Assembly (NCBI GenBank): GCA_963667465.2 | Contig: CAXXDN010000002.1 | Span: 352,001-416,000 of the forward strand | From: Dehalococcoidia bacterium | Lineage (GTDB): Bacteria; Chloroflexota; Dehalococcoidia; UBA2979 | Direction of reading: 5' to 3' | DNA length: 64,000 nucleotides | Part shown: positions 1 through 64,000 of the stretch, piece by piece | How positions within the stretch are numbered: position 1 is the stretch's first letter | Layout of the letters: each line of letters opens with the position of its first letter | Translations under genes and position numbers: made by a program | The notes under the pieces: generated by a model | What the model saw: only the letters and a program-made list of their open reading frames with translations | Told to the model about the DNA's origin: nothing | Database searches by the model: none

Positions 1-1150
1 GCACGGCGAACGGCAGGCGCAGCGCGCCGGCCCCGGCGCCGGTGACCCAGCGCGAGAACGTCGCGCGCGGCGCGCGCCGCTCGATCTGCTCGATCAACGC
101 CTGCTCACCGAGGTGCGGGCGCGGCGCGTCCGCAGGCAGTTCGCCTTCCCGGGCGAGGAGTTGCGCGCGCTCGGCGGTCAGCTCGTCCTGCTCGGCCGCC
201 GCGGCGAGCACTGCGTCCTCCTCGTCGACGATCAGCAGCGCACCGTCACCGAGGTGATCGAAGAGCGTCGCCTCCCCGGCGAGTGGCCCGTAGCGGGAGG
301 GCGCCGGCAGCTCGCCTCGCCCCAGCGAGGCGAGCTCCTCGCCCAGCTCGCTACTCGTCGTGCTCCCCGTATTCGTGACGCCATCGAGGCGGGCCGCCAG
401 GTCGAGCAGCGCGTGGCGGTCCGGGAACCACTCGCGCGCCGGGCCGATCTGTGCCGCAGCGAGGCGCTCGACCGTGCGCTGCGTCTCCGGGTCGAAGCGC
501 CGGATCGACTCGACCTCGTCGCCGAACAGCTCGATGCGCAGTGGCAGTGCCTCGGTCGGCGGGAAGACGTCGAGGATCCCGCCACGCCGCGCCGCCTCGC
601 CTGGCGCCTCGACGAGCGGGCCGAGCGTGTAGCCGGCCTCGACGAGCTCGAGCGCGAGCGCATCGAGGGCGATCCGGCCGCCCGTCGCGACGCGACCAGG
701 CCCGGCTCCGAGGTCAGGGCGCCGTGCGGTGAAGCCCGTGGCCGCGACCACGGAGGCAATGACGATCGGCGGATCGGGATCGCGATCGCCGAGCGCGAGC
801 CTCGCGAGGAGTGCGAGCCGGCGCTGCGTGACCGTCGCCGGTGCGGGCTCGCGTGCGTAGGGCAGCCCCGGCCGTGCCGGGAAGTGGAGCGCTGTGTCCC
901 CGACCCAGACGCTGAGCGCTTCGGCGTAGGCCTCGGCGTCCCGCTCGCGCGGGACAAGCAGCAGCACCGGTCGGCGCAGGCCGTGCCGCAACGAGGCGAC
1001 GACGGCCGCCTTCGCCCCGTCCGCGACACCGAGCGCGAGGCGCTCGCCCCTCCCGAGGCGTGTTGAGGCCTCGGCAAGCGGCGGGACCGCGCCGAGCGGG
1101 TCGAGCAGCGCCTCCAGCGGCGCCGCGAGGGCAGGGGACGAGCGGTCCAG
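1..1150 (-). CDS. mfd: Transcription-repair coupling factor, N-terminal part (runs off window start)
   Basis: Minus-strand translation gives RRGGILDVFPPTEALPLRIELFGDEVESIRRFDPETQRTVE (UvrB-homology module of Mfd). It lies downstream of pth, a common pth-mfd order. Probable CTG start at 1150 with GGAGG 5 nt upstream. Confidence 0.9.
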   Translation of the reverse strand, partial: MDRSSPALAAPLEALLDPLGAVPPLAEASTRLGRGERLALGVADGAKAAVVASLRHGLRRPVLLLVPRERDAEAYAEALSVWVGDTALHFPARPGLPYAREPAPATVTQRRLALLARLALGDRDPDPPIVIASVVAATGFTARRPDLGAGPGRVATGGRIALDALALELVEAGYTLGPLVEAPGEAARRGGILDVFPPTEALPLRIELFGDEVESIRRFDPETQRTVERLAAAQIGPAREWFPDRHALLDLAARLDGVTNTGSTTSSELGEELASLGRGELPAPSRYGPLAGEATLFDHLGDGALLIVDEEDAVLAAAAEQDELTAERAQLLAREGELPADAPRPHLGEQALIEQIERRAPRATFSRWVTGAGAGALRLPFAV

Positions 1151-1286
1151 TGCGGCCTCCTTGCTGCTGCGGTCGTGCGACGCGCGCCCCAATACGGGGC
1201 GTTCCCCGCGGAGCGCCCCGTGGCTGGTGTGCCGAGTCTGGGAGCCAGTCTAGCCCGGCCCGGGTTTACGCCCCCGTAATGCTGGA

Positions 1287-1982
1287 CTACCCGCTGCCGT
1301 GGAGGCTGCGCATCGCGGCCTCCACGCTTTCGCGCACCGCGAGCTCCACCGCGTCCGCAGCCGCCTCGACGGCGCCCCCGAGGGCTTCGCGCTCCTCGCG
1401 GCCGGGCTTCCCGAGCACCCAGTCCGCGACGCGATCGGGGTCGCGCACCGGCTTGCCGTCGTCGTAGGGGCGGTCGATGCCGATGCGGATGCGCGGGAAG
1501 TCGCCGCCGCCGAGCGCGCCGATGATCGAGCGCATCCCGTTGTTGCCGCCGTGGCCGCCCTGCTGGCGCATCCGCACGCGCGCGAGCGGCAGATCGATCT
1601 CGTCGTAGACGACGAGCAGGGCGTCGCGCAGCAGCCCCAGCCGCCGCAGCTCCGAGGCGACGGCGGGGCCGCTCTCGTTGTAGTAGCTGCGCGGCGTGGC
1701 GAGGTGCAGCGTGTGCCCGTCGAGCTCGATCGTGGCGCGCGCTACGCGGCGGTCGCGCGAAAGCTGCGCGCCGTACCGTGCCGCGAGCCGCTCGATGCAC
1801 CAGGCGCCGGCGTTGTGGCGCGTGCCACGGTACTCGGCGCCGGGGTTGCCGAGACCGACGACGAGCCTCGGGCGCACCGCCTCGCCCGCCGGCGCCTCAT
1901 CAGGCTCGGCGCCCTCGGCGTCGTGGCGGGGCGCCTCGCGGAGGCGGGCGCGGAAGGCGGCGAAGCGGCGGCGCAGGCCCAT
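1287..1982 (-). CDS. pth: Peptidyl-tRNA hydrolase
   Basis: Motifs LVVGLGNPG, TRHNAG, YYNESG, LVVYDEID, GGHGGNNGMRSI, RIRIGI; ATG at 1982 preferred. Confidence 0.95.
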   Translation of the reverse strand: MGLRRRFAAFRARLREAPRHDAEGAEPDEAPAGEAVRPRLVVGLGNPGAEYRGTRHNAGAWCIERLAARYGAQLSRDRRVARATIELDGHTLHLATPRSYYNESGPAVASELRRLGLLRDALLVVYDEIDLPLARVRMRQQGGHGGNNGMRSIIGALGGGDFPRIRIGIDRPYDDGKPVRDPDRVADWVLGKPGREEREALGGAVEAAADAVELAVRESVEAAMRSLHGSG

Positions 1983-2058
1983 GCAGCCATCGTCCGGCCA
2001 CGGATGGCGCAGGTGCAAGGCGCTTGCTGCCAGCCGCGCTCGTGGTGGTTGAGTCCTG

Positions 2059-2079
2059 ATATGATACTCAGTATCATAT
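2059..2079. promoter_or_regulatory. Perfect AT-rich palindrome, putative repressor operator
   Basis: ATATGATACT-C-AGTATCATAT between divergent pth and the acyl-CoA dehydrogenase. Confidence 0.6.
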
Positions 2080-2122
2080 GCGGTCAGCCAGGGACGGCCG
2101 GGGGCACTCGCCGGAGGTGACC

Positions 2123-3391
2123 GTGACACATGCGCCGGTAGAGTCGACACGATTCGTTGGACTGGGTGAGCCCCCGATGGTCACGCTGCCCTGCCGCGAG
2201 TTGATTGAGATCGCGCGCAGCCTCGGCGCCGCGCACGCCGACGCCGCGGCTGCGTGCGACCGCAGCGGCGAGATCAACGTCGCGCTGGTCGAGGATCTGC
2301 GGGCCGCCGGCTACCTGACCGCGGCCATGCCGCGTTCCAGCGGCGGCGGCGGGCACAGCCTCGGGGAGATCGTGCTCGCGCAGGCCGCCCTCGCGGAGTA
2401 CGACGCGGCGACTGCTCTCGGCGTTGGGATGCACCTCATGGTACTCGGCAACGAGGGCTGGGGGACACGCTGGCATCCGCGCCGCCGGGAGCGCCTGTTC
2501 GACTACGCCCGTCAGCCCGGCGCGCTGTTCAACGTGCTCGCGACGGAGCCGGATCTCGGGGCCCCACAGCGCCTCGAGCGGCCCGCGACGACCCTCGCCC
2601 CGGACGGTCCGGACCGCTGGATCCTGAACGGGCGCAAGTCGTTCGCAACGTTCGCCGAGCGGCTCAGCCACGGGGTGGTCTACGCCTCGGTCGACGACGG
2701 CTCCGATGACGTCTGCCTCGTGCTGCTGCCGATGTCGACGCCCGGCATCTCGATCAAGCGGACCTGGAACGCGGTCGGCATGCGTGCGACCGCCTCCCAC
2801 GACGTGATCTTCGATGGCGTGCCCGTGGGCGCGGACGACATCGTGAATCGCTCGGGGTACCGTGTGCTCACGAAGCGCCCGGCAATGACTCCCTGGTTCG
2901 CGCTCCCGGTCGCCGCGGTCTACCTCGGCATCGCGCGCGCCGCGAGGAATCACGCCATCGAGTACGCCCGCACCCGGCGGCCCGGCGGTGGGGCCCGGGC
3001 CGCGGATGACCCGCATGTGCGCGAGCTCACGGGGCGCATGGACGCCGAGCTGATGGCCGCCGAATCGACGATCCTCGTCGCCGCGTCGGCGGCCGGACTC
3101 GAACTGCTCGCAGCGCCCCGCTTCGAGGCGATCGAGCCGATCGAGGCGGCCGCGAAGCTAGTGGTCACCTCGACCGCGGTCCGCGTCGTGGACGCGGCGA
3201 TGCGCATCGCCGGCGGTGCGGCGCTCCGCGACGGCTTGCCCCTCGAGCGCTGCTACCGCGACGTGCGCTCCGGGCCCGTGCACCACCCGAACGACGGACG
3301 CGCGCTCGCGGTGCTCGCCGGGCACGCACTCGACCAGCTCCGCCGGCCGGTCGGCATCGAGGGATCGCGGCTGTTCCGGGCCATCGCCTGA
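2123..3391 (+). CDS. Acyl-CoA dehydrogenase family protein (possibly flavin monooxygenase-like)
   Basis: WILNGRKSFAT, WNAVGMRATASHDV, LERCYRDVR motifs; GTG start after GGAGG (ORF open from 2078). Confidence 0.85.
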   Translation: MTHAPVESTRFVGLGEPPMVTLPCRELIEIARSLGAAHADAAAACDRSGEINVALVEDLRAAGYLTAAMPRSSGGGGHSLGEIVLAQAALAEYDAATALGVGMHLMVLGNEGWGTRWHPRRRERLFDYARQPGALFNVLATEPDLGAPQRLERPATTLAPDGPDRWILNGRKSFATFAERLSHGVVYASVDDGSDDVCLVLLPMSTPGISIKRTWNAVGMRATASHDVIFDGVPVGADDIVNRSGYRVLTKRPAMTPWFALPVAAVYLGIARAARNHAIEYARTRRPGGGARAADDPHVRELTGRMDAELMAAESTILVAASAAGLELLAAPRFEAIEPIEAAAKLVVTSTAVRVVDAAMRIAGGAALRDGLPLERCYRDVRSGPVHHPNDGRALAVLAGHALDQLRRPVGIEGSRLFRAIA

Positions 3392-3481
3392 GGCCCCTCC
3401 TCCGCCCGCTCGCTTGCGGCTCACGAACGCGCGTCCGTATGCTCGCAGCGCCTTACGCCGCCACGAGGATTGGAGCACCAG

Positions 3482-4174
3482 TTGAGCGACCCGATCGCCG
3501 CCGCACGCGCGGACGGCCGCACACTCCTGACCGAGGTCGAATCGAAGCAGTTGCTCCATGACGCGGGCATCACCGTCACGCAGGCGCGCCTCGCGACGAG
3601 CGCCGACGAGGCTGTCGCCGCCGCCGAGGAGTTCGGCTACCCGGCCGTCCTCAAGGTCGTCTCCGGCGACATCGCCCACAAGTCCGATGTCGGCGGCGTC
3701 GAGCTCGGGCTTGGCGACGGCGACGCGGTGCGCGCGGCCTACGACCGCATCATGGCCTCGGTGAAGGCCGCCGAGCCCGACGCCCACGTAGGCGGCGTCT
3801 CCGTACAGCAGATGGCCGACCCCGGTGTCGAGGTGATCATCGGCATGACCACGGACCCGCAGTTCGGTCCGGTCCTCGCCTTCGGCCTCGGCGGCATCAT
3901 GGTCGAGGTGCTGAAGGACGTCGCCTTCCGCATCGTGCCCCTGGAGCCGCGCGACGCCGGACAGATCGTGCGCGAGATCAAGGGCTACCCGGTCCTCGAG
4001 GGCGTGCGCGGGCAGCCCGGCGCCGACATCGACGCGCTGGAGTCGATGATCCTCGAGGTCTCCGCCTTCGCGGAGGCCCACCCGGAGATTGCGGAGCTCG
4101 ACCTCAACCCGGTGTTCGCGCGCCCGGACGGCGCGATCGCGGTGGACGCGCGCGTCGTCCTCGCGGAGGCATAG
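3482..4174 (+). CDS. ADP-forming acyl-CoA synthetase, ATP-grasp (beta) subunit
   Basis: GYPAVLKVVS, HKSDVGGV, DPQFGPV, ELDLNP, AVDAR; TTG start after GGAG (alternative 3470). Confidence 0.9.
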   Translation: MSDPIAAARADGRTLLTEVESKQLLHDAGITVTQARLATSADEAVAAAEEFGYPAVLKVVSGDIAHKSDVGGVELGLGDGDAVRAAYDRIMASVKAAEPDAHVGGVSVQQMADPGVEVIIGMTTDPQFGPVLAFGLGGIMVEVLKDVAFRIVPLEPRDAGQIVREIKGYPVLEGVRGQPGADIDALESMILEVSAFAEAHPEIAELDLNPVFARPDGAIAVDARVVLAEA

Positions 4175-4182
4175 CCGCCTCG

Positions 4183-5610
4183 ATGGCCGTCGACCGCGAT
4201 CGCCTGCACCGTACGCTCACCCCGCGCACCGTCGCCGTCGTCGGCGCGAAGGGGCCGGACTTCGGCTGGATCGAGAACCAGCGCGAGTTCCAGGGCCCCC
4301 TCTACTCCGTGCAGCTCGACCCCAACGAGATCGTCGAGATCGAGAAGCGCGGCTTCACCAACTACCTGAAGCTCGAAGACGTGCCCGAGGACATCGACCT
4401 CGTGATCTGCGCGGTGCCGCGCAACATCGCGCCGTTCATCCTCAGCGACGCGATCAAGAAGGGCGCCGCCGGGATCGCGATGTTCACCGCCGGCTTCGCC
4501 GAGACCGGCGAAGAGGACGCCATCAAGCTGCAGGAGGCGATTGTCGAGATGGCGAACGCCGACGGCATGCCGGTCATCGGCCCGAACTGCATGGGCGTGT
4601 ACAACCGCCGCCGCGGCGTCAAGTTCCACTCGGACGTCGACCAGGGCGACAGCGGCAACGTCTCGATCATCGGCCAGAGCGGGACGCACACGATCAACAT
4701 GACCACTGCCGCCCAGCGCGCCGGCATCGACGTCGGCCGCGGCATCTCGATCGGCAACGCCGTCGTGGTGAACGAGGCGGACTACCTCGAGTACCTGCGC
4801 GACGACCCCGACACCGAGGTGATCGGAATGTACCTCGAGGGGCTCAAGGACGGGCGGCGCTTCTTCGAGGCGCTGCGCGAGACCACGCGCAAGAAGCCGG
4901 TGGTCATCTGGAAGGGCGGGCAGACGAGCGCCGGACAGCGCGCGACGCGCTCGCACACGGCCTCGCTTGCGACCTCCTCGGCGACCTGGGACGCACTGAT
5001 CAAGCAGACCGGCGCGATCCCCGCCAACAACGGCGACGAGGTGATCGACGTGATCCAGGCACTGGTGCACTCGGCGCCGCCGCAGGGACGCCGGCTGGCG
5101 CTGATGGCGATGACCGGCGGGCAGTCGGTGGCGATCTCGGACGCCTTCGGTCGTGTCGGCCTCGAGGTGCCGGAGCTCGCGGACGACTCCTACGAGCAGC
5201 TGGGCGAGTTCTTCAACGTGATCGGCGGCTCCTACCGCAACCCGTTCGATATGGCGAATACGATCGGGCGGTCAGGCGACGCGGACAACCTGCGCCGCAT
5301 CATGGACATCCTCGCCGAGGATCCGAACATCGACGGCATGGTCTACGAGTTCACGGCGAACTTCTTTGCGCGCTTCTGGAAGGAAGAGCCGGGACTGTTC
5401 GACGAGATGATGCAAACCCTCGACGCCTTCCGCACGCGCACCGGCCTGCCGCTGGTGACGGTGATGCACCCCGGCCACAAGGACGAGGACGTGATCCCGC
5501 TGCGCGACGACGTGATCAGCCGCGGCTTCGCCGTCTACCAGTCCTTCGACCGTGCCGCCCTCGCCATCTCGCGCGTGGTGGCGTACCGGGAGTGGCTGGC
5601 CGCGCTGTAG
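4183..5610 (+). CDS. ADP-forming acyl-CoA synthetase, CoA-binding (alpha) subunit
   Basis: AGFAETG, IGPNCMG, GQSG, SIGN, YLEG, KGG, phospho-His motif SHTASLA. Confidence 0.9.
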   Translation: MAVDRDRLHRTLTPRTVAVVGAKGPDFGWIENQREFQGPLYSVQLDPNEIVEIEKRGFTNYLKLEDVPEDIDLVICAVPRNIAPFILSDAIKKGAAGIAMFTAGFAETGEEDAIKLQEAIVEMANADGMPVIGPNCMGVYNRRRGVKFHSDVDQGDSGNVSIIGQSGTHTINMTTAAQRAGIDVGRGISIGNAVVVNEADYLEYLRDDPDTEVIGMYLEGLKDGRRFFEALRETTRKKPVVIWKGGQTSAGQRATRSHTASLATSSATWDALIKQTGAIPANNGDEVIDVIQALVHSAPPQGRRLALMAMTGGQSVAISDAFGRVGLEVPELADDSYEQLGEFFNVIGGSYRNPFDMANTIGRSGDADNLRRIMDILAEDPNIDGMVYEFTANFFARFWKEEPGLFDEMMQTLDAFRTRTGLPLVTVMHPGHKDEDVIPLRDDVISRGFAVYQSFDRAALAISRVVAYREWLAAL

Positions 5611-5615
5611 GGGGG

Positions 5616-6299
5616 CTACACGGCTTCGGGAAGCGTCAACTGTTCCTGGGTTCCGATGCTCTGTCCCTCGCGGATTGACTGCAGCAACCGAGTCAATTGT
5701 GGCATCGTCGAGACCGCGATTCCGCCGCGCTGGATCAGTTCCGCGTTGCCTTCGGTCTCCGGCGGCTCTTGGCGTTGCACCACCAATAGGGGCTTGCGGC
5801 GCCTCAGGCACTCAAGCCCCGCTTCCCAGGTTCCGCCCGACTCGCCCGACTGCACCACCACAAGCGCAAGGGACAGATCGAGGATCGTCTTGTTCCGCTG
5901 CATCGCCTGCCAGACCTGCCAACGGGCCTCGGGCGGGAACTCACTCACTGCCGCATAGTTCCCCGGGCTCTCCCCGACGCTCAGGAGCCCTCGATAGCGT
6001 ACGCGCGGCTTCCAGCCCGCGAGGCCTTCTGCGAGCACCGAAATGACTGAGCCCCCCGCTCCGAGCGCGCCGAACTGTGCGGCGTCGTCGACACCACGAG
6101 CATTCCCAGACACCAGCACGAGTCCCAGCTTGGCGACCAAGCGACCGAACTTCTCCGCCAGATCAAGGGCGTGAGCATCAGCGTTGCGCGAGCCGCACAA
6201 CCCAATTGCAGGGCGACCGAGAAGAGTCCGGTCACCCTGAACGGCAACAGACGGGCGATCGGCTGTCGCCTCGGTCTCTGCAGTCATCACGGCCCTCAC
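5616..6299 (-). CDS. dprA: Short DprA/Smf Rossmann-fold protein (ShosA-like)
   Basis: GLCGSR, LVSGNARGVD, SEFPP, MQRN, SGGTW motifs; lacks the accessory domains of full-length DprA; overlaps the upstream gene by 4 nt. Confidence 0.85.
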   Translation of the reverse strand: MRAVMTAETEATADRPSVAVQGDRTLLGRPAIGLCGSRNADAHALDLAEKFGRLVAKLGLVLVSGNARGVDDAAQFGALGAGGSVISVLAEGLAGWKPRVRYRGLLSVGESPGNYAAVSEFPPEARWQVWQAMQRNKTILDLSLALVVVQSGESGGTWEAGLECLRRRKPLLVVQRQEPPETEGNAELIQRGGIAVSTMPQLTRLLQSIREGQSIGTQEQLTLPEAV

Positions 6300-7126
6300 T
6301 CGAACCGGTACCTCCGGGTTCCGGTTCGATCTTTCGCAAGCGTAACGGATGCGGTCCGCTGAGCGCCCGCTTCCCGGAGTGCCCGATTCGCCTCGCGCAC
6401 AGTGCTGGCATGCGCCATGAAATCGTCGACAACAACGATCAATCGTTGGTCGCTGACTATCGACGCGCTCATCGTGTCCCTCTGGTTGGCGTCACGGTCG
6501 GCGCCGTTGGGGAGGTTCTTCTGAGGCTCTGCCGTGGTAGTCCGCCGGAGTTCAACAATAGGTACGCCGAGAGCGTCGGAAACCTCTGTCGTGGCTAGCG
6601 AGAGCAGGCGGCTCGTACTCCCAACGCGGGAACTCGGCATTGCCGCCACTCCCGTCAGTTGGGACAGCACTGGATGACTCTCGATGTACGACACCATCCG
6701 GCGGTGGCATTCCGAAACTGCGGCCCGGCTCTCGCGTCGCTGAGGACGGTACTTCGCATCGTGAACCAAGTCTCCTACGGCGGTGTACACCCACTCATCC
6801 TGCCGTTCGCCCTCTACGGGATGCCGGTAGAAGTCGAGGCACACGGAGATATCGCAGCCTGTGTCTATTGCCGTAACCACCGGATCGAGGTGGCTCTCGA
6901 GCAATGCGAGTGCGCCGACCCGTTTCTCGGTCGGTATCCGGTAACGGACTGAGTGCCCGCCGCTCAAGTCGCCGAAGGTCTCCGTCGCGCGCTGGATCCC
7001 TGGAGCGACCATCTCCAGCAGATCACCTATGTTTGTGTTCAGCGGGCCCAGCGAGTACGTCTCGACCCCCACCTTGTCGCCGGGCAACTCGCGGACGTCG
7101 ACAACCCTGTAGCAATTCACTCCCAT
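6296..7126 (-). CDS. ComF-like phosphoribosyltransferase-domain protein (ShosT-like)
   Basis: GDLVHDAKY, AMPSS, EPQK, IVVVDDFMAHASTV, LREAGA motifs; visibly lower GC than flanks. Confidence 0.75.
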   Translation of the reverse strand: MGVNCYRVVDVRELPGDKVGVETYSLGPLNTNIGDLLEMVAPGIQRATETFGDLSGGHSVRYRIPTEKRVGALALLESHLDPVVTAIDTGCDISVCLDFYRHPVEGERQDEWVYTAVGDLVHDAKYRPQRRESRAAVSECHRRMVSYIESHPVLSQLTGVAAMPSSRVGSTSRLLSLATTEVSDALGVPIVELRRTTTAEPQKNLPNGADRDANQRDTMSASIVSDQRLIVVVDDFMAHASTVREANRALREAGAQRTASVTLAKDRTGTRRYRFE

Positions 7127-7152
7127 CGCGCGAGACTACCTCGATACTAGTA

Positions 7153-7166
7153 AGAACACAAGTTCT
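7153..7166. promoter_or_regulatory. LexA (SOS) box, Gram-positive/Chloroflexota type
   Basis: AGAAC-ACAA-GTTCT, a perfect AGAAC-N4-GTTCT, 26 nt upstream of the PRTase ATG. Confidence 0.7.
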
Positions 7167-7201
7167 AGGCCCTCCGCTTAGCAACGCGGTACCATCGCGC
7201 C

Positions 7202-8410
7202 ATGACCAACTCCGCGGACCCGCCCGATCGCCGCATCTACCTCGACGCGGCCGCATCCACGGCCGTGCGGCCGGAGGCGCTCGCGGTGATGCTGCCGCTC
7301 TTCTCGCAGCACTTCGGGAACCCGTCGGCGCATCACGCGGGCGGGCGCGCCTCGGCCGAGGCGCTGGCCGTTGCGCGCGAGACCGTCGCCGAGGTGCTCG
7401 GCGCGCGCGCCGAGGAGGTCGTCTTCACCTCGGGCGGGACGGAGAGCATCAACGCGGCGATCAAGGGCGTCGCCTTCGCGCAGCGTGACGCCGGGGCCGG
7501 CGCGCACGTCGTCACCAGCGCCGTCGAGCACCACGCCGTGCTGCACTCGATGCACTACCTCGAGCGCTTCGGCTTCGAGGTCGAGATCGTCCCTGTCGAC
7601 GAGCACGGCGTCGTGGACCCGGCGGCGATCGCTGCGGCGGTGCGCGACGACACCGTCCTGGTCTCCGTGATGTACGCCAACAACGAGGTTGGCACCGTCC
7701 AGCCGCTGCCCGCGATCGTCGAGGCGGTCCGGGAGCGCCAGCGCGCCAGCGGGCGGCCGATCCCCTTCCACACGGATGCCGTGCAGGCCGCCGCCTCGCT
7801 CCCGCTCCAGGTGGATGCGCTTGGGGTGGACCTGCTCTCGCTGTCGGGGCACAAGTTCGGCGGGCCGAAGGGCGTGGGAGTGCTCTACATCCGGCGAGGC
7901 ATACCGTTCCTGGAGCAAACCTCGGGCGGGGGTCAGGAGCGCCAGCGGCGCTCGGGGACGGAGAACGTGCCCGGCGCCGCCGGCTTCGCGACGGCGCTGC
8001 GGCTCGCCCAGGCCGAGCGCGAGCGCTTCGCCGAGCGCACCTCGGCGCTGCGCGACCGGCTGCGCGACGGCCTCGCCACGGCGCTGCCCGGCGCGCGGCT
8101 CAATGGCCACCCTACCCAGCGGCTGCCGCACAACCTCCACCTCTGCTTCGATGGCATCGAGGGCGAGTCGCTCGTCGGTGCGCTGGACGAGATTGGCGTG
8201 GAGTGCTCGGCGGGGGCGGCCTGCACCTCGGCGACGTGGGAGCCCTCGCACGTGCTGCTGGCGATGGGCGTGCCGCTGGAGCTGGCGATCGGCTCGGTGC
8301 GCCTGACGCTGTCGCCGGAACTCAGCGAGGCCGACATCGACTACGTCGCGGCACATTTGCCGGCGCTCGTCGCCGGGCTGCGCGAGGCGGGTGCGCCCGC
8401 GCTGCCGTAG
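7202..8410 (+). CDS. iscS: Cysteine desulfurase (IscS/NifS group I)
   Basis: IYLDAAAST, FGNPS, FTSGGTES, ANNEVG, HTDAVQ, SGHKFGGPKG, SAGAAC. Confidence 0.93.
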   Translation: MTNSADPPDRRIYLDAAASTAVRPEALAVMLPLFSQHFGNPSAHHAGGRASAEALAVARETVAEVLGARAEEVVFTSGGTESINAAIKGVAFAQRDAGAGAHVVTSAVEHHAVLHSMHYLERFGFEVEIVPVDEHGVVDPAAIAAAVRDDTVLVSVMYANNEVGTVQPLPAIVEAVRERQRASGRPIPFHTDAVQAAASLPLQVDALGVDLLSLSGHKFGGPKGVGVLYIRRGIPFLEQTSGGGQERQRRSGTENVPGAAGFATALRLAQAERERFAERTSALRDRLRDGLATALPGARLNGHPTQRLPHNLHLCFDGIEGESLVGALDEIGVECSAGAACTSATWEPSHVLLAMGVPLELAIGSVRLTLSPELSEADIDYVAAHLPALVAGLREAGAPALP

Positions 8411-8447
8411 CTGCGCGCGTGCCTCGAACGAGGGGGGCGCAGCAACT

Positions 8448-8502
8448 CTCGTCTCGCCAACCCTCGTCTCGCCAACCCTCGTCTCGCCGCCGCTCGTCTC
8501 AC
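8448..8502. repeat. 15-bp tandem direct repeat, about 3.7 copies
   Basis: Unit CTCGTCTCGCCAACC at 8448, 8463, 8478 (variant) and 8493 (partial). Confidence 0.9.
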
Positions 8503-8519
8503 CGGAAATGTGTATGCGC

Positions 8520-8549
8520 TTTACAACAGGCCTGTTGGCAAGTTATGGT
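8520..8549 (+). promoter_or_regulatory. Putative sigma70 promoter with a palindrome in the spacer
   Basis: TTTACA (8520-8525), 18-nt spacer, TATGGT (8544-8549); perfect palindrome CAACAGGCCTGTTG at 8524-8537. Confidence 0.45.
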
Positions 8550-8592
8550 TGCGTATGCACGTCAACAATTCCACGCCGACAGGAGGAGCTGC

Positions 8593-8808
8593 GTGCCCGA
8601 CTCCCCGTTCGACGACTATCTCGATCTCGTGGAGGCTGCTCGTGAGCTGGGGATCCATCCCCAGAGCCTGCGCAGGCTCATCAAGCAGAAGCGCGTCCCC
8701 GCGGTGCTCTTCGCCGGCAAGTACCTGATCGAGCGCGACAAGCTCGAGATGTTCAAGGCCAACTACGACCCGCGCCCCGGCCGCAAGCCGCTCCGTCGCC
8801 TGATCTAG
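8593..8808 (+). CDS. Small excisionase/BldC-like (HTH_17) DNA-binding protein, 71 aa
   Basis: AGGAGG RBS then GTG; YLDLVEAARELGIHPQSLRRLIKQKRVPA is a typical HTH_17 signature. Confidence 0.85.
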   Translation: MPDSPFDDYLDLVEAARELGIHPQSLRRLIKQKRVPAVLFAGKYLIERDKLEMFKANYDPRPGRKPLRRLI

Positions 8809-8837
8809 GACGAGCCCAGGACGCCGGAGGCCCGAGC

Positions 8838-9530
8838 GTGACGCTGCCGCGGGACGCGGGTACGGACGAACCGCGCGGCCGCCTCTGGCTTGCCGACCTG
8901 CTCTGGCGCATCGGCTGCGTGCAGTTCGGCGACTTCTCGCTGGGGCGCACCGTCCGCAACTCGCCGATCTACATCAATCCCAAGCTGATCGTCTCTCAGC
9001 CCGAGGCGCTCGCACGCGTCGGGGCGTTGATCGACGAGGAGCTGCGGCTCGCGATGTCGATGCGCAACCCGCACGTGGAGCGTTTCGACGTGATCGCGGG
9101 CGTCCCAATCGGCGGGTTGCACATCGCGACCGCGCTCTCGCTGCAGATGCGCATGCCGCTCATCTACGCCCGTCCGCGCGCGGCCGGCGACGATCCCGGG
9201 CAGCGGCCGCAGATCGAGGGCAGCTACCGGCCCGGCCAGACCGCACTGATCGTCGACGACCTCGCGGCGGGCGGAGGATCGCTCGTCGAGGCGGTGGAGA
9301 GCCTGCGCCGCGCGGGCCTGCGGGTGCGCGACGCCGCGGTGCTCATCGACCGCGAGCAGGGCGCGACGCGGCGCCTCGAGGCGCTCGGCGTGCGGCTGCA
9401 CCCGACGCTCACGCTGGAGGTGCTGCTCACCTTCCTGCACGGCGAAGAGCGGATCGACCCGGACGACTACCGCGCCTCGATGGCCTACCTGCACCGCGAG
9501 GGCGAGCCGCGCTCCGAGTTCGACCAGTAG
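8838..9530 (+). CDS. pyrE: Orotate phosphoribosyltransferase-like protein
   Basis: FGDFSL, SPIYIN, IAGVPIGG, LIVDDLAAGGGS, LIDREQG. Confidence 0.8.
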   Translation: MTLPRDAGTDEPRGRLWLADLLWRIGCVQFGDFSLGRTVRNSPIYINPKLIVSQPEALARVGALIDEELRLAMSMRNPHVERFDVIAGVPIGGLHIATALSLQMRMPLIYARPRAAGDDPGQRPQIEGSYRPGQTALIVDDLAAGGGSLVEAVESLRRAGLRVRDAAVLIDREQGATRRLEALGVRLHPTLTLEVLLTFLHGEERIDPDDYRASMAYLHREGEPRSEFDQ

Positions 9531-9626
9531 CCTGCCTGGCCTGCTCCGCGGGCGTTCCGCGGTGGCTCTGCTACACTCGCGCAGGACACCGATTTCAGGC
9601 CTGACCCACGCCGAGAGGAACGACCG

Positions 9627-9962
9627 ATGGCCGTCAAGAACGAGCTGGAGCCCTTCACGCGCATCGACGTGCACGAGGCGAACGAGATGATCGAGCAGGG
9701 CGACGTGCAGGTGGTCGACACGCGCGAGCCGTACGAGCACGCCGAGGGCCACGTGCCCGGCTCCCTCAACATCCCGCACATGGCTACCCTGCCGCGCGTC
9801 GGGGAACTGGCGACCGACCGCCCCATTCTCTTCATCTGCAAGGCTGGCCAGCGCTCCGCCGTCGCCGCCGAGTTCGCCGCCACCATGGGCCTCACCGACC
9901 TCTACAACGTCGAGGGCGGGCACGACGAGTGGCGCGAGGCCGGCTACCCGATCGAGCTGTAG
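9627..9962 (+). CDS. Rhodanese-like sulfurtransferase
   Basis: VDTREPYE, GHVPGS, ICKAGQRS, NVEGG. Confidence 0.9.
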   Translation: MAVKNELEPFTRIDVHEANEMIEQGDVQVVDTREPYEHAEGHVPGSLNIPHMATLPRVGELATDRPILFICKAGQRSAVAAEFAATMGLTDLYNVEGGHDEWREAGYPIEL

Positions 9963-9987
9963 CGGCGAGCGCGCCGCGCGCACGCGG

Positions 9988-10698
9988 ATGACCGCCGACC
10001 CCGGCAGCCCCGAGGCCCGCTGCTACCTGCTGTTCGACATCGACGGCACGCTGATGGAGGCCGAGGGCGCGGGCCGCGCCGCCCTCGAACGCGCCTACGA
10101 CGAGGTGACCGGCGTCCCCGGCGCGCTGGACGGCGTGATCTTCGCCGGCCGCACCGACCACTGGATCGTCTCCGAGGTGGAGCGCACGAGCGGCGTGAGC
10201 ATCGACCGGGAGACGTTCGTGCCGCGCTACCTTGAAATCCTCGAGGAGGAGCTGGACGCGCGGAATCCGCGGGCGCTGCCGGGAGTCGCCGAGCTGCTGA
10301 AGCGGCTCGCGGCGCGCGCCGACGTGGTGCTCGGGCTCTGCACGGGCAACATGCGGGCGGGCGCCTTCGCCAAGCTGCGCAGCGCCGGCCTCGACGGCTA
10401 CTTCGCCACGGGCGGCTTTGGCGACCGCCACGAGGACCGCGTGGACGTGACGCGCGAGGCGGTGCAGGCACTCGGTTGGACGCGCGGTGCGCCGCTGGCG
10501 CACGTCGGCGACACCGAGCACGACATCCACGCCGCGCACGCCATCGGGGCGGCGGCGATCGGCGTCGCCACCGGCTGGCACAGCGCCGACCAGCTGCGCG
10601 AGGTGGACGCCGACCTGCTGCTGCAGGACCTCTCGGGCGGCGAGGCCACCGTGGCGGCGCTGCTTGCGGTGGCGCGCACCGCGGCCCCGGGCGCATGA
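9988..10698 (+). CDS. HAD-family hydrolase
   Basis: LFDIDGTL, FAGRTD, TGN, HVGDTEHD. Confidence 0.9.
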   Translation: MTADPGSPEARCYLLFDIDGTLMEAEGAGRAALERAYDEVTGVPGALDGVIFAGRTDHWIVSEVERTSGVSIDRETFVPRYLEILEEELDARNPRALPGVAELLKRLAARADVVLGLCTGNMRAGAFAKLRSAGLDGYFATGGFGDRHEDRVDVTREAVQALGWTRGAPLAHVGDTEHDIHAAHAIGAAAIGVATGWHSADQLREVDADLLLQDLSGGEATVAALLAVARTAAPGA

Positions 10699-11920
10699 GC
10701 GTCAGCGGCGAGGTCACACACGACGTCGCCGTCATCGGCGCGGGCATTGTCGGCCTTGCGACGGCGAAGGCGCTGCTGGAGCGCTGGCCGCAACTGCGGG
10801 TCTGCGTGCTGGAGAAGGACGCGCGCGTCGCCGGCCAGCAGACCTCGCACAACAGCGGCGTGATCCACTCCGGCATCTACTACCGGCCGGGCTCGCTGAA
10901 GAGCGAGTTCTGCGTGCGCGGCCGGGACGCCCTCGTGCGCTTCTGCGAGGAGCACGCGATCCCCCACGAGCTCTGCGGCAAGCTGATCGTCGCCACGCGC
11001 GAGGAGGAGCTGCCGCGCCTCGAGACACTCGCGGAGCGGGCGACGGCGAACGGGGTCCGGGGGCACGAGCTCGTGGGGCCGGAGCGGGTGGCCGAGATCG
11101 AGCCGCACGTGCGCGCCCTGCGGGCGCTGTGGGTGCCCTCGACGGGCATCGTCGACTTCACGCTGCTCGCCGAGGCCTACGCGGGCATCGTCCGCGAGGC
11201 GGGCGGCGAACTGCTGCTCAACGCTCCCGTCGAGGCCTCGCATGTGGCCGGCGGGGTGCGCTACGTGCGGGCGGGCGAGGTGGAGCGCTCGGCGCGGCTG
11301 TTCGTGAACTGCGCAGGGCTGCACGCCGACCGCGTGGCGCGGCGGCTGGGGGCGAACACCCCGATGCGGATCGTGCCCTTCCGGGGCGAGTACTACACGC
11401 TGCGGCCGGAGCGGGCGGACCTCGTGCGCGGGTTGATCTACCCGTGCCGGACCCGGCGCTGCCCTTCCTCGGGGTGCACTTCACGCGCAACATGCGCGGC
11501 TACGTCGAGGCCGGCCCCAACGCCGTGCTGGCGAGCGCGCGCGAGGGCTACCGCAAGCGCGACGTGAACCTCGGCGATGTCTGGGAGATCGCGCGCTACG
11601 GGGGATTCTGGCGCGTCGCGCTGCGCGAGTGGCGGACGGGGCTCAAGGAGGTCCACCGCTCGCTGCGCAAGTCCGTCTTCGTGCGCGACCTGCAACGGCT
11701 GGTCCCGGAGGTTCGCAGCGAGGACCTCAGCACGGGCGGCTCCGGCGTGCGCGCGCAGGCCGTCGCGCCCGACGGCACGCTGCTCGACGACTTCCTGATC
11801 GAGCACACGGAGGCGGCGCTGCACGTGCTCAACGCGCCTTCCCCGGGGGCGACCTCCTCGCTGCTGATCGGCGAGCACATCGCCTCGATGGCCGGGGAGA
11901 TGCTCGGGCTGGCCGCCTGA
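10695..11920 (+). CDS. lhgO: L-2-hydroxyglutarate oxidase with an apparent 1-nt frameshift near 11442
   Basis: N-terminal part (IGAGIVG, QTSHNSGVIHSGIYY, PFRGEY, GLIYP) and C-terminal part (VPDPALPFLGVHFT, GVRAQA, NAPSPGAT) lie in different frames; ATC TAC CC GTG lacks one base. Confidence 0.85.
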
Positions 11921-12023
11921 CGGCGCTGTGCTCCGGCGCGGCCGGGCAACCCGGTCGGGGACGCGGCACATTGCGCGCGTTGTAACCTAGCCCCCAGCGC
12001 CGGTGCAGCCGAAGGAGCACGAC

Positions 12024-14561
12024 ATGGCGACGCCTCTCATGCCCGACGGCGCTCCACCCCCGCTCGAGGGCGTGCGAGCGATCGAGGTTGCCTCGGGGCT
12101 GGCGGTCGCCTACTGCGGGCGGCTGCTGGCGCAGAGTGGCGTCGAGGTGGTCCGCATCGAGCCGCCCGGCGGCGACGCCATTCGCCGAGCCGGGCCGTTC
12201 AGGGATGACCGTTCGGACATCGACGGCGGCGGGCTGCACCGGCTGCTCAACGCGGGCAAGCGCAGCGTCGCGCTCGACCTCACGACGGCCGAGGGCGTCG
12301 AGGCGCTGGAGCCGCTGCTGCGCGGCAGCGCGCTGCTCATCGGGAGCTGGCGCACGCCCTCGGCGCTGCCGCTCGCCGAGCCGGAGCAGATGCGCGAGCG
12401 CTTCCCGGACACGACGTACCTCTCGATCAGCGAGTTCGGCGTCGACGGGCCATACGCCTCGCACCAGGCGGACAGCCATATCATCGAGGCGCTCGCCGGG
12501 AACTCCTACGTGAGTGGCGACCCCGATCGCGAGCCGCTCAGCTCCGGCGTCGAGCTTGCCGACTACTTCGGCGCGGTCGTCGGCTGGATCGGCGCGCTCG
12601 CGGCCATCGCGGAGGCGCGGGCCGGGGAGCGCCCCGGCTTCGTCGATGTCTCGACCCACGAGACGCTGACGATGACCGACGACCACAATCTGTCGGTCTA
12701 CCTCGGCACCGGCGGGGTGCGGCGCCGCTACTACTCGCGCATCCTGCCGGGCTACCCCTCGGACATCTTCGCCTGCAAGGACGGCCACATCGCCTTCGTC
12801 ACCGCCGGGCCCGGCGGGCGGGACTTCGCCGGCAACATCTCCAAGCTGGTCGAGCAGCCCGAGCTGGCGATGCACCCGCTCTTCACCAACGTGGCCGCGC
12901 GGCTGGTGCACTGGCGCGAGTTCGACGAGCTGGTCAAGCCGTGGTTCGAGTCGCACACCGCGCGCGAGATCTTCCTGCGCACCGGCGAGCTCGACCTGGG
13001 CTTCGGCGAGGTGGCGACCGTGCCCGACCTGCTCGACGACCCACACCTCGAGGCGCGCGGCTACTGGCGCGCCGAGATCGACGCGAACGGCGAGGCCACG
13101 GGCGGAGTGCTCCCCGGCCCGGCGGGGAGGTTCACGGAGAGCCCGTTGCTGATCGGCCCCGAAGCGCCCGCCCTCGGCGAGGCGAACGCGCTGCTATCCG
13201 AGGCGGCTGGGGCGGACGAGCCGGCCGTGCCGGCCTTCGCCACGCGGCACGAGGCGCCAAGCGGACGCCTGCGCTACTTCGAGGGCATCCGCGTGGTGGA
13301 CCTCTCGCGCGGCTGGACGGGATCGCTTGCCGGCCGGCTGCTCTCGGAGATCGGCGCCGACGTGGTGAAGGTCGAGTACGCGCGTCCGCCGCACTCCTCG
13401 ATCGGCCCCGCCTACTTCACGGCGCGACAGGCAAGCAAGCGATCGGCGGCGCTCAACCTGCGATCGCCCGAGGGCCGGGAGCTGATGCTGCGCCTGCTCG
13501 AGCGCGCGGATGTCTTCGTCGAGAACTTCCCACCGCGCGTCACACGCGGGCTGCACCTGACCTACCCGGAGATCGCGGACCGCTGCCCGCGCCTCGTGAT
13601 GTGCTCGATCGCCGGGTTCGGGCAGTCCGGCCCCAACGGCGAGCGATCGGCGGTGGGCATGACGATGGAGGCCGCCTCGGGGCCCGCCGCCGTCACGGGC
13701 TACCCCGGCGAGCCGCCGCTCAAGACCGGCCAGACCTGGGTCGACCCCTTCACCGGCCTCAACGGTGTCGGCGCGATCATCGCTGCGCTGATGCGCCGCG
13801 AGGTGACGGGGCGCGGCCAACGCATCGACGTTTCGATGCAGGAGTCGACGGTGCCGACGCTCGGGCCGCACCTCGCGGACTACCTGCTTAACGGTCGGCT
13901 GCACGGCGGCGCTGGCAACCGCCGTCCGGGCATGGTGCGCGGCGCCTACCCGTGCGCGGGCGAGGACGAATGGGTCGCGATCTCGCTGCGTAACTACCCC
14001 GAGTGGGAGGCGTTCTGCCGTGCGAGCGGGCATGACGCCTGGCTCTCCGACCACCGCTTCGCGAGCGCCGAGGCGCGCACGCGGCTCCACGACGAGATCG
14101 ACGCGCTGATCGCGGACTGGACGCGCGAGCGCTCGAAGTCGGAGGTTGCGGAGCTGCTACAGGCCGCCGGGGTCCCGGCCGCCGGGGTGCTGAAGGCGGA
14201 CGAGATCCTGCTCGACCCGCACCTCCGCGCCCGCGAGTTCTTCGACCCCGTCTATGTCGAGGATCTTGGCCCCGTACCGCTCCAGCGCTACTTCCCGGCG
14301 AAGTTCGACGGCCGAGGCTTCCCCACGCGCAATCCCGTGCCTCCCTTCGGCGAGCACACGGCCGAGGCCTTGATGGAGGTTGGCCTCACCGAGGCCGAGG
14401 CACGAGAGGCCGCGGGCTCGCAGGGTCTCGTTGCGCCCTCGGCGGGCTGGTGGGACCCGGACGTGGTCGCGGCCCGCGACGAGGAGTTCGCGGACTACGC
14501 CGGGCTCGGCTCGATCCTGCGCTTCGACGCGGACTTCCTCGAGCGGGTGCGCCTCGGGTAG
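12024..14561 (+). CDS. Family III (CaiB/BaiF) CoA-transferase, two-domain fusion
   Basis: Two repeats: LEGVRAIE...LNAGKRSVALDL and FEGIRVVDL...SKRSAALNL; RBS AAGGAG. Confidence 0.9.
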   Translation: MATPLMPDGAPPPLEGVRAIEVASGLAVAYCGRLLAQSGVEVVRIEPPGGDAIRRAGPFRDDRSDIDGGGLHRLLNAGKRSVALDLTTAEGVEALEPLLRGSALLIGSWRTPSALPLAEPEQMRERFPDTTYLSISEFGVDGPYASHQADSHIIEALAGNSYVSGDPDREPLSSGVELADYFGAVVGWIGALAAIAEARAGERPGFVDVSTHETLTMTDDHNLSVYLGTGGVRRRYYSRILPGYPSDIFACKDGHIAFVTAGPGGRDFAGNISKLVEQPELAMHPLFTNVAARLVHWREFDELVKPWFESHTAREIFLRTGELDLGFGEVATVPDLLDDPHLEARGYWRAEIDANGEATGGVLPGPAGRFTESPLLIGPEAPALGEANALLSEAAGADEPAVPAFATRHEAPSGRLRYFEGIRVVDLSRGWTGSLAGRLLSEIGADVVKVEYARPPHSSIGPAYFTARQASKRSAALNLRSPEGRELMLRLLERADVFVENFPPRVTRGLHLTYPEIADRCPRLVMCSIAGFGQSGPNGERSAVGMTMEAASGPAAVTGYPGEPPLKTGQTWVDPFTGLNGVGAIIAALMRREVTGRGQRIDVSMQESTVPTLGPHLADYLLNGRLHGGAGNRRPGMVRGAYPCAGEDEWVAISLRNYPEWEAFCRASGHDAWLSDHRFASAEARTRLHDEIDALIADWTRERSKSEVAELLQAAGVPAAGVLKADEILLDPHLRAREFFDPVYVEDLGPVPLQRYFPAKFDGRGFPTRNPVPPFGEHTAEALMEVGLTEAEAREAAGSQGLVAPSAGWWDPDVVAARDEEFADYAGLGSILRFDADFLERVRLG

Positions 14562-14608
14562 TCCGTACGGCGGGCCCCGCCCGCCTCGTTCGACCAGCAG
14601 GAGGCGAG

Positions 14609-15469
14609 ATGGATCCCACGCACGCATTGCGACCGTCGCTCGAGGAGGCCCGCGCGGCCTGGACGAGGCTGGTCGACGCCGACGCCGAGCAGGTCGCGCG
14701 CGTGCGCGAGCCCGAGCCCGCGCACGACTTCTATGCGCCGGTCGCGGGGACGTTCCGGCCTTCGGAGTCCTCGGCGGCAGAATTCGCAATCCTCGACTCC
14801 CTCGCGCAGCCCGAGGATCGCTGGCTCGACATCGGCGCGGGCGGCGGCCGCTTCGCGCGGCCGCTCGCGCGCCGGGTCAGTGAGGTCATCGCCATCGAGC
14901 CCTCGCCGGCGATGCGTGCGGTGCTTGCCGAGGGCGTGGAGGCGGACGGGCTGACGAACCTGTCCGTCCACGATGCGCGCTGGCCGGTGGAGGGCTGGCC
15001 GGTGGAGGGCTGGGCGGAGCAGGCGGACGTCACCCTGGCCGCCCATTGCCTCTACGACAATCGCGAGCCGCTCCCCTTCCTCGCGGCGATGGAACGGCAC
15101 GCGCGGCGCCTCTGCGTGGTGTCGCTCGCGCGGTTCCCCAGGGGCACGCAGTTCGCCGAGCTGTTCGAGGCGGTCCACGAGGAACCGTTCCAGCAGCTCC
15201 CGGCATTGCATGAGTTCGTGGCGCTGCTCGGTGCGCTCGGGCGCTCCTACGAGGTGCGGCGCGTGTGGGCCGGTGCGCCCGCGGAGCCGATCGACCCCGA
15301 GCACGCGCGGAGCTTCGTGCGGCGCATGCTCTGGCTGCAGCCCGGTTCGGAGAAGGACCGGCGGATGTGCGGTCTCATCGACGAGTGGTGGGGAGGGCCG
15401 TCCGGCGTCCTGCTGCCACTGGGACTGCGGGAGGTCGGGATGGTCAGTTGGCGAACATCGGACATATAG
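14609..15469 (+). CDS. Class I SAM-dependent methyltransferase
   Basis: WLDIGAGGGRF, AIEPSPAM; GGAGG RBS; internal 15-bp duplication (WPVEG x2). Confidence 0.85.
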   Translation: MDPTHALRPSLEEARAAWTRLVDADAEQVARVREPEPAHDFYAPVAGTFRPSESSAAEFAILDSLAQPEDRWLDIGAGGGRFARPLARRVSEVIAIEPSPAMRAVLAEGVEADGLTNLSVHDARWPVEGWPVEGWAEQADVTLAAHCLYDNREPLPFLAAMERHARRLCVVSLARFPRGTQFAELFEAVHEEPFQQLPALHEFVALLGALGRSYEVRRVWAGAPAEPIDPEHARSFVRRMLWLQPGSEKDRRMCGLIDEWWGGPSGVLLPLGLREVGMVSWRTSDI

Positions 15470-15514
15470 GCGACCGCGCTCCGATATGATGGCGCTCGCC
15501 TGGGGAGGTGCGGA

Positions 15515-17161
15515 ATGGCTGAGAACTCTGGATCGGAAGTGCTTGCGCGTCAGATGCGCGAGGAGGGGGTCGAAGACCTCTTCTACCTGATGGGTGGCCC
15601 CATCATCGAAACCGCCGGGTTCGCCGGTGACTTCGGCATCCGCACGATCGACTGCCGCCACGAGCAGGGCGCCGCGATGGCCGCGCACGGCTACGCGCGC
15701 GTCAAGCGCTCGCCGGGCATCTGCCTCGCCGCCTCCGGGCCGGCGACCACCAACCTGCTCACCGGCGTCGCCAACGCCTATCTCGACGGCGTTCCGATGG
15801 TGGCGCTGGGTGGCGCGGCCGCGATCCGCGCCTTCGACAGCGACGCCTTCCAGGAATACGACCAGCTCACGATGGCCAGGCCCGTCACCCGCTGGGCCGC
15901 GCGTGTCCATCACGCCGACCGCATGGCCGAGTACTTCAACATGGCGATGCGCAAGGCGCAGGGCCCGAAGCCGGGCCCGACCTACCTCGATCTGCCCGGC
16001 GACGCGCTCTACGAGCGGGTCGACGACTCCGGCGTCTGGTTCCCGCCTGGCGGCCAGCGTCCGGCGCGCCCCGCGCCGGACGAGGGCTCCATCGAGCGCG
16101 CGATTGAGATCCTGTCCGAGGCCGAACGCCCGCTGGTGCTCAGCGGCAGTGGCGTCTTCTGGTCCGACGCCGCCGCGGAGCTGCGCGAGTTCATCGACGA
16201 GGCGCGCATCCCCTTCTACACGACGCCGCTCGGGCGCGGCGTCGTCCCCGAGGACCACGAGCTGGCGTTCCTCGCCTCGCGCGGGCAGGCCTTCCGCGAG
16301 GCGGACGCGATCGTCGTCGTCGGCACGCGCTTCAACTTCATCATCTCGTTCGGGCACCCGCCTCGCTTCGCCGAGGACGTGAAGATCATCCAGATCGACA
16401 CCGACTCGACGGAGCTCGGCCACAACCGGCCGATCGAGCTTGGCATCGTCGCCGACGCGAAGCTCGCCCTGCGCGCGCTGATCGACAAGGCGAAGGAGGT
16501 CGGCCTGCAGGGCTCGCAGGACTGGATCGCGCGCCTCGGCGAGAGCGACCACTCGAGGCGTCAGCGGACGCTCGAGCTGGCCGAGTCCGACGCGTCGCCG
16601 ATCCACCCGCTGCGCATCGCGAACGAGATCGTCAACACGGTCGAGCGAGACGCGATCATCTGCATCGACGGCATGGAGACGCTGAACTTCGGCCGGCAAT
16701 GGATTCCCGCGTTCGCCGAGGGCGGCCGGCTGAACGCCGGACCGAACGGCTGCATGGGCACCGGCATCCCCTTCGCGATGGGAGCGAAGGCCGCGGCGCC
16801 GGGCCGCCAGGTGGTCGCCTTCATCGGCGACGGTTCGTTCCTGATGAACGTGCAGGAGTTCGACACGATGGTGCGGCACGACCTGCCGATCGTGGCGGTG
16901 ATCAACAACAACGGCGGCTGGACCGGCGGCCCGAACACCACGCCGGGCCGCAGCCTCGGACAGTCTCAGCGCTACCACGACGTCGTCGAGGCGCTGGGCG
17001 GGTACGGCGAACTGGTCACGAAGCCGGAGGAGATCCGCCCGGCCATCGAGCGCGCCTTCGCCAGCGGCAAGCCCGCCTGCGTGCACGTCATCGCCGACGA
17101 GCACGCCCGCGCCAGCACGGTGCCGTTCGGCGGCTACTCGACGATGATGCAGCGCGAGTAG
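15515..17161 (+). CDS. Thiamine-diphosphate enzyme, 2-hydroxyacyl-CoA lyase/oxalyl-CoA decarboxylase-like
   Basis: RHEQGA, SGPATTN, AFQE, GCMGTG, GDGSF...NNNG TPP motif. Confidence 0.85.
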   Translation: MAENSGSEVLARQMREEGVEDLFYLMGGPIIETAGFAGDFGIRTIDCRHEQGAAMAAHGYARVKRSPGICLAASGPATTNLLTGVANAYLDGVPMVALGGAAAIRAFDSDAFQEYDQLTMARPVTRWAARVHHADRMAEYFNMAMRKAQGPKPGPTYLDLPGDALYERVDDSGVWFPPGGQRPARPAPDEGSIERAIEILSEAERPLVLSGSGVFWSDAAAELREFIDEARIPFYTTPLGRGVVPEDHELAFLASRGQAFREADAIVVVGTRFNFIISFGHPPRFAEDVKIIQIDTDSTELGHNRPIELGIVADAKLALRALIDKAKEVGLQGSQDWIARLGESDHSRRQRTLELAESDASPIHPLRIANEIVNTVERDAIICIDGMETLNFGRQWIPAFAEGGRLNAGPNGCMGTGIPFAMGAKAAAPGRQVVAFIGDGSFLMNVQEFDTMVRHDLPIVAVINNNGGWTGGPNTTPGRSLGQSQRYHDVVEALGGYGELVTKPEEIRPAIERAFASGKPACVHVIADEHARASTVPFGGYSTMMQRE

Positions 17162-17179
17162 CCGCCTCGAGGGTCGCGC

Positions 17180-17848
17180 CTACGCGGCAGCCAGCTTGCG
17201 CTCGATTGCAGCGGCGGCGGCGCGGATCGCCGCCAGTTCCGCGCTCACGTCCGGCGGCGCCGGGCGGCTGAGCGTCGCGAGCAGCGGGATCAGCCGCCGG
17301 CCCGGACAGGACGTCGCCTGTGGCAGCGGGTCACCCGACGCGTTCGCCGTGGGCGTGAGTCCGTGCCCGAAGACCGGCGCGCCCGGTGCGGTGAAGCGAA
17401 AGCCCCGGATCTCCTCGACAGCCTCTTCGATCGCCTCGTGCAAGCCGGGCGTCGGCTCGTCGCCGCCCCGGCGCTCGTAGTCGCCGAGGGCGCAGATGCC
17501 GATCGCCTCGAGGTTCCAGAGCACGCCCGTCTCCGGGCTGCGGCCCTTCGTGTGCGCGCGGTGCGTCCCCGCCTTGCCGACGGCGTAGAGTCGCCCGCTC
17601 GGGAAAGCGACGTAGTGGTAGCCGGGCCCGATGCCGAACCGGGTGTGGTGGTCGCGAGCCAGCGAGTGGATGCGCTGCTCCTCGTCACGCCTCGAGGCGT
17701 CCGCGCCGAGCGGCGGTCCGTACCACCCCGCCGCGTGGTGGAGCACGATCGCGCGTACGGGCCACGTGTCGCGGTCCAGCTTCCAGCGCGCCATCCCGTC
17801 CCGCATGAACTCCGTCGCGAAGTAGCGTTCCGTCAGGTCGATGGCCAT
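17180..17848 (-). CDS. N-acetylmuramoyl-L-alanine amidase (Amidase_2/PGRP fold)
   Basis: IVLHH, GYHY, RAHT, FGHG, TSCPG: His/His/Cys zinc ligands and Tyr present. Confidence 0.8.
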   Translation of the reverse strand: MAIDLTERYFATEFMRDGMARWKLDRDTWPVRAIVLHHAAGWYGPPLGADASRRDEEQRIHSLARDHHTRFGIGPGYHYVAFPSGRLYAVGKAGTHRAHTKGRSPETGVLWNLEAIGICALGDYERRGGDEPTPGLHEAIEEAVEEIRGFRFTAPGAPVFGHGLTPTANASGDPLPQATSCPGRRLIPLLATLSRPAPPDVSAELAAIRAAAAAIERKLAAA

Positions 17849-17924
17849 GCGAGCCTCCTCGCCGCGCTGTGTACCCGGCGGAGGGGCGTGCTCGAAGAGG
17901 GGAGTGGCGCTCTGGGTGGCGGCT

Positions 17925-18992
17925 CTAAGACGTGGGGGCGTACACCAGCTGTTGCCGCAGGTCGTTGAACCGATTATGGGGAATGACCTTCTCGTGCTGA
18001 AGTCGCCCGACGACGATTCCCGGCGCGATACCCAGGCGCGAAGCGAAGGCCTCGACGCTCGCCCGGCCGGGGGCTTCGAACGTGGCGAAGTGCTTCCAAT
18101 CATCGGGTGGGATCAGGAAGTCGGCGGCGAAGCGATCGGCGTCGTCCTCGCGCTCGTCTCGCTCCATCCCGTTCCGTACGTCGACGAATATCTCCTTCTG
18201 CGGATGCCTGAGGACGTGGCATGCCTCGTGGAAGAAGGTGAACCAGAAGATGTCGGCCCAGCGGTAGCGGATGTTGATCTGGATCAACGCCTTCTCCGCC
18301 GTGAGCCAGCGGGCAACGCCCTGTGCTCCGGTCTTCGGGAACTCCTGAACGGCTACAAGCGCGACCCCTGCCGAGGCGCACAACTCGTGCATGGGCGACC
18401 AGAAGTCGCTCTCGGTGGTCAAGCCCCGGATTCCCTCGAGAGCAGTCCGGAACCGCGTCTCGTCGTACGGCTCGGTGGGTGTGTCGAATCCCTCGATCTC
18501 GCCGCGCCGTACCCAGGTATGCAACGCGAGCCGGTCCGTCTTCGCCTTCGCAGAAAGGCGGAAGCCGAGGGCCTCGTGCCGCTCGTCCCAGTAGGAGAAG
18601 GATTGGAGACCGAAGAACTGCAGCAGGGCCCGCACTTGATCCGCCACTGAGTCTCCTGGCTGCATCCAGTTGCGTTTCGTCATCTCCCTCACGGGAAACC
18701 GATCCAGCCAGTGGGCCTGCTCCTCGAGTGCTGTTTCCTCCTGGAGCCTCGCTCGCGCGAGGCCGTACATCGACTGGAGGTTCAGCCACACGCGCGCGGG
18801 CGTCCCGAGTACGCGCTCGAGGCCGAGGGCGGTCTCCTCGGAGATGGCCTTGTGGCCGCGGACGACCTCGTTGATGACCTGGACGGGGCGCTCCATGCGG
18901 CGGGCGAGTTCAGACTGCGTCAAGCCGCGCGCCTCGATTTCCTCGCCGAGGTAGACCCCCGGGTGGATCGCGCGGTCAGGCGTGCTAGCCAT
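17925..18992 (-). CDS. higA: HigA-family antitoxin (XRE HTH) fused to ImmA/IrrE metallopeptidase
   Basis: IHPGVYL, LTQSELARRM, WLNLQ, FWFTFFHEACH (HExxH), ADRFA. Confidence 0.9.
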   Translation of the reverse strand: MASTPDRAIHPGVYLGEEIEARGLTQSELARRMERPVQVINEVVRGHKAISEETALGLERVLGTPARVWLNLQSMYGLARARLQEETALEEQAHWLDRFPVREMTKRNWMQPGDSVADQVRALLQFFGLQSFSYWDERHEALGFRLSAKAKTDRLALHTWVRRGEIEGFDTPTEPYDETRFRTALEGIRGLTTESDFWSPMHELCASAGVALVAVQEFPKTGAQGVARWLTAEKALIQINIRYRWADIFWFTFFHEACHVLRHPQKEIFVDVRNGMERDEREDDADRFAADFLIPPDDWKHFATFEAPGRASVEAFASRLGIAPGIVVGRLQHEKVIPHNRFNDLRQQLVYAPTS

Positions 18993-19281
18993 GATAGTCC
19001 TCCACCCCGACGACCCAGAGCATGCGCTCGTCGTCGCCGGGCTCCACGATCAGCCGCCACTTGCCGGTCAGCTTCGCGGCGTACTGCCCTTCCCGGTCGT
19101 GATGCAGCGGATGGAAGGCCAAGAACTGGAACCTGAAGAGGTCGTCCCACACCTCCAATCCGAGGATGAAGTTGACGCGTTCAACGTAGCGGGGGCCTAC
19201 ATCCGTACCCCAACGCCTGGTCGCCTGCGCTTCGCGTTCAAAACAGCGTTGGAGTTGGCGGTTCCCGAACCGTACTTCCAA
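18985..19281 (-). CDS. higB: HigB/RelE-family toxin
   Basis: FHPLHHDREGQYAAKLTGKWRLI, VEDYHG end; overlaps higA start; TTG at 19281 (or GTG at 19290). Confidence 0.88.
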   Translation of the reverse strand: MEVRFGNRQLQRCFEREAQATRRWGTDVGPRYVERVNFILGLEVWDDLFRFQFLAFHPLHHDREGQYAAKLTGKWRLIVEPGDDERMLWVVGVEDYHG

Positions 19282-19345
19282 TGCTTTCACCCTTCAGGTG
19301 AAAGCATACGCATAGAGAGGCGATATTTCAACCTATGGGTGAAAG
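19281..19345. promoter_or_regulatory. Paired palindromic operators of higBA
   Basis: ATGCTTTCACC-CTTCA-GGTGAAAGCAT (19281-19307) and related TTTCAACCTATGGGTGAAAG (19326-19345), 41 bp apart. Confidence 0.7.
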
Positions 19346-19351
19346 CCCGCG

Positions 19352-19750
19352 CTACTCCGGCCGCAGCACGATCAGCACGGCGGCGAGCGCGATGCCGGCG
19401 AGTAGCGCGAGCAGCGCGCCGCGCAGCACGAACGACGGCTCGAGGCGTGTGCGGCCGCGCGAGAAGGCGCTGCGCCGGCCGTCCCAGCCGGACTCGATGA
19501 GCGCCGTCGCGGCGGCCTCCGCCTGGCGCGCGGGGACGAACAGCGCGTACACGAACGGCGCCCCCGCGGGATAGACGGAGGAGCGCGAGCCGAAGCTTGC
19601 GGCGTGCTCGATGTGCAGCTCCGCCTCGATGCCCTCGGCGAGCAGCAGCTCGTGGTAGTCGCCCGCGCGCTCGGCGTCCTCTTCGACGGTCAGCAGCACA
19701 AGCCCTCGCTGGCCCGGCGGCAGCTCCGCCGGGTCGGGTGGCGAGGTCAC
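19352..19750 (-). CDS. Hypothetical protein with a C-terminal transmembrane helix
   Basis: Coding-like composition; hydrophobic C-terminus; GTG at 19750 avoids the upstream repeat and the overlap with nuoG. Confidence 0.6.
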   Translation of the reverse strand: MTSPPDPAELPPGQRGLVLLTVEEDAERAGDYHELLLAEGIEAELHIEHAASFGSRSSVYPAGAPFVYALFVPARQAEAAATALIESGWDGRRSAFSRGRTRLEPSFVLRGALLALLAGIALAAVLIVLRPE

Positions 19751-19758
19751 TGTCGGGC

Positions 19759-19821
19759 GGGCCGTGCGGGCCGTGCGGGCCGTGCGGGCCGGGCGGGCCG
19801 TGTGGGCCGTGTGGGCCGGGG
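19759..19821. repeat. 9-bp tandem repeat x7
   Basis: GGGCCGTGC x3, GGGCCGGGC, GGGCCGTGT x2, GGGCCGGGG. Confidence 0.9.
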
Positions 19822-19838
19822 CACCGGGCGCGTCGGGC

Positions 19839-22394
19839 TCAGGCGGGCTGGAGCGCCCGCACCCGGACCGGGGCAGCGCCGTCGGCGGCTCCACGCAGCG
19901 GGAAGAGCGCCATCAGCGCGCCGCCGTCGAAGTAGCGCGAGGCGTAGACGACGCCGGCCGGGACGCCGTCGTCGAGCTGCGCCGTGATGCGTACCTCGTG
20001 CGAGCCGTTCGCCAGCACCAGCTCGTCCCCGTTGCGCACGCCGAGCGGTTCGGCGTCGGCGGGGTTGATCAGCAGCGTCTCCTCGCGGTGCAGCTTGTCC
20101 GCCTCCTCCGAGCGGAGCGAGGCGCCCTCCCACGAGGTGTAGAGCGAGCGACCGGCGATCAGCCGCAGGCCGTCCGCCTCCGCGGCGTCGCCGCTCGCCG
20201 GTACGGGCTGCAGGCTCGCGCCGGAGGCGGGCGAGGCGGACAGCGCGCGCGTGCGCCCGGAGCGGATCGCCTCGTGCGGCTCGTAGCCCTCGAGGCCGGC
20301 GGCCGCCTCGGCCATGACCGCGCCTGCGCTCTCGTGGGCGAAGTCGCCGCCGAGCGCGTTCGCGAGCGCCACGAGGATCGCGACGCCGTCGCGCTCGTCG
20401 CGGTGCGGCGGCGCGGCGGGGCGCTGGCGCGTGATGCGGCGATCGCCGCTGGTGATGGTCCCGTCCTTCGCGAAGAAGGGCAGCTCCGCCAGCACGACGT
20501 TCGCGTGCTGCGCTGTCGTCGAGCGAAGCGAGTCGATCACGACCAGCGCCTCGACCGTCTCGAGGGCGGCGCGCACGTCGTCGCTGCCCGGTGCGTTGAG
20601 CAGCGGGTTGTCGTCGTGGATCAGCAGCCCGCGAATCGCGCCGTCGCGTGCGCCCTCGATGATCTCGGGGAAGGAGCGCCCGCCCTCGCCCGGCGCGACG
20701 CCCATGTCGCTGATGCCGAGCACGTTGGCGTCGGTCGGCAGGTAGTGCAGGCCCTGCGCGGCGCGATCGCCGAGGGCGGCGACGGCGAGATTCGTGCAGG
20801 CTGCGGCCTGCGCTCCGGCCGCTTCGGCGCTGAGCGCGCCCGGAGCGAAGACGATCGCGCAATCCGGCGCGCCTGCTGCGCCGTCCGCCGACCGCTCCGC
20901 GAGGAGCGCCCGTGCGGCCTCGAGGCGATCGGGGTCGACGCTCGCCGGTGCGGTGGCGTTGGCCTCGGCGAGCGCCTGGACCGTGGCGGCCTCGGCGCCG
21001 GGCTGCGGTTGCAGCCAGGCGGTGGCGAAGTCGACCAGCTCGCCCCAGCGGGGCGAGACGAGCACGAGCTTCGCGCCGTGCTTCACGACCGCATCCTTGA
21101 CGCGCAGCGAGATGACCTGGTGCGACTCCTCGATGTCGCCGCCGACGACGATGATCGTCCCGGCCTGCTCGATGTCGGAGTAGCTGGACGGCAGCTCGGC
21201 CGAACCGAGGCCGCGCTCGAGGGCAGCGGCGGCGGCGCGGTGCACTGGCCCGTGCGAGAAGTCGAGGTGCGGCGTGCCAATCACCTCGCCCGCGAGCTTC
21301 GCGAGCAGCGCTGCCTCCTCATTCGTCGCCAGCGGCGAGCCGAGGACGGCGATCGCCTCCGCGCCGTGCTGCTCCCTGACGCCGGAGAGCAACCGCGCGG
21401 CCTCGGCCAGCGCGCCCTCAGGCGTGGCCGGGAGCAGCAGGTCGCCCTCGCGGAGGAGTGAGCGGCTGAGGCGCTCGCGGTCGCCGACGGCGTCGTAGTG
21501 GAAGCGCCCGCGCACGCAGATCTGGTCGCGGCTTGTGGGGTTGAGACGGTCCGGGCGCACGATCATCGGGCGGCCGTCGCGCAGGCCGTAGGAGATGGTG
21601 CAGCCGACGGCGCAGGAGTTGCAGGCGGAGTTGGTCCATTCCTCGGAGAGCGCCATCCACTTGTTGGGCTTCTCCATCAGCGTCGCGGTCGGGCAGACAT
21701 CGATGCAGGCGCCACAGAAGTCGCAGTTGGACTCGTGGATGGCGCCGCCGGTGCCGAAGGCGATCATCGTCGTCGAGCCCTTGCCGGAGAGGCTGATCGC
21801 GCCGGTGTGGCGCAGGTCGGCGCAGGCGCGCACGCAGCGCGTGCAGATGATGCACATCTGCGGGTCGAACTCGAGGAACGGGTTGGCGCGGTCCACCTCG
21901 GGTGGCGGTGTCTCGTAGTAGGAGCGCTCCTCGCCGACCCACGGTTCCTCGAACTCGCCCATATCGATCAGCTCGGTCGAGGTCTGCAACTCGCAGCGGT
22001 AGTTCTTGCTGCAGGTCAGGCAGCGATGCGTGACGACGTCGTCGCGCAGGCAGATCTCGCCCGGCTGGCAGTGCACGCGGCGGTGGCAGGTGAGGCAGCG
22101 ATCGGGGTGGTTCGCCATAATCAGCGACATAACCTGCTGCCGCGCGCGTTTCACATCGGAGGTCTCGGTGTTGACCGCCATGCCGTCGGCGGTGACGGCG
22201 GTGCAGGAGAGCTGCAGTTCGGTCGGCCGCGCGCCCTCGATCTCGACGATGCAGGTACGGCAGCCGGCGTAGGGTTCGAGGCCGTCGATGTAGCAGAGGT
22301 TCGTGATGCGAACGCCCTGCTCCTTGATCACCTCGACGAGCGGCCGTCCGGCCTCGACGTCGAGCGCTTCGCCGTTGAGCGTGATCGTGACCAC
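19839..22394 (-). CDS. nuoG: NuoG-like / molybdopterin-oxidoreductase-family Fe-S protein
   Basis: 2Fe-2S (LC..GCRTC..SC), HxxxCxxC, CIICTRCVRAC, CDFCGACIDVCP, CNSCAVGC..ICVRGRF, then a Mo-bisPGD-like fold with no evident Mo-ligand Cys. Confidence 0.75.
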   Translation of the reverse strand: MVTITLNGEALDVEAGRPLVEVIKEQGVRITNLCYIDGLEPYAGCRTCIVEIEGARPTELQLSCTAVTADGMAVNTETSDVKRARQQVMSLIMANHPDRCLTCHRRVHCQPGEICLRDDVVTHRCLTCSKNYRCELQTSTELIDMGEFEEPWVGEERSYYETPPPEVDRANPFLEFDPQMCIICTRCVRACADLRHTGAISLSGKGSTTMIAFGTGGAIHESNCDFCGACIDVCPTATLMEKPNKWMALSEEWTNSACNSCAVGCTISYGLRDGRPMIVRPDRLNPTSRDQICVRGRFHYDAVGDRERLSRSLLREGDLLLPATPEGALAEAARLLSGVREQHGAEAIAVLGSPLATNEEAALLAKLAGEVIGTPHLDFSHGPVHRAAAAALERGLGSAELPSSYSDIEQAGTIIVVGGDIEESHQVISLRVKDAVVKHGAKLVLVSPRWGELVDFATAWLQPQPGAEAATVQALAEANATAPASVDPDRLEAARALLAERSADGAAGAPDCAIVFAPGALSAEAAGAQAAACTNLAVAALGDRAAQGLHYLPTDANVLGISDMGVAPGEGGRSFPEIIEGARDGAIRGLLIHDDNPLLNAPGSDDVRAALETVEALVVIDSLRSTTAQHANVVLAELPFFAKDGTITSGDRRITRQRPAAPPHRDERDGVAILVALANALGGDFAHESAGAVMAEAAAGLEGYEPHEAIRSGRTRALSASPASGASLQPVPASGDAAEADGLRLIAGRSLYTSWEGASLRSEEADKLHREETLLINPADAEPLGVRNGDELVLANGSHEVRITAQLDDGVPAGVVYASRYFDGGALMALFPLRGAADGAAPVRVRALQPA

Positions 22395-22424
22395 CGGCGG
22401 CTCCTCTGTGCGCGCTGCGGGCGT

Positions 22425-22979
22425 TTAGTCGCGGTCGAGCTTGCCGGGCAGGTGTTGAGGCCCGAAGGGCCCCGCCTCGCCGGCGACGGGGAAGCGTCCG
22501 CGCGCGGTCGGCAGCGCCGTGCGCAGCGGGTGCTCCTCCTGCTGCTGGCCGTTGGGGTAGACCCCGTCGCTGCGATCGAGGTACTCGCTGGCCTCGCGGC
22601 TGAGCGCGTCGCGGTCGCGGTACATGTCCTCGAAGACGTAGACGGCGTCGTCGTAGCGTCCGCCGGCCTGGATCGCCTGGTAGGGGCAGGCCTCGGTGCA
22701 GAGTCCGCAGTACATGCAGATCCGGAAGTCGATCTCGTAGCGGTCGATGTTGAGCGTGCCGTCGGCGCGCGGCGAAGTCTCGACGAGGATGCAGCCATCG
22801 GGGCAGGCCTGCGCGCAGGTGGAGCAGCCGGTGCAGCGTTCCTCGAACCAGAGCAGGTTAGTGCGGGCGCGCAGGGGCACGTCGCGCTCCTCCTCCGGGT
22901 AGGAGACGGTGATGGGGGGCCTGAAGATGTGCTTGAAGGTGACGAGCAGTCCCTTGGCGATGCCCAGTCCGTAGGCCAC
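22425..22979 (-). CDS. nuoI: NADH-quinone oxidoreductase subunit I
   Basis: ITVSYPEE, CTGCSTCAQACP, CMYCGLCTEACP; GTG start after GAGGGG. Confidence 0.9.
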   Translation of the reverse strand: MAYGLGIAKGLLVTFKHIFRPPITVSYPEEERDVPLRARTNLLWFEERCTGCSTCAQACPDGCILVETSPRADGTLNIDRYEIDFRICMYCGLCTEACPYQAIQAGGRYDDAVYVFEDMYRDRDALSREASEYLDRSDGVYPNGQQQEEHPLRTALPTARGRFPVAGEAGPFGPQHLPGKLDRD

Positions 22980-23097
22980 GCGAACCCCTCGTCCCGCCGC
23001 AGTCTCCCGCATCCGGCGCTCGCGGCGAAGCATAGCCGACGGCTGCGGCAGGGGGTAGCGGGCGGCGGGGGGCATTGCGGGCGCCGAGGGCCGCCTG

Positions 23098-23140
23098 TAC
23101 TGTGCAACACAGAAACTGTGAGACTGTGGATGAGACTGCG
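23098..23140. promoter_or_regulatory. Putative ribbon-helix-helix operator array upstream of vapB
   Basis: ACTGTG at 23099, 23115 and 23123, ACTGCG at 23135, inverted CACAG at 23108. Confidence 0.55.
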
Positions 23141-23142
23141 GC

Positions 23143-23406
23143 ATGAGAAACATCACCGTATCCGTCGACGAGGAGACGCATCGCCTCGCCCGCATCCGCG
23201 CGGCGGAGCTCGACACCTCCGTCTCGGCCCTCGTGCGCGACTATCTCCTGGAGCTCGTGCAGGACCAAAACAACGAGTCCCGATTCGATCGCCTGCGGAG
23301 GCTGCAGGACGAGACCCTGGAGGCGATTCGCGCTCGTGGCGGTGGCCTGCGGTCGGCCGACAACCTGTCGCGAGACGAGTTGTACGAGCGCGATGCGCTT
23401 CGTTGA
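23143..23406 (+). CDS. vapB: RHH/CopG-type antitoxin
   Basis: MRNITVSVDEE...TSVSALVRDYL...LSRDELYER; overlaps the PIN gene. Confidence 0.85.
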   Translation: MRNITVSVDEETHRLARIRAAELDTSVSALVRDYLLELVQDQNNESRFDRLRRLQDETLEAIRARGGGLRSADNLSRDELYERDALR

Positions 23407-23818
23407 CACGAATGTCCTGCTCTACGCCGTCAGCGAGGCGCCGGAAGACAGTGCCAAGCAGGAAATCGCGCTCGACCTGCTTGGGCGGCGGGATCTCGCC
23501 CTATCGGTACAGGTCCTGCAGGAGTTCTACACGCAAGCGACTCGAGCCTCGCGCCCGCGAGCGCTGGCGCACGAGGAAGCAGCAGCGTGGGTCCGGTCTC
23601 TCGGGCGCTTTCCGGTACAGGCCGTCACGCTCGACGTGCTGTGGGACGCGCTCGCCATCCACGAGCGGTTCGGCCTGTCCTACTGGGACGGCGCCGTCCT
23701 TGCGGCCGCCAGACTGCGAGGGTGCGACATCGTCTACTCCGAGGATCTGAGCGACACGCAGGATTACGGCGGCCTGCGTGTCGTCAACCCCTTCGCCGAC
23801 GCAGGGGTAGGCGCATGA
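23393..23818 (+). CDS. vapC: PIN-domain toxin
   Basis: FVDTNVLLY, QVLQEF, LSYWDG, YSEDL, NPF. Confidence 0.92.
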   Translation: MRFVDTNVLLYAVSEAPEDSAKQEIALDLLGRRDLALSVQVLQEFYTQATRASRPRALAHEEAAAWVRSLGRFPVQAVTLDVLWDALAIHERFGLSYWDGAVLAAARLRGCDIVYSEDLSDTQDYGGLRVVNPFADAGVGA

Positions 23819-24444
23819 CCACAACCCGCTGGCAGCCCGGGGCCTTCATTACCGGCCGCAGCATCTGGTACGGTCGCGTCTTCACGGCCTGGCCCTTCGT
23901 CGTCATCGAGGATCGCGGCGACGTGATCGCCGCCTGCACGCCGCCGGGCACGGTCTGGAAGCGCCCGACCGACCTCGAGGGCAACGACATCCGGCTGCCC
24001 CACGGCGAGTGGGGGCTGCGCGACGACGTCTGGTACGGCCGCGGCATGGTGCGCGTCTTCATCGAGGGCGCCGCCCACTCCGTGCTCGTCTTCCTCGGCG
24101 AGGGCGACGTGCGGCGCTGGTACGTGAACCTCGAGGCGCCCTTCCGCCGCACGGCGATCGGCCTCGACACCTCGGACCAGCACCTCGACATCGTCTTCCC
24201 GCCCGGCCTCGGCGAGCCCGAGTGGAAGGACGAGGACGAACTCGAAGAGGCCGTCGCCTACGGCAGTATGACCCGCGGAGAGGCCGAGGCGACCCGCGCC
24301 GAGGCCGAGCGCGCGATCGCATGGATCCAGCGCGGCGACCACCCCGCCATCGACGACCGCTGGCGTACCTGGGCGCCGGCCCCGGAGCTGGGCATCCCGG
24401 CGCTCGCGCCGGACTGGGAGACGCTGCCGCCTCAGATCTCGTAG
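23815..24444 (+). CDS. DUF402-domain protein
   Basis: WYVNLEAPFRR, DQHLDIV, WKDEDEL. Confidence 0.85.
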   Translation: MTTTRWQPGAFITGRSIWYGRVFTAWPFVVIEDRGDVIAACTPPGTVWKRPTDLEGNDIRLPHGEWGLRDDVWYGRGMVRVFIEGAAHSVLVFLGEGDVRRWYVNLEAPFRRTAIGLDTSDQHLDIVFPPGLGEPEWKDEDELEEAVAYGSMTRGEAEATRAEAERAIAWIQRGDHPAIDDRWRTWAPAPELGIPALAPDWETLPPQIS

Positions 24445-25181
24445 GTCGCGAAGTCCTCGGCCAGCTGGACGCGAGCGAGGGCGCGCGCCCAGTCCGGCAC
24501 GGCGAGCGGGTCGTAGTGCGTCACCAGCAGTCGCGTCGAGGGGTGGAGCGCGTCGCGCAGATCGCGCACGTCGTCCCAGCTCGTGTGGCCGTAGGCGCGG
24601 TCGCCGCCGCACTCCGTGATCAGCAGGTCCGCGCCCTCGGCGAGAGTGAGCACTGCGTCCACGTACGCCGTGTCGCCGGTGTAGGCGACGACGCCGTCCG
24701 GGTGCGAGACGCGGAAGCCGAGCGCCTCGATGCCGTGGCCGTGCTCCATCGAGACGCACTCGACGCGCAGCCCGGCCCACTCGAAGGCCGAGCCGCCCGC
24801 CTGCTCGAACCAGCGCACGCGTGGGTCGTCGCGCTCGGGCAGCCGGTCGGAGGCCCCGATCACCTCGCGCAACCGGTCGTGGATGCCCGGCGGCCCGGCG
24901 ATGCCGAGCGGCTCGCGTGGGGCGCCCTCGCGGGCCGCTTGGCCCACCGTCGCCTCGAGCAGGAGGAGGTCCATGCCGCCGATGTGGTCGGAGTGCTCGT
25001 GCGAGAGCAGCACGAGGTCGATCGCCTGCGTCGGCACGCCGAGGCGGAAGAGGTGCGCGAGTGTCTGCGGCGGGCAGTCGAGCAGCACCCGCCCGTCGAG
25101 CAGGAACCCGCTCCAGTAGCTCCCGTGCGAGAACGCGAACCCGGACCCCAGGCAGTCGAGGCGCAGCCGGTTGCGAGTCAC
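24432..25181 (-). CDS. MBL-fold metallo-hydrolase (RNase Z-like)
   Basis: LGSG, LLDC, SHEHSDHIGG, YTGDT, ITEC, VTH. Confidence 0.88.
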   Translation of the reverse strand: MTRNRLRLDCLGSGFAFSHGSYWSGFLLDGRVLLDCPPQTLAHLFRLGVPTQAIDLVLLSHEHSDHIGGMDLLLLEATVGQAAREGAPREPLGIAGPPGIHDRLREVIGASDRLPERDDPRVRWFEQAGGSAFEWAGLRVECVSMEHGHGIEALGFRVSHPDGVVAYTGDTAYVDAVLTLAEGADLLITECGGDRAYGHTSWDDVRDLRDALHPSTRLLVTHYDPLAVPDWARALARVQLAEDFATYEI

Positions 25182-25210
25182 GTGTGCCGAGTCGTCGCGG
25201 CCCGCCGCCG

Positions 25211-25840
25211 CTACCGGCCGGCGGGGGCGGGGTTGGGGACGCCGCAGAGCCGGCGGCCCTCGGCGAGCGTGTCGGGCGTGTCGAGGTCGATGCGCACGAT
25301 CGGCTCGTCGTCCATCGCAAGCTCGACGGGCGGGTGGCGGCGCAGCACGGAGCGCAGGCCCAGCTCCTCCTCCGTCGCCGCCGCCAGCTCCTCGAGCAGC
25401 TCGCCGGAGACGACGACCGGGTGGCCTCGCGAGCCGAGGTACGAGGGCTGGACCGCCTCGGCGCCCGTCGAGCGCAGCTCGTCGACGAGCCGGTCGATGA
25501 TGTCGGCGCGCGTCGGCTGGTCGACGTTCTGGATCACGACCGCGTCGGGCCGCCTGCGACTCGGCGAGAGCAGCGCCGCCGCGCCGGCGGCCAGCGAGGT
25601 CGAGCGGCCCTGCGCCCAGCGCGCGTTGAAGACGCAGTGCTGTCGCTGGCCCTCGGCGAGCGCGCGCCGCACGTCGTCGGCGTACGCCCCGGTGACGACC
25701 ACGACGCCCTCGATCTGCGTGCGGGTGAGTTCGTCGAGCTCCCAGGCGAGCAGCGAGTCGGCGCCCCAGGGCAGCAGCGGCTTGGGCGAGCCCATGCGGG
25801 TCGAGGCCCCGGCGGCGAGCACGAGCGCGGCGACGCTCAT
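25211..25840 (-). CDS. MocA/MobA-like nucleotidyltransferase
   Basis: LAAGASTRMGSPKPLL, VDQP, GHPV, DLDTP. Confidence 0.88.
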   Translation of the reverse strand: MSVAALVLAAGASTRMGSPKPLLPWGADSLLAWELDELTRTQIEGVVVVTGAYADDVRRALAEGQRQHCVFNARWAQGRSTSLAAGAAALLSPSRRRPDAVVIQNVDQPTRADIIDRLVDELRSTGAEAVQPSYLGSRGHPVVVSGELLEELAAATEEELGLRSVLRRHPPVELAMDDEPIVRIDLDTPDTLAEGRRLCGVPNPAPAGR

Positions 25841-26259
25841 GAGGCGGCTCCCGCGCGCTCAGCTGTCCGGCTGGCGGCGGGGTCGTTGCGCCAGCCCTCG
25901 ATCGCCTCGCGCACGGCGGCGGCGGCGAGGACGGAGCAGTGCAGCTTGGACTTCGGGAGCCCGCCGACGGCCGCGGCGTAGTCCTCGCGCGAGAGCGCGG
26001 CGGCCTCCTCGAGGCTGCGCCCGAGCAGCAGCTCGGTGGCCGCGGAGGACGTCCCGATCGCGGCCGGGCAGCCCGAGGTCAGGAACGAAGCAGCGGCCAC
26101 GCGCTCATCCTCGATCCGCAGAAAGATCCGCATCGAGTCCCCGCAGACGGGATTGACCACGTACGCCTCGGCGTCCGCATCCTCCATCGCCCCCGCGTTG
26201 CGCGGCCGCTCGAAGTGCTCAATCAGCGCCTCGCTGTAGCCGGTCGTCGTTGCTGCCAT
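25837..26259 (-). CDS. iscU: Fe-S cluster scaffold (IscU/NifU N-terminal)
   Basis: HFERPRNAG, NPVCGD, GC, KLHCS. Confidence 0.9.
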   Translation of the reverse strand: MAATTTGYSEALIEHFERPRNAGAMEDADAEAYVVNPVCGDSMRIFLRIEDERVAAASFLTSGCPAAIGTSSAATELLLGRSLEEAAALSREDYAAAVGGLPKSKLHCSVLAAAAVREAIEGWRNDPAASRTAERAGAAS

Positions 26260-26336
26260 GGCCGTATTGTCTCACGGGTTTGGGGAAGGGGGGCGGCGCA
26301 ACTGCCCCATGGCAAGCCGGCGCACGGTGCGCTGCG

Positions 26337-26789
26337 CTAGAACTCCGCGTCCATCCTGAACTCGCGGTGTCTGAGCGCAAAGATGCTCTCTCGATTGAGT
26401 GCGACTCTGATCCCATCGTCATTTGTAACCACATCCCATCGCTCGGGCAGGTGATCGCGGAAGTGGATGGCCGTGCAGACGACCATTGGATCAGCCGCAC
26501 CGTCTGATGTGGTGAAGAACTGCCCATAGCGTTCAATCACGTGATCGTGGTGGGCTAGAATCTCCGCGGTCTCGGGAACAGTCAGCACCTCACGATTCCT
26601 CCTGGCCCAGCCACGGAGCTTGTCGTCCTGGCGGTCTATCTCACGCAACACAGCAGCCGGTACGCGGAGACGCCCGCTCTTGGCTAGTCTGGTCAGGAAG
26701 TTCATCGGTGCATTCGGGTTCCTACCGCCGAGGAGATCGATCAAAGCGCTTGAGTCAATCAGGTAGCCCTTGTCCGGTGCGAGCACCAC
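26337..26789 (-). CDS. DUF4411-like PIN-fold protein
   Basis: YLIDSSALI, VLREI, ADPMVV, VVTND; GTG start overlapping the upstream TAG stop. Confidence 0.75.
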   Translation of the reverse strand: MVLAPDKGYLIDSSALIDLLGGRNPNAPMNFLTRLAKSGRLRVPAAVLREIDRQDDKLRGWARRNREVLTVPETAEILAHHDHVIERYGQFFTTSDGAADPMVVCTAIHFRDHLPERWDVVTNDDGIRVALNRESIFALRHREFRMDAEF

Positions 26790-27964
26790 TACTCGGCGAG
26801 CAACGCAGCGTCCGACGCCTTGATGCGAAGCGCTCTGGCGACTTCCGAGACGGTGATCGCTTCGTCCTGAAGCGCACGTCCAAGAAGTTTCGCGGAGCGG
26901 TCGCCCAAGTACCTGCTGTACCGCTTGTACTTCGCCACGCCTCTTCCGCGCGCGCGGCCAGGCTTGGCCCTCCAGAACGGCTTGTATCCGCTGTCGGCGA
27001 CGATGCCTAGCTCCCTTAGTCGAATCCCTATGACCGCACCACCTACGTGGAAGCGGCGCTGCAATTCTCTGCGGACAGCCGCGGGCCAATCGAGGAAACT
27101 CACCGGCATGGCATCCTCTGGGAGGGCGGCGAGGACTTCCGCGGCGGGCACCAGCATCTCGGCAGCGAAAGCGTTGGCGTTCCGCTCTTCATCGCGCGGC
27201 TCGACCACATGAGGATCACAAAGGGTTCCCGATCCGGCGTTCAAAACGAGGTGTCCCACTTCATGGTGGAGAGTGAACATCCGACCCGCTGCTGTGTCGG
27301 AGGAGTTGAGGGCGATCGCCGGTGGTCCTCCCCGGTCCCAACGAGACATTCCGCGGAGTTCGTCGATCGGCATAGGGAAGCGAAAGACCGAAACCCCGAC
27401 GCCTTCAACGGCTTCGATCCATCCGGCGAGTGCGTCTTCCTCACCTCCCCAAGCATCCAGCTCCTCAGTTCCAATCCCCAATGCTGAGCGCGTCTCGATG
27501 GCGAGCGATCGGAGATCGGGAGCGTCAGATTCCCGTCCGCTTGTCGATGGAAGTGCAATTGGCTCCGCGTCGGCAAGTCGCGAGAGCACCTGCCGCGTGA
27601 TCTCGTAGAGGCGATCGAAGAGATCAATGCGCTCGCACGCTGAGTAGCTCAGTGTGCTCTTGGCGCCGGGTGGCCGACGGAAGTCCCGGAACGGTGACCG
27701 CGGTAGCTCTGCGGAAAAGAGATCCACGTAGCGCACGAGACACGTGCTCGCCAGCGCCTCCGCCTCCATCACGCTCGGCAAACGCTCACCGCGCTCCATA
27801 GCCTCGATGTCGTGCGCGGTTATCGGCGAATCGGGCCGGTGCCGCTTGAGCGCCTCCGATGCGCGTTCGGCCGCCTGATCATGGCTTAGCCCAACGCGAC
27901 GACGCGCGGCGGCAAGTGTGCCGCGATGGACAGCCACACCGACTTCGGCTCCCTCGACAGCCAT
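26789..27964 (-). CDS. XRE-type HTH fused to ImmA/IrrE (M78) metallopeptidase
   Basis: LAAARRRVGLS, MERGERLPS, RDFRR, FTLHHEVGH (HExxH), ANAFAAEML. Confidence 0.9.
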   Translation of the reverse strand: MAVEGAEVGVAVHRGTLAAARRRVGLSHDQAAERASEALKRHRPDSPITAHDIEAMERGERLPSVMEAEALASTCLVRYVDLFSAELPRSPFRDFRRPPGAKSTLSYSACERIDLFDRLYEITRQVLSRLADAEPIALPSTSGRESDAPDLRSLAIETRSALGIGTEELDAWGGEEDALAGWIEAVEGVGVSVFRFPMPIDELRGMSRWDRGGPPAIALNSSDTAAGRMFTLHHEVGHLVLNAGSGTLCDPHVVEPRDEERNANAFAAEMLVPAAEVLAALPEDAMPVSFLDWPAAVRRELQRRFHVGGAVIGIRLRELGIVADSGYKPFWRAKPGRARGRGVAKYKRYSRYLGDRSAKLLGRALQDEAITVSEVARALRIKASDAALLAE

Positions 27965-28055
27965 CGTGCTTGTCTCCCGGTTGTCCGTTCGGACGCCACA
28001 CCCTAGGGCCTTGGCGGACCGTCCGGCGTAGTACCAGCCTACTAGAACAATCCGT

Positions 28056-29231
28056 TCAACCCACCCCCCGCAAACACAGCAACCCTTCCAGCGACACCCC
28101 CTTCGCCTGCGCCAGCACGCGGATGCGCCCGAGGCCGGCGGGGTCGAGGAGGGTGTCGGCGGCGCGGCGGGCGGTGGTGTAGGCGGCGAGGTCGCCCGCG
28201 GCTCGGGAGCGGGCGGACTCGAGCTGCTCGCCGATGCCGAGGGCGATCAGCGCCTCGGACTGGGAGACGGAGGGGGCGGACTCGAAGCCGGCGTCCGCCG
28301 CGGCCGCGCCCAGCGAGGTGAGGTCGACGTGGGCGGTGAGGTCGGTGAGGCCGGGCCGGGCGAGCGGGTCCGGCTGCGGGCTGTGACGGCGGAACGCCAT
28401 CAGCGTGCCCATGCGCCGCCACGGCGCGTACAGCCGCTCCGCCTCGTAGCCGTAGTCGATCGTCAGCAGGTAGCCGCGATGGAAGCGCGAGGCGAGCGCT
28501 CGCATCGCCTCGATCGCCGCGGGCGAGAGCTCGGCGCGGCAACCGTCGCCGGGCTCGACGCCGAGCTGCGCGAAGTGCGCCGCGAGCGCGGGGTCGCTTG
28601 CCTCGCCGAGCGCGAGGCGCAGCGCGCCGCCCTCGCTCGTCACGTACCACTCGCGCAGCTCCTCGCCGCGGCGCTCGACGAGGTGGACGGGGAAGGCGTC
28701 GAACAGCTCGTTGCTAATCGCGACGCCCTCGAGGGGTTGGGGTTCGGCGAGCCAGTCGGCGAGCAGCGCGGTGCGCGCCTCGTGGCCGCGCGCGGCGAGG
28801 GCGGCCTGTTGCTCCTCGCCTCGCGCCGGGTGGCCGTCGAGGAGGGTGACGCGCGCGGCGGCGTGGCACTCGGGTGCGCGCGCCCGCAGCCAGTCGAGTA
28901 TTGCCGATGTGAAGGCGCCGGATCCCGCGCCCGGCTCCACGAGGTCGAAGGCGGCGGGTGAGCCGAGGCGTTCCCAGCACTCGGCGACCTGGCGCGCCCA
29001 GAGGTAGCCGAAGATCGGATGCACCTCGGGCGAGGTCTCGTAGTCGCCGTCGCGGCCCCAGGCGAGGCCGGGGCGGGCGTAGTAGCCGTGCTCCGGGTGG
29101 CTGAGGGCGAGCTCCATGAAGCGCGCGAAGGTGATCCACCCACTGGCGGCGATCTCCGCCTCGATCACCGCCGCGAGGGGTGTCGCGCCCTCGGCGAGGG
29201 CGAAGTCGTCGGCTGCGGGCTGCGTGCTCAC
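28056..29231 (-). CDS. MidA/NDUFAF7-family SAM-dependent methyltransferase
   Basis: ITFARFMELAL, GDYETSPE, EPGAGSG, SNELFDAFP, IDYG, DLTAHVD. Confidence 0.92.
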   Translation of the reverse strand: MSTQPAADDFALAEGATPLAAVIEAEIAASGWITFARFMELALSHPEHGYYARPGLAWGRDGDYETSPEVHPIFGYLWARQVAECWERLGSPAAFDLVEPGAGSGAFTSAILDWLRARAPECHAAARVTLLDGHPARGEEQQAALAARGHEARTALLADWLAEPQPLEGVAISNELFDAFPVHLVERRGEELREWYVTSEGGALRLALGEASDPALAAHFAQLGVEPGDGCRAELSPAAIEAMRALASRFHRGYLLTIDYGYEAERLYAPWRRMGTLMAFRRHSPQPDPLARPGLTDLTAHVDLTSLGAAAADAGFESAPSVSQSEALIALGIGEQLESARSRAAGDLAAYTTARRAADTLLDPAGLGRIRVLAQAKGVSLEGLLCLRGVG

Positions 29232-29275
29232 GACGCCATCGTAGCGGTGTGCGGGCGTGGGGGAACGGGGACTCG

Positions 29276-29833
29276 CTACTCGCTCGCGCTCTCGCCGCGG
29301 AGGCCCATCACCTGCACGGTGACGCTGCGCAGTTGCTCGCCCTCGAAGCGGCCGGGCGGGAAGTCGAGCTCGACGAGGAAGACGCTCTGCCAGACGCCGA
29401 GCCGCAGCTCTCCGTTCTGCACGGGCAGCGTTTCACTCGCGCCGATCAGCAGGTGCTGGCAGTGCGAGTGGCCGTTCTCCGGCTCGCCCTCCGGCACGTC
29501 GGTGCGGATCGTGAAGTCGTTGTGCTCGTAGTAGTCGTTGGCGGGGACGATACGGTCCAACACGCGGGCCATGTCGCGCAGCAGCAGCGGCTCGTGCTCC
29601 TGCACGGTCACGGCGGCCGTTGTGTGCGCCGATGCGATCAGCACCTGCCCGAAGGCGACGCCGGAGCGTTCGATGACCGCCCGCACGTCCGTGGTCACAT
29701 CGATGAACTCGCTGGAGTGCTGCGTGGCGTACTCGAAACGCTCGCTCACGATGACGAACTCGCTCGCCGGGGCGGTCGTTTCGGAGAGCAGTTCGCGCTT
29801 GAGCGCGCGCGAAGGGGGCGAGGATTGCGCCAT
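29276..29833 (-). CDS. yjbQ: YjbQ/UPF0047 family protein
   Basis: HTTAAV, YEHN, NGHSH, LGVWQSVFLVELD. Confidence 0.88.
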   Translation of the reverse strand: MAQSSPPSRALKRELLSETTAPASEFVIVSERFEYATQHSSEFIDVTTDVRAVIERSGVAFGQVLIASAHTTAAVTVQEHEPLLLRDMARVLDRIVPANDYYEHNDFTIRTDVPEGEPENGHSHCQHLLIGASETLPVQNGELRLGVWQSVFLVELDFPPGRFEGEQLRSVTVQVMGLRGESASE

Positions 29834-29862
29834 TGCCGCCTCGATCCGTCCCGCGCGACCGC

Positions 29863-30723
29863 TCAGGCCGTCTCGGCCGCGAGGTGACGCCGCAGCGAGC
29901 GTACGGCCTCGGTGATTGTCGCGGCGTCCGGCGCTTCCGGCCGGAAGCGCACGTAGGCCTCGAGGTCCGGCAGCGCGGCGGCGTAGTTGCCGGCGCGCTC
30001 CTGCAGGCGGCCGCGGTCCCGCAGCTCGTCGAGGTCCCAGGGCGCGAGCGTGAGCAGCAGCTCGATCGCGCGTTCCGCCTGCGCCTCGTCGCCGCGCTGG
30101 AGCGCCCGGCCCTTGAGGTTGTGCAGGAGCCGCTGCAGCACCTGCCGAGGCGTGAGCGGGTCCAGGAAGTGGTCGCGGAAGGGCGTGCGGGCGCCGTAGA
30201 TGGAGCGCACGATCTGCTGCAACTGCTCCACCGAGCGCCGGGCGCCGCCGCGGAAGACGTCGCTGAACAGCGGCTCGCCGTCCTCGATCTCGAGGCGGGT
30301 CACCACGTGGCCCGGCAGCCCGACCGCGCGCAACTCCAGCCCGGCGCGCTGGCAGACAGCGACGGCGAGGATGGCGAGCGAGACGGGGATGCCCGTGCGC
30401 CGTTCGATCACCTCGTGCAGCAGCAGGTTGCGGGGGTCGGCGTAGTGGTCCTCGTTGCCCTGGAAGCCGAGCTCGTTGAAGAGCAGGTCGGTGGCGGCGT
30501 CCAGGCGCTCCTCGGGGCCGCCAGCGGGGAGTACGCGCGCCGCCAGCTCGCGGCCCCACTCGTCGAGCTGGGCCTCGTAGCGGTCGACGTCGAGGCCGGG
30601 CGCCTCGGCCTGGGCGATGAGCAGGGCGGCGCGCGCCAGCGGCGTCTCCTCGGGGCGGCCGGCGACAGTGACGCGGAAACGCTCGAGCAGGTCGGAGAAG
30701 TGGTCGCTCAGCGGGGAGGTCAT
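29863..30723 (-). CDS. SirB1-like transglutaminase-domain + TPR protein
   Basis: FQGN..Y.DPRN, RRTGIPVSL, GLPGH, RLLHNLK, ELRDRG. Confidence 0.88.
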   Translation of the reverse strand: MTSPLSDHFSDLLERFRVTVAGRPEETPLARAALLIAQAEAPGLDVDRYEAQLDEWGRELAARVLPAGGPEERLDAATDLLFNELGFQGNEDHYADPRNLLLHEVIERRTGIPVSLAILAVAVCQRAGLELRAVGLPGHVVTRLEIEDGEPLFSDVFRGGARRSVEQLQQIVRSIYGARTPFRDHFLDPLTPRQVLQRLLHNLKGRALQRGDEAQAERAIELLLTLAPWDLDELRDRGRLQERAGNYAAALPDLEAYVRFRPEAPDAATITEAVRSLRRHLAAETA

Positions 30724-31280
30724 GCGATCGCGACTCCCTCGACGCGCCAGAGCTTGACGAAGAGCAGGGAGACGAGGGCAGCGACGCCGACCATCGGCGT
30801 CTGCGGCGCCTCCAGCACGTAGGCGATCGGGATCACGGAGAGCAGACCGGTGAGCCCGCCGAGCCGCCGCGACCCGCCGACCCGCCAGACGATGAACGCG
30901 ACGGCGCTGGCGAGCAGGCCGGGAGCAGGCAGCAGTACGAGAATCGCGCCGACCGTCGGCCCGGTGCCGTTACCACCGTGCAGCCGCAGGAAGATCGGCC
31001 AGAGGTGGCCGACGACCGCGACGAGGCCGGCGAGCACGGCTTCGACCTCGCCGAGACCGACGGCGTAGGCGAGGGCGACGGCGGCAGCGCCCTTGCCGAT
31101 GTCCAGGGCGCCGACGAGCACCGAGGTCTTGAAGCCGACGTGGTCGCGCACGTTCATCGTGCCGGGGTTGCCGCTGCCGATGCGGCGGATGTCCTCGCCG
31201 GTCAGGCGGCGAACGACGAGGTAGGCACTCGGCACGGAGCCGAGGAGGTAGGCGGCGCCCAGAATGAGCGCGAGTTGCAT
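30720..31280 (-). CDS. plsY: Glycerol-3-phosphate acyltransferase
   Basis: YLLGSVP, GSGNPGTMN, DIGKG, GHLWP, GGNG. Confidence 0.88.
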   Translation of the reverse strand: MQLALILGAAYLLGSVPSAYLVVRRLTGEDIRRIGSGNPGTMNVRDHVGFKTSVLVGALDIGKGAAAVALAYAVGLGEVEAVLAGLVAVVGHLWPIFLRLHGGNGTGPTVGAILVLLPAPGLLASAVAFIVWRVGGSRRLGGLTGLLSVIPIAYVLEAPQTPMVGVAALVSLLFVKLWRVEGVAIA

Positions 31281-31366
31281 TAGGTGCCCTCCGGGCCGGT
31301 CCCCCAGGCTGAGAGTACCGAGGCGGGGTGGGGGCGAGCAAGCGCCGGACGCTGCTCACCCCCGCG

Positions 31367-31777
31367 CTACGGCGCGGGGGGGTCGATCGGGCGGCGGCCG
31401 GCGAAGCCGCTCTCGCGCGGGTGCCACCAGGCGATGTCCGCCTCGCCCGCCTGCCAGCACCAGTAGGCAGGCCGGCCCTCGAGCGTCGTCGGGAAGTCGA
31501 GCAGGCCCTGTTCGAGGCCCTTCAGCTCCGCGCCCGTGGCCGTGACCTCGGCGATCAATCGCCGGGCGCGCTCGCCGAGGACCGCGAGGCGCTCCGCCAG
31601 CTCGCGCTCGTGCGCGCCGTGCGCGCGACCGTTGCCGCGGCTCCGCTCACGGCTCCGGGAGAGTTCGTGCGAGAGCGAGTCGATGTTGCCCTGCACCTCG
31701 CGCAGCGCCTCGAACGGCGCTCGCGCGGCGGCCAGCGCCTCGCGCGCTTCCTCCAGCGTGAACTCGTGCTCGGCCAT
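31367..31777 (-). CDS. DUF2203 family protein
   Basis: FTLEEA, GLLDFP, WCWQAGE, WWH, GFAGRRPI. Confidence 0.85.
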   Translation of the reverse strand: MAEHEFTLEEAREALAAARAPFEALREVQGNIDSLSHELSRSRERSRGNGRAHGAHERELAERLAVLGERARRLIAEVTATGAELKGLEQGLLDFPTTLEGRPAYWCWQAGEADIAWWHPRESGFAGRRPIDPPAP

Positions 31778-31818
31778 GCGTCGCCTCCGAGCCGGTCAGG
31801 CGGTTCCGAGGGAGCGGG

Positions 31819-32277
31819 TCACTCCTCGAACGGCGTGAAGCCCTCATCCGGCGGGGGATCGGGCGGCCGCGGCGCGCTCCCGCGTCCCGCCTCGGCGTCC
31901 GCCGGGTAGTCCTCGATCACCGTCGCCGGCTGAGGTTCCTGCGAGGTCGCGAAGCCGGCGCGCTCAAGGGCCTCGCTGAGGCTGCCGCCCAGCGCCGTCA
32001 CCAGGAAGTTGACGGCGAAGGCCGCGGCCCAGGGCGGGATGCCGAGGAAGGACCAGGGGCGGTGCCCCACTCGCGTCGCCGCCACCAGGCCGGGAACGAG
32101 CTCCTGCGCCGTCGGCTGGGCAAGCGCGACCTCGAGGACGGCCTCGGGGCCTTCGTCCATCAGGTCCGGCTCGCCTTCCTCGGAGCGGCGGCGCTGCTCT
32201 GCGAAGGCGCGCCCGGCCGCGGCGCCGAGCAGAGCGAAGATCAAGGTCAGCACGACCGAACGCAGCCATCCGAGCAT
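31819..32277 (-). CDS. Hypothetical membrane protein
   Basis: N-terminal and central hydrophobic segments; fits the minus-strand gene run. Confidence 0.65.
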   Translation of the reverse strand: MLGWLRSVVLTLIFALLGAAAGRAFAEQRRRSEEGEPDLMDEGPEAVLEVALAQPTAQELVPGLVAATRVGHRPWSFLGIPPWAAAFAVNFLVTALGGSLSEALERAGFATSQEPQPATVIEDYPADAEAGRGSAPRPPDPPPDEGFTPFEE

Positions 32278-32431
32278 TGCCGGTCTCCCGTCGCGGCCGA
32301 GCCGTACGGCGCTTCGCGCAGCCCTTGGTGGCGGGCTGCGCTAAGGTCTCAGAACGGTACGCGCGCGCGGCGGACGCGGTCAACGATCGCACGGCTCTGA
32401 TGCACCGTGGCACGCCCGGAGAAAGGCGCCG

Positions 32432-33796
32432 ATGTCGGCCGGTCCTCGACGCTCGCGGCCGGCTGACGCCCGCGCGGCCCAGGCCGGCGGCCTCGGGTTG
32501 CTGCGTTCCGGGCGCTGGTTCTACGGCTGGACCATCGTCGGCGTCGCCTTCCTCGCGACGTTCGCGCACGTCGGGTACCTCAACTCGGTGCTCGGTATCT
32601 TCCAGCCGGCGCTGCACGAGGAGTTCGGCTGGAGCCGCGCGGAGGTCGCCGGTGCGCTGACCATCGGCAGCCTCGCCGGAGGCGTGCTGTCCCCGTTCTT
32701 CGGCGTGGTCATCGATCGCTACGGTGCGCGCTGGATGATCGCCGGTCCGGCGGTGGCGCTGGCGGTGGGGTGCCTGCTGCTCGCCGAGCTGCGCGAGCTG
32801 TGGCAGTTCTACCTGCTCTTCGCGGCCGGCCGCGCGCTGGCGATCTCCGCGATGATGGCCGCGGCCGTCGTCGCGGTCTCCAACTGGTTCATCCGCCGCC
32901 GGCCACTCGCGATCGCGATCGGCACCCTCGGGATGCGCGTCGGGAACGCGGTGATCCCGCTGATCGTCGCGCTCGTGATCGCGGCGCGCGGCTGGCCGGA
33001 CGGCTTCCGTACGCTTGGCGTCTTCTTCCTCGTGTTCGGGATCGTCCCGGCGCTGCTGCTGATGCGCCGCCGGCCCGAGGACATGGGCCTGCGCCCCGAC
33101 GGCGATCCTCCGGCCACGCCTGAGGAGCGCCGGGCGGCTGCGCTGCTCGACCCCTTCTGGACGCTGGGCGCCGCGGTCCGCACCCGCGCCTACTGGCTGG
33201 TCGGCGCCGCCTTTGCCCTCGCGATCTTCGGGAACGGCGCGATCAACTTCCACCAGATCCCGCACCTTGTCGATCGAGGGCTCTCGACGACCCAGGCGGC
33301 GCTGATCCTGACCGTGATGTCGATCGCCGGCGCCGGCGGGGGGCTGCTCGGCGGCGTGGTCGCCTCGCGGGTGCGCTCGCGCTGGACCATGGCCGTTGCG
33401 CTGGTGTTCCAGAGCAGCGGGGTGCTGCTGCTGCTCGCGGTCCACAGCTTCGGCATGGCGATCCTCTACGCCCTCTGGTACGGGTTTTTCTTCGGCGTGA
33501 TGGTGACGCAGCTGCAGGTGGTCTACGCGGAGTACTTCGGGAGGCTGCAACTCGGCCTGATCCGCGGCTCGTTCCAGCCGGTTGCGCTTGGCTTCAATGC
33601 CGCCGGGCCGCTCGTCCTCGGAATCTGGTTCGACCGGGCCGGCGGCTACGAGGGTCCATTCGCGCTGATCATCGCATTCTTCCTCATGGCCGCTCTCGCG
33701 CTGTCCGCCGCGCGCTACCCCACACCGCCGGAGGCAGGCGCGAGGCCGGCGGCCGGGCCGCCATCGCAAGGCCGGCCTACGAGCAGAGCTCGCTGA
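32432..33796 (+). CDS. MFS transporter
   Basis: FYGW, EFGWSR, VIDRYGAR, about 12 hydrophobic segments. Confidence 0.9.
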   Translation: MSAGPRRSRPADARAAQAGGLGLLRSGRWFYGWTIVGVAFLATFAHVGYLNSVLGIFQPALHEEFGWSRAEVAGALTIGSLAGGVLSPFFGVVIDRYGARWMIAGPAVALAVGCLLLAELRELWQFYLLFAAGRALAISAMMAAAVVAVSNWFIRRRPLAIAIGTLGMRVGNAVIPLIVALVIAARGWPDGFRTLGVFFLVFGIVPALLLMRRRPEDMGLRPDGDPPATPEERRAAALLDPFWTLGAAVRTRAYWLVGAAFALAIFGNGAINFHQIPHLVDRGLSTTQAALILTVMSIAGAGGGLLGGVVASRVRSRWTMAVALVFQSSGVLLLLAVHSFGMAILYALWYGFFFGVMVTQLQVVYAEYFGRLQLGLIRGSFQPVALGFNAAGPLVLGIWFDRAGGYEGPFALIIAFFLMAALALSAARYPTPPEAGARPAAGPPSQGRPTSRAR

Positions 33797-35144
33797 TCAT
33801 GTGCTCGGGGTTATGTGGCCCGTAGTTCCAGATCGCGTTGAAGCGTGCCTCCTGGGCCCGCAGGAACTGCTCGATCGCCGAGCAGATCAGACCCGGCGCG
33901 GTAGCCGTCCGCAGGCCCTCGCGATAGATCGCCGCGACCTGCCCGTGCAGCGTCCGGCCAAGGTTGTCTGCCGCCTGATCGAGCAGCGCACCCGTGCCCG
34001 CCTCGTCCCGCAGGCGCTGCGCCGCGAGGGCCGCACGGAACAGCGCGTAGGCGGAAAGCTCCGCCCGGCTTGAGGCGCGCCCCTGCTCGACGCGCCAGTC
34101 GACGAGGGACGTGTCCGCTGCCGCCGACTGGTAGAGAGCGCGCGCCCGCGCGTAGTCACCGCTCCGGAACGCCGTGTCGGCGTCTACGATCGCGTGGAAC
34201 AGGTAGCGGGGCGCGTCCGTCGTGCCCTCGGTGATGAACCCGGCCTCGGTCCAGGTCAGCGCGAGATTCGAGGTGCGGACGGGTCCCGCGGAGGAGTCAG
34301 CCACGGTTTCGTTCTCGATGAGCAGCCGCGTCGCCCCGGCTCCGCCCGCGGTTCCGCCGGAGGTCTCGACGCGCACCCCGGCGGTGGCGCTGACCTCCAC
34401 GCCCGCGGGCATCAGGTCTTCGAGGTTGCCGCGGTGGTTGCTGATGATCAGCAGCCGCCTGTCGCAGGCGGCGTCGTCGCAGCGCAGGGTCGAGATCACC
34501 AGGTCCGGGAAGCGATCGCCGGTGAGGTCGGCGATGGACTCGATGGTCACGCCCTCGAGGGTCGCGTTGACCAGCACGCGCGCAGAGGAGAACAGCCGGA
34601 AGTCCTCTTCGCTGCTCTCGTAGAACCAGACGTCACCGCCGCCGTCGGCGAGGGTGAGGGCGAAGACGAACTCGCTCGCGCCGTCTCCGTCGAAGTCGGC
34701 AAAGAGGCAGCGCTCGCCGCTGGTGGGAGCGAGGCCCCATGCGGAGACGAGGTCCGGCAGACAGCCGGGCAGGTTCGCCTCGCCGGTCAGGAGGTGGTCA
34801 CGGAGCAGCAGCGCGCTCGCGAGCGGCTCGTCGGGCTTCGGCGGCGGCTCGGGGGGCTCGTCTCGCGTGGCCGTCTGGGTCGGCGTCGGTGTCGCCGTGC
34901 CCTCGAGGACGGTGGGGGTGGGCGTTGCGGTGACGATGATCGACGGCCCGCTGTCGTCGCGCACCGGCGTCTCGTCTGGCGCGGGCGTCGGTGTGAGTGC
35001 GATGACGCGCACGTCGCCGCCGTCGCCACAGCCTGCGGTGAGCAGGGCGAGCGTCGCGAGGACGGCCGCCAGCGCGGCCGCGGGTCCGCCGAATCGGCTT
35101 GCGTCAGGGCGTGGGGTCCACCTGTTGATGATTTCAAAAATCAA
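33777..35144 (-). CDS. Putative lipoprotein with Pro/Thr linker, FG-GAP-like motifs and TPR-like C-terminus (start uncertain)
   Basis: Hydrophobic stretch ending LTAGC (lipobox); TPTP repeats; ADFDGDG and ADLTGD motifs. Confidence 0.65.
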   Translation of the reverse strand: MIFEIINRWTPRPDASRFGGPAAALAAVLATLALLTAGCGDGGDVRVIALTPTPAPDETPVRDDSGPSIIVTATPTPTVLEGTATPTPTQTATRDEPPEPPPKPDEPLASALLLRDHLLTGEANLPGCLPDLVSAWGLAPTSGERCLFADFDGDGASEFVFALTLADGGGDVWFYESSEEDFRLFSSARVLVNATLEGVTIESIADLTGDRFPDLVISTLRCDDAACDRRLLIISNHRGNLEDLMPAGVEVSATAGVRVETSGGTAGGAGATRLLIENETVADSSAGPVRTSNLALTWTEAGFITEGTTDAPRYLFHAIVDADTAFRSGDYARARALYQSAAADTSLVDWRVEQGRASSRAELSAYALFRAALAAQRLRDEAGTGALLDQAADNLGRTLHGQVAAIYREGLRTATAPGLICSAIEQFLRAQEARFNAIWNYGPHNPEHMISELCS

Positions 35145-35261
35145 ATTGAAAACCCGTGTTGACTTTTTAGCCGATCCCTGCTTGAATGCCCGCTACGGCC
35201 CCAAATCGGCAGTCCCTCACGTGCTGTCGGCTGCGGGCGTAAGGGTGGGGAGACTCCAACA

Positions 35262-35957
35262 ATGGGGGAGATCGACACCAGGGAGCACGGACGCAAACTC
35301 GCGGCCGAGTTCATTGGTGCCTTCGCGCTCATCTTCATTGGAGCGGGCGCCATCATCCAGACCGGCGGGGGCAACCTCATCGCCATCGCCGTCGCGCACG
35401 GTCTCGCCATCGCGCTGCTTCTCTCCTCGCTTGGCCACATCTCCGGTGGCTTCTTCAATCCTGCGCTGACGATCGGCCTGTGGGCCACCCGCCGCCTTGA
35501 TACGGTCACGGCTGTCGCGTACATCATCGCGCAGTTGCTTGGCGCCGTCGCGGCCGCGCTGGCGCTGGTGCTGCTCTTCCCCGAGGCACTGCGTGACGCC
35601 GTGGCCCTTGGCACGCCGTTGCTCGGGCGCGGCACCGACTTTGCCCAGGGCGTCATCCTTGAGGCGATCGCAACCTTCTTCCTGATGCTGGCCGTGTTCG
35701 GCACCGCGCTCGACCCGCGCGGCCCGAAGCTCGGCGGCTTCGGCATCGGGCTGATTCTCACCATGGGCATCCTCGCGATCGGCACCCTGACCGGCGCCGC
35801 GATGAACCCCGCGCGCACCTTCGGTCCAGCCCTCGTGGGCGGCGAGTGGGCAGACCACCTCGTCTACTGGATTGGCCCGATCATCGGCGCGGTCGTTGCC
35901 GCGCTGGTCTACCACTACCTCTTCGCCGGGGAGGAGATGGAGATGAGCGATGCCTAG
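35262..35957 (+). CDS. MIP-family channel (aquaporin)
   Basis: AEF, HISGGFFNPA, LEA, AMNPARTFGP. Confidence 0.95.
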   Translation: MGEIDTREHGRKLAAEFIGAFALIFIGAGAIIQTGGGNLIAIAVAHGLAIALLLSSLGHISGGFFNPALTIGLWATRRLDTVTAVAYIIAQLLGAVAAALALVLLFPEALRDAVALGTPLLGRGTDFAQGVILEAIATFFLMLAVFGTALDPRGPKLGGFGIGLILTMGILAIGTLTGAAMNPARTFGPALVGGEWADHLVYWIGPIIGAVVAALVYHYLFAGEEMEMSDA

Positions 35958-36104
35958 ACCTTGCAGGTTCCGGAGCGGAGTGCGCGCCACTCCCCTACGG
36001 GACGAGCGCCGGGCGGGAAGGGTTCCCGCCTGACGCAGCACCTTCCTTAGCAGCCAACATCTGCCGCGAAACCAATCACCCCCGCCGCACGGCAGATGCT
36101 GGTG

Positions 36105-36132
36105 AGAGGGCGGGCCTCCGGGCCCGCCCTCT
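36105..36132. terminator. GC hairpin between convergent aquaporin and dut
   Basis: AGAGGGCGGGCC-TCCG-GGCCCGCCCTCT; no clear U-tract. Confidence 0.5.
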
Positions 36133-36163
36133 GCCTTGTCCGGCGATCGAACGATTGAGTGCC

Positions 36164-36622
36164 TCAGCGCCCCGTGCTGCCGTGGCCTCCCTCGCCGCGC
36201 TCGGTCGCGTCGAGGTCCTCGACCACCTCGAACGCCGCCGGCGCGAGCCGGCCGACGACGAGCTGCGCGATGCGCTCGCCGTCCTCGATCACGTAGCGAC
36301 CGTCCTCGCCGGCGCCGGGCAGGCAGTACATCGTCACGAACAGCTCGCCGCGGTAGTCGGCGTCCAGGGTGCCGAGCACTGCCAGCACCCCTCGTGAGGC
36401 GAGGCCGGAGCGCGGCCGGAGCTGCACGTCCAGCCCCTCGGGCGCGGCCACGGCGATGCCCGTCGGCACGAGCACGGGCGACGTTCCCAGCTCGATCGCG
36501 CCGCTCTCGAGGCAGGCGTGCAGGTCAAACCCGCTGGCGAGCGCGCTCTGTCGCTGCGGCAGCCGTGCGCCGGGGCGCAGCAGTTGCACCTGCAGGACCG
36601 TGGAGTCGGGAGTCGTACTCAT
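36164..36622 (-). CDS. dut: dUTP diphosphatase
   Basis: SGFDL, VPTG, RPRSG, GTLDADYRGE, RIAQL, RGEGGHGSTG. Confidence 0.95.
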   Translation of the reverse strand: MSTTPDSTVLQVQLLRPGARLPQRQSALASGFDLHACLESGAIELGTSPVLVPTGIAVAAPEGLDVQLRPRSGLASRGVLAVLGTLDADYRGELFVTMYCLPGAGEDGRYVIEDGERIAQLVVGRLAPAAFEVVEDLDATERGEGGHGSTGR

Positions 36623-36643
36623 TGCGCCGGGCCGAGGCGGGCG

Positions 36644-37165
36644 CTAGCCGGCGGTCGTGGCCTTTCGCTCCTGTGCGCGTGCGATGCCGCGGCCCTTCTT
36701 GGGGGTGAGCACCTCGACCGGGTAGACGTCCCGCTTGAGCATCTCGCGCGGCGGGTCGATGTAGATCGAGCCCCAGCCGCAGGCCTGCTCGCAGAGGCGG
36801 CAGCCGACGCACTTCTTGTCGTCGACGACGGCCACGCCGTAGAAGTCGTGGCTGTTCGGCGCATCCGTCAGCGAGAGCGCGTCAAACGGGCAGATGTGGA
36901 TGCACAGCTCGCAGCCGGAGCCGATGCAGTTGTCATCGATCACCTTCGCCAGCGGCAACTCGCGGCGCGGGAACGTGCGGCACTGGTCGCCGAGTTCATC
37001 GAGGATCGACTCGGGCGGGCAGACCGCGCCGCAGGCGCCGCAGTCGATACAGAGGTCCGGGTCGATCACGTGCAGCTCGTCGCGCACGCCGGTGATCGCG
37101 TTGACCGGGCACTTCTTGACGCAGGCCGTGCAGCCGATGCACGTCTCGATGATGGAATACGCCAA
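36644..37165 (-). CDS. Polyferredoxin with four 4Fe-4S motifs
   Basis: CIGCTACVKKCP, CIDCGACGAVCP, CIGSGCELCIHICP, CVGCRLCEQAC. Confidence 0.9.
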   Translation of the reverse strand: MAYSIIETCIGCTACVKKCPVNAITGVRDELHVIDPDLCIDCGACGAVCPPESILDELGDQCRTFPRRELPLAKVIDDNCIGSGCELCIHICPFDALSLTDAPNSHDFYGVAVVDDKKCVGCRLCEQACGWGSIYIDPPREMLKRDVYPVEVLTPKKGRGIARAQERKATTAG

Positions 37166-37339
37166 CGCTGCCTCCCGTCGGGGCGCCGCTCGCCGGACCT
37201 TGCGGCGAATCTACCACGCCCGGCGGCACAGGGCGACGCCTCGACTGGTATTCGATCGCCCAACGCGCGTTTCGAGAGGCTCGAGGGCGCCGCGGGAGCC
37301 GCGCTGGAGCGGGGCCGGCGCCGCTGGTACGATGACTCC

Positions 37340-37690
37340 ATGATGCGCCGCCTCCGGATCCACCCTCGCCGCCTGCTCACCGCGCCACGCCTGCGCGTCT
37401 CCTCCGGGGACGAGCGGCGCAGCGTACTGGCGATCGACGGCCTGGTCTGCGGCGTCTGCGCAAGCCGCACGGAGCGCGCCCTGCGAAGTGTTCCCGGTGT
37501 CGAGCGCGCAAGCGTCGACCTCGCGAGCGGATGCGCGACGATCGAGCACGGCGAAGCGGCCCCCGACCTCGCGCAACTCGCCGACGCGGTCGACGGGGTC
37601 GTCATCGCGCGCCCGTGGCGCGTGAGGATCGAGGCCTGGACGGCGGGCCTCGGCGCTTGGGGCCGCCGCCTTGTGCGGGGGAGCGGCTGA
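37340..37690 (+). CDS. Heavy-metal-associated (HMA) domain protein
   Basis: IDGLVCGVCASRTERALRSVPGV. Confidence 0.75.
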   Translation: MMRRLRIHPRRLLTAPRLRVSSGDERRSVLAIDGLVCGVCASRTERALRSVPGVERASVDLASGCATIEHGEAAPDLAQLADAVDGVVIARPWRVRIEAWTAGLGAWGRRLVRGSG

Positions 37691-38574
37691 TACCGGCCGC
37701 GGAGGGCGCTCCGCCCCCGCTCGCGATCGGAGCGCACTGCTCGGCCTCCGGCGGCCTCTGGCGCACGATCGAGCGAGCGATCGCTATCGAGGCGGAGGCC
37801 GTGCAGTTCTTCGGCTCCTCGCCGCGCGCCTGGCGTCCCACGAACCACAAGCCCGAGGCCTTCGAGCGCTTCCGCGAGCTGCGTGCGGAGTCCGGCATCG
37901 GCCAGGCGTGGCTGCACGGCAGCTACCTGGTCAGCCTCGCCCCCCGTAACGAGGAGCACTACGAGAAGTCGATCGCCTCGGTGGTCAACGCACTCAGCGT
38001 CGCCGCCCGGGCCGGGGCGGAGGGCGTGGTGCTGCACAGCGGCTCGCACCTCGGACGGGGCTTCGAGGCAGTGCTGCCGGAGGTGGTCTCCGCCATCGGG
38101 CGCATCTTCGACGAGGCGCCGGAGGGTCCGTTCCTCGCATTGGAGAACGCGGCCGGCCAGCAAGGCCCGATCGGCGGCACGTTCGGCGAGCTCGGCGCGA
38201 TCCTCGATGCGGCCGACTCGCCGCGGCTGCGCGTCTGCCTCGACACCTGCCACACCTTCGCCGCCGGCTACGACATCACGACGCCCGAGGGCATGGCGGA
38301 GACCCTCGAGGAGTTCGGGCGCGAGATCGGCCTCGACCTGCTGGCCGTGATCCACGCGAACGACTCGAAGCAGGAGCTGGGCAGCGGGCGCGACCGCCAC
38401 GAGAACATCGGTGAAGGCCACATCGGCTACGAGGGCTTCCGCACCATCCTCGGTGAGCCCGCGTTCGCCGGCCGGGCGTTGCTGCTGGAGGTACCCGGCT
38501 TCGAGGGCGACGGGCCGGACCTGGAGAACGTGCGGCGCCTCAAGCGCATCCGTGACGAGGTGTCGCAGGGGTGA
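37687..38574 (+). CDS. nfo: Endonuclease IV (start uncertain)
   Basis: IGAH, HGSYL, LHSGSH, LENAAG, CLDTCH, HANDSK, DRHENIGEG, LEVP. Confidence 0.93.
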   Translation: MIPAAEGAPPPLAIGAHCSASGGLWRTIERAIAIEAEAVQFFGSSPRAWRPTNHKPEAFERFRELRAESGIGQAWLHGSYLVSLAPRNEEHYEKSIASVVNALSVAARAGAEGVVLHSGSHLGRGFEAVLPEVVSAIGRIFDEAPEGPFLALENAAGQQGPIGGTFGELGAILDAADSPRLRVCLDTCHTFAAGYDITTPEGMAETLEEFGREIGLDLLAVIHANDSKQELGSGRDRHENIGEGHIGYEGFRTILGEPAFAGRALLLEVPGFEGDGPDLENVRRLKRIRDEVSQG

Positions 38575-38861
38575 TGATGCACCGACGTATGCGCCTGCGG
38601 CGCTGGAAGGTCATGGCCTGCGCGACGATCTTCGCGCTCGCGCTGCTCAGCGCCGCCTGTGCGGAGAGCGGCGGGCACCTCGAGGGCGATCTCCACGATC
38701 AACTGCACGAGATCGCGCACCTGGCCTGCGCGCGGGTCGAGGGCGGCGCCGCTGCCGGCGACGTGGTCGCCGAGACGGTTGCTGAGGCCGTCGCGCTTGG
38801 CGCGACGGAGGCGCAGATGCGCGACATTCTCGAGGAAGAGTGCTCGGATCTGCTCGAGTAG
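38571..38861 (+). CDS. Small hypothetical lipoprotein
   Basis: Basic N-terminus, hydrophobic core, SAAC lipobox-like motif. Confidence 0.55.
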   Translation: MMMHRRMRLRRWKVMACATIFALALLSAACAESGGHLEGDLHDQLHEIAHLACARVEGGAAAGDVVAETVAEAVALGATEAQMRDILEEECSDLLE

Positions 38862-38876
38862 TCCCTGCCGGCGCCG

Positions 38877-39238
38877 CTAGCGCGGACCCCCGCCGTGCGG
38901 GCGGACGCGGCGCGGGCGCCCTGCCAGCCCGCGGAACTCGTCCTCCAGAAGAGGATCTCCATGAGCAGGTGCGGGGTTACGCCCCAGCGCTGATCCGTCG
39001 GTGCGCCCTCCTCGGCGAGCCGCTCCAGCAGGCGCTCGGCCATCGAGGCGTGGTCCATGCCGGGGTCGTTCCCGGCGATGCGGATGTCGGCCTCGAACTC
39101 CAGCACGGCGTCGATCACCTCTGCGGCGATGAAGCCGCCGAACTCCTCGGACAGCTGCTCGGCCACCCAGTTCGCGCACTCGGTCGAGAGTTGCTCGTCG
39201 AGGCGGATGTCGTCGGCGTCAGGTGTGTCGTTGCTCAT
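38877..39238 (-). CDS. Acidic hypothetical protein with an apparent frameshift near 38945
   Basis: GGAGG RBS; reads ...EILFW then continues EDEFRGLAGRPRR to a stop at 38877 in another frame (TGG AGG AC where TGG GAG GAC is expected). Confidence 0.6.
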
Positions 39239-39248
39239 CGCGCCTCCG

Positions 39249-39668
39249 TTACGCGCCGGGCATGGGCGCCCATGGCCCGAGCCCGGCGAGCCGATCGGCG
39301 GCGATGCGGACGATGAGCCGCTGCTCGCCGGGCTGGCGGAAGGGGTAACTGTCCAGGCCGAGGAAGCGCCCCGCGAGCATGTCGATGTGCGCGTCGGCGC
39401 CCTCGGCGGTGATCTCGGTGACGCGGCCGTGGATCAGCAGGTAGTGCTGCGGCTCGTCGCGGTCCTGCACGGAGAGCAGGACGCGCGGATCGCGGCGCAT
39501 GTTGCGCGTCTTGGCGCGACCCTCCGAGGTGTTGATCACCAGCTCGTCACCCTCGACGTCGACCCAGAGCATCGAGAGCTGGGGCGTGCCGCTGGGGTTC
39601 GTCGTCACGAGGTGGCCGTAGGCGCGGTCGGCGAGCAGCGTACGGGCGGACTCGGGCAGTGCGGCCAT
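39249..39668 (-). CDS. PPOX-class F420-dependent oxidoreductase
   Basis: LVTTNPSGTPQ, RAKTRNMRRDPRV, YPFRQPGEQR. Confidence 0.9.
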   Translation of the reverse strand: MAALPESARTLLADRAYGHLVTTNPSGTPQLSMLWVDVEGDELVINTSEGRAKTRNMRRDPRVLLSVQDRDEPQHYLLIHGRVTEITAEGADAHIDMLAGRFLGLDSYPFRQPGEQRLIVRIAADRLAGLGPWAPMPGA

Positions 39669-39899
39669 GTTGGGGCGGCTCCGTTCGTGGTCTCGCGTCG
39701 GTGCGGCGATCGTACCGCCGCGCCTGCCAGAGGCGCCAACCTCACGTTGACGGAGGGATCGGGCGAATCTACGCTGAGGCCGCTTGCGAGGCAGTTCCGA
39801 GCCACATTCCTCCGGCGCGATGAAGCGGGCAACAAGACGGACGAGGGACCGGGCGGTCGCCTCGCCGACGCAGGCGCGCCGGGTTCGATTGGAGCGCGC

Positions 39900-41327
39900 A
39901 TGGCCCAGGGGACGACGCGACCCGCACCCGCGGATCGCGAGGAGTCGCCCGCCCCGCAGGGGCCTGCCGGGCCGAACGGGGACGGGCCCGGCGAGCCGGG
40001 CTCGCCGCCGCGAGCGATGGCCGCCGCAGGCGCTCGTCCACCGCTGCGCCGCACGTTCAGCGCATTCCGCTACCCGGACTACCGCCTGCTCTGGGCCTCG
40101 ATGGCCATGGCGATGGTCGGCATGCAGATGCAGATGATCGCGCGCGGGCTGCTCGCCTTCGAGCTGGCGGGCAACTACTCGGCGGTCGGCGCGCTGGCTG
40201 CGGCGTGGGGTATCCCGCAGTTCTTCCTCGCACTGCCTGGCGGCGCGATCGCCGACCGCATGGACAAGCGCGTCGTGCTGCTGTTCACGCAGGGCGCGGT
40301 GTTTCTGCAGGCGCTGGCCGTCGGGCTGCTGATCGCCTTCGACGCGATCTCGCTGCAGCTGCTGTTCCTGTTCGGCATCGTGCTCGGCGGCACCTTCTCC
40401 TTCAACATGCCCGCCCGCCAGGCCTACATCCCCGAGCTGGTCCCGAGGGACGAGCTGATGAACGCGATCGCCCTCAACAACACGGCGATGAACGCGACGC
40501 GCCTCTTCTCCCCCGTCGCCGCGGGGGTCTTCATCGCGGCGTTCGGCTTCGCCACGACCTACCTCATCACCGCCGCCATGTACCTCATCGCCTGGGGCGC
40601 CGTGTGGCTGCTGCCGCGCGGCCGCGGCCACCTCGCGGGCGCCAGCGAGCGCAAAGGGATGTTCGAGGAGATCCGGCTCGGCCTGCGCTACGTCCGCCAG
40701 AACCGCGCGCTACGCGCGTTGATGCTCATGGCGCTGGTGCCGATCACCCTCGGCATGCCGTTCGTGACGATCTTGCCCGCGTTCGCGGCAGGCGACCTCG
40801 GGCTCAACTCGCTCGGCTTCGGGCTACTGACGGCCGTGAACGCCGTGGGAGCGCTGGCCGGATCGCTGCTGATCGCGGCGCTGAATCCTTCCGGCCGGCT
40901 GGCCCGCCGGCAGGCGCTGCTTGGTATGGGCTGGGGCGTCGGGCTGATCCTCCTCGGTGTCGGCTCGCTCTCGTTCGGGTTGCCCGGCGCGTTCCTTGCG
41001 ATGATCGTGATCGGCGGCTGTTCGATGGCCTACATGGCGCTGAACAACGGGATGATCATGACCAGCTCGTCGCAGCAGTACCACGGGCGGATCATGAGCC
41101 TCTACATGCTGACGTTCGGCATCTTCCCGCTCGTGGGCTTGCCGCTCGGCATCCTCGGAGACGCGATCGGCGGCTACGCGACCTTCACGCTGCTGGGCGC
41201 GAGCATCCTCGCATTCGTCCTCGTGCTCCTGCTGGTCGTCCCATCGGACCTGATCGACCGCGCCGCGAGCGCCGGCCCACGAGAGCCGGCCGAAGCGGAG
41301 GCGCAGTCCGAGGCGCGAGCCAGCTGA
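39900..41327 (+). CDS. MFS transporter
   Basis: YRLLW, GGAIADRMDKR, PARQA, NAIALN, GRIMS. Confidence 0.9.
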   Translation: MAQGTTRPAPADREESPAPQGPAGPNGDGPGEPGSPPRAMAAAGARPPLRRTFSAFRYPDYRLLWASMAMAMVGMQMQMIARGLLAFELAGNYSAVGALAAAWGIPQFFLALPGGAIADRMDKRVVLLFTQGAVFLQALAVGLLIAFDAISLQLLFLFGIVLGGTFSFNMPARQAYIPELVPRDELMNAIALNNTAMNATRLFSPVAAGVFIAAFGFATTYLITAAMYLIAWGAVWLLPRGRGHLAGASERKGMFEEIRLGLRYVRQNRALRALMLMALVPITLGMPFVTILPAFAAGDLGLNSLGFGLLTAVNAVGALAGSLLIAALNPSGRLARRQALLGMGWGVGLILLGVGSLSFGLPGAFLAMIVIGGCSMAYMALNNGMIMTSSSQQYHGRIMSLYMLTFGIFPLVGLPLGILGDAIGGYATFTLLGASILAFVLVLLLVVPSDLIDRAASAGPREPAEAEAQSEARAS

Positions 41328-41352
41328 GGCGTGACGCGGCCGAGGCCCGCGC

Positions 41353-42195
41353 TTACTCGAGGACCAGCTGGAACTCCATGACGCCGCGGTCCTCGACCGA
41401 TACCACGATCGGAGCGCTCGGCGCAGTGATGTCGTAGTCGGCGAACGCGATCTCGAGCGAGCCCACGACCACGACGAGCCCGCCCGTGAACTGGCCCTCG
41501 AGGGGAATCTCGACGCGCTGCGTTACGCCATGCAGCGTCAGATCGCCGACGGCCGTGACCGAGATCGTCTCGCCCTCGGCGGGCACGGACTCGATCGGGA
41601 TCGGTTCGGCAAGGACGAAGGTCGAGGTCGGGAACCTGTTCGTCTCAATCGCCTGGCCGCGCAGGGCGCGGTCGCGCCGCGAGTCGTCCGTCTTCAGCTG
41701 GGTCATGTCGACCTCGACGGTGACGGCGGTGATCGCGCTGCCGTCGAACTCGAGCGAGGCGGTGAGCGCCGTCGAGCGCCCGACGGCGGTGAATGCACCG
41801 ATGCCGACGAGTTCCTCGCGGACGCGGAAACCGGCGAAGGACTCGCCCTGCCCGGAAAGCTGCCAGGCACCGGTCAGCTCGCCCTCGGGGCGCGCCGGGG
41901 CAGCCTCGGCGGTTGCCTCGGGCGTCGCTGGCGGTGTGGGGGTGGCGGTCGCCGTCGGCGTGCGTGTGGTCGCGCTGGTCGGCGCCGGCGTTGGTCTGGA
42001 AGTCGGAGTCGAGGCAGCGGCGGTGGCGGTCGCCGTCGCGGTCTCCCGCGTGGTGGCGACGGCGCCCTCGATGCTCACCGGCGGCGGGGCGTCGTCGCGG
42101 AGGAAGAAGTACCAGCCGCCGACGGCCACCACGGCGACCACGATCACCGCGAGCACCGCTGCGAGTACGAGGCGGGGCCGACCGAGCATCATCAT
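41353..42195 (-). CDS. YceI-family protein with N-terminal TM anchor and Thr/Pro linker
   Basis: GFRVRE, AVGR, LKTDDSRRD, GDLTLHGVT; GGAGG RBS. Confidence 0.88.
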   Translation of the reverse strand: MMMLGRPRLVLAAVLAVIVVAVVAVGGWYFFLRDDAPPPVSIEGAVATTRETATATATAAASTPTSRPTPAPTSATTRTPTATATPTPPATPEATAEAAPARPEGELTGAWQLSGQGESFAGFRVREELVGIGAFTAVGRSTALTASLEFDGSAITAVTVEVDMTQLKTDDSRRDRALRGQAIETNRFPTSTFVLAEPIPIESVPAEGETISVTAVGDLTLHGVTQRVEIPLEGQFTGGLVVVVGSLEIAFADYDITAPSAPIVVSVEDRGVMEFQLVLE

Positions 42196-42282
42196 CCTCC
42201 TGCACGCACGGGAACCGCTGGCGCGCAGCCTGTCAGAACGCGGATAACATCAGCGTAAGGCCACCCGGGCGCTGGTTACAGA

Positions 42283-42324
42283 TGCATCCGGGAGGCGGCT
42301 GCATCCGGGAGGCGGCTGCATCCC
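42283..42324. repeat. 17-bp tandem repeat, about 2.5 copies
   Basis: TGCATCCGGGAGGCGGC x2 plus TGCATCCC; CCGGGAGGCGG recurs at 42431. Confidence 0.8.
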
Positions 42325-42504
42325 GAAGACAGCCGTATTCGAAGGGCGCCGCCGCGGTGTAGCGGGTTCCAGGGCTCCTCGTGACGTCCGCCCACCCACG
42401 AGTGGTGGCGGCGCGGGTCGCAAGCCGGGTCCGGGAGGCGGTGTAGTATACGGCTCGGTTCGGACCCCGAACCATGATCCGCGGAGGCGCCGCTACGGGG
42501 CGTC

Positions 42505-43482
42505 GTGGGCGAGGTGGGCGCCACGACCGACTTCATGACGCCAGAGCAGCGAGCCGAGGTGGAGGCTCTGCGAGCGCAGCGGTTCGACACGAAGCGCGCC
42601 ACTGTCCCAACCCTCGAAGACCTGTTGTACACGCCCGTCCAAATCCTCGATCACGGGTTCGTGCGGGTCATCGACTACATGGGCGACGACGGCGCCATCG
42701 TGCAGGCGGCCCGCGTCTCGTATGGACGAGGCACCCGGCGCACCTCGGATGATCGAGGGCTGATCCGCTACCTCATGCGTCACCGGCACACGACGCCCTT
42801 CGAGATGTGCGAGATCAAGCTGCACGTCAAACTCCCGATCTTCGTCGCGCGGCAGTGGATCCGGCACCGCACGGCCAACGTCAACGAGTACTCCGCCCGC
42901 TACTCGATCCTCGATCGTGAGTTCTACGTGCCGGGCGCGGACGTCATCCGGTCTCAATCCCGAACCAACCGCCAGGGCCGCGGCGCGCAACTCTCCCCGG
43001 ACGAGGCCGCGCGGGTCCAGGAGCTGCTGCGCGAGGACGCCGAACGCGCGTACGGGCACTACGAGGAGCTATTGAACGAGTCGCCCGCCGGAGAATCGGG
43101 TGACGAGGAGCAACGTGGCCTGGCGCGTGAGCTCGCCCGGATGAATCTCTCGCTCAACTTCTACACGCAGTGGTACTGGAAGATTGACCTCCACAACCTG
43201 CTGCACTTCCTGTCGCTGCGAGCGGACGAGCACGCCCAGTACGAAATCCGCGTGTACGCGGACGCAATCCTCGAGGGCGTCGTGAAGCCCTGGGTGCCGT
43301 TCGCCTACGAGGCGTTTTGCGACTATCGGATGAACAGCGGGGTGCTCTCCGCCGGCGCTCTTGCGGTCGTGCGTGCACTTGTCGAGGGTCGGCGCGCCGA
43401 AGCGGAAGCGCTGCGCAAGGCGTCCGGGATCTCCGGACGCGAGTGGCGAGAGCTGATGGAGACGCTCGAGCTCGGCGACTGA
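42505..43482 (+). CDS. thyX: FAD-dependent thymidylate synthase
   Basis: [26 protein letters not shown] (RHRx7SxR), ELAR, HAQYEIR. Confidence 0.96.
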
Positions 43483-43535
43483 CCGGCATCCGTACGAGTC
43501 GAGGTGAGCGCGCTACCAGGACACCCGTCGCTCGG

Positions 43536-44453
43536 TCACTCCCGTGTCGCCGCCACGAACGACAACAGCTCGTCAAGGGAGTGAGCCCAGAAGAGCGTGA
43601 GGCCGCGCTCCTGTGCCTCGATGAGGTGCGGTAGCCCGAACACGCCACTCAGGACCGCCACCGGAACGACGTTGCTGCGCCCCAGATCTTCAGTCCAGAT
43701 TCGGGCCTTCACGGCTGCGTCATTCGTCAGCCGTTTGATGGAGTTGACCTCCGAATTGCTGACCTTGCACTCGATTGGCATGACGCGCCCGTCCCACAGA
43801 CGAATGACGACATCGGCCTTCCGCGATTCACCCACGACGCACTCACCGGTGAAGCGCCCCGGCGCCGGAGCTGCAAACATGTTCGGGAGCGGGCGCGGCT
43901 TCTCTTCGATGAAGTCGTGAGCAGCGAGCCGCGTCTTGACCAGACTCTCTTGCTGTTGCGGGGCGTCGTTCATACGGCTAGTGCGCGCTCGCTGGGATGC
44001 TATCAGAGCGGCGGTCGCCACGACCGCCGCACGTCGTTCGGCGGGGCTTGGTGCCCTCCGCTCGGAGACCCACGCGAAGCGCTCGCGGTCCAGCCCCCGC
44101 AGGATCATCTCGACCACGCCGCGAGCTCCCTCGGGGTCCGACCGGATTCTCGATGGCGCGAGCGACACATCCGAAAGGGTCCGCAAGTCATCGGTGGACA
44201 GCGGAGGTCCTGCAAGGTAGCGAGAGACATATAGGAGATCCTGGTCCGCAAGGACATCTGACGCCTGTGCCGCAAGAGTGGAGAGATCGGCAGTCGTGTC
44301 GAGGAGGCGTTCGATTCCCTCTCGGTAGCGGGCGAAGTTCTCCAGATAGACGCTGAGCGACTCGCTCAGACGCTCGTCGCGGAATTCCTGGATGGCGACT
44401 TGGCGATCGGCTTCGAGCCTCTGTTCGTCCCAGCGGGGAGGCTGTGCGGGCAA
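43536..44453 (-). CDS. Type II restriction endonuclease, XamI-like
   Basis: RYLAGPPLSTDDL, LDRERFAW, KADVV...IECKVSNSEVNSIKRL (PD-(D/E)xK), LSGVF, FWAH; abuts the MTase. Confidence 0.82.
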   Translation of the reverse strand: MPAQPPRWDEQRLEADRQVAIQEFRDERLSESLSVYLENFARYREGIERLLDTTADLSTLAAQASDVLADQDLLYVSRYLAGPPLSTDDLRTLSDVSLAPSRIRSDPEGARGVVEMILRGLDRERFAWVSERRAPSPAERRAAVVATAALIASQRARTSRMNDAPQQQESLVKTRLAAHDFIEEKPRPLPNMFAAPAPGRFTGECVVGESRKADVVIRLWDGRVMPIECKVSNSEVNSIKRLTNDAAVKARIWTEDLGRSNVVPVAVLSGVFGLPHLIEAQERGLTLFWAHSLDELLSFVAATRE

Positions 44454-46067
44454 TCAATCCTCCAAGAGCAGTTCCAGCGAAGGTACGGGGATCCGTTCCA
44501 TCTCCCGAGGTTCGAACTTTACCAATCCACCCGCGTAAGTCCGGCCCATCCCCATACTGACGCTGCCCTGCAGCGCCGCAGCAAGCCGATCGAGTGCGCG
44601 GTCCGGTAGTGGCTCCCGTGGGTAGATTCCGTGCGCGATGTTGATGTGACGAGCGCCGGCGATGTTCCGCACGAAGGCCGGGGGACGCCGGGCCATGTAG
44701 GTGGCGAGGATAGGCGCTGGGTCTCGCAGGCCGACTGACCACCACGCCTTGCGGTTGCGCGCGACATAGCCATCCGGAACTCCGGCAGCCTCTGCGGACT
44801 TGAGGAAAGCCTCTACCGCACGACGCTCTCCCGGCTCCAGTTCGTCGAGATCGGCGGGAAGGTCGATCACGCGGCGCAGCGAAGCAGTTGATTCCAGCCG
44901 ACTACCTACGTCAATCAACTCGCGCGCCCGCGTCACAGACGGCACGAGGTAGCCTTCTGGGACGGGCGAGTGCTCACCGTGCGGGATCACCCAAGTTCCA
45001 TTGGCTCCGGTCACCTGACCACGGTGGACGCGGCAAATCTCGCCTAGGTCGACATAGCCCTCGGGCACGGCCGGCGTCGAGCGCACCAATGGGGTCCAGC
45101 GGGCGGTTTGCTCGAGGTCTTTGCGGTCCACCACGCGCCCGGCGCTCAGGGGCGTCAAGCCGGCGACGTCCTCGACCATGCGCATCCGCACGGAGCGAGG
45201 CTCCAAACCGATTTCGAAGCACGTCACGGCTGCCGTCGTTGCCGCATCGCCGAACGGCAACGCCGACGGGTCGATGACGTGGATCGAGTGGCCGCCCAGC
45301 CCATCGAGCAGCAGGTGCCTGACGGCCCCGCCGTAGTTCACATCGAGCCACTCGGAACTGGTAACGAAGCAACCAACGTCACCAGGCTGCCCGTGCAGCG
45401 CAGTCGCGAGGAAGAAGTACGTGTGCAACCCGGCGAGGCCCGAGAGTCGAATCCCGAAGCGTCCGGCCGCGAGACGCCCCCAAGCCTTCGCATCCGCGCT
45501 GAGGTCATGGTGCCGGACGTATGGGGGGTTCCCTATGAAGGCGGTTCGGCCATCGCAGCGGGGAATGGACGCCTGCGTGTAGTCGGTGTTGAGCACGGTC
45601 GCGTCTCGATCGCGCGCAAGCGCGGCAAGGCCGCCACGGGTCAAGAGCGTCGCCAGCGGGTCCGTGTCCACCGCCACAATTTCGGCGTTGCTCCGGCGAG
45701 CGACTTCAAGGGCGAAACGCCCGCTCCCACATCCGGCGTCGATAACGCGCGCAGGCGATTGCGCAAGGATCCAGTCCACCATGGGCCCGGTGATCGCATC
45801 CGGGGTGAACACTTGGCCGAGGAGTCGCCGTTCTTGCTGGGGCCGCCCTGCGATCAGGCGCTCTCCGAGTGGATCGTTGCCCGCACGGATCGACTCGGCG
45901 GTCTCGCGCACCTCGCCATCGAGTGGGGCGGGGGACGCTTCCGCCTCGCGGATGAGTCGTTCCTCGCCGTCGGAGAGCGGACCGCCATGCTCAGTTGCAC
46001 CGAGTGCGACAGCCAAGCTGGCGAGTGCGAGTTCGATACTGGTCCAACGCTGGATGTCCCCAGCCAC
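44454..46067 (-). CDS. N6-adenine DNA methyltransferase (gamma class), cognate of the REase
   Basis: GQVFTP, IDAGCGSGRF, IGNPPYVRH, WLDVNYG, YAGGLVKFEP. Confidence 0.92.
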   Translation of the reverse strand: MAGDIQRWTSIELALASLAVALGATEHGGPLSDGEERLIREAEASPAPLDGEVRETAESIRAGNDPLGERLIAGRPQQERRLLGQVFTPDAITGPMVDWILAQSPARVIDAGCGSGRFALEVARRSNAEIVAVDTDPLATLLTRGGLAALARDRDATVLNTDYTQASIPRCDGRTAFIGNPPYVRHHDLSADAKAWGRLAAGRFGIRLSGLAGLHTYFFLATALHGQPGDVGCFVTSSEWLDVNYGGAVRHLLLDGLGGHSIHVIDPSALPFGDAATTAAVTCFEIGLEPRSVRMRMVEDVAGLTPLSAGRVVDRKDLEQTARWTPLVRSTPAVPEGYVDLGEICRVHRGQVTGANGTWVIPHGEHSPVPEGYLVPSVTRARELIDVGSRLESTASLRRVIDLPADLDELEPGERRAVEAFLKSAEAAGVPDGYVARNRKAWWSVGLRDPAPILATYMARRPPAFVRNIAGARHINIAHGIYPREPLPDRALDRLAAALQGSVSMGMGRTYAGGLVKFEPREMERIPVPSLELLLED

Positions 46068-46116
46068 GCGTCGCCCCTGCCACTACCCCGGCCCGGAGGA
46101 TATATACCACAGACGT

Positions 46117-46130
46117 AGAACATTTGTACA
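46117..46130. promoter_or_regulatory. LexA-box-like motif upstream of the R-M operon
   Basis: AGAAC-ATTT-GTACA in an AT-rich patch about 50 nt upstream of the MTase start; 2 mismatches to AGAAC-N4-GTTCT. Confidence 0.45.
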
Positions 46131-46154
46131 GGGCGTGCCAACGGATGGCGTCCG

Positions 46155-48239
46155 CTACCAGGACACCCGTCGCGCCTCGAGGTCACTCAACCCCTCGGCG
46201 TCGATAGCGAGCAGCTCCGCGAAGACGGAGGCGGTGTGCTCGCCGAGCCAGGGGGCGCGCCCGCGCACGTCGATGCGCTGGCCGCCGAGCACCCAGGGCG
46301 AGGCGAAGTGGAGGTGCGTCTCGCCCTCGGGGACGTGGAGCTGGCCGCTCGCCGTGAGCTCGCCGCCGCGCACCACCTCGCGGACGTCCCGCACGCGCTC
46401 CGCGATCACGCCGCGCTGGCGCAACGCGATCTGCAGCGACTGCGCGTCCCAGACCCGCGAGCCCGCGGCCAGCGCTGTCGCGGCGTCGCCGTCATCGAGG
46501 TTCACTCGCAGCACAGCGGCGACCGCGGCGAGGTCGGCGGCGTCTCGGCAGGTGACGGCGATCCACTCCTCGTGCTGGCAGGGCAGGCAGCCCTCGTACG
46601 CGGCCTCGCTCGCGCGGTCCACGCTGAACTCGCGCATCAGCGCCGCCGAAACGCCGAACAGCGTCGACTCGACGAGGGCGCCGCGGCCGCTGCGGTCGCG
46701 CTCCTCGATGGCGCGCAGCAGGCCAAGCGTGAGCGCTGCGGCGCAGAGCGGGTCCGGGTAGGCGATGCTGCGGTCGCTCCAGGGCCGGTCCGGCCCGGCG
46801 TAACCGAAGCCGCACATCAGCAGCATCCCGTAGCCGTAGCCGGTCATGCCCTCGAGGTGACTACCGGGCTGGTACGCGGAGAGCCGCCCGATCACGAGAC
46901 CGGGGTTGGCTGCCCAGAGCTCGTCCTCGTGCAGCCCGAGGCGGCGCGCACGCTCGGCGCCCGGCGTCAGGTTGGAGAGCAGCACGTCCGCCTGCGCGAC
47001 GAGCCGGTGGAGCAGCGCCCGGCCCTCGGCGGTCGTGAGGTCCAGCAGGACGCTCTCCTTGCCGCGGTTGACTTCGCGGAACCCGCCGGAGCGGTCCCAG
47101 TCCGCCTCGCCCCCGGCGTGCGGGTCGAGGTAGGTCATGATCGGCCGCACGTCGTCGAGACGGCGCTGCGACTCGATCTTGATCACGCGCGCGCCGAGCT
47201 GCCCGAGCAGCTGCCCGACGTAGGGCGTCGCCCAGACCGAGCTGACGTCAATCACGAGCATGCCGTCGAGCGGGCGGTGGGGGTGGCGGGCGGCGCGCGC
47301 CTCGGCGGCATCACGCTCCGCTGCGTCTCCCAGAGGCGCCGGGGTGGTGCGGTAGAGCCACTGGGCGTGGTCGGGTTCGCCGTCGAGCTGTTCCTGCAAC
47401 GCGGCGGCCTGGTCGGGCCGGTTGGCAAGCGCGAACGGCAGCCGGTACCGCAGCGAGAGATCGAGGATCTCCTCGCGGGTGTGCTCGGCCAGCCAGCCGG
47501 CGATGCGCGGGGCGAGCAACTCGACGCCGTCGAGGCGTCCCTGCTGGCTGCCGAAGATCTCCCAGCTCGCCCACCCCGGCTCGCCCATCGCCTCCCGCAG
47601 CCGCGCCCACTGCTCGTCCCGCACGATGATCGTGTAGACGGGGCCGTCCTTCGCCTCGAAGACGCCGGACGGCTGGTAAACGGAGACGCCGAGCCGCGAG
47701 GGCGCGACGCCCGTGTAGAGCCACTGGATCGCCGCCCACGACGTGGCGATCGCGAGGCACTCGAGCTTCGTGAGCTCCGTCACCCCGGAGGTCGCCCCGC
47801 TGAGCGCCAGCGCGCCGATCCAGAGCGCCGCGAACGAGCCGGCGAGTGCGTCCGCCTGGTGCGCAGAGAGCACCGCTGGCCGCTGCTCGGGGTCCGAGGG
47901 GGTGCCCGTGGTGTGCAGCAGACCGGCAGCGGCGGAGACGGTCAGGTCGCTGCCGCGTTGAGCGCCGGGCTCACGGCCGAACGCCGAGAGCAGCAGCAGC
48001 GGGCAACCGGCCGCCTCGGCGGCGCGGGTCGCCTCCTCGTCGCGCCCGCGCCACGCCTCGTCGTCGAGGTCAGCGAGCAGTGCGGCCGCGGGCGGCGGGT
48101 CGGCGTCCGGGTCGAGGGGGCGCGGCTCGAGGCCGGCGCGGCGCAGGTGCAGCGCCGCCCACTCGATGGCGGGCGTGCGCCCGGCGAGCAGTACGGCCGG
48201 GCGCTCGCCCTCGCTGCGTCCGCGGGCCGCTGTGCTCAG
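46155..48239 (-). CDS. Family III CoA-transferase, two-domain (degenerate N-terminal domain)
   Basis: LDGMLVIDVS, GARVIKIES, NRGKESVLLDL, YPDP, APWLGEHT; probable CTG start overlapping the upstream TGA. Confidence 0.85.
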   Translation of the reverse strand: MSTAARGRSEGERPAVLLAGRTPAIEWAALHLRRAGLEPRPLDPDADPPPAAALLADLDDEAWRGRDEEATRAAEAAGCPLLLLSAFGREPGAQRGSDLTVSAAAGLLHTTGTPSDPEQRPAVLSAHQADALAGSFAALWIGALALSGATSGVTELTKLECLAIATSWAAIQWLYTGVAPSRLGVSVYQPSGVFEAKDGPVYTIIVRDEQWARLREAMGEPGWASWEIFGSQQGRLDGVELLAPRIAGWLAEHTREEILDLSLRYRLPFALANRPDQAAALQEQLDGEPDHAQWLYRTTPAPLGDAAERDAAEARAARHPHRPLDGMLVIDVSSVWATPYVGQLLGQLGARVIKIESQRRLDDVRPIMTYLDPHAGGEADWDRSGGFREVNRGKESVLLDLTTAEGRALLHRLVAQADVLLSNLTPGAERARRLGLHEDELWAANPGLVIGRLSAYQPGSHLEGMTGYGYGMLLMCGFGYAGPDRPWSDRSIAYPDPLCAAALTLGLLRAIEERDRSGRGALVESTLFGVSAALMREFSVDRASEAAYEGCLPCQHEEWIAVTCRDAADLAAVAAVLRVNLDDGDAATALAAGSRVWDAQSLQIALRQRGVIAERVRDVREVVRGGELTASGQLHVPEGETHLHFASPWVLGGQRIDVRGRAPWLGEHTASVFAELLAIDAEGLSDLEARRVSW

Positions 48240-49114
48240 GCGGACAGCCCGCTGCTGCTGCGCGCGGCGGGCTGGATCGGGCGGCGCTCGCTGCTGACGC
48301 CGAACTCGGGCGTGCCGATCGCGGCGGCGCCCTTCGTCACCTCGGCCCAGTGCGCGTGGTTTGCCTCGTGGATGCTGAAGCAGGCCTTGAGCGCGGTGTA
48401 GAAGCCCTGCGCGTCCTGCGTCTGGTTGACCGACTCTTTGATCAGCAGTGCGGCGAACGAGGGCACCTCGGCGATCCGCCTGGCGAGGTTCAGCGTCTCC
48501 TCGTCCAGCACATCGCGCGCGAAGACCTTGTTCACCATGCCGAGCCGGTAGGCCTCGGCGGCGTCGATCGAGTCGCCGGTCAGCAGCAGCTCCTTCGCCT
48601 TGCGCGGTCCCAGCTCCCAGGGGTGCGCGAAGTACTCGAGGCCGCACATGCCGAGCCGCGCCCCGACCACGTCCACGAACACGGCGTCGTCCGAGGCGCA
48701 GATCAGGTCGCAGCACCAGGCGAGCATCAGCCCGGCGGAGATGCAGTAGCCGTGGACCTGCGCGATCGTGATCTTGCGCAGGTCGCGCCAGCGGCGCGTG
48801 TTCTCGAAGTAGTGCCGGAACTCGCGCAGCCAGCGCTCCTCCGTGCCTCGGCGGTCGGTGGCCGCGGCCAGCGCTTCGTTCTCTGCGAGGCGCTCCGGTG
48901 TGCCGAGGTCGTGCCCGGCGGAGAAGGCGGGGCCGAGGCCGCCGAGGATCACGACGCGCACGTCGTCGTCCGCCTCGGCGCGGAGGAATGCCTCGTCCAG
49001 CTCGCCGAGGAGGCCGTAGTTCTGCGCGTTGCGCGCATCGGGGCGATTGAGCCAGATGCGGGCGATCCGGCCCTCGTGCAGCGTCTCGTAGGTGACAAAG
49101 CGCCCGTCGGCCAT
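48236..49114 (-). CDS. Enoyl-CoA hydratase/crotonase family protein
   Basis: LNRPDARNAQ, FSAGHDL, IAQVHGYCISAG, KAKELLLTG. Confidence 0.92.
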   Translation of the reverse strand: MADGRFVTYETLHEGRIARIWLNRPDARNAQNYGLLGELDEAFLRAEADDDVRVVILGGLGPAFSAGHDLGTPERLAENEALAAATDRRGTEERWLREFRHYFENTRRWRDLRKITIAQVHGYCISAGLMLAWCCDLICASDDAVFVDVVGARLGMCGLEYFAHPWELGPRKAKELLLTGDSIDAAEAYRLGMVNKVFARDVLDEETLNLARRIAEVPSFAALLIKESVNQTQDAQGFYTALKACFSIHEANHAHWAEVTKGAAAIGTPEFGVSSERRPIQPAARSSSGLSA

Positions 49115-49229
49115 CCGTCTGCTCCGTTCCTCGCAGCCCGGCCGTGTGTGCCGGGGCGCTGCGGATGATAGCGGAGCGCCGTCTTGACGAGATCGCCGGG
49201 GGCGGGCCAGTGTGCGCGCGAGGCGCGCG

Positions 49230-49457
49230 ATGCCCGGTGAACACGTCCAAACGCCCATCGTCTACCTCCGGGAGATGCCCGATCGCATCGAGATCGGCTG
49301 GTTCGGGAACCCCTACCTGGTCTGCCCGACCTGCGACGAAGGCGCCCTCGTCACGATGCAGGATCCGCGGGGCCAGGGATCGATGCTGATCTGCGCGCGC
49401 GGCTGCGGTCAGCGCTTCTGGGTCGACGCGGCCGACCCGAAGGACGCCTCCGGCTAG
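49230..49457 (+). CDS. Small zinc-ribbon protein
   Basis: CPTC...CARGC; fills the gap between two minus-strand genes. Confidence 0.6.
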   Translation: MPGEHVQTPIVYLREMPDRIEIGWFGNPYLVCPTCDEGALVTMQDPRGQGSMLICARGCGQRFWVDAADPKDASG

Positions 49458-50047
49458 TCCACCGAGGCGGTCCAGCGCTCCTGCATCACGACCTCGTCGA
49501 GGTGCGCCCGCCGGTTCGGGCCGTAGTCGCGAGTCGGCCAGCCGAGCGGGATGATCGCGGCGCTCTCGATGCCCTCGGGAATGCCGAGCACCTCGTGCAG
49601 CTCCTCCTTGCGGCGGCGGTGCAGGGTGGTCAGCACCGTGCCGAGTCCGAGCGAGCGCGCCGCGAGCATCAGGTTCTGGCAGGCCGGGTAGATCGAGGCC
49701 CCCGTCTGGAAGCCCGCGCGCCCCGAGGGCGGCGTCCGCACGCAAGCGACGATCAGCACCGGCGCCGCGTCGAGTGGCTGCCGGTCGTCCTCGGACGACA
49801 CGGGCGCGCCGCGCGCGATCCGGGAGATGTCGGCGCGAGCCCGGTCGTAGACCTCGCGGATCCGCGCCTTCTGCTCCGCGTCGCGCACGACGATGAAGCG
49901 CCACGCCTGCGTGTTGGATCCCGAGGGCGCGTGGATCGCCGCCTGCAGCACGGCGCGCACAGCTTCCTCGCTGACCACACGCTCGGACCAGGCGCGGACG
50001 GCGCGCTGGTGGCGGAACAGATCGCCCGCGTCCTCGATCGGTCTCAT
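49454..50047 (-). CDS. Nitroreductase family protein
   Basis: RAVR, APSGSNTQAWRF, QNLMLAARSLGLG, PLGWP. Confidence 0.92.
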   Translation of the reverse strand: MRPIEDAGDLFRHQRAVRAWSERVVSEEAVRAVLQAAIHAPSGSNTQAWRFIVVRDAEQKARIREVYDRARADISRIARGAPVSSEDDRQPLDAAPVLIVACVRTPPSGRAGFQTGASIYPACQNLMLAARSLGLGTVLTTLHRRRKEELHEVLGIPEGIESAAIIPLGWPTRDYGPNRRAHLDEVVMQERWTASVD

Positions 50048-50052
50048 CGTCG

Positions 50053-50982
50053 CTAGATCGTCTCGACGAGCCCGCTGTAGGTCGCCATCACGCGGCCAGG
50101 CTGGCCCCAGCGCTCGGGTCGGCCGGCGGCCATGTCGTCGAGCTCGATGAGCCCTCGCTCGACGGCGAACTCGGGCGCGAAGACTGTCAGGCCGGAGTAG
50201 TACATCGGGTGCGGCGAGCTGGCGATGTGGGCGCAGCTGCGCCCGGCCGCGAGCGCCGAGTCGTGGTTCGCGGGGTCGTACGCATCGCCGCGCTGGACGG
50301 CCTTGCGCTCCACGCCGACGTCGCCGGGCTCGAGGTTGACGATCGCTACGTTGTGCTCGGCGATCTCCTTGGCGAGTCCGGGCGCGATGCGGTTGAAGGC
50401 CGCCTTGCTCACCGCGTAGGAGAGCCCCGGCCGCCCCGTCCAGTCGCTCGTCGGCTGCTTCGAGGACTCGACGATGCCGTTGCGCGAGGTGATGTGCACG
50501 ACGACGCCTCCGCCCTGCCCGATCATCACAGGGACGACCTTCTCGAGCAGGTAGAGCGGCGCGAGCGCGTTCACGCGCAGCGAGAGCTCGAAGACCTCGT
50601 GGGGCGTGATCAGGAACGGGTCCTTGTAGCCCCGGCCCACCCAGCGCGCGTTGTTGACCAGCACGTCGATCCGGCCGAACTCCTCGAGCGTGCGATCGAC
50701 GAGGGCGTCCATGTCGCCCTGTTCCAGCAGGTCGACACGCACGGCGAGGGCGCGCCGGCCGAGCGCCTCGACCTCGGCGACCGTCTCGGCAAGGCTCGTG
50801 CCGGGGACTGGGCGCACGTCCGAGTCCGTCACGGACTCGGACATCTCCTGCGGCTCGCCCGGCTCCAGCGTGCGTGCGGCAACGGCGAGGTCGTAGCCGG
50901 CCTCGGCGAGGGCGATCGCGCAGGCCTTGCCGACGCCGCGGCTGGCGCCGGTGACGATCGCGACGGGTGCGGACTCTTGCAC
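50053..50982 (-). CDS. SDR oxidoreductase
   Basis: VTGASRGVG, IDVLVNNA, YAVSK; GTG after GAGGAGG. Confidence 0.9.
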   Translation of the reverse strand: MQESAPVAIVTGASRGVGKACAIALAEAGYDLAVAARTLEPGEPQEMSESVTDSDVRPVPGTSLAETVAEVEALGRRALAVRVDLLEQGDMDALVDRTLEEFGRIDVLVNNARWVGRGYKDPFLITPHEVFELSLRVNALAPLYLLEKVVPVMIGQGGGVVVHITSRNGIVESSKQPTSDWTGRPGLSYAVSKAAFNRIAPGLAKEIAEHNVAIVNLEPGDVGVERKAVQRGDAYDPANHDSALAAGRSCAHIASSPHPMYYSGLTVFAPEFAVERGLIELDDMAAGRPERWGQPGRVMATYSGLVETI

Positions 50983-50996
50983 GGCGGCCTCCTCGG

Positions 50997-51818
50997 CTAG
51001 TCGGAGCGGATCGAGGACGAGTAGGTAGGCAGGCGGTCGAGCAGGAGGTCGTCCGCGCGGCTGCGCACCCGCTCCCTGGTCGCCTGGGGGTGGGTGAGGA
51101 TGTAGAAGCGCTCTTCGCGGATGGCGTTCACCACGAGGTCGCCGACATCCGTGGGCAGCATGCGGCGGCCCTGGCCGTCGAGCTGCTCGGCGCTGCGCGG
51201 CTGGCGCGGGCGCTGGTAGCCGCCCATCTGCACGGGCGTGCGGATGCGGCCGGGGCAGAGCACCGAGGCGCGCAGCTTCGAACCGGCCCGCAGCAGCTCG
51301 TGGTGCAGTGACTCCGTCAGCGCGACCACGCCGGCTTTCGTCGCGACGTAGGTACTGATGCCCGGCCGGGAGCCGAGGCCGGCCGCCGAGGCGGTGTTGA
51401 CCACGTGCCCCTCGCTGTCCTGCTCGATCATCAGCGGCACGAAGACATGCATGCCGTTGAGCACGCCCCAGAAGTTCACGCCGACGACGGCCTGCCACTC
51501 CTCGTGTGGCAGCTCCCAGAGCGCGGGCTCGGGCCGCGAGTTGAGACCGGCGTTGTTGCAGAGCACATGCACAGCGCCGAACTCGTCGAGCACGCGCCGC
51601 GACAGCGCCTCGACGCTGTCGCGATTGGTGACATCGGTCGGCACGCCGATCACGGCGCCGTACTGGCCGAGCGCCTGCTCCGCCTCCTTGAGGCCATCCG
51701 CGTCGATGTCGGCGAGGGCGACGCGCATCCCCGCCTCGAGCAGGCGCTGCGCGATCCCGCTGCCGATGCCACCCGATCCGCCGGTGACGACGGCGACCTT
51801 GTCCTGGAAGTCGCGCAT
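50997..51818 (-). CDS. SDR oxidoreductase
   Basis: VTGGSGGIG, CNNAG, NTAS, YVATK. Confidence 0.92.
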   Translation of the reverse strand: MRDFQDKVAVVTGGSGGIGSGIAQRLLEAGMRVALADIDADGLKEAEQALGQYGAVIGVPTDVTNRDSVEALSRRVLDEFGAVHVLCNNAGLNSRPEPALWELPHEEWQAVVGVNFWGVLNGMHVFVPLMIEQDSEGHVVNTASAAGLGSRPGISTYVATKAGVVALTESLHHELLRAGSKLRASVLCPGRIRTPVQMGGYQRPRQPRSAEQLDGQGRRMLPTDVGDLVVNAIREERFYILTHPQATRERVRSRADDLLLDRLPTYSSSIRSD

Positions 51819-52053
51819 CGGTGCCTCCTCTTCTCAGCTCATTCGGAGCAGTGGCGCCGAGTGTAGTCCCTGCTATCCGGCGATGCGCCCTCTCCCGGGC
51901 GCTGCTGCCTCGTGCGAACCGGCCAGGAGCGGGCGTCCGGGCTCCCTCCGGGCGCGAGGTTGGGCGGGGAGTGGTGGGGCGCAACCCCCAGCCGCAGAGG
52001 CGCGAACTGGCTCGGAGGCCCGGTGTATGCCGGAGTGGCGGGCTGCGCCCGCT

Positions 52054-52092
52054 CCCCCTCACCCCCGCCCTCTCCCGCGAGGGGAGAGGGGG
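52054..52092. repeat. REP/BoxC-like palindromic element (unoccupied IS110 target)
   Basis: CCCCCTCACCCCCGCCCTCTCCCGCGAGGGGAGAGGGGG; its reverse complement matches the flanks of the IS110. Confidence 0.8.
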
Positions 52093-52356
52093 CCGGAGGG
52101 GACGCTACTCGCGTGGGTGTGCTCGATAGCCGCGGAGTTGGCCGCGGACCGAGGGGGGCGTGCGGCGCAGCCCCCACAGAAAGAACATCCGAGGGCGGGT
52201 GGGTGGGCCAGAGGCGCCCTGCGGGGTATCCCTCGCGTCCTCGACACGACCATGCGCGTGCTCGTCCGGGATGGGGGTGTGGGGGCCTGCGAGTTGTCCT
52301 CGCATCCGATCGAAACAGCGCCCCCCGCAACAGACTCGTGCGAGGCCGTGGAAGGG

Positions 52357-53508
52357 CTAGAAGCCCTGCCAGTCCGGCGCGCTCGTGGGCAGCGCGACCT
52401 GCGCGCGGCCCTTCGCGGTTGTCTCGCCGACCTGGTTCTCCGCCCACAGCTCGAGGTCCACGAGGTGGTCCGAGCCCTCGATCTGCTTGCCGCTCACCCG
52501 GCCCTTGAGCCAGGTGGTGTCGCCGAGGTAGTTGAAGCGCCGGACCTCGCCGTAGAGGCGGGTCATGAATCCGTCGTTGCCCATCCAGTTCGTCACGGGG
52601 TGGCCGAGCCAGCACATCCGCTGCGAGCCGTAGTCGTAGGCCATCGGCAGCCCGGCCTGGCCGGCGGTGCCGGAGGCGGCGTGCACGCGGATCACCGCTT
52701 CGAGCGCCCCCGTGTTCGGGTCGCGGTACCAGAAGGCCGGGTGGCGGCGCGACTCGCGCACGGAAAAGACGTGCGCCATGCCGCCGATGCAGCCCGCCTC
52801 GAAGGCGGCGATGTCGCCGAGGCTGAGCGGGCCCTTGACCACGGGGGGCACCTCGTCGCCGATCTCGACGTCCTCCCAGAAGCGAGGAGTCGCGCCGCGG
52901 ATCTCCTCGTTGAGCATCTGCTCCTCGATCTCGAACAGCTCGTCCTCGCTGTAGGAGTACGGCTCGCGTTGGTACTTGCCGCGCTCGCGCGCGGCGCGGC
53001 GCTCGGCGCGGAACTGCCAGCCCTTGCACTCGGCGATCACCTCGCCTCGCTGGTTGCGGTAGGTGGAGATGCTGGACTGGATCATCGTGCGGCCGGCGAA
53101 CTCGCCCTGGCGCTCGTCGAGGCCGGTGAACTGCTCCTGCACCGTGATCCGGTCGCCGAGCATGATCGGGCGATGCCAGACCCAGTCGTTGCCGGCGTGG
53201 AAGCCGTGCACGCCGGGCAGCCCGCCCGTCCGGCCCGAGGTCCAGTAGACGCTGTAGAGGAAGGTCGGCGGCGCGATGATCCCGCCCCAGCGCGTGGAGG
53301 CCGCGTACTCGGCGTCCACCCACAGCGGGTTGGGGTCGCCGATGCCGCGCACGAAGTGGCGGATGCTGTCGCGCGTCGCCTCCTCGTGCAGCGGCCCCAG
53401 GCCGTAGAAGCTCGGCCGGTTGTAGCTGCCGAGGCGCGAGCGCAGCCGGTCGAGGGCCTCCTCGGTGATCAGGCCCTCGCTGATTTGGGGCGCGTCCTGC
53501 TCGGCCAT
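52357..53508 (-). CDS. MaoC-like double hot-dog dehydratase
   Basis: IRHFVRGIGDPNPLW, APPTF, GDRIT, WEDVEIGD, TNWMG, GDT. Confidence 0.88.
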   Translation of the reverse strand: MAEQDAPQISEGLITEEALDRLRSRLGSYNRPSFYGLGPLHEEATRDSIRHFVRGIGDPNPLWVDAEYAASTRWGGIIAPPTFLYSVYWTSGRTGGLPGVHGFHAGNDWVWHRPIMLGDRITVQEQFTGLDERQGEFAGRTMIQSSISTYRNQRGEVIAECKGWQFRAERRAARERGKYQREPYSYSEDELFEIEEQMLNEEIRGATPRFWEDVEIGDEVPPVVKGPLSLGDIAAFEAGCIGGMAHVFSVRESRRHPAFWYRDPNTGALEAVIRVHAASGTAGQAGLPMAYDYGSQRMCWLGHPVTNWMGNDGFMTRLYGEVRRFNYLGDTTWLKGRVSGKQIEGSDHLVDLELWAENQVGETTAKGRAQVALPTSAPDWQGF

Positions 53509-53647
53509 CGCTGCCTCCTTGCCGCCTCGTGGGGCAAGCCTACCGCGATGCGCGCCCGAAGGGGGCAGCGGGGGCGCCCGGTCGCTCACGCGTGGGGGCG
53601 TGGGTATGATGCGGGCGCCAATCGAGCACCGGGAAAGGGCCGTGCGC

Positions 53648-54817
53648 ATGCACTACGGCTGGACCGACGAGCAACTGCAGTTCCGCGACGATCTGCGTGC
53701 CTTCATCGCCGAGCACCGCACCGAAGAACTCCTCGGCGAGCTCGAGGAGTACCACCTGACCTACGTGCATGGCCCCGCCATGAAGCGCTTCCGCAGCGCC
53801 CTCGACGCTGCCGGGTTCTCGACGATGGCCTGGCCGAAGGAGTACGGGGGCCAGGACAGGGGCGCCTTTTATCTCTTCATCCTCAAGGAGGAGCTGGAGT
53901 ACTGGGGGATGCCCTACGACGCGCTCTCCGTGCTCTCGGTGGGCACGACGATCATGCGCTTCGGCAGCGAGAGCCAGAAGCGTGAATGGCTGCCGAAGAT
54001 CCAGACCGGCGAGATGAACTTCGCGATCGGCTACACCGAGCCGAACGCCGGTACCGACCTCGCCTCGCTGCAGACGCGCGCGGTCCGCGACGGCGACGAG
54101 TGGGTGCTGAACGGGCAGAAGATCTACACCTCGGCGGCGCACAACGCGAGCCACCTCTTCATGGCTGCGCGCACGGACCCCGAGGCGCCCAAGCACCGCG
54201 GCATCTCCGTCTTCGTCTTCCCCATGGACACGCCCGGCATCACCGTGCGCCCGCTCTGGACGATGGGCGGCGGCCGCACCAACGAGACCTTCTACGAGGA
54301 CGTGCGCATCCCCGCCAACTCGATCATCGGCGAGGAGAACCGCGGCTGGTACACGATCATGAACGCGCTCGACCTCGAGCGCGTCACGATCGGCCCCTAC
54401 GCGCCGATCAAGCGCGTGCTCGACCTGATGGTCGGCTACGTCCGCGAGGAGCGCACCGAGCTGCGCGACGATCCGATCGTGCGCACGAAGCTCGCCGAGA
54501 CGAAGCTCGACTACGAGATATCGCGGGCGCTGGCGACGACCAACGCGGCGATCATCGACGGCGGTCACACGCCGACCATGGAGGCCTCGATGACGAAGGT
54601 CTGGTCGACCGACATGAAGGAGCGTGTGAGCAACCTGGCGATGGACCTCCTCGGCTGGGAGGGCGCGCTGCAGGGGGCCAGCGGTCCGGTCGCGCCCCTC
54701 GGAGGGGACTTCGAGGAGCGCTGGCGCGGCGCGCCGGCGGTGCGCTTCGGCGGCGGCACGAACGACGTCCAGCGGCAGATCATCGCCACGCGCGGCCTCA
54801 ACCTGCCGCGCGGCTAA
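53648..54817 (+). CDS. Acyl-CoA dehydrogenase (catalytic subunit of a probable heteromeric pair)
   Basis: WPKEYGG, GYTEPNAGTDLASL, NGQKIYTS, LDLER, GGGTNDVQR. Confidence 0.92.
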   Translation: MHYGWTDEQLQFRDDLRAFIAEHRTEELLGELEEYHLTYVHGPAMKRFRSALDAAGFSTMAWPKEYGGQDRGAFYLFILKEELEYWGMPYDALSVLSVGTTIMRFGSESQKREWLPKIQTGEMNFAIGYTEPNAGTDLASLQTRAVRDGDEWVLNGQKIYTSAAHNASHLFMAARTDPEAPKHRGISVFVFPMDTPGITVRPLWTMGGGRTNETFYEDVRIPANSIIGEENRGWYTIMNALDLERVTIGPYAPIKRVLDLMVGYVREERTELRDDPIVRTKLAETKLDYEISRALATTNAAIIDGGHTPTMEASMTKVWSTDMKERVSNLAMDLLGWEGALQGASGPVAPLGGDFEERWRGAPAVRFGGGTNDVQRQIIATRGLNLPRG

Positions 54818-54831
54818 CGGGAGCGTACCCA

Positions 54832-55905
54832 GTGGACCTCCAACCAACAGACCTCCAGGAGCTGTTGCGCGGCAACGCCGAGGACGTCCTCGGGCGCGAG
54901 GCGCCCGCCGACCGCGTCCGCGAGATCGAGCAGGCAGGCGAGCCCGACGCCGCGCTCTGGTCGACGCTCGTCGACCTCGGCTGGACCGGGCTCGCGGTGC
55001 CCGACGAGCACGGGGGCCAGGGCGGCTCGCTGCTCGACCTCGCCGTGATCGTCGAGCAGCTCTGCCGCCACGCCGTGCTGACGCCCTTCGTCCCGACCGC
55101 CCTCGCCGCGATCGTGGTCCAGCGGCACGGCGACGAGGCGCTGCAAGCCGAGCTGCTGCCCCGCATCGCCGAGGGTGCGACGGTCGCGATCGCTCTCGCC
55201 GAGGGCCACGGCGAGCTGCGCGACCTCGCGGCGACGTACGCGGACGGCGCGGTCAGCGGCGAGAAGCGTTTCGTCGAGTACGCGCGCAGCAGCGACCTGC
55301 ACCTCGTCGCCGCGAGCCGCAACGGCACACCGGGCCTCGCGATCGTCCCGGCCGGCGCCGCCGGTGTGCGCGTTGAGCAGGACCTCGTGAGCATCGGCAA
55401 GACGCCGCAGGCGATCGTCGCCTACGAGGGCGCACCGGCCGACGCCTGGATGGAGGGCGAGGCAGCCGTAGAGGATCTGCGGCGGCTCGGATCGGCGCTG
55501 GCCTCGCTGGAGTCGTACGCGCACGCGCAGCGCGCGCTCGACATGACGGTGGACTACGTGCAGACGCGCGTGCAGTTCGGGCGGCCGATCGGGTCGTTCC
55601 AGGCGGTGCAGATGCGGCTCGCGGACCTTGCGACGCGCGTGCAGGCGAGCAACTTCCTGGTGCACGAGCTGCTCTGGCACTTCGATGAGGGCAGCGACGA
55701 CCCGGAGCAGATCGCGGTCGTGAAGGCGGTGACGGCGCAGACGGTGGCGCAGGTCACGCAGGACTGCCACCTGCTGCACGGCGGCATCGGCTTCATCACG
55801 GAGTACGACCTCTACTTCCACACGATCCGTGGCAAGGAAGCCTCGCTGCGCTTCGGTGGCGCCGGCGAGGCGCTGCGCACCGTCGCCGACGCCCTCCTCG
55901 ACTAG
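54832..55905 (+). CDS. Acyl-CoA dehydrogenase (short partner subunit)
   Basis: LGW, EHGGQG, RVQFGRPIGSFQAV, LHGGIGF; GTG after GGGAG. Confidence 0.9.
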   Translation: MDLQPTDLQELLRGNAEDVLGREAPADRVREIEQAGEPDAALWSTLVDLGWTGLAVPDEHGGQGGSLLDLAVIVEQLCRHAVLTPFVPTALAAIVVQRHGDEALQAELLPRIAEGATVAIALAEGHGELRDLAATYADGAVSGEKRFVEYARSSDLHLVAASRNGTPGLAIVPAGAAGVRVEQDLVSIGKTPQAIVAYEGAPADAWMEGEAAVEDLRRLGSALASLESYAHAQRALDMTVDYVQTRVQFGRPIGSFQAVQMRLADLATRVQASNFLVHELLWHFDEGSDDPEQIAVVKAVTAQTVAQVTQDCHLLHGGIGFITEYDLYFHTIRGKEASLRFGGAGEALRTVADALLD

Positions 55906-55927
55906 CCGCGCGCACGCGCGATCCGGT

Positions 55928-55982
55928 CCCCTCGCCCCTTGCGGGAGAGGGCGGTCCGGCTCCCTCGCCCCTTGCGGGAGAG
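55928..55982. repeat. Two tandem REP-like palindromes; the second is split by the IS110
   Basis: CCCCTCGCCCCTTGCGGGAGAGGGCGG (55928-55954) then CCCTCGCCCCTTGCGGGAGAG (55962-55982), continuing as GGCGGGGGGTGAGGGG at 57473. Confidence 0.85.
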
Positions 55983-56003
55983 ACACCCCAGGGTGCTAAG
56001 GCG

Positions 56004-57227
56004 TCAAGCGGCGAGCTGTTCGCGGTCGTGGCGGTGCGCCCAGGCGGTGGCCTCGTCGTAGGGGCGACGTGCCTTCAGGCAGCCGTGGAGGTAGCCGACG
56101 AGGCGGTTGCCGAGAGCGCGCAGCGCCTGGTGGTGGAGGTCGCCCGCGGCGCGGCGGCGGTGGTAGAAGTCATGGCAGCCGGGGCTCGCCTGCAGCGAGC
56201 AGAGCGCCCAGCGGTCCACGGCGTCGGCGAGCCGGCGGTTGCGCACGAAGCGGGCGCGCACGCTGCGCTTGCGGCCCGATGCTACGGTGAGCGGCGAGGT
56301 GCCGGCGTAGTTCCTGCGGGACTTCGCCGACTCGTAGCGTTCGGGGTCGTCCCCGAACTCGCCGAGCACCCGGGCGCCGAGCACGACACCGAGACCGGGC
56401 AGGGAACGGTAGATTGCGGCGTCCGGGTGCTGCTCAAAATGGCTCGTGAGCGCGGCCTCGAGCTCCGTAAGCTGACGGTTGATCTCGCTGATCTGCGCGA
56501 CCGCCGCGCGGGTGCTCGCGGCGAACGCCCGGCTCACGGCAGGCGGCGCCTCGAGTTGCGGGGAGCGCAGCGCGTCGCGCACCGCGGCGGCGCGCCGCTC
56601 GAGGTTGCGCTGACGTCCGCCGCGGCGCAGCGCCGAGCGGATCTTCGACGTGCTCAGGCGCGCCGCCTCGCGCGGCTCGCTCGCCCGCGCCAGCACGCCC
56701 AGGGCGTCGCCGTGCGCGAGGCTGGGGAAGGCCTGCAGGGCAGCCGGGAAATACTCCCTGAGGGCGTTGCGCAGCCGGTTGGTCTGGCGCACGCGGTCCC
56801 AGATCAGCTGCTGGTGGGCGCGGGCGAGGATGCGCACCGCGGCAGCCTCGTCGCTGTCGCCGGCCAGCGGACGGTGGTTGTGGCGGTCGGTGCGCACGAG
56901 GTCGGCGAGCAGCTTCGCGTCGGCGGCGTCGGACTTGGCGCCGCCCAGGTGGTGACGCTCACGGTAGCGCGCCGCCGAGCGGGGGTTGATCGCGTAGACG
57001 CGGTAGCCGGCCGCGAGCAGGGCCGTGACCCAGGGTCCGCGGTCGGTCTCGATGCCGACCACGACCGCGCCCGGGTCTGAGGCGTGCTCGGCAACCAGTT
57101 CGTGCAGCACGGCGACGCCCGCGACGCCCTCGGGCAGCCGCCTGGCGGCGAGCCGTTCGCCGGCCTCGTTCATGAGCTGGACATCGTGGTGGTCTTCGGA
57201 CCAGTCGTCACCGACGTAGAGGGTCAT
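56004..57227 (-). CDS. IS110-family transposase/recombinase
   Basis: YVGDDW, GIETD, INP, KSDAADA (DEDD RuvC), SLPGLG, YAGTSPLTVASG (Ser loop). Confidence 0.96.
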   Translation of the reverse strand: MTLYVGDDWSEDHHDVQLMNEAGERLAARRLPEGVAGVAVLHELVAEHASDPGAVVVGIETDRGPWVTALLAAGYRVYAINPRSAARYRERHHLGGAKSDAADAKLLADLVRTDRHNHRPLAGDSDEAAAVRILARAHQQLIWDRVRQTNRLRNALREYFPAALQAFPSLAHGDALGVLARASEPREAARLSTSKIRSALRRGGRQRNLERRAAAVRDALRSPQLEAPPAVSRAFAASTRAAVAQISEINRQLTELEAALTSHFEQHPDAAIYRSLPGLGVVLGARVLGEFGDDPERYESAKSRRNYAGTSPLTVASGRKRSVRARFVRNRRLADAVDRWALCSLQASPGCHDFYHRRRAAGDLHHQALRALGNRLVGYLHGCLKARRPYDEATAWAHRHDREQLAA

Positions 57228-57264
57228 CGTGCCTCGCTTTCCTGCGCTTCGTGCTGCTGTTTGC

Positions 57265-57462
57265 GACCTGCCGGGCTGGTCCTGCGACGGCCTAATGGAC
57301 CAGTGCTCTCGGGCACGACACCCCAGGAGTGCTGTGGACCACCCGGACGCACCAGCCGGGGCACGGTCTCTCCCTGGAGATCGCAGTGTCTCGGGGAGGG
57401 GCAGTGCTCACCGGCCGGCCGGTCCAAGACCAGTCTCCCAGATCGCTCCAGGGTCCGGTCGA
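57265..57462 (-). ncRNA. Predicted IS110 bridge RNA (ends approximate)
   Basis: Two long stem-loops (57351-57419 and 57271-57346) whose internal loops match the reconstructed target and donor junctions. Confidence 0.85.
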
Positions 57463-57600
57463 ACCCCATTAGGGCGGGGGGTGAGGGGTCGCCGCGCGCC
57501 AGCGCGGCCAGCAAGGCCGGTAGGGGCTTGTGAGGGCGGAAGCCACAGGTCCCGCGCGTTGACCGCGCACGCGGGGCGTGCGTTCAATGGCCAGGCAGGT

Positions 57601-57676
57601 GCGGGGGTAGCTCAGCTGGTAGAGCATCTGCCTTCCAAGCAGAAGGTCGCGGGTTCGAGACCCGTCCCCCGCTCCA
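57601..57676 (+). tRNA. tRNA-Gly(TCC)
   Basis: Acceptor GCGGGGG/CCCCCGC, D-arm GCTC..GAGC, anticodon arm TCTGC-CTTCCAA-GCAGA, GGTTCGAGA T-loop, encoded CCA. Confidence 0.97.
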
Positions 57677-57803
57677 CTCACCCACCCGCTGGACCCCGCC
57701 CACAGCCACCATGCGAGATTACGCGCGCGCCCCGGCGACGCCTGTCGGTGGTAGGTTCGCCCTCGTGGCACCGGGTGCACGACGAAGATTCGAGGAGGAC
57801 GGC

Positions 57804-59126
57804 ATGGCGGACGACGGATTTGCGCCGGACTGGGACGCGCTGACCGAGGAAGCGACGGAGCTGCTCTCCGCCTACATCCGCGTCGACACCGTCAACCCGC
57901 CGGGCAACGAGACGCGCGCTTGCGACTTCTACGGCGAGATCCTCGATCGTGAGGGCATCCCCTACCGCGTCTACGAACCCGCTGACGCTCCCGGCCGAGG
58001 CACCCTTGTCGCCACGCTGCCTGGCGACGGCACGGGCGGCAAGCAGTTGATCCTGCTCAACCACACCGACGTCGTCCCTTTCGAGCGTGAGTACTGGACG
58101 GTCGACCCGCTCGGCGGCGAGGTCAGCGACGGCTACATCTGGGGTCGCGGCACCCTCGACATGAAGGGGATGGGCATCATGGAGCTCATCACCTTGCTGC
58201 TCCATCACCGCCACAAGCTGCCGCTGCGGCGTGACCTCACCTTCATCGCCGTCGCCGACGAGGAGGCGGGCAGCGTCTATGGCGCGGAGTTCCTCGCACG
58301 AGAGCACCCGGAGGTCATCGACTGCGTGTGCGTACTGAACGAGGGCGGGCGTGGCAGCACGCGCGCGTTCGGCGTGGAGCGGCCGCTGATGCAGATCGGG
58401 GTGGCGGAGAAGATCCCCTTCTGGGTGCGACTGAGTACGCAGGGCCGTCCCGGCCACGGCTCCGTTCCGACCCCGGACAACGCCGCCGACCGCCTCGTGC
58501 GCGCGTTGCAGCGGATCCAGGACTGGGAGCGGCCCCCGCAGATCGGCCCGGAGCTGCGCGCCTACTTCGAGGGGCTGCACGCTGCGGGCCTCCTCGACGA
58601 GGAGCCGACCGCGGAGACGATCGAGCAGGTCGCCGCGCGTCAGCCGCGAGTCGGGGCGCTGCTCCGGAACACCATCTCCCTGACCACGTTCCAGTCCGGT
58701 GTGAAGCACAACGTGATTCCCGCCGAGGCGAACGCGACCCTCGATTGCCGCTTGCTGCCGGGCTCGGACCCGGACGCCTTCCTCGCCGAAATGGTCGAGG
58801 TGATCGACGACGACCAGGTCGAGGTGGAGGTGGTGCTGCGCAGCTACGGGCCGCCCTCGCCGATCGACTCGGAGCTGTACGAGACGCTGTCCCGGTCGGT
58901 GCGCAACGCGGTCGAGGACGCGGTCGTCGTCCCCTGGACCTCCACGGGGTTCACGGACTCGCGGGTGTTCCGCCGCATGGGCTACCCGGCGTACGGTTTC
59001 ACGCCGGTCTTCGTGCCGCCCTCGGATCAGGCGCTCGGGCACGGCAACGACGAGCGCATCGCGATTGACGGCCTGCGGATGGGGATGCAGATCCTGCATG
59101 ACACCGTGCGCCGCATCTGCGGGTAG
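57804..59126 (+). CDS. M20-family metallopeptidase/amidohydrolase
   Basis: NPPGNE, HTDVV, GRGTLDMKG, ADEE, NEG, GHGS, HGNDE. Confidence 0.92.
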   Translation: MADDGFAPDWDALTEEATELLSAYIRVDTVNPPGNETRACDFYGEILDREGIPYRVYEPADAPGRGTLVATLPGDGTGGKQLILLNHTDVVPFEREYWTVDPLGGEVSDGYIWGRGTLDMKGMGIMELITLLLHHRHKLPLRRDLTFIAVADEEAGSVYGAEFLAREHPEVIDCVCVLNEGGRGSTRAFGVERPLMQIGVAEKIPFWVRLSTQGRPGHGSVPTPDNAADRLVRALQRIQDWERPPQIGPELRAYFEGLHAAGLLDEEPTAETIEQVAARQPRVGALLRNTISLTTFQSGVKHNVIPAEANATLDCRLLPGSDPDAFLAEMVEVIDDDQVEVEVVLRSYGPPSPIDSELYETLSRSVRNAVEDAVVVPWTSTGFTDSRVFRRMGYPAYGFTPVFVPPSDQALGHGNDERIAIDGLRMGMQILHDTVRRICG

Positions 59127-59136
59127 GCGGTCGGCG

Positions 59137-60078
59137 ATGACGCTGCCCGAGGTGATCGACGTGCATGTGCACCTGACGCGGGATCCCGCGCAGGAGCGGC
59201 TCGTCTTCCCCAAGCCCGGCTACCCGGACGAGTGGTACCGGGTCAACGAACCGCGCGTCATCGACTGGATGGACGAGGAGGGCTTCTCGCACCTCTTCAT
59301 GATCAACTACATGGACACCAACCGGATGATCGCGAGCCGCCTGGCTCGCATGCCGGATGCCTCCGGGGCCGAGCTCGAAGGGGCGCGCGAGCAGCTCCGC
59401 GAGGAGAACGTGGAGCGCCTGCGGCGCTTCAACGCCTGGTGCTGCGAGCTCGGAGCGCGCGAGCCGCGCCTCATCCCCTTCCCCTGCGTCGACATCGGCA
59501 TCTTCTACGACGTGACGGTGATGATGGAGGAGCTGGAGACGCGACTGGCCGAGGGCGCTCGCGGGATCAAGCTGCACCCTGGCCTCGGCCACTACTTCCC
59601 CGCCGACGAGCGGATGTTCCTGCTCTACGAGCGGCTGCAGGAGGCGGACGTCCCGGTGCTCAGCGACACCGGCGCGCTCTCCCCGGCGCCCGAGGGTGGC
59701 GTCTACGGCCAACCGCTGAACTTCGTGCCGGTGTTCGAGCAGTTCCCGCGGTTGCGCTTCATCATGGCGCATGCCGCCAGCGCCTTCTGGGACGAGCGTG
59801 TCCCGATCGCCGAACGCTTCCCGCAGGTCTACTTCGACCTCGCCGGCGGCTTCCAGGGCCCCGGCCACCACGCTCGCGACGGGCACCGCGCCTGCCCGAT
59901 CGATGACGCGCCGCGCTTCCTGCGCGCGCTCGGGATCGACCGCGTGCTCTGGGCCTCGGACGCTCCGGGCCACGAGGCGGGCCCGCAGCTGCGGAGCTTC
60001 ATGAGCATCCCGCTCACCGACGAGGAGCGCGAGCGGATCCTCGCCAGGAACGCCCGGGAGTTCATCGGGCTCGACTAG
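59137..60078 (+). CDS. Amidohydrolase_2 family protein
   Basis: IDVHVH, GIKLHP, IMAH, VLWASDAP, ILARNA. Confidence 0.88.
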   Translation: MTLPEVIDVHVHLTRDPAQERLVFPKPGYPDEWYRVNEPRVIDWMDEEGFSHLFMINYMDTNRMIASRLARMPDASGAELEGAREQLREENVERLRRFNAWCCELGAREPRLIPFPCVDIGIFYDVTVMMEELETRLAEGARGIKLHPGLGHYFPADERMFLLYERLQEADVPVLSDTGALSPAPEGGVYGQPLNFVPVFEQFPRLRFIMAHAASAFWDERVPIAERFPQVYFDLAGGFQGPGHHARDGHRACPIDDAPRFLRALGIDRVLWASDAPGHEAGPQLRSFMSIPLTDEERERILARNAREFIGLD

Positions 60079-60150
60079 CCGGAGCGCCGCACAGGGCCGG
60101 TTGACAGCGCTCGGCGCGCCAACCTGGAAGGGCAACGTCCCGCCGGCGAT

Positions 60151-60330
60151 TTGATTCGCACGCTGCTGCCGCACATGAACGAACGCATCAGGTTCGGCTC
60201 CGACGGGCCGGGCGGCGGCTCCGGCGAGGACATCCGCGAGATGGCCGCGCAGGTGATGGCGCTCGACCGCAGCGACCGTGAGAAGGAGCTCATCCTCGCC
60301 GGCAATGCGAGGGCGTTCCTCGGTCTGCAG
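60151..60330 (+). pseudogene. C-terminal remnant of a second amidohydrolase
   Basis: ERIRFGSDGP...EKELILAGNARAFLGL parallels the end of the preceding gene (DRVLWASDAP...ERERILARNAREFIGL). Confidence 0.6.
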
Positions 60331-60363
60331 TCAGCGGTCTGTAGTCAGTGGTCTGTAGTCAGC
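60322..60363. repeat. 14-bp tandem repeat x3
   Basis: GGTCTG(C/T)AGTCAG(C/T) at 60322, 60336 and 60350. Confidence 0.85.
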
Positions 60364-60382
60364 CCGTCCGGCCAGGGGTCCC

Positions 60383-62761
60383 TCAGCGGACGACGCCGTC
60401 CGCGCGCAGGGCGGCGATGCGCTGCTCGTCGTAGCCGATCTCCGCGAGGATCGCGTCCGTGTGCTCGCCGAGGGTCGGTGGCGCGAGGCGCACTGATCCC
60501 GGCGTGTCCAGCTTCCAGGGCAGGCCCCACGTCCGGACCTCGCCGCGCGTTGGATGCTCCACCGTGAGCAGCATGTCCTGCTCGAGGATGCCCTCGTCGT
60601 GGAACATGCTGTCGTAGTCGTGCACCGGCGCGCACATCAGACCGAACTCCTCGAGAAGCTGCAGCACATCCTCGCTGCTGCGGTCGAGGAACGCCCGGTC
60701 CAGGTAGGGCTGAAGCGCGATCTGGTCTTCCGCCACCAGCTCGCGGTCCGCGAACCGCGGATCGGCCTGCACCTCGTCGAGGATGCCGACGCGCTCGAGC
60801 AGTAGCTGGAACGCGCCCGGGTCGCGGGCGTAGGAGGCCGTGAACTCGATGTTGCGGTCCTTCGTGGGGTAGCCCCGCACGGGGGATCTCAGGTGCGCGG
60901 AGTAGAAGGGGCCGCTGAAATCGTCGGGGTCGCTGTGCGCGGCGAGGTAGTTCTGCTGCGACGCGATCATCGCCCGCAGGCAGGAGGTCTCGACGTACTG
61001 GCCCTCGCCGCTCTGGCGCCGCCAGAAGAGCGCGGCGAGGATCGCCTGCACCGCGTACATTGCGGCGGTCACGCCGGCGTAGTTGCTGCCGAAGCGCAAC
61101 GGCTCCTTCCCGCGCTCGCCGATGAAGCGGGTCAGGCCGCTCAGTCCCTGCACGATCAGGTCCGTCGCCGGCTTGTCGGCGTCCGGCCCACGCCGCTCGA
61201 GCAGCGAGAGGTCGCAGTAGATCAGGCTGCGGTTCGCAGCCGAGAGCGTTTCGTAGTCGAGACCCAGGCGCTCGGCGTCGCCCGCCCTCGGGAAGCACTC
61301 GACGAGGATGTCGGCGCCCGCCGCGAGGTCGCGCACGACCGCGCGGCCCTCGTCGCGCTCGAGGTCGAGCGCGATGCTGCGCTTGTTGCGGTTCATGCCC
61401 ATGAACAGCGGGCCGTCAGCGCCGTCGAAGGGCGGCCCGAGGGGGCGCGCCCAGTCGCCCGCAAGCGGCTCGACCTTGAGGACGTCGGCGCCGGCGTCGC
61501 CGAGCTGCATGGCGCTGAAGGGAGCGCCATCGCCCTCGGTCAGATCGAGGACGCGGATGCCCTCAAGCGGGGCGCTCATCGCCGGGCGTCGCCGCCCGTG
61601 GTCGCGGCGGCGCGGTCGCGGGACGCCGAGCTCGGCCAGCAGCTCCTCGCGGTCGCGGTCCATCGCCACCGCCAGCTCGCCGTACTCGGCGGGCGTGCGG
61701 CTGAACAGCCAGGGCACGGCGTTGGTGCGCACGGCGCCCATCTCCGGGTGCTCTCGATCGACGAGCAGCTCGTTCGCCACGACCTGCGGCTCGCCGTAGA
61801 GGTCCTCGATGTCCCGGCGCGCGGGTCCGCAGGGCACGCCCGCCGCCTCCAGCCGCTCGATCCAGCGATCGCCGCTGTGGCACAGGAACGCCTGCTTGAG
61901 GATCGGCAGCAGCTCCTCACGGCGCTCGACGCGCTGCGCGTTGGAGTCGAACCGTGGGTCATCCGCCAGCTCCGGCAGCTCGAGCGTCTCGCAGAGCGCG
62001 CGCCAGGTGTCCTCGGCAGGGCACTCGACGAGGATGTACCCGTCGGCTGCGAGGAAGGCCTGGCTCGGCACGACGTGCGCGCTGCCGCTGCCCCACGGTT
62101 GCGGCGTCTCGCCGCTCGCGAAGTACTCCGCGGCGCGCACCGCACCGACCGCGATCATCGTCTCCGTCTGCGAGCAGCGCGCCCACTGGCCGCGGCCGCT
62201 GTCCTCCCGCGCCAGCAGCGCGAGCAGGATCGCCTGCACGAAGGTCAGCGGAGAGGTGAAGTCGATCGCGATGAAGCGCGGGCGCTCGCCGGGGCCGCCC
62301 TCGGGGCCGGTCAGCGAGAAGTAGCCGCCCATCGCCTGCGAGATGTAGTCGACCGTCGCCTTGTGGGCGTACTTCCCGGTCTGGCCGAAGCCGCTGGCCG
62401 AGGCGTAGATCAGGCGCGGATTGATCGGGGCGAGCACGTCGTAGTCCACTTGCAGGCGCTCCGCGACGCCTCGCCGCCAGTTCTCCATGAAGACGTCGGC
62501 GTCGCGAATCAGGCGCAGCAGGATCTCGCGTCCCGCCGGGTCCTTGAGGTCGAGCACGATGTTGCGCTTGCCGTGGTTAAGGCCCGCGTTGGGGAGCGCG
62601 TGCCCGCCCTTGAGCGGACCGGAGCGCCGCATCATCTCGCCCCCGGGCTTCTCGACCTTGATCACGTCGGCGCCGAGGTCGGCAAGCAGCGCGCCGGCCC
62701 AGGGGCCCTGCGCGCCCTCCGTCACGTCCACGACCCTGATTCCGGCGAGTGGCCCGGTCAT
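60383..62761 (-). CDS. Family III CoA-transferase: two complete units in one frame (possibly two genes, second starting at 61579)
   Basis: PLAGIRVVD..LGADVIKVE..NHGKRNIVLDL and PLEGIRVLD..GADVLKVE..NRNKRSIALDL. Confidence 0.85.
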   Translation of the reverse strand: MTGPLAGIRVVDVTEGAQGPWAGALLADLGADVIKVEKPGGEMMRRSGPLKGGHALPNAGLNHGKRNIVLDLKDPAGREILLRLIRDADVFMENWRRGVAERLQVDYDVLAPINPRLIYASASGFGQTGKYAHKATVDYISQAMGGYFSLTGPEGGPGERPRFIAIDFTSPLTFVQAILLALLAREDSGRGQWARCSQTETMIAVGAVRAAEYFASGETPQPWGSGSAHVVPSQAFLAADGYILVECPAEDTWRALCETLELPELADDPRFDSNAQRVERREELLPILKQAFLCHSGDRWIERLEAAGVPCGPARRDIEDLYGEPQVVANELLVDREHPEMGAVRTNAVPWLFSRTPAEYGELAVAMDRDREELLAELGVPRPRRRDHGRRRPAMSAPLEGIRVLDLTEGDGAPFSAMQLGDAGADVLKVEPLAGDWARPLGPPFDGADGPLFMGMNRNKRSIALDLERDEGRAVVRDLAAGADILVECFPRAGDAERLGLDYETLSAANRSLIYCDLSLLERRGPDADKPATDLIVQGLSGLTRFIGERGKEPLRFGSNYAGVTAAMYAVQAILAALFWRRQSGEGQYVETSCLRAMIASQQNYLAAHSDPDDFSGPFYSAHLRSPVRGYPTKDRNIEFTASYARDPGAFQLLLERVGILDEVQADPRFADRELVAEDQIALQPYLDRAFLDRSSEDVLQLLEEFGLMCAPVHDYDSMFHDEGILEQDMLLTVEHPTRGEVRTWGLPWKLDTPGSVRLAPPTLGEHTDAILAEIGYDEQRIAALRADGVVR

Positions 62762-62916
62762 CCCTGCACCTCCTCGCGGCCGGATGCGGGCGGTGTCCCG
62801 CAACGAGCATAGCGAGGCGGCGAGCGGCTGCCATCCGCCGTGCGGCGACGCTTGCCTGAAGCTCGGGGAAGATTGGCTATGCTTGGGGCCGCGTTTCGGC
62901 CGCACGGGGAGCGATC

Positions 62917-64000
62917 ATGAGTGTCACCGAGTTGAGCAAGCTGCGTGATCAGGTCGCGATCGTCGGCGTCGGCACTACCCGGCAGGGCACGATCCCGGGC
63001 AAGGACGGCAACGAGAACGCCGTCGATGCCTTCAAGCTGGCGCTCGACGACGCCGGGCTGCAGAAGGAGGACATCGACGGGCTGCTGACCTGCCGCTCCT
63101 TCGGCGACCTCGGTGTGGACACGCAGATCGCCCCGCTCATCGGGCTCAACCCGCTCTACAGCGCCACGCTCGACTACGGGACGTGCAACTTCTCGCTGCA
63201 CGTTGCGGCGATGCTGATCGCGGGCGGGTTCGCCCACACCGTGGCCTGCATGTACGGCACGAACCAGCGCTCCAACCGCAACTTCTTCGCCGGTACGTCC
63301 GCTGCCGATTACGCCCTCGCGCACGGCCTCTTCAACATCGCCGGCCCGGCCTCGATGGCGCTCCGCCGCCACATGCACGAGTACGGGACCACCGAGGAGC
63401 AGATGTCGGCGATCGCCCTCACCGAGCGCGCGCACGCCCGCCTCAACCCAATCGCGGTGATGCGCGACGAACTGACGAAGGACGACTACCTCAACTCGCG
63501 CTACATCGTGGAGCCGCTGCACCTCTTCGACATGTGCCTGATCACGGACGGCGGCGCGTGCGTGATCCTCACCTCGGCGGAGCGGGCGCGGGACATGAAA
63601 CAGCCGCCGGTCTACATCATGGGGATGGCCGAGAACACCTCGCTGCGCAACTTCCAGAACCAGGACCAGTTGATGCGCCCGTTCATCCAGACCGTGCGGG
63701 ACCAGATCTACCCGGCGGCCGGCGTCAGCCGCGACGACGTGGACGTGCTCTTCATCCAGGACCCGACCAGCGTCTGGGTGCTGCAGATGCTGGAGTGGTA
63801 CGGCTTCTGCGAGGTGGGCGAGGGCGGCTCCTTCATCCAGGACGGCCGGATCGGCCTCGGCGGCGAGTTGCCGCTCAACACCAACGGCGGCCAGCTCTCG
63901 GAGAGCTACATGTGGGGCTGGCTGCACATCCCGGAGGCGGTCCGCCAGCTGCGCGGTCAGGCCGGCCCGCGACAGGTCGAGGGCGCCGAGATCGCCCAGT
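62917..64000 (+). CDS. Thiolase-family protein (SCP-x/Ltp2-like), runs off window end
   Basis: Own translation: VAIVGVG, ALDDAGL, DIDGL, EPLHLFDMCLITDGG, PLNTNGGQLSE, EAVRQLRG. Confidence 0.9.
   Translation, partial: MSVTELSKLRDQVAIVGVGTTRQGTIPGKDGNENAVDAFKLALDDAGLQKEDIDGLLTCRSFGDLGVDTQIAPLIGLNPLYSATLDYGTCNFSLHVAAMLIAGGFAHTVACMYGTNQRSNRNFFAGTSAADYALAHGLFNIAGPASMALRRHMHEYGTTEEQMSAIALTERAHARLNPIAVMRDELTKDDYLNSRYIVEPLHLFDMCLITDGGACVILTSAERARDMKQPPVYIMGMAENTSLRNFQNQDQLMRPFIQTVRDQIYPAAGVSRDDVDVLFIQDPTSVWVLQMLEWYGFCEVGEGGSFIQDGRIGLGGELPLNTNGGQLSESYMWGWLHIPEAVRQLRGQAGPRQVEGAEIAQ

Follow-up and report, generated by a model that had tools for sequence, protein, structure and literature searches.

The bridge recombinase of IS621, from Escherichia coli, is among the closest described systems for the element reported here (Durrant et al. 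2024; Hiraizumi et al. 2024). The IS621 bridge RNA begins with a 5′ stem-loop; of the two internal loops after it, the first is variable and the second conserved. Its left guides pair with the bottom strand and its right guides with the top strand, the core takes part in all four pairings, and a handshake is made at position 7; the right target guide pairs over 4 bp, and pairing with the donor takes in seven bases. In some orthologues the right target guide is longer, a 7-bp guide improves specificity, and bridge RNAs were predicted in 85.7% of catalogued IS110 elements (Durrant et al. 2024). The IS1111 group, or seekRNA elements, belongs to the same recombinase family and is also RNA-guided. 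A search of the literature for IS110 in Chloroflexi, Chloroflexota, Dehalococcoidia or sponge found none naming IS110 among the papers listed.

The locus analysed here lies in a window of 64,000 nt from a Dehalococcoidia bacterium (NCBI GenBank assembly GCA_963667465.2, contig CAXXDN010000002.1, positions 352,001 to 416,000), to which all coordinates below refer. The element that it carries is very probably an intact, recently active IS110-group insertion sequence that works like IS621. The bridge-RNA mechanism was already described in 2024, and the element is an ordinary new example of it. A previous sequence-only reading of the window had proposed an element of the IS110 family with a CT core, a REP target and a bridge RNA of the IS621 type, and this identification is borne out by Pfam domains, by the copies of the element and by covariation among its relatives.

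Results

Ten full-length copies of the element, all 100% identical, are present in the genome from which the window comes (2.97 Mb, 70.7% GC), together with one partial copy at a contig end. Similarity among the full copies ends exactly at the element ends, and the CT core is found at both junctions in 10/10 copies. On the minus strand, the left flank ends in CCCCGCC and is followed by CT-AATGG, and the right terminus reads CCTGGGGTGT-CT, then CTCCC. All strings that had been quoted from this locus were found in place on the minus strand, as was a left end of 243 nt (57470-57228); the right end is 21 nt long. No junction between right end and left end, as a circular form would have, was found among the assembled contigs of four sequencing runs. 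One contig of run X9, which comes from another host, skips from 55980 to 57471 (1,490 bp, with 2 ambiguous bases) and is weakly consistent with an empty site at the window locus, its flanking side being only 24 nt long and lying inside a repeat.

Features of the IS110-group element and its target in the window, listed in minus-strand order; RNA features are predicted
Feature	Coordinates	Strand	Description
Left half of split REP-like target (CCCCTCACCCCCCGCC)	57473-57488	-	Last 7 nt are the left target; from the flanks of 10 copies
IS110-group element	55981-57472	-	1,490 bp and, in addition, a second CT core copy (CT at 57472-57471 and 55982-55981)
5′ stem-loop	57428-57460	-	Helix 1; GACCGG paired with CUGGUC
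Target-binding loop module	57351-57419	-	9-bp outer stem, second stem GCAC/GUGC, internal loop, inner hairpin GAGA/UCUC (57392-57377)
Left target guide	57393-57401	-	CCCCUCC plus two core positions; core reads CC, not CU; string CCCCUCCC at 57401-57394
Right target guide	57366-57374	-	GGGAGAG (57374-57368), then AC; reverse complement of CT+CTCCC
Donor-binding loop module	57271-57346	-	Outer stem CCGGGUGGUCC/GGACCA(G)CCCGG, second stem GCAC/GU(C)GC, internal loop, inner hairpin GUGC/GCAC (57316-57303)
Left donor guide	57317-57327	-	CCUGGGGUGUC; same bases as the final 10 of the right end, plus core C
Right donor guide	57290-57298	-	CCAUUAG (57298-57292), then GC; reverse complement of CT+AATGG
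Recombinase gene	56004-57227	-	407 aa, DEDD/RuvC-like and Tnp domains; Pfam, homologue alignment, profile matches
Right end	55983-56007	-	-35-like TTGACG (56007-56002, overlapping the TGA stop), 18-nt spacer to last right-end base
Right half of split REP-like target	55956-55980	-	CTCCC (right target), loop and 3′ arm of hairpin
Second REP copy, unoccupied	~55925-55953		Beyond the right half of the split target

All ten copies are inserted in variants of one 14-bp REP site, CCCC-N-CC/CT/CTCCC, and in every case the insertion point is the 5′ arm of a GC-rich REP-like hairpin. The left flank has this form in 8/10 copies and is a close variant in the other two (G5, C2, A2 and T1 at N), and the right flank is CTCCC in 9/10. 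The genome holds 42 unoccupied CCCCNCC-CT-CTCCC sites, from which the REP consensus was taken, and 127 REP copies in hairpin form.

The product of the recombinase gene matched PF01548 (6.9e-38, 130.3 bits against a cut-off of 29) and PF02371 (7.1e-11, 42.8 bits against a cut-off of 21.3), and its candidate catalytic residues D8, E60, D100, D103 and S317-G318 are invariant in 13/13 homologues. Judged by these two domains, the conserved residues and an open frame, the recombinase is intact, as had been proposed. Phmmer with the single 407-aa sequence found no match in the PDB at 0.001, so that a profile was needed to see the link to IS621; the homologue profile matched ISCro4 (9t56, 1.5e-11) and IS621 (8wt6, 4.6e-11), each over both domains. 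In the profile alignment D8, D100, D103 and S317-G318 align to the corresponding residues of ISCro4 and of IS621, the catalytic set of IS621 being D11, E60, D102, D105 and S241-G242. E60 of the present protein was assigned by motif, since it lies in GIET, two columns off the E in the HMMER alignment. The lineage had been described as distant, which is true with respect to IS621, given the failure of phmmer in the PDB, but not with respect to transposases of Rhodococcus and Mycobacterium plasmids, which are 67-69% identical.

The left end is predicted from its sequence to encode a bridge RNA composed of a 5′ stem-loop, a target-binding loop and a donor-binding loop; two stem-loops had been counted previously, the 5′ stem-loop that precedes both binding loops having been missed. 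The minimum free energy of the element's left end was no better than that of shuffles (z = -0.51), and single-sequence fold energy was therefore dropped as evidence and covariation used instead, with a homologue set comprising 80 of the 243 relatives found. Across 37 distinct homologous left ends, 94.0% of cells were paired over the whole fold (42 pairs in 7 helices) against 25.8-45.1% in slid controls, in which partners were moved by 1-3 columns, and 18 pairs showed compensatory change on both sides. Four of five fold measures were reached by 0/500 shuffles and the fifth by 13/500. Helix 1 (6 pairs) had 95.0% of cells paired and 2 pairs changed on both sides; helices 2-4 were 97.9%, 99.3% and 100% paired, with eight pairs changing on both sides, and one column pair of the target loop module (114/126) was AU in 19, GC in 12 and GU in 6. 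In the donor loop module, helix 5 was 81.7% paired with 7 pairs changed on both sides, helix 6 was 100% paired with G-C in place of A-U in 6/37 sequences, and helix 7 was invariant, hence uninformative for covariation. The stems named in the sequence-only reading are thus present, and compensatory changes in homologues back all of them except this invariant inner hairpin of the donor loop. Target-loop columns were variable, and the guide columns of the donor loop were invariant or nearly so. RNAalifold paired the first left-end bases with the right donor guide; since that guide is complementary to the left-end terminus by design, this pairing was judged an artefact and an explicit structure was used instead. 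The left-end terminus is probably upstream of the transcription start. A search of Rfam at E ≤ 1 found no bridge-RNA family, the only matches being tRNA, Ms_AS-4 and a sub-threshold Guanidine-II.

For the sequence of this one element, only the donor-guide matches exceed chance. When the left end was shuffled 5,000 times with its dinucleotides preserved, the left donor guide (11-mer) turned up in 1 shuffle and the right donor guide (7-mer) in 5, compared with 473 (9.5%) for the right target guide (7-mer) and 1,879 (38%) for an 8-mer with at most one mismatch from the left target. Since the target-guide matches are within chance here, it is covariation with the flanks in relatives that validates the target guides, and the match as such does not.

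In sense, the left target guide corresponds to the top strand at the left target, so that it would pair with the bottom strand. Guides and flanks were compared by a permutation test on relatives, which comprised 19 guide classes and 44 distinct guide-target pairs. Between left guide and left flank, 5.73 of 7 positions matched against 3.41 when shuffled, and the right guide matched the right flank at 4.52 of 5 against 2.01, with 0/10,000 shuffles as high in either case, although these tests overstate independence because many guide classes come from related genomes and 11/24 loop classes share the REP target. Across the 24 loop classes, agreement of the left guide with the flank was, with wobble allowed, 0.73-0.93 at positions -1 to -7 and only 0.51 and 0.34 at -8 and -9; for the right guide it was at least 0.93 at +1 to +4, 0.74 at +5 and 0.08 at +6. 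Among distinct right-guide 5-mers, 13/14 match their own right flank at four or more of 5 positions. By this measure the 7-nt right target guide (core plus 5) is real, and the natural target comprises 14 bp (7 + CT + 5). Both right guides had been described as longer than those of IS621, which holds for the target guide (7 nt against 4 bp) but not for the donor guide, seven donor bases being paired in IS621 as well.

Several classes fit less well: L061 and L062 match at 2 of 7 positions as aligned and need a shift of register by 1 nt, the loop of L073 contains one additional base, and the right flank of L096 matches at only 2 of 5 positions. The guide-target tests left out L004, which is the window's own copy; L020 and L026, in which the left end is replaced upstream of the donor loop; L041, L044, L048, L076 and L078, whose loci lack a right-end motif; L083 and L087, which are cut by contig ends; and the L091-L095 class, whose flanks are cut by contig ends. 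The visible flank parts of this last class agree with its guides, at 5 of 5 positions in the right flank of L092 and at 3 of 5 in L094. The sequence-only reading had suggested looking for guide/target covariation and for homologues that keep the same loops at different targets. Relatives with other targets were found to have other loop sequences, and both target guides covary with the flanks across the 19 classes. This co-change of left and right target guides with the flanking DNA is the decisive evidence.

At position -3 the left target guide has U, which would face the REP consensus G (5/10 occupied and 40/42 empty sites) as a U-C mismatch, and at the second core position the guide carries C instead of U. 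Sites with a base other than G at -3 make up 3/7 occupied against 2/42 empty sites (one-sided Fisher p = 0.017), an enrichment which suggests that the present guide chose those sites.

Over 15 distinct pairs, left-donor positions -1 to -8 were the same as in the guide at frequencies of 0.93 or more, with a G/A co-change at -4/-5. The 11/11 match noted earlier therefore stands for 8 nt plus the core C, but positions -9 and -10 pair in only 0.53 and 0.47 of these pairs. The right donor guide was invariant in 37/37 left ends, which represents conservation without covariation. A candidate handshake base in the donor loop, the G after the right donor guide, followed left-target position -1, being G:C in 35, C:G in 3 and G:T in 2 of 40 rows. 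The candidate handshake in the target loop, AC, is complementary to GT, the last two left-donor bases, and AC or AU stood opposite GT in 40/40 rows; the second handshake position showed no covariation.

No sigma-70-like promoter was found in a scan of the integrated locus (55900-57700), nor did a terminator scan of the integrated locus find anything. A junction promoter had been said to be readable from the sequence, which is true only in part. In 27/28 distinct junctions a -35-like TTGAC keeps a constant distance to the end, and neighbouring bases vary. The candidate -10 would exist only in the circle, where it would be made up of the last right-end base, the CT core and the first three left-end bases; with no A at position 2, where one is usual, it would not pass the promoter-scan rule.

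Discussion

The findings are consistent with a cycle of the IS621 kind. The element would excise as a circle joined at the CT core, which would put the TTGAC of the right end beside the left end, and a bridge RNA of ~200 nt would then be transcribed from the left end. The target-loop guides of this RNA would specify the 14-bp site in the 5′ arm of the REP-like hairpin, and its donor loop, through UGGGGUGU+C and CCAUU+AG, would recognise the junction between the right and left ends of the element itself. Strands would be exchanged at the CT core by the DEDD/Ser recombinase (D8, E60, D100, D103, S317), and one base 3′ of each right guide appears to be placed to pair with the incoming strand as the handshake.

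The guides might be necessary but insufficient, with the REP hairpin itself acting as a second determinant of specificity. Insertion of all ten copies in the 5′ arm of a GC-rich hairpin would fit such dual recognition, as would the tolerance of the left guide for any base at -3, which makes base pairing alone look loose; a target stem-loop has also been reported as an added determinant for ISPpu10 of Pseudomonas putida, in a preprint. Classes L043, L052, L061, L063, L074, L084, L086, L088, L089 and L097 nevertheless match their guides at non-REP sites, and since relatives insert into non-REP sequences the hairpin is not a requirement of the family. Dual recognition is on balance unlikely.

It is highly unlikely that the window holds a bona fide IS110 copy that has become immobile, left by a recent burst that was silenced or lost a host factor, with guides that are a historical record. 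Identity among the ten copies is 100%, their 407-aa frame is open and no catalytic residue is missing, and the enrichment of bases other than G at -3 in occupied sites argues in the same direction, as does, weakly, the contig from the other host's run without an insertion at the site. These observations are set against the missing circle junction among contigs and the mismatch at -3 to the commonest REP variant, which could reflect drift. A left end that serves as a 5′ UTR or protein-binding end regulating the transposase, with the target picked by the protein and guide-like matches as by-products, could explain target-guide matches within chance in this one sequence and donor-guide matches as conserved end-binding sites, but is extremely improbable because the target-loop segments change with the flanks (19 classes, 0/10,000 shuffles) within stems kept by compensatory changes, the handshake base follows the last left-target base, and an RNA requirement was shown experimentally for IS621.

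A recently active element guided by its bridge RNA thus remains the preferred reading, and its family has further features. In 3/37 distinct REP insertions, from three genomes (L002, L018 and L019), the two right-side bases adjoining the core are AA instead of CT. These are the two bases with which the left end of the element itself starts, and the change breaks the complementarity of the REP hairpin. A REP variant was ruled out as the source of the AACCC right flank, there being 0 unoccupied CC-N-CC-CT-AACCC sites in the element's own genome. It is conceivable, if rather doubtful, that the family records a natural side-reaction beyond the published model, in which exchange or branch migration runs two bases past the CT core and the heteroduplex is resolved donor-wise. 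Separately, the left guide of L018-L024 is naturally re-aimed at the opposite arm of the same palindrome, and the element family spans labelled Dehalococcoidia and Actinomycetota. If these readings are true, the AA footprint, the re-aimed guides and the wide span of the family would be useful natural data on drift and retargeting in bridge recombinases.

Current understanding is unchanged by these results, since bridge RNAs and longer right target guides are already published; in particular, the 7-nt right target guide is not new, longer ones having been reported in IS110 orthologues (Durrant et al. 2024). What the locus adds is a case from an uncultured lineage of very high GC content in which the bridge-RNA rules of IS621, namely two binding loops, the core within every pairing and a single handshake base, can be read from the sequence. 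With a natural target of 14 bp and at least 14 right guides that differ in nature and have matching targets, the family is a candidate source of orthologues for GC-rich genomes.

Compared with known systems, a left end of 243 nt and a right end of 21 nt place the element in the IS110 group and not in the IS1111 group, whose RNA lies in a long right end and which has 7-17-bp subterminal inverted repeats. ISPpu9 and ISPpu10 of Pseudomonas putida, compared by description only, are IS110 elements that also insert into repetitive extragenic palindromes, in hosts unrelated to the present one; ISPpu10 has a target stem-loop adjoining the paired site and ISPpu9 a downstream small-RNA gene, whereas only 21 nt separate the stop codon from the core in the present element. 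Plasmid IS110 transposases of Rhodococcus, Mycolicibacterium and Mycobacterium (H1-H9) have 67-69% amino acid identity over 97-98% of the length, and the relatives on Smaragdicoccus and Mycobacterium chromosomes (L091-L097) have the same left-end architecture, the same CT-AATGGG start and the same TGGG(G/A)TGT-CT end. The relatives in these four genera have other target-loop guides and other targets, none of them aimed at the present REP. Relative to IS621, the protein, at 407 aa, exceeds the 328-residue PDB chain by ~80 aa, the right target guide covers the core plus 5 (7 nt) rather than 4 bp, the left target guide often leaves its second core position unpaired, with C in the present element and A or C in several relatives, and the host is a 70.7% GC genome whose closest relatives are labelled Dehalococcoidia MAGs. 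The promoter of IS621 is split across the junction, and the TTGAC of the right end is a candidate counterpart. Like IS621, the element has a DEDD and Ser recombinase, a long left end with a very short right end, a CT core and a REP target, and its predicted RNA has the same layout, the same guide senses, the core in each pairing and a handshake at position 7.

Results

The genome that contains the window (2,966,484 bases in two contigs, C1 and C2, 70.7% GC) carries 10 full copies of the IS110-group element at 100% identity, together with one partial copy at a contig end; the element is intact and recently expanded. Its non-coding sequence comprises 243 bases 5′ of the ATG and only 21 bases between the stop codon and CT. 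When the flanks of the 10 copies were lined up, the CT on each side marked the exact limit of similarity. The seven-base left flank was CCCCGCC in five copies and CCCCTCC, CCCCCCC, CCCCACC, CCCAACC or CGCCCCC once each, and the five-base right flank was CTCCC in nine copies and AACCC in one. The insertions split a REP-like hairpin (CCCTCTCCC, loop, GGGAGAGGG, then GCCGGA), 127 of which are present in this genome, and 42 unoccupied sites of the form CCCCNCC-CT-CTCCC were found, 40 of them with G at −3. Among contigs from four public runs aligned to the locus, one from run X9 joined 55980 to 57471, skipping 1,490 bases with two ambiguous bases; this is the join expected of an empty site, as weak evidence, since its short side is 24 bases and falls within the repeat.

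Coordinates of the element, its predicted parts and associated loci (window positions unless contig C1 or C2 is named).
Feature	Position	Strand	Remarks
IS110-group element	57472-55981	minus	starts CT-AATGGGG, ends GGGGTGT-CT
Recombinase ORF, 407 aa	57227-56004	minus	one long ORF, fills most of the element
−35-like TTGACG	56007-56002	minus	right end, overlaps the stop codon
Predicted RNA, part 1			5′ stem-loop
Predicted RNA, part 2			target-loop module: 9-bp outer stem, GCAC/GUGC stem, internal loop, inner hairpin
Predicted RNA, part 3			donor-loop module of the same design: 11-bp outer stem, GCAC/GU(C)GC stem (one bulge), internal loop, inner hairpin
Copy with AACCC flank (L002)	C2:1583211-1584702
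Partial copy	C2:1903831-1904564		at the contig end
Full copy with the same right flank as the partial copy	C1:3265-4756
Second IS110-family element (L013-L015)	C1:223676-224143; C1:460108-460575; C2:26930-27397
RF02464 match	56322-56403	plus
Second REP copy	55925-55953		unoccupied
tRNA-Gly(TCC) gene	57601-57676	plus

Since the partial copy shares its right flank with a full copy on C1 and the REP sites near the ends of C1 and C2 recur on both contigs, these ends appear to overlap, and the partial copy probably does not represent an eleventh insertion. Contig word depth across window positions 55600-57900 in three runs (X1-X3) was ∼6- to 14-fold higher in the element than in the unique flanks (2,280.7 versus 165.6-175.5 in X3), in line with a multi-copy element, contig depth not being equal to copy number. 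The insertion is about 130 bp away from a tRNA-Gly(TCC) gene, and the occupied REP adjoins a second, unoccupied copy whose left target fits the guide more poorly (GACCGCC versus CCCCUCC).

The 407-residue product contains both IS110 domains (PF01548, 6.9e-38; PF02371, 7.1e-11). A single-sequence search of all PDB chains gave no match at E ≤ 0.001, and a profile of 13 homologues matched the transposases of ISCro4 (9t56, 1.5e-11) and IS621 (8wt6, 4.6e-11) over both domains. D8, D100, D103 and S317-G318 align with D11, D102, D105 and S241-G242, described as catalytic in IS621 (Hiraizumi et al. 2024). E60, two columns off the E in the HMMER alignment, was assigned as the putative catalytic glutamate by its GIET motif. 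All of these candidate catalytic residues are invariant in 13/13 homologues. The nearest annotated plasmid relatives, at 67-69% identity, are labeled 'IS110 family transposase' in Mycolicibacterium, Rhodococcus and Mycobacterium. Antisense to conserved Tnp-domain codons of the gene is an Rfam match to RF02464 (Ms_AS-4, an actinobacterial sRNA; 65.1 bits, gathering threshold 50), which may reflect conserved coding sequence.

The four guide-like strings picked out in the sequence-only reading all sit in the left end at the coordinates given there, and their matches were compared with 5,000 dinucleotide-preserving shuffles of its 243 nt. One shuffle contained the 11-mer shared with the right end plus C (left donor guide), and five contained the 7-mer complementary to CT-AATGG (right donor guide), so that the donor matches are far above chance in this GC-rich left end. 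GGGAGAG (right target guide) arose in 473 shuffles, and 1,879 contained an 8-mer differing from the left target at one position at most; in this sequence alone the target-guide matches were not above chance. For the left end as a whole, minimum free energy was also ordinary relative to shuffles (z = −0.51), and the case therefore rests on comparison with relatives.

Scanning one genome per species identified 243 stretches that encode relatives, the best 80 of which were kept (L018-L097; 67-92% amino-acid identity). Most of these 80 come from records titled Dehalococcoidia MAGs, and some from Actinomycetota (Smaragdicoccus, Mycobacterium, a Pseudonocardiaceae MAG and an Acidimicrobiales MAG). 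They provide 39 distinct upstream regions, with the CT-AATGGG start kept in all but two; L020 and L026, where other sequence replaces that upstream of the donor loop, are probably copies that were truncated or rearranged. Both ends were readable in 81 insertions in total. Some relatives with the same end motifs exceed the usual 1,490-1,500 bp by 80-320 bp (L073, L075 and L077, 1,575 bp; L090 and L096, 1,802-1,814 bp).

An explicit structure was tested on an alignment of 37 distinct left ends. Standard pairs occupied 94.0% of 1,545 cells, versus 25.8-45.1% when the 3′ partners were slid by 1-3 columns, and both partners had changed in 18 of 42 pairs. For four of five summary measures no shuffle out of 500 reached the observed value, and for the fifth 13 did. 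The clearest case is the inner hairpin of the target loop, where column pair 114/126 occurs as AU (19 sequences), GC (12) or GU (six). The weakest helix is the donor-loop outer stem, at 81.7% paired, a value due in part to subgroups being aligned in different registers, and the donor-loop inner hairpin is invariant, hence uninformative.

In the layout published for IS621, the bottom strand is bound by left guides and the top strand by right guides, on target and donor side alike, with the core dinucleotide included in all four pairings. The guides of each relative were read from the matching alignment columns and compared with its own flanks. In L074 a left guide CAACAAC+CU accompanies the flank CAACAAC-CT. 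Right guides change likewise with the right flank: CACGA+AG with TCGTG (L043), GTTGT with ACAAC (L061), GGCCT with AGGCC (L084 and L093), CGTCT with AGACG (L089) and AGGTT with AACCT (L097). Across 44 distinct guide-target pairs from 19 guide classes, left guides matched their own flank at 5.73 of 7 positions, with U opposite top-strand C and G opposite top-strand A counted as wobble (3.41 when targets were shuffled among classes), and right guides at 4.52 of 5 (2.01 shuffled), values reached by none of 10,000 shuffles in either case; these tests overstate independence, many classes coming from related genomes and 11 of 24 sharing the REP target. The L091-L095 class, with flanks cut by contig ends, was left out. 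Thirteen of 14 different right-guide 5-mers match the flank at 4 or more of 5 positions.

By position, across 24 loop classes, right-side pairing was 0.93-1.00 at +1 to +4, 0.74 at +5, 0.08 at +6 and 0.29 at +7. Left-side pairing, allowing wobble, was 0.73-0.93 at −1 to −7, 0.51 at −8 and 0.34 at −9. Because pairing runs from −7 to +5, the natural target of the family is 14 bp (7 + CT + 5). Exceptions are L061 and L062, where the left guide fits well only one base further 3′ (2/7 as aligned), L073, with one extra loop base, and L096, whose right flank matches at 2/5 positions only.

At −3 the window's copy carries U in its left guide, against G in the commonest REP variant; close relatives that target this REP carry G at that position (CCUCGCC, CCUUGCC) and have U facing top-strand C at other positions. 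Among exact-pattern sites a base other than G at −3 is commoner in occupied (3/7) than in empty (2/42) ones (one-sided Fisher p 0.017, small numbers). At the second core position the left guide has C instead of U here, and U, A or C in relatives. In one subfamily (L018-L024 and L072) the right guide GGGAG is retained and the left guide is UGGCUCC; insertions occur at CGGCTCC-CT-CTCCC, the other arm of this REP palindrome (reverse strand), with one guide naturally re-aimed.

The left donor guide is identical to the final eight right-end bases in 0.93 or more of 15 distinct pairs, and a subgroup with GGGATGT in place of GGGGTGT carries the same change in guide and right end. The 11/11 match reported earlier holds for the window's copy; across the 15 pairs, −9 and −10 agree in roughly half only. 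No variation occurs in the right donor guide. Handshake guides are described as the two bases 3′ of each right guide, which pair with the incoming strand after exchange, with covariation reported at position 7 only (Hiraizumi et al. 2024). In 40 rows the base after CCAUUAG is G where the left target ends in C (35) or T (2), and C where it ends in G (3: L088, L090 and L096); the second base shows no covariation, the same pattern as in that account. GGGAGAG is followed by AC, which complements the GT that closes the right end.

TTGAC, within the right end, lies at a fixed distance from the terminus in 27 of 28 distinct junctions, with neighboring bases varying. Eighteen bases on, a candidate −10 hexamer would be formed by the last right-end base, the CT core and the first three left-end bases; it matches five consensus positions and is without the A at position 2. 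No promoter-like site was found in the integrated context, and this fits a promoter rebuilt on the circle, an idea already published (Durrant et al. 2024). We infer the −10 across the core, and its conservation is inseparable from that of the donor ends.

AACCC replaces CTCCC as right flank in three of 37 distinct REP insertions, in three genomes (L002, L018 and L019). Its AA is identical to the two bases that open the left end of the element and disrupts pairing with the intact REP 3′ arm, and no unoccupied CC-N-CC-CT-AACCC site was found in the window's own genome. This flank may have arisen by a change beyond the core that was templated by the donor, or by rearrangement at a later time. The same genome has three copies of a second IS110-family element of ∼1,514 bp, whose left end contains strings matching both the element's own right end and, as reverse complement, its own left terminus, and whose right end carries CTTGAC.

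Discussion

The guide-flank covariation, paired helices and protein domains agree in supporting the IS110 bridge-recombinase reading made from the sequence, and the element is a genuine, intact one. Apart from the junction promoter, which can be read only in part, every defining feature tested was found; transcription, RNA binding and catalysis are predicted. We regard it as very probable that the element is built and aimed as that reading proposed, and are somewhat less confident that it is active today.

The predicted left-end RNA has the architecture described for IS621 and 103 orthologues, namely a 5′ stem-loop, a poorly conserved first internal loop and a far more conserved second one (Durrant et al. 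2024). The right target guide is 7 nt, whereas that of IS621 pairs over 4 bp. Longer right target guides are already reported for some IS110 orthologues, a 7-bp guide raised average on-target insertion from 69.4% to 84.9%, and bridge RNAs are predicted in 85.7% of catalogued IS110 elements (Durrant et al. 2024); the element is therefore a further case of a known mechanism.
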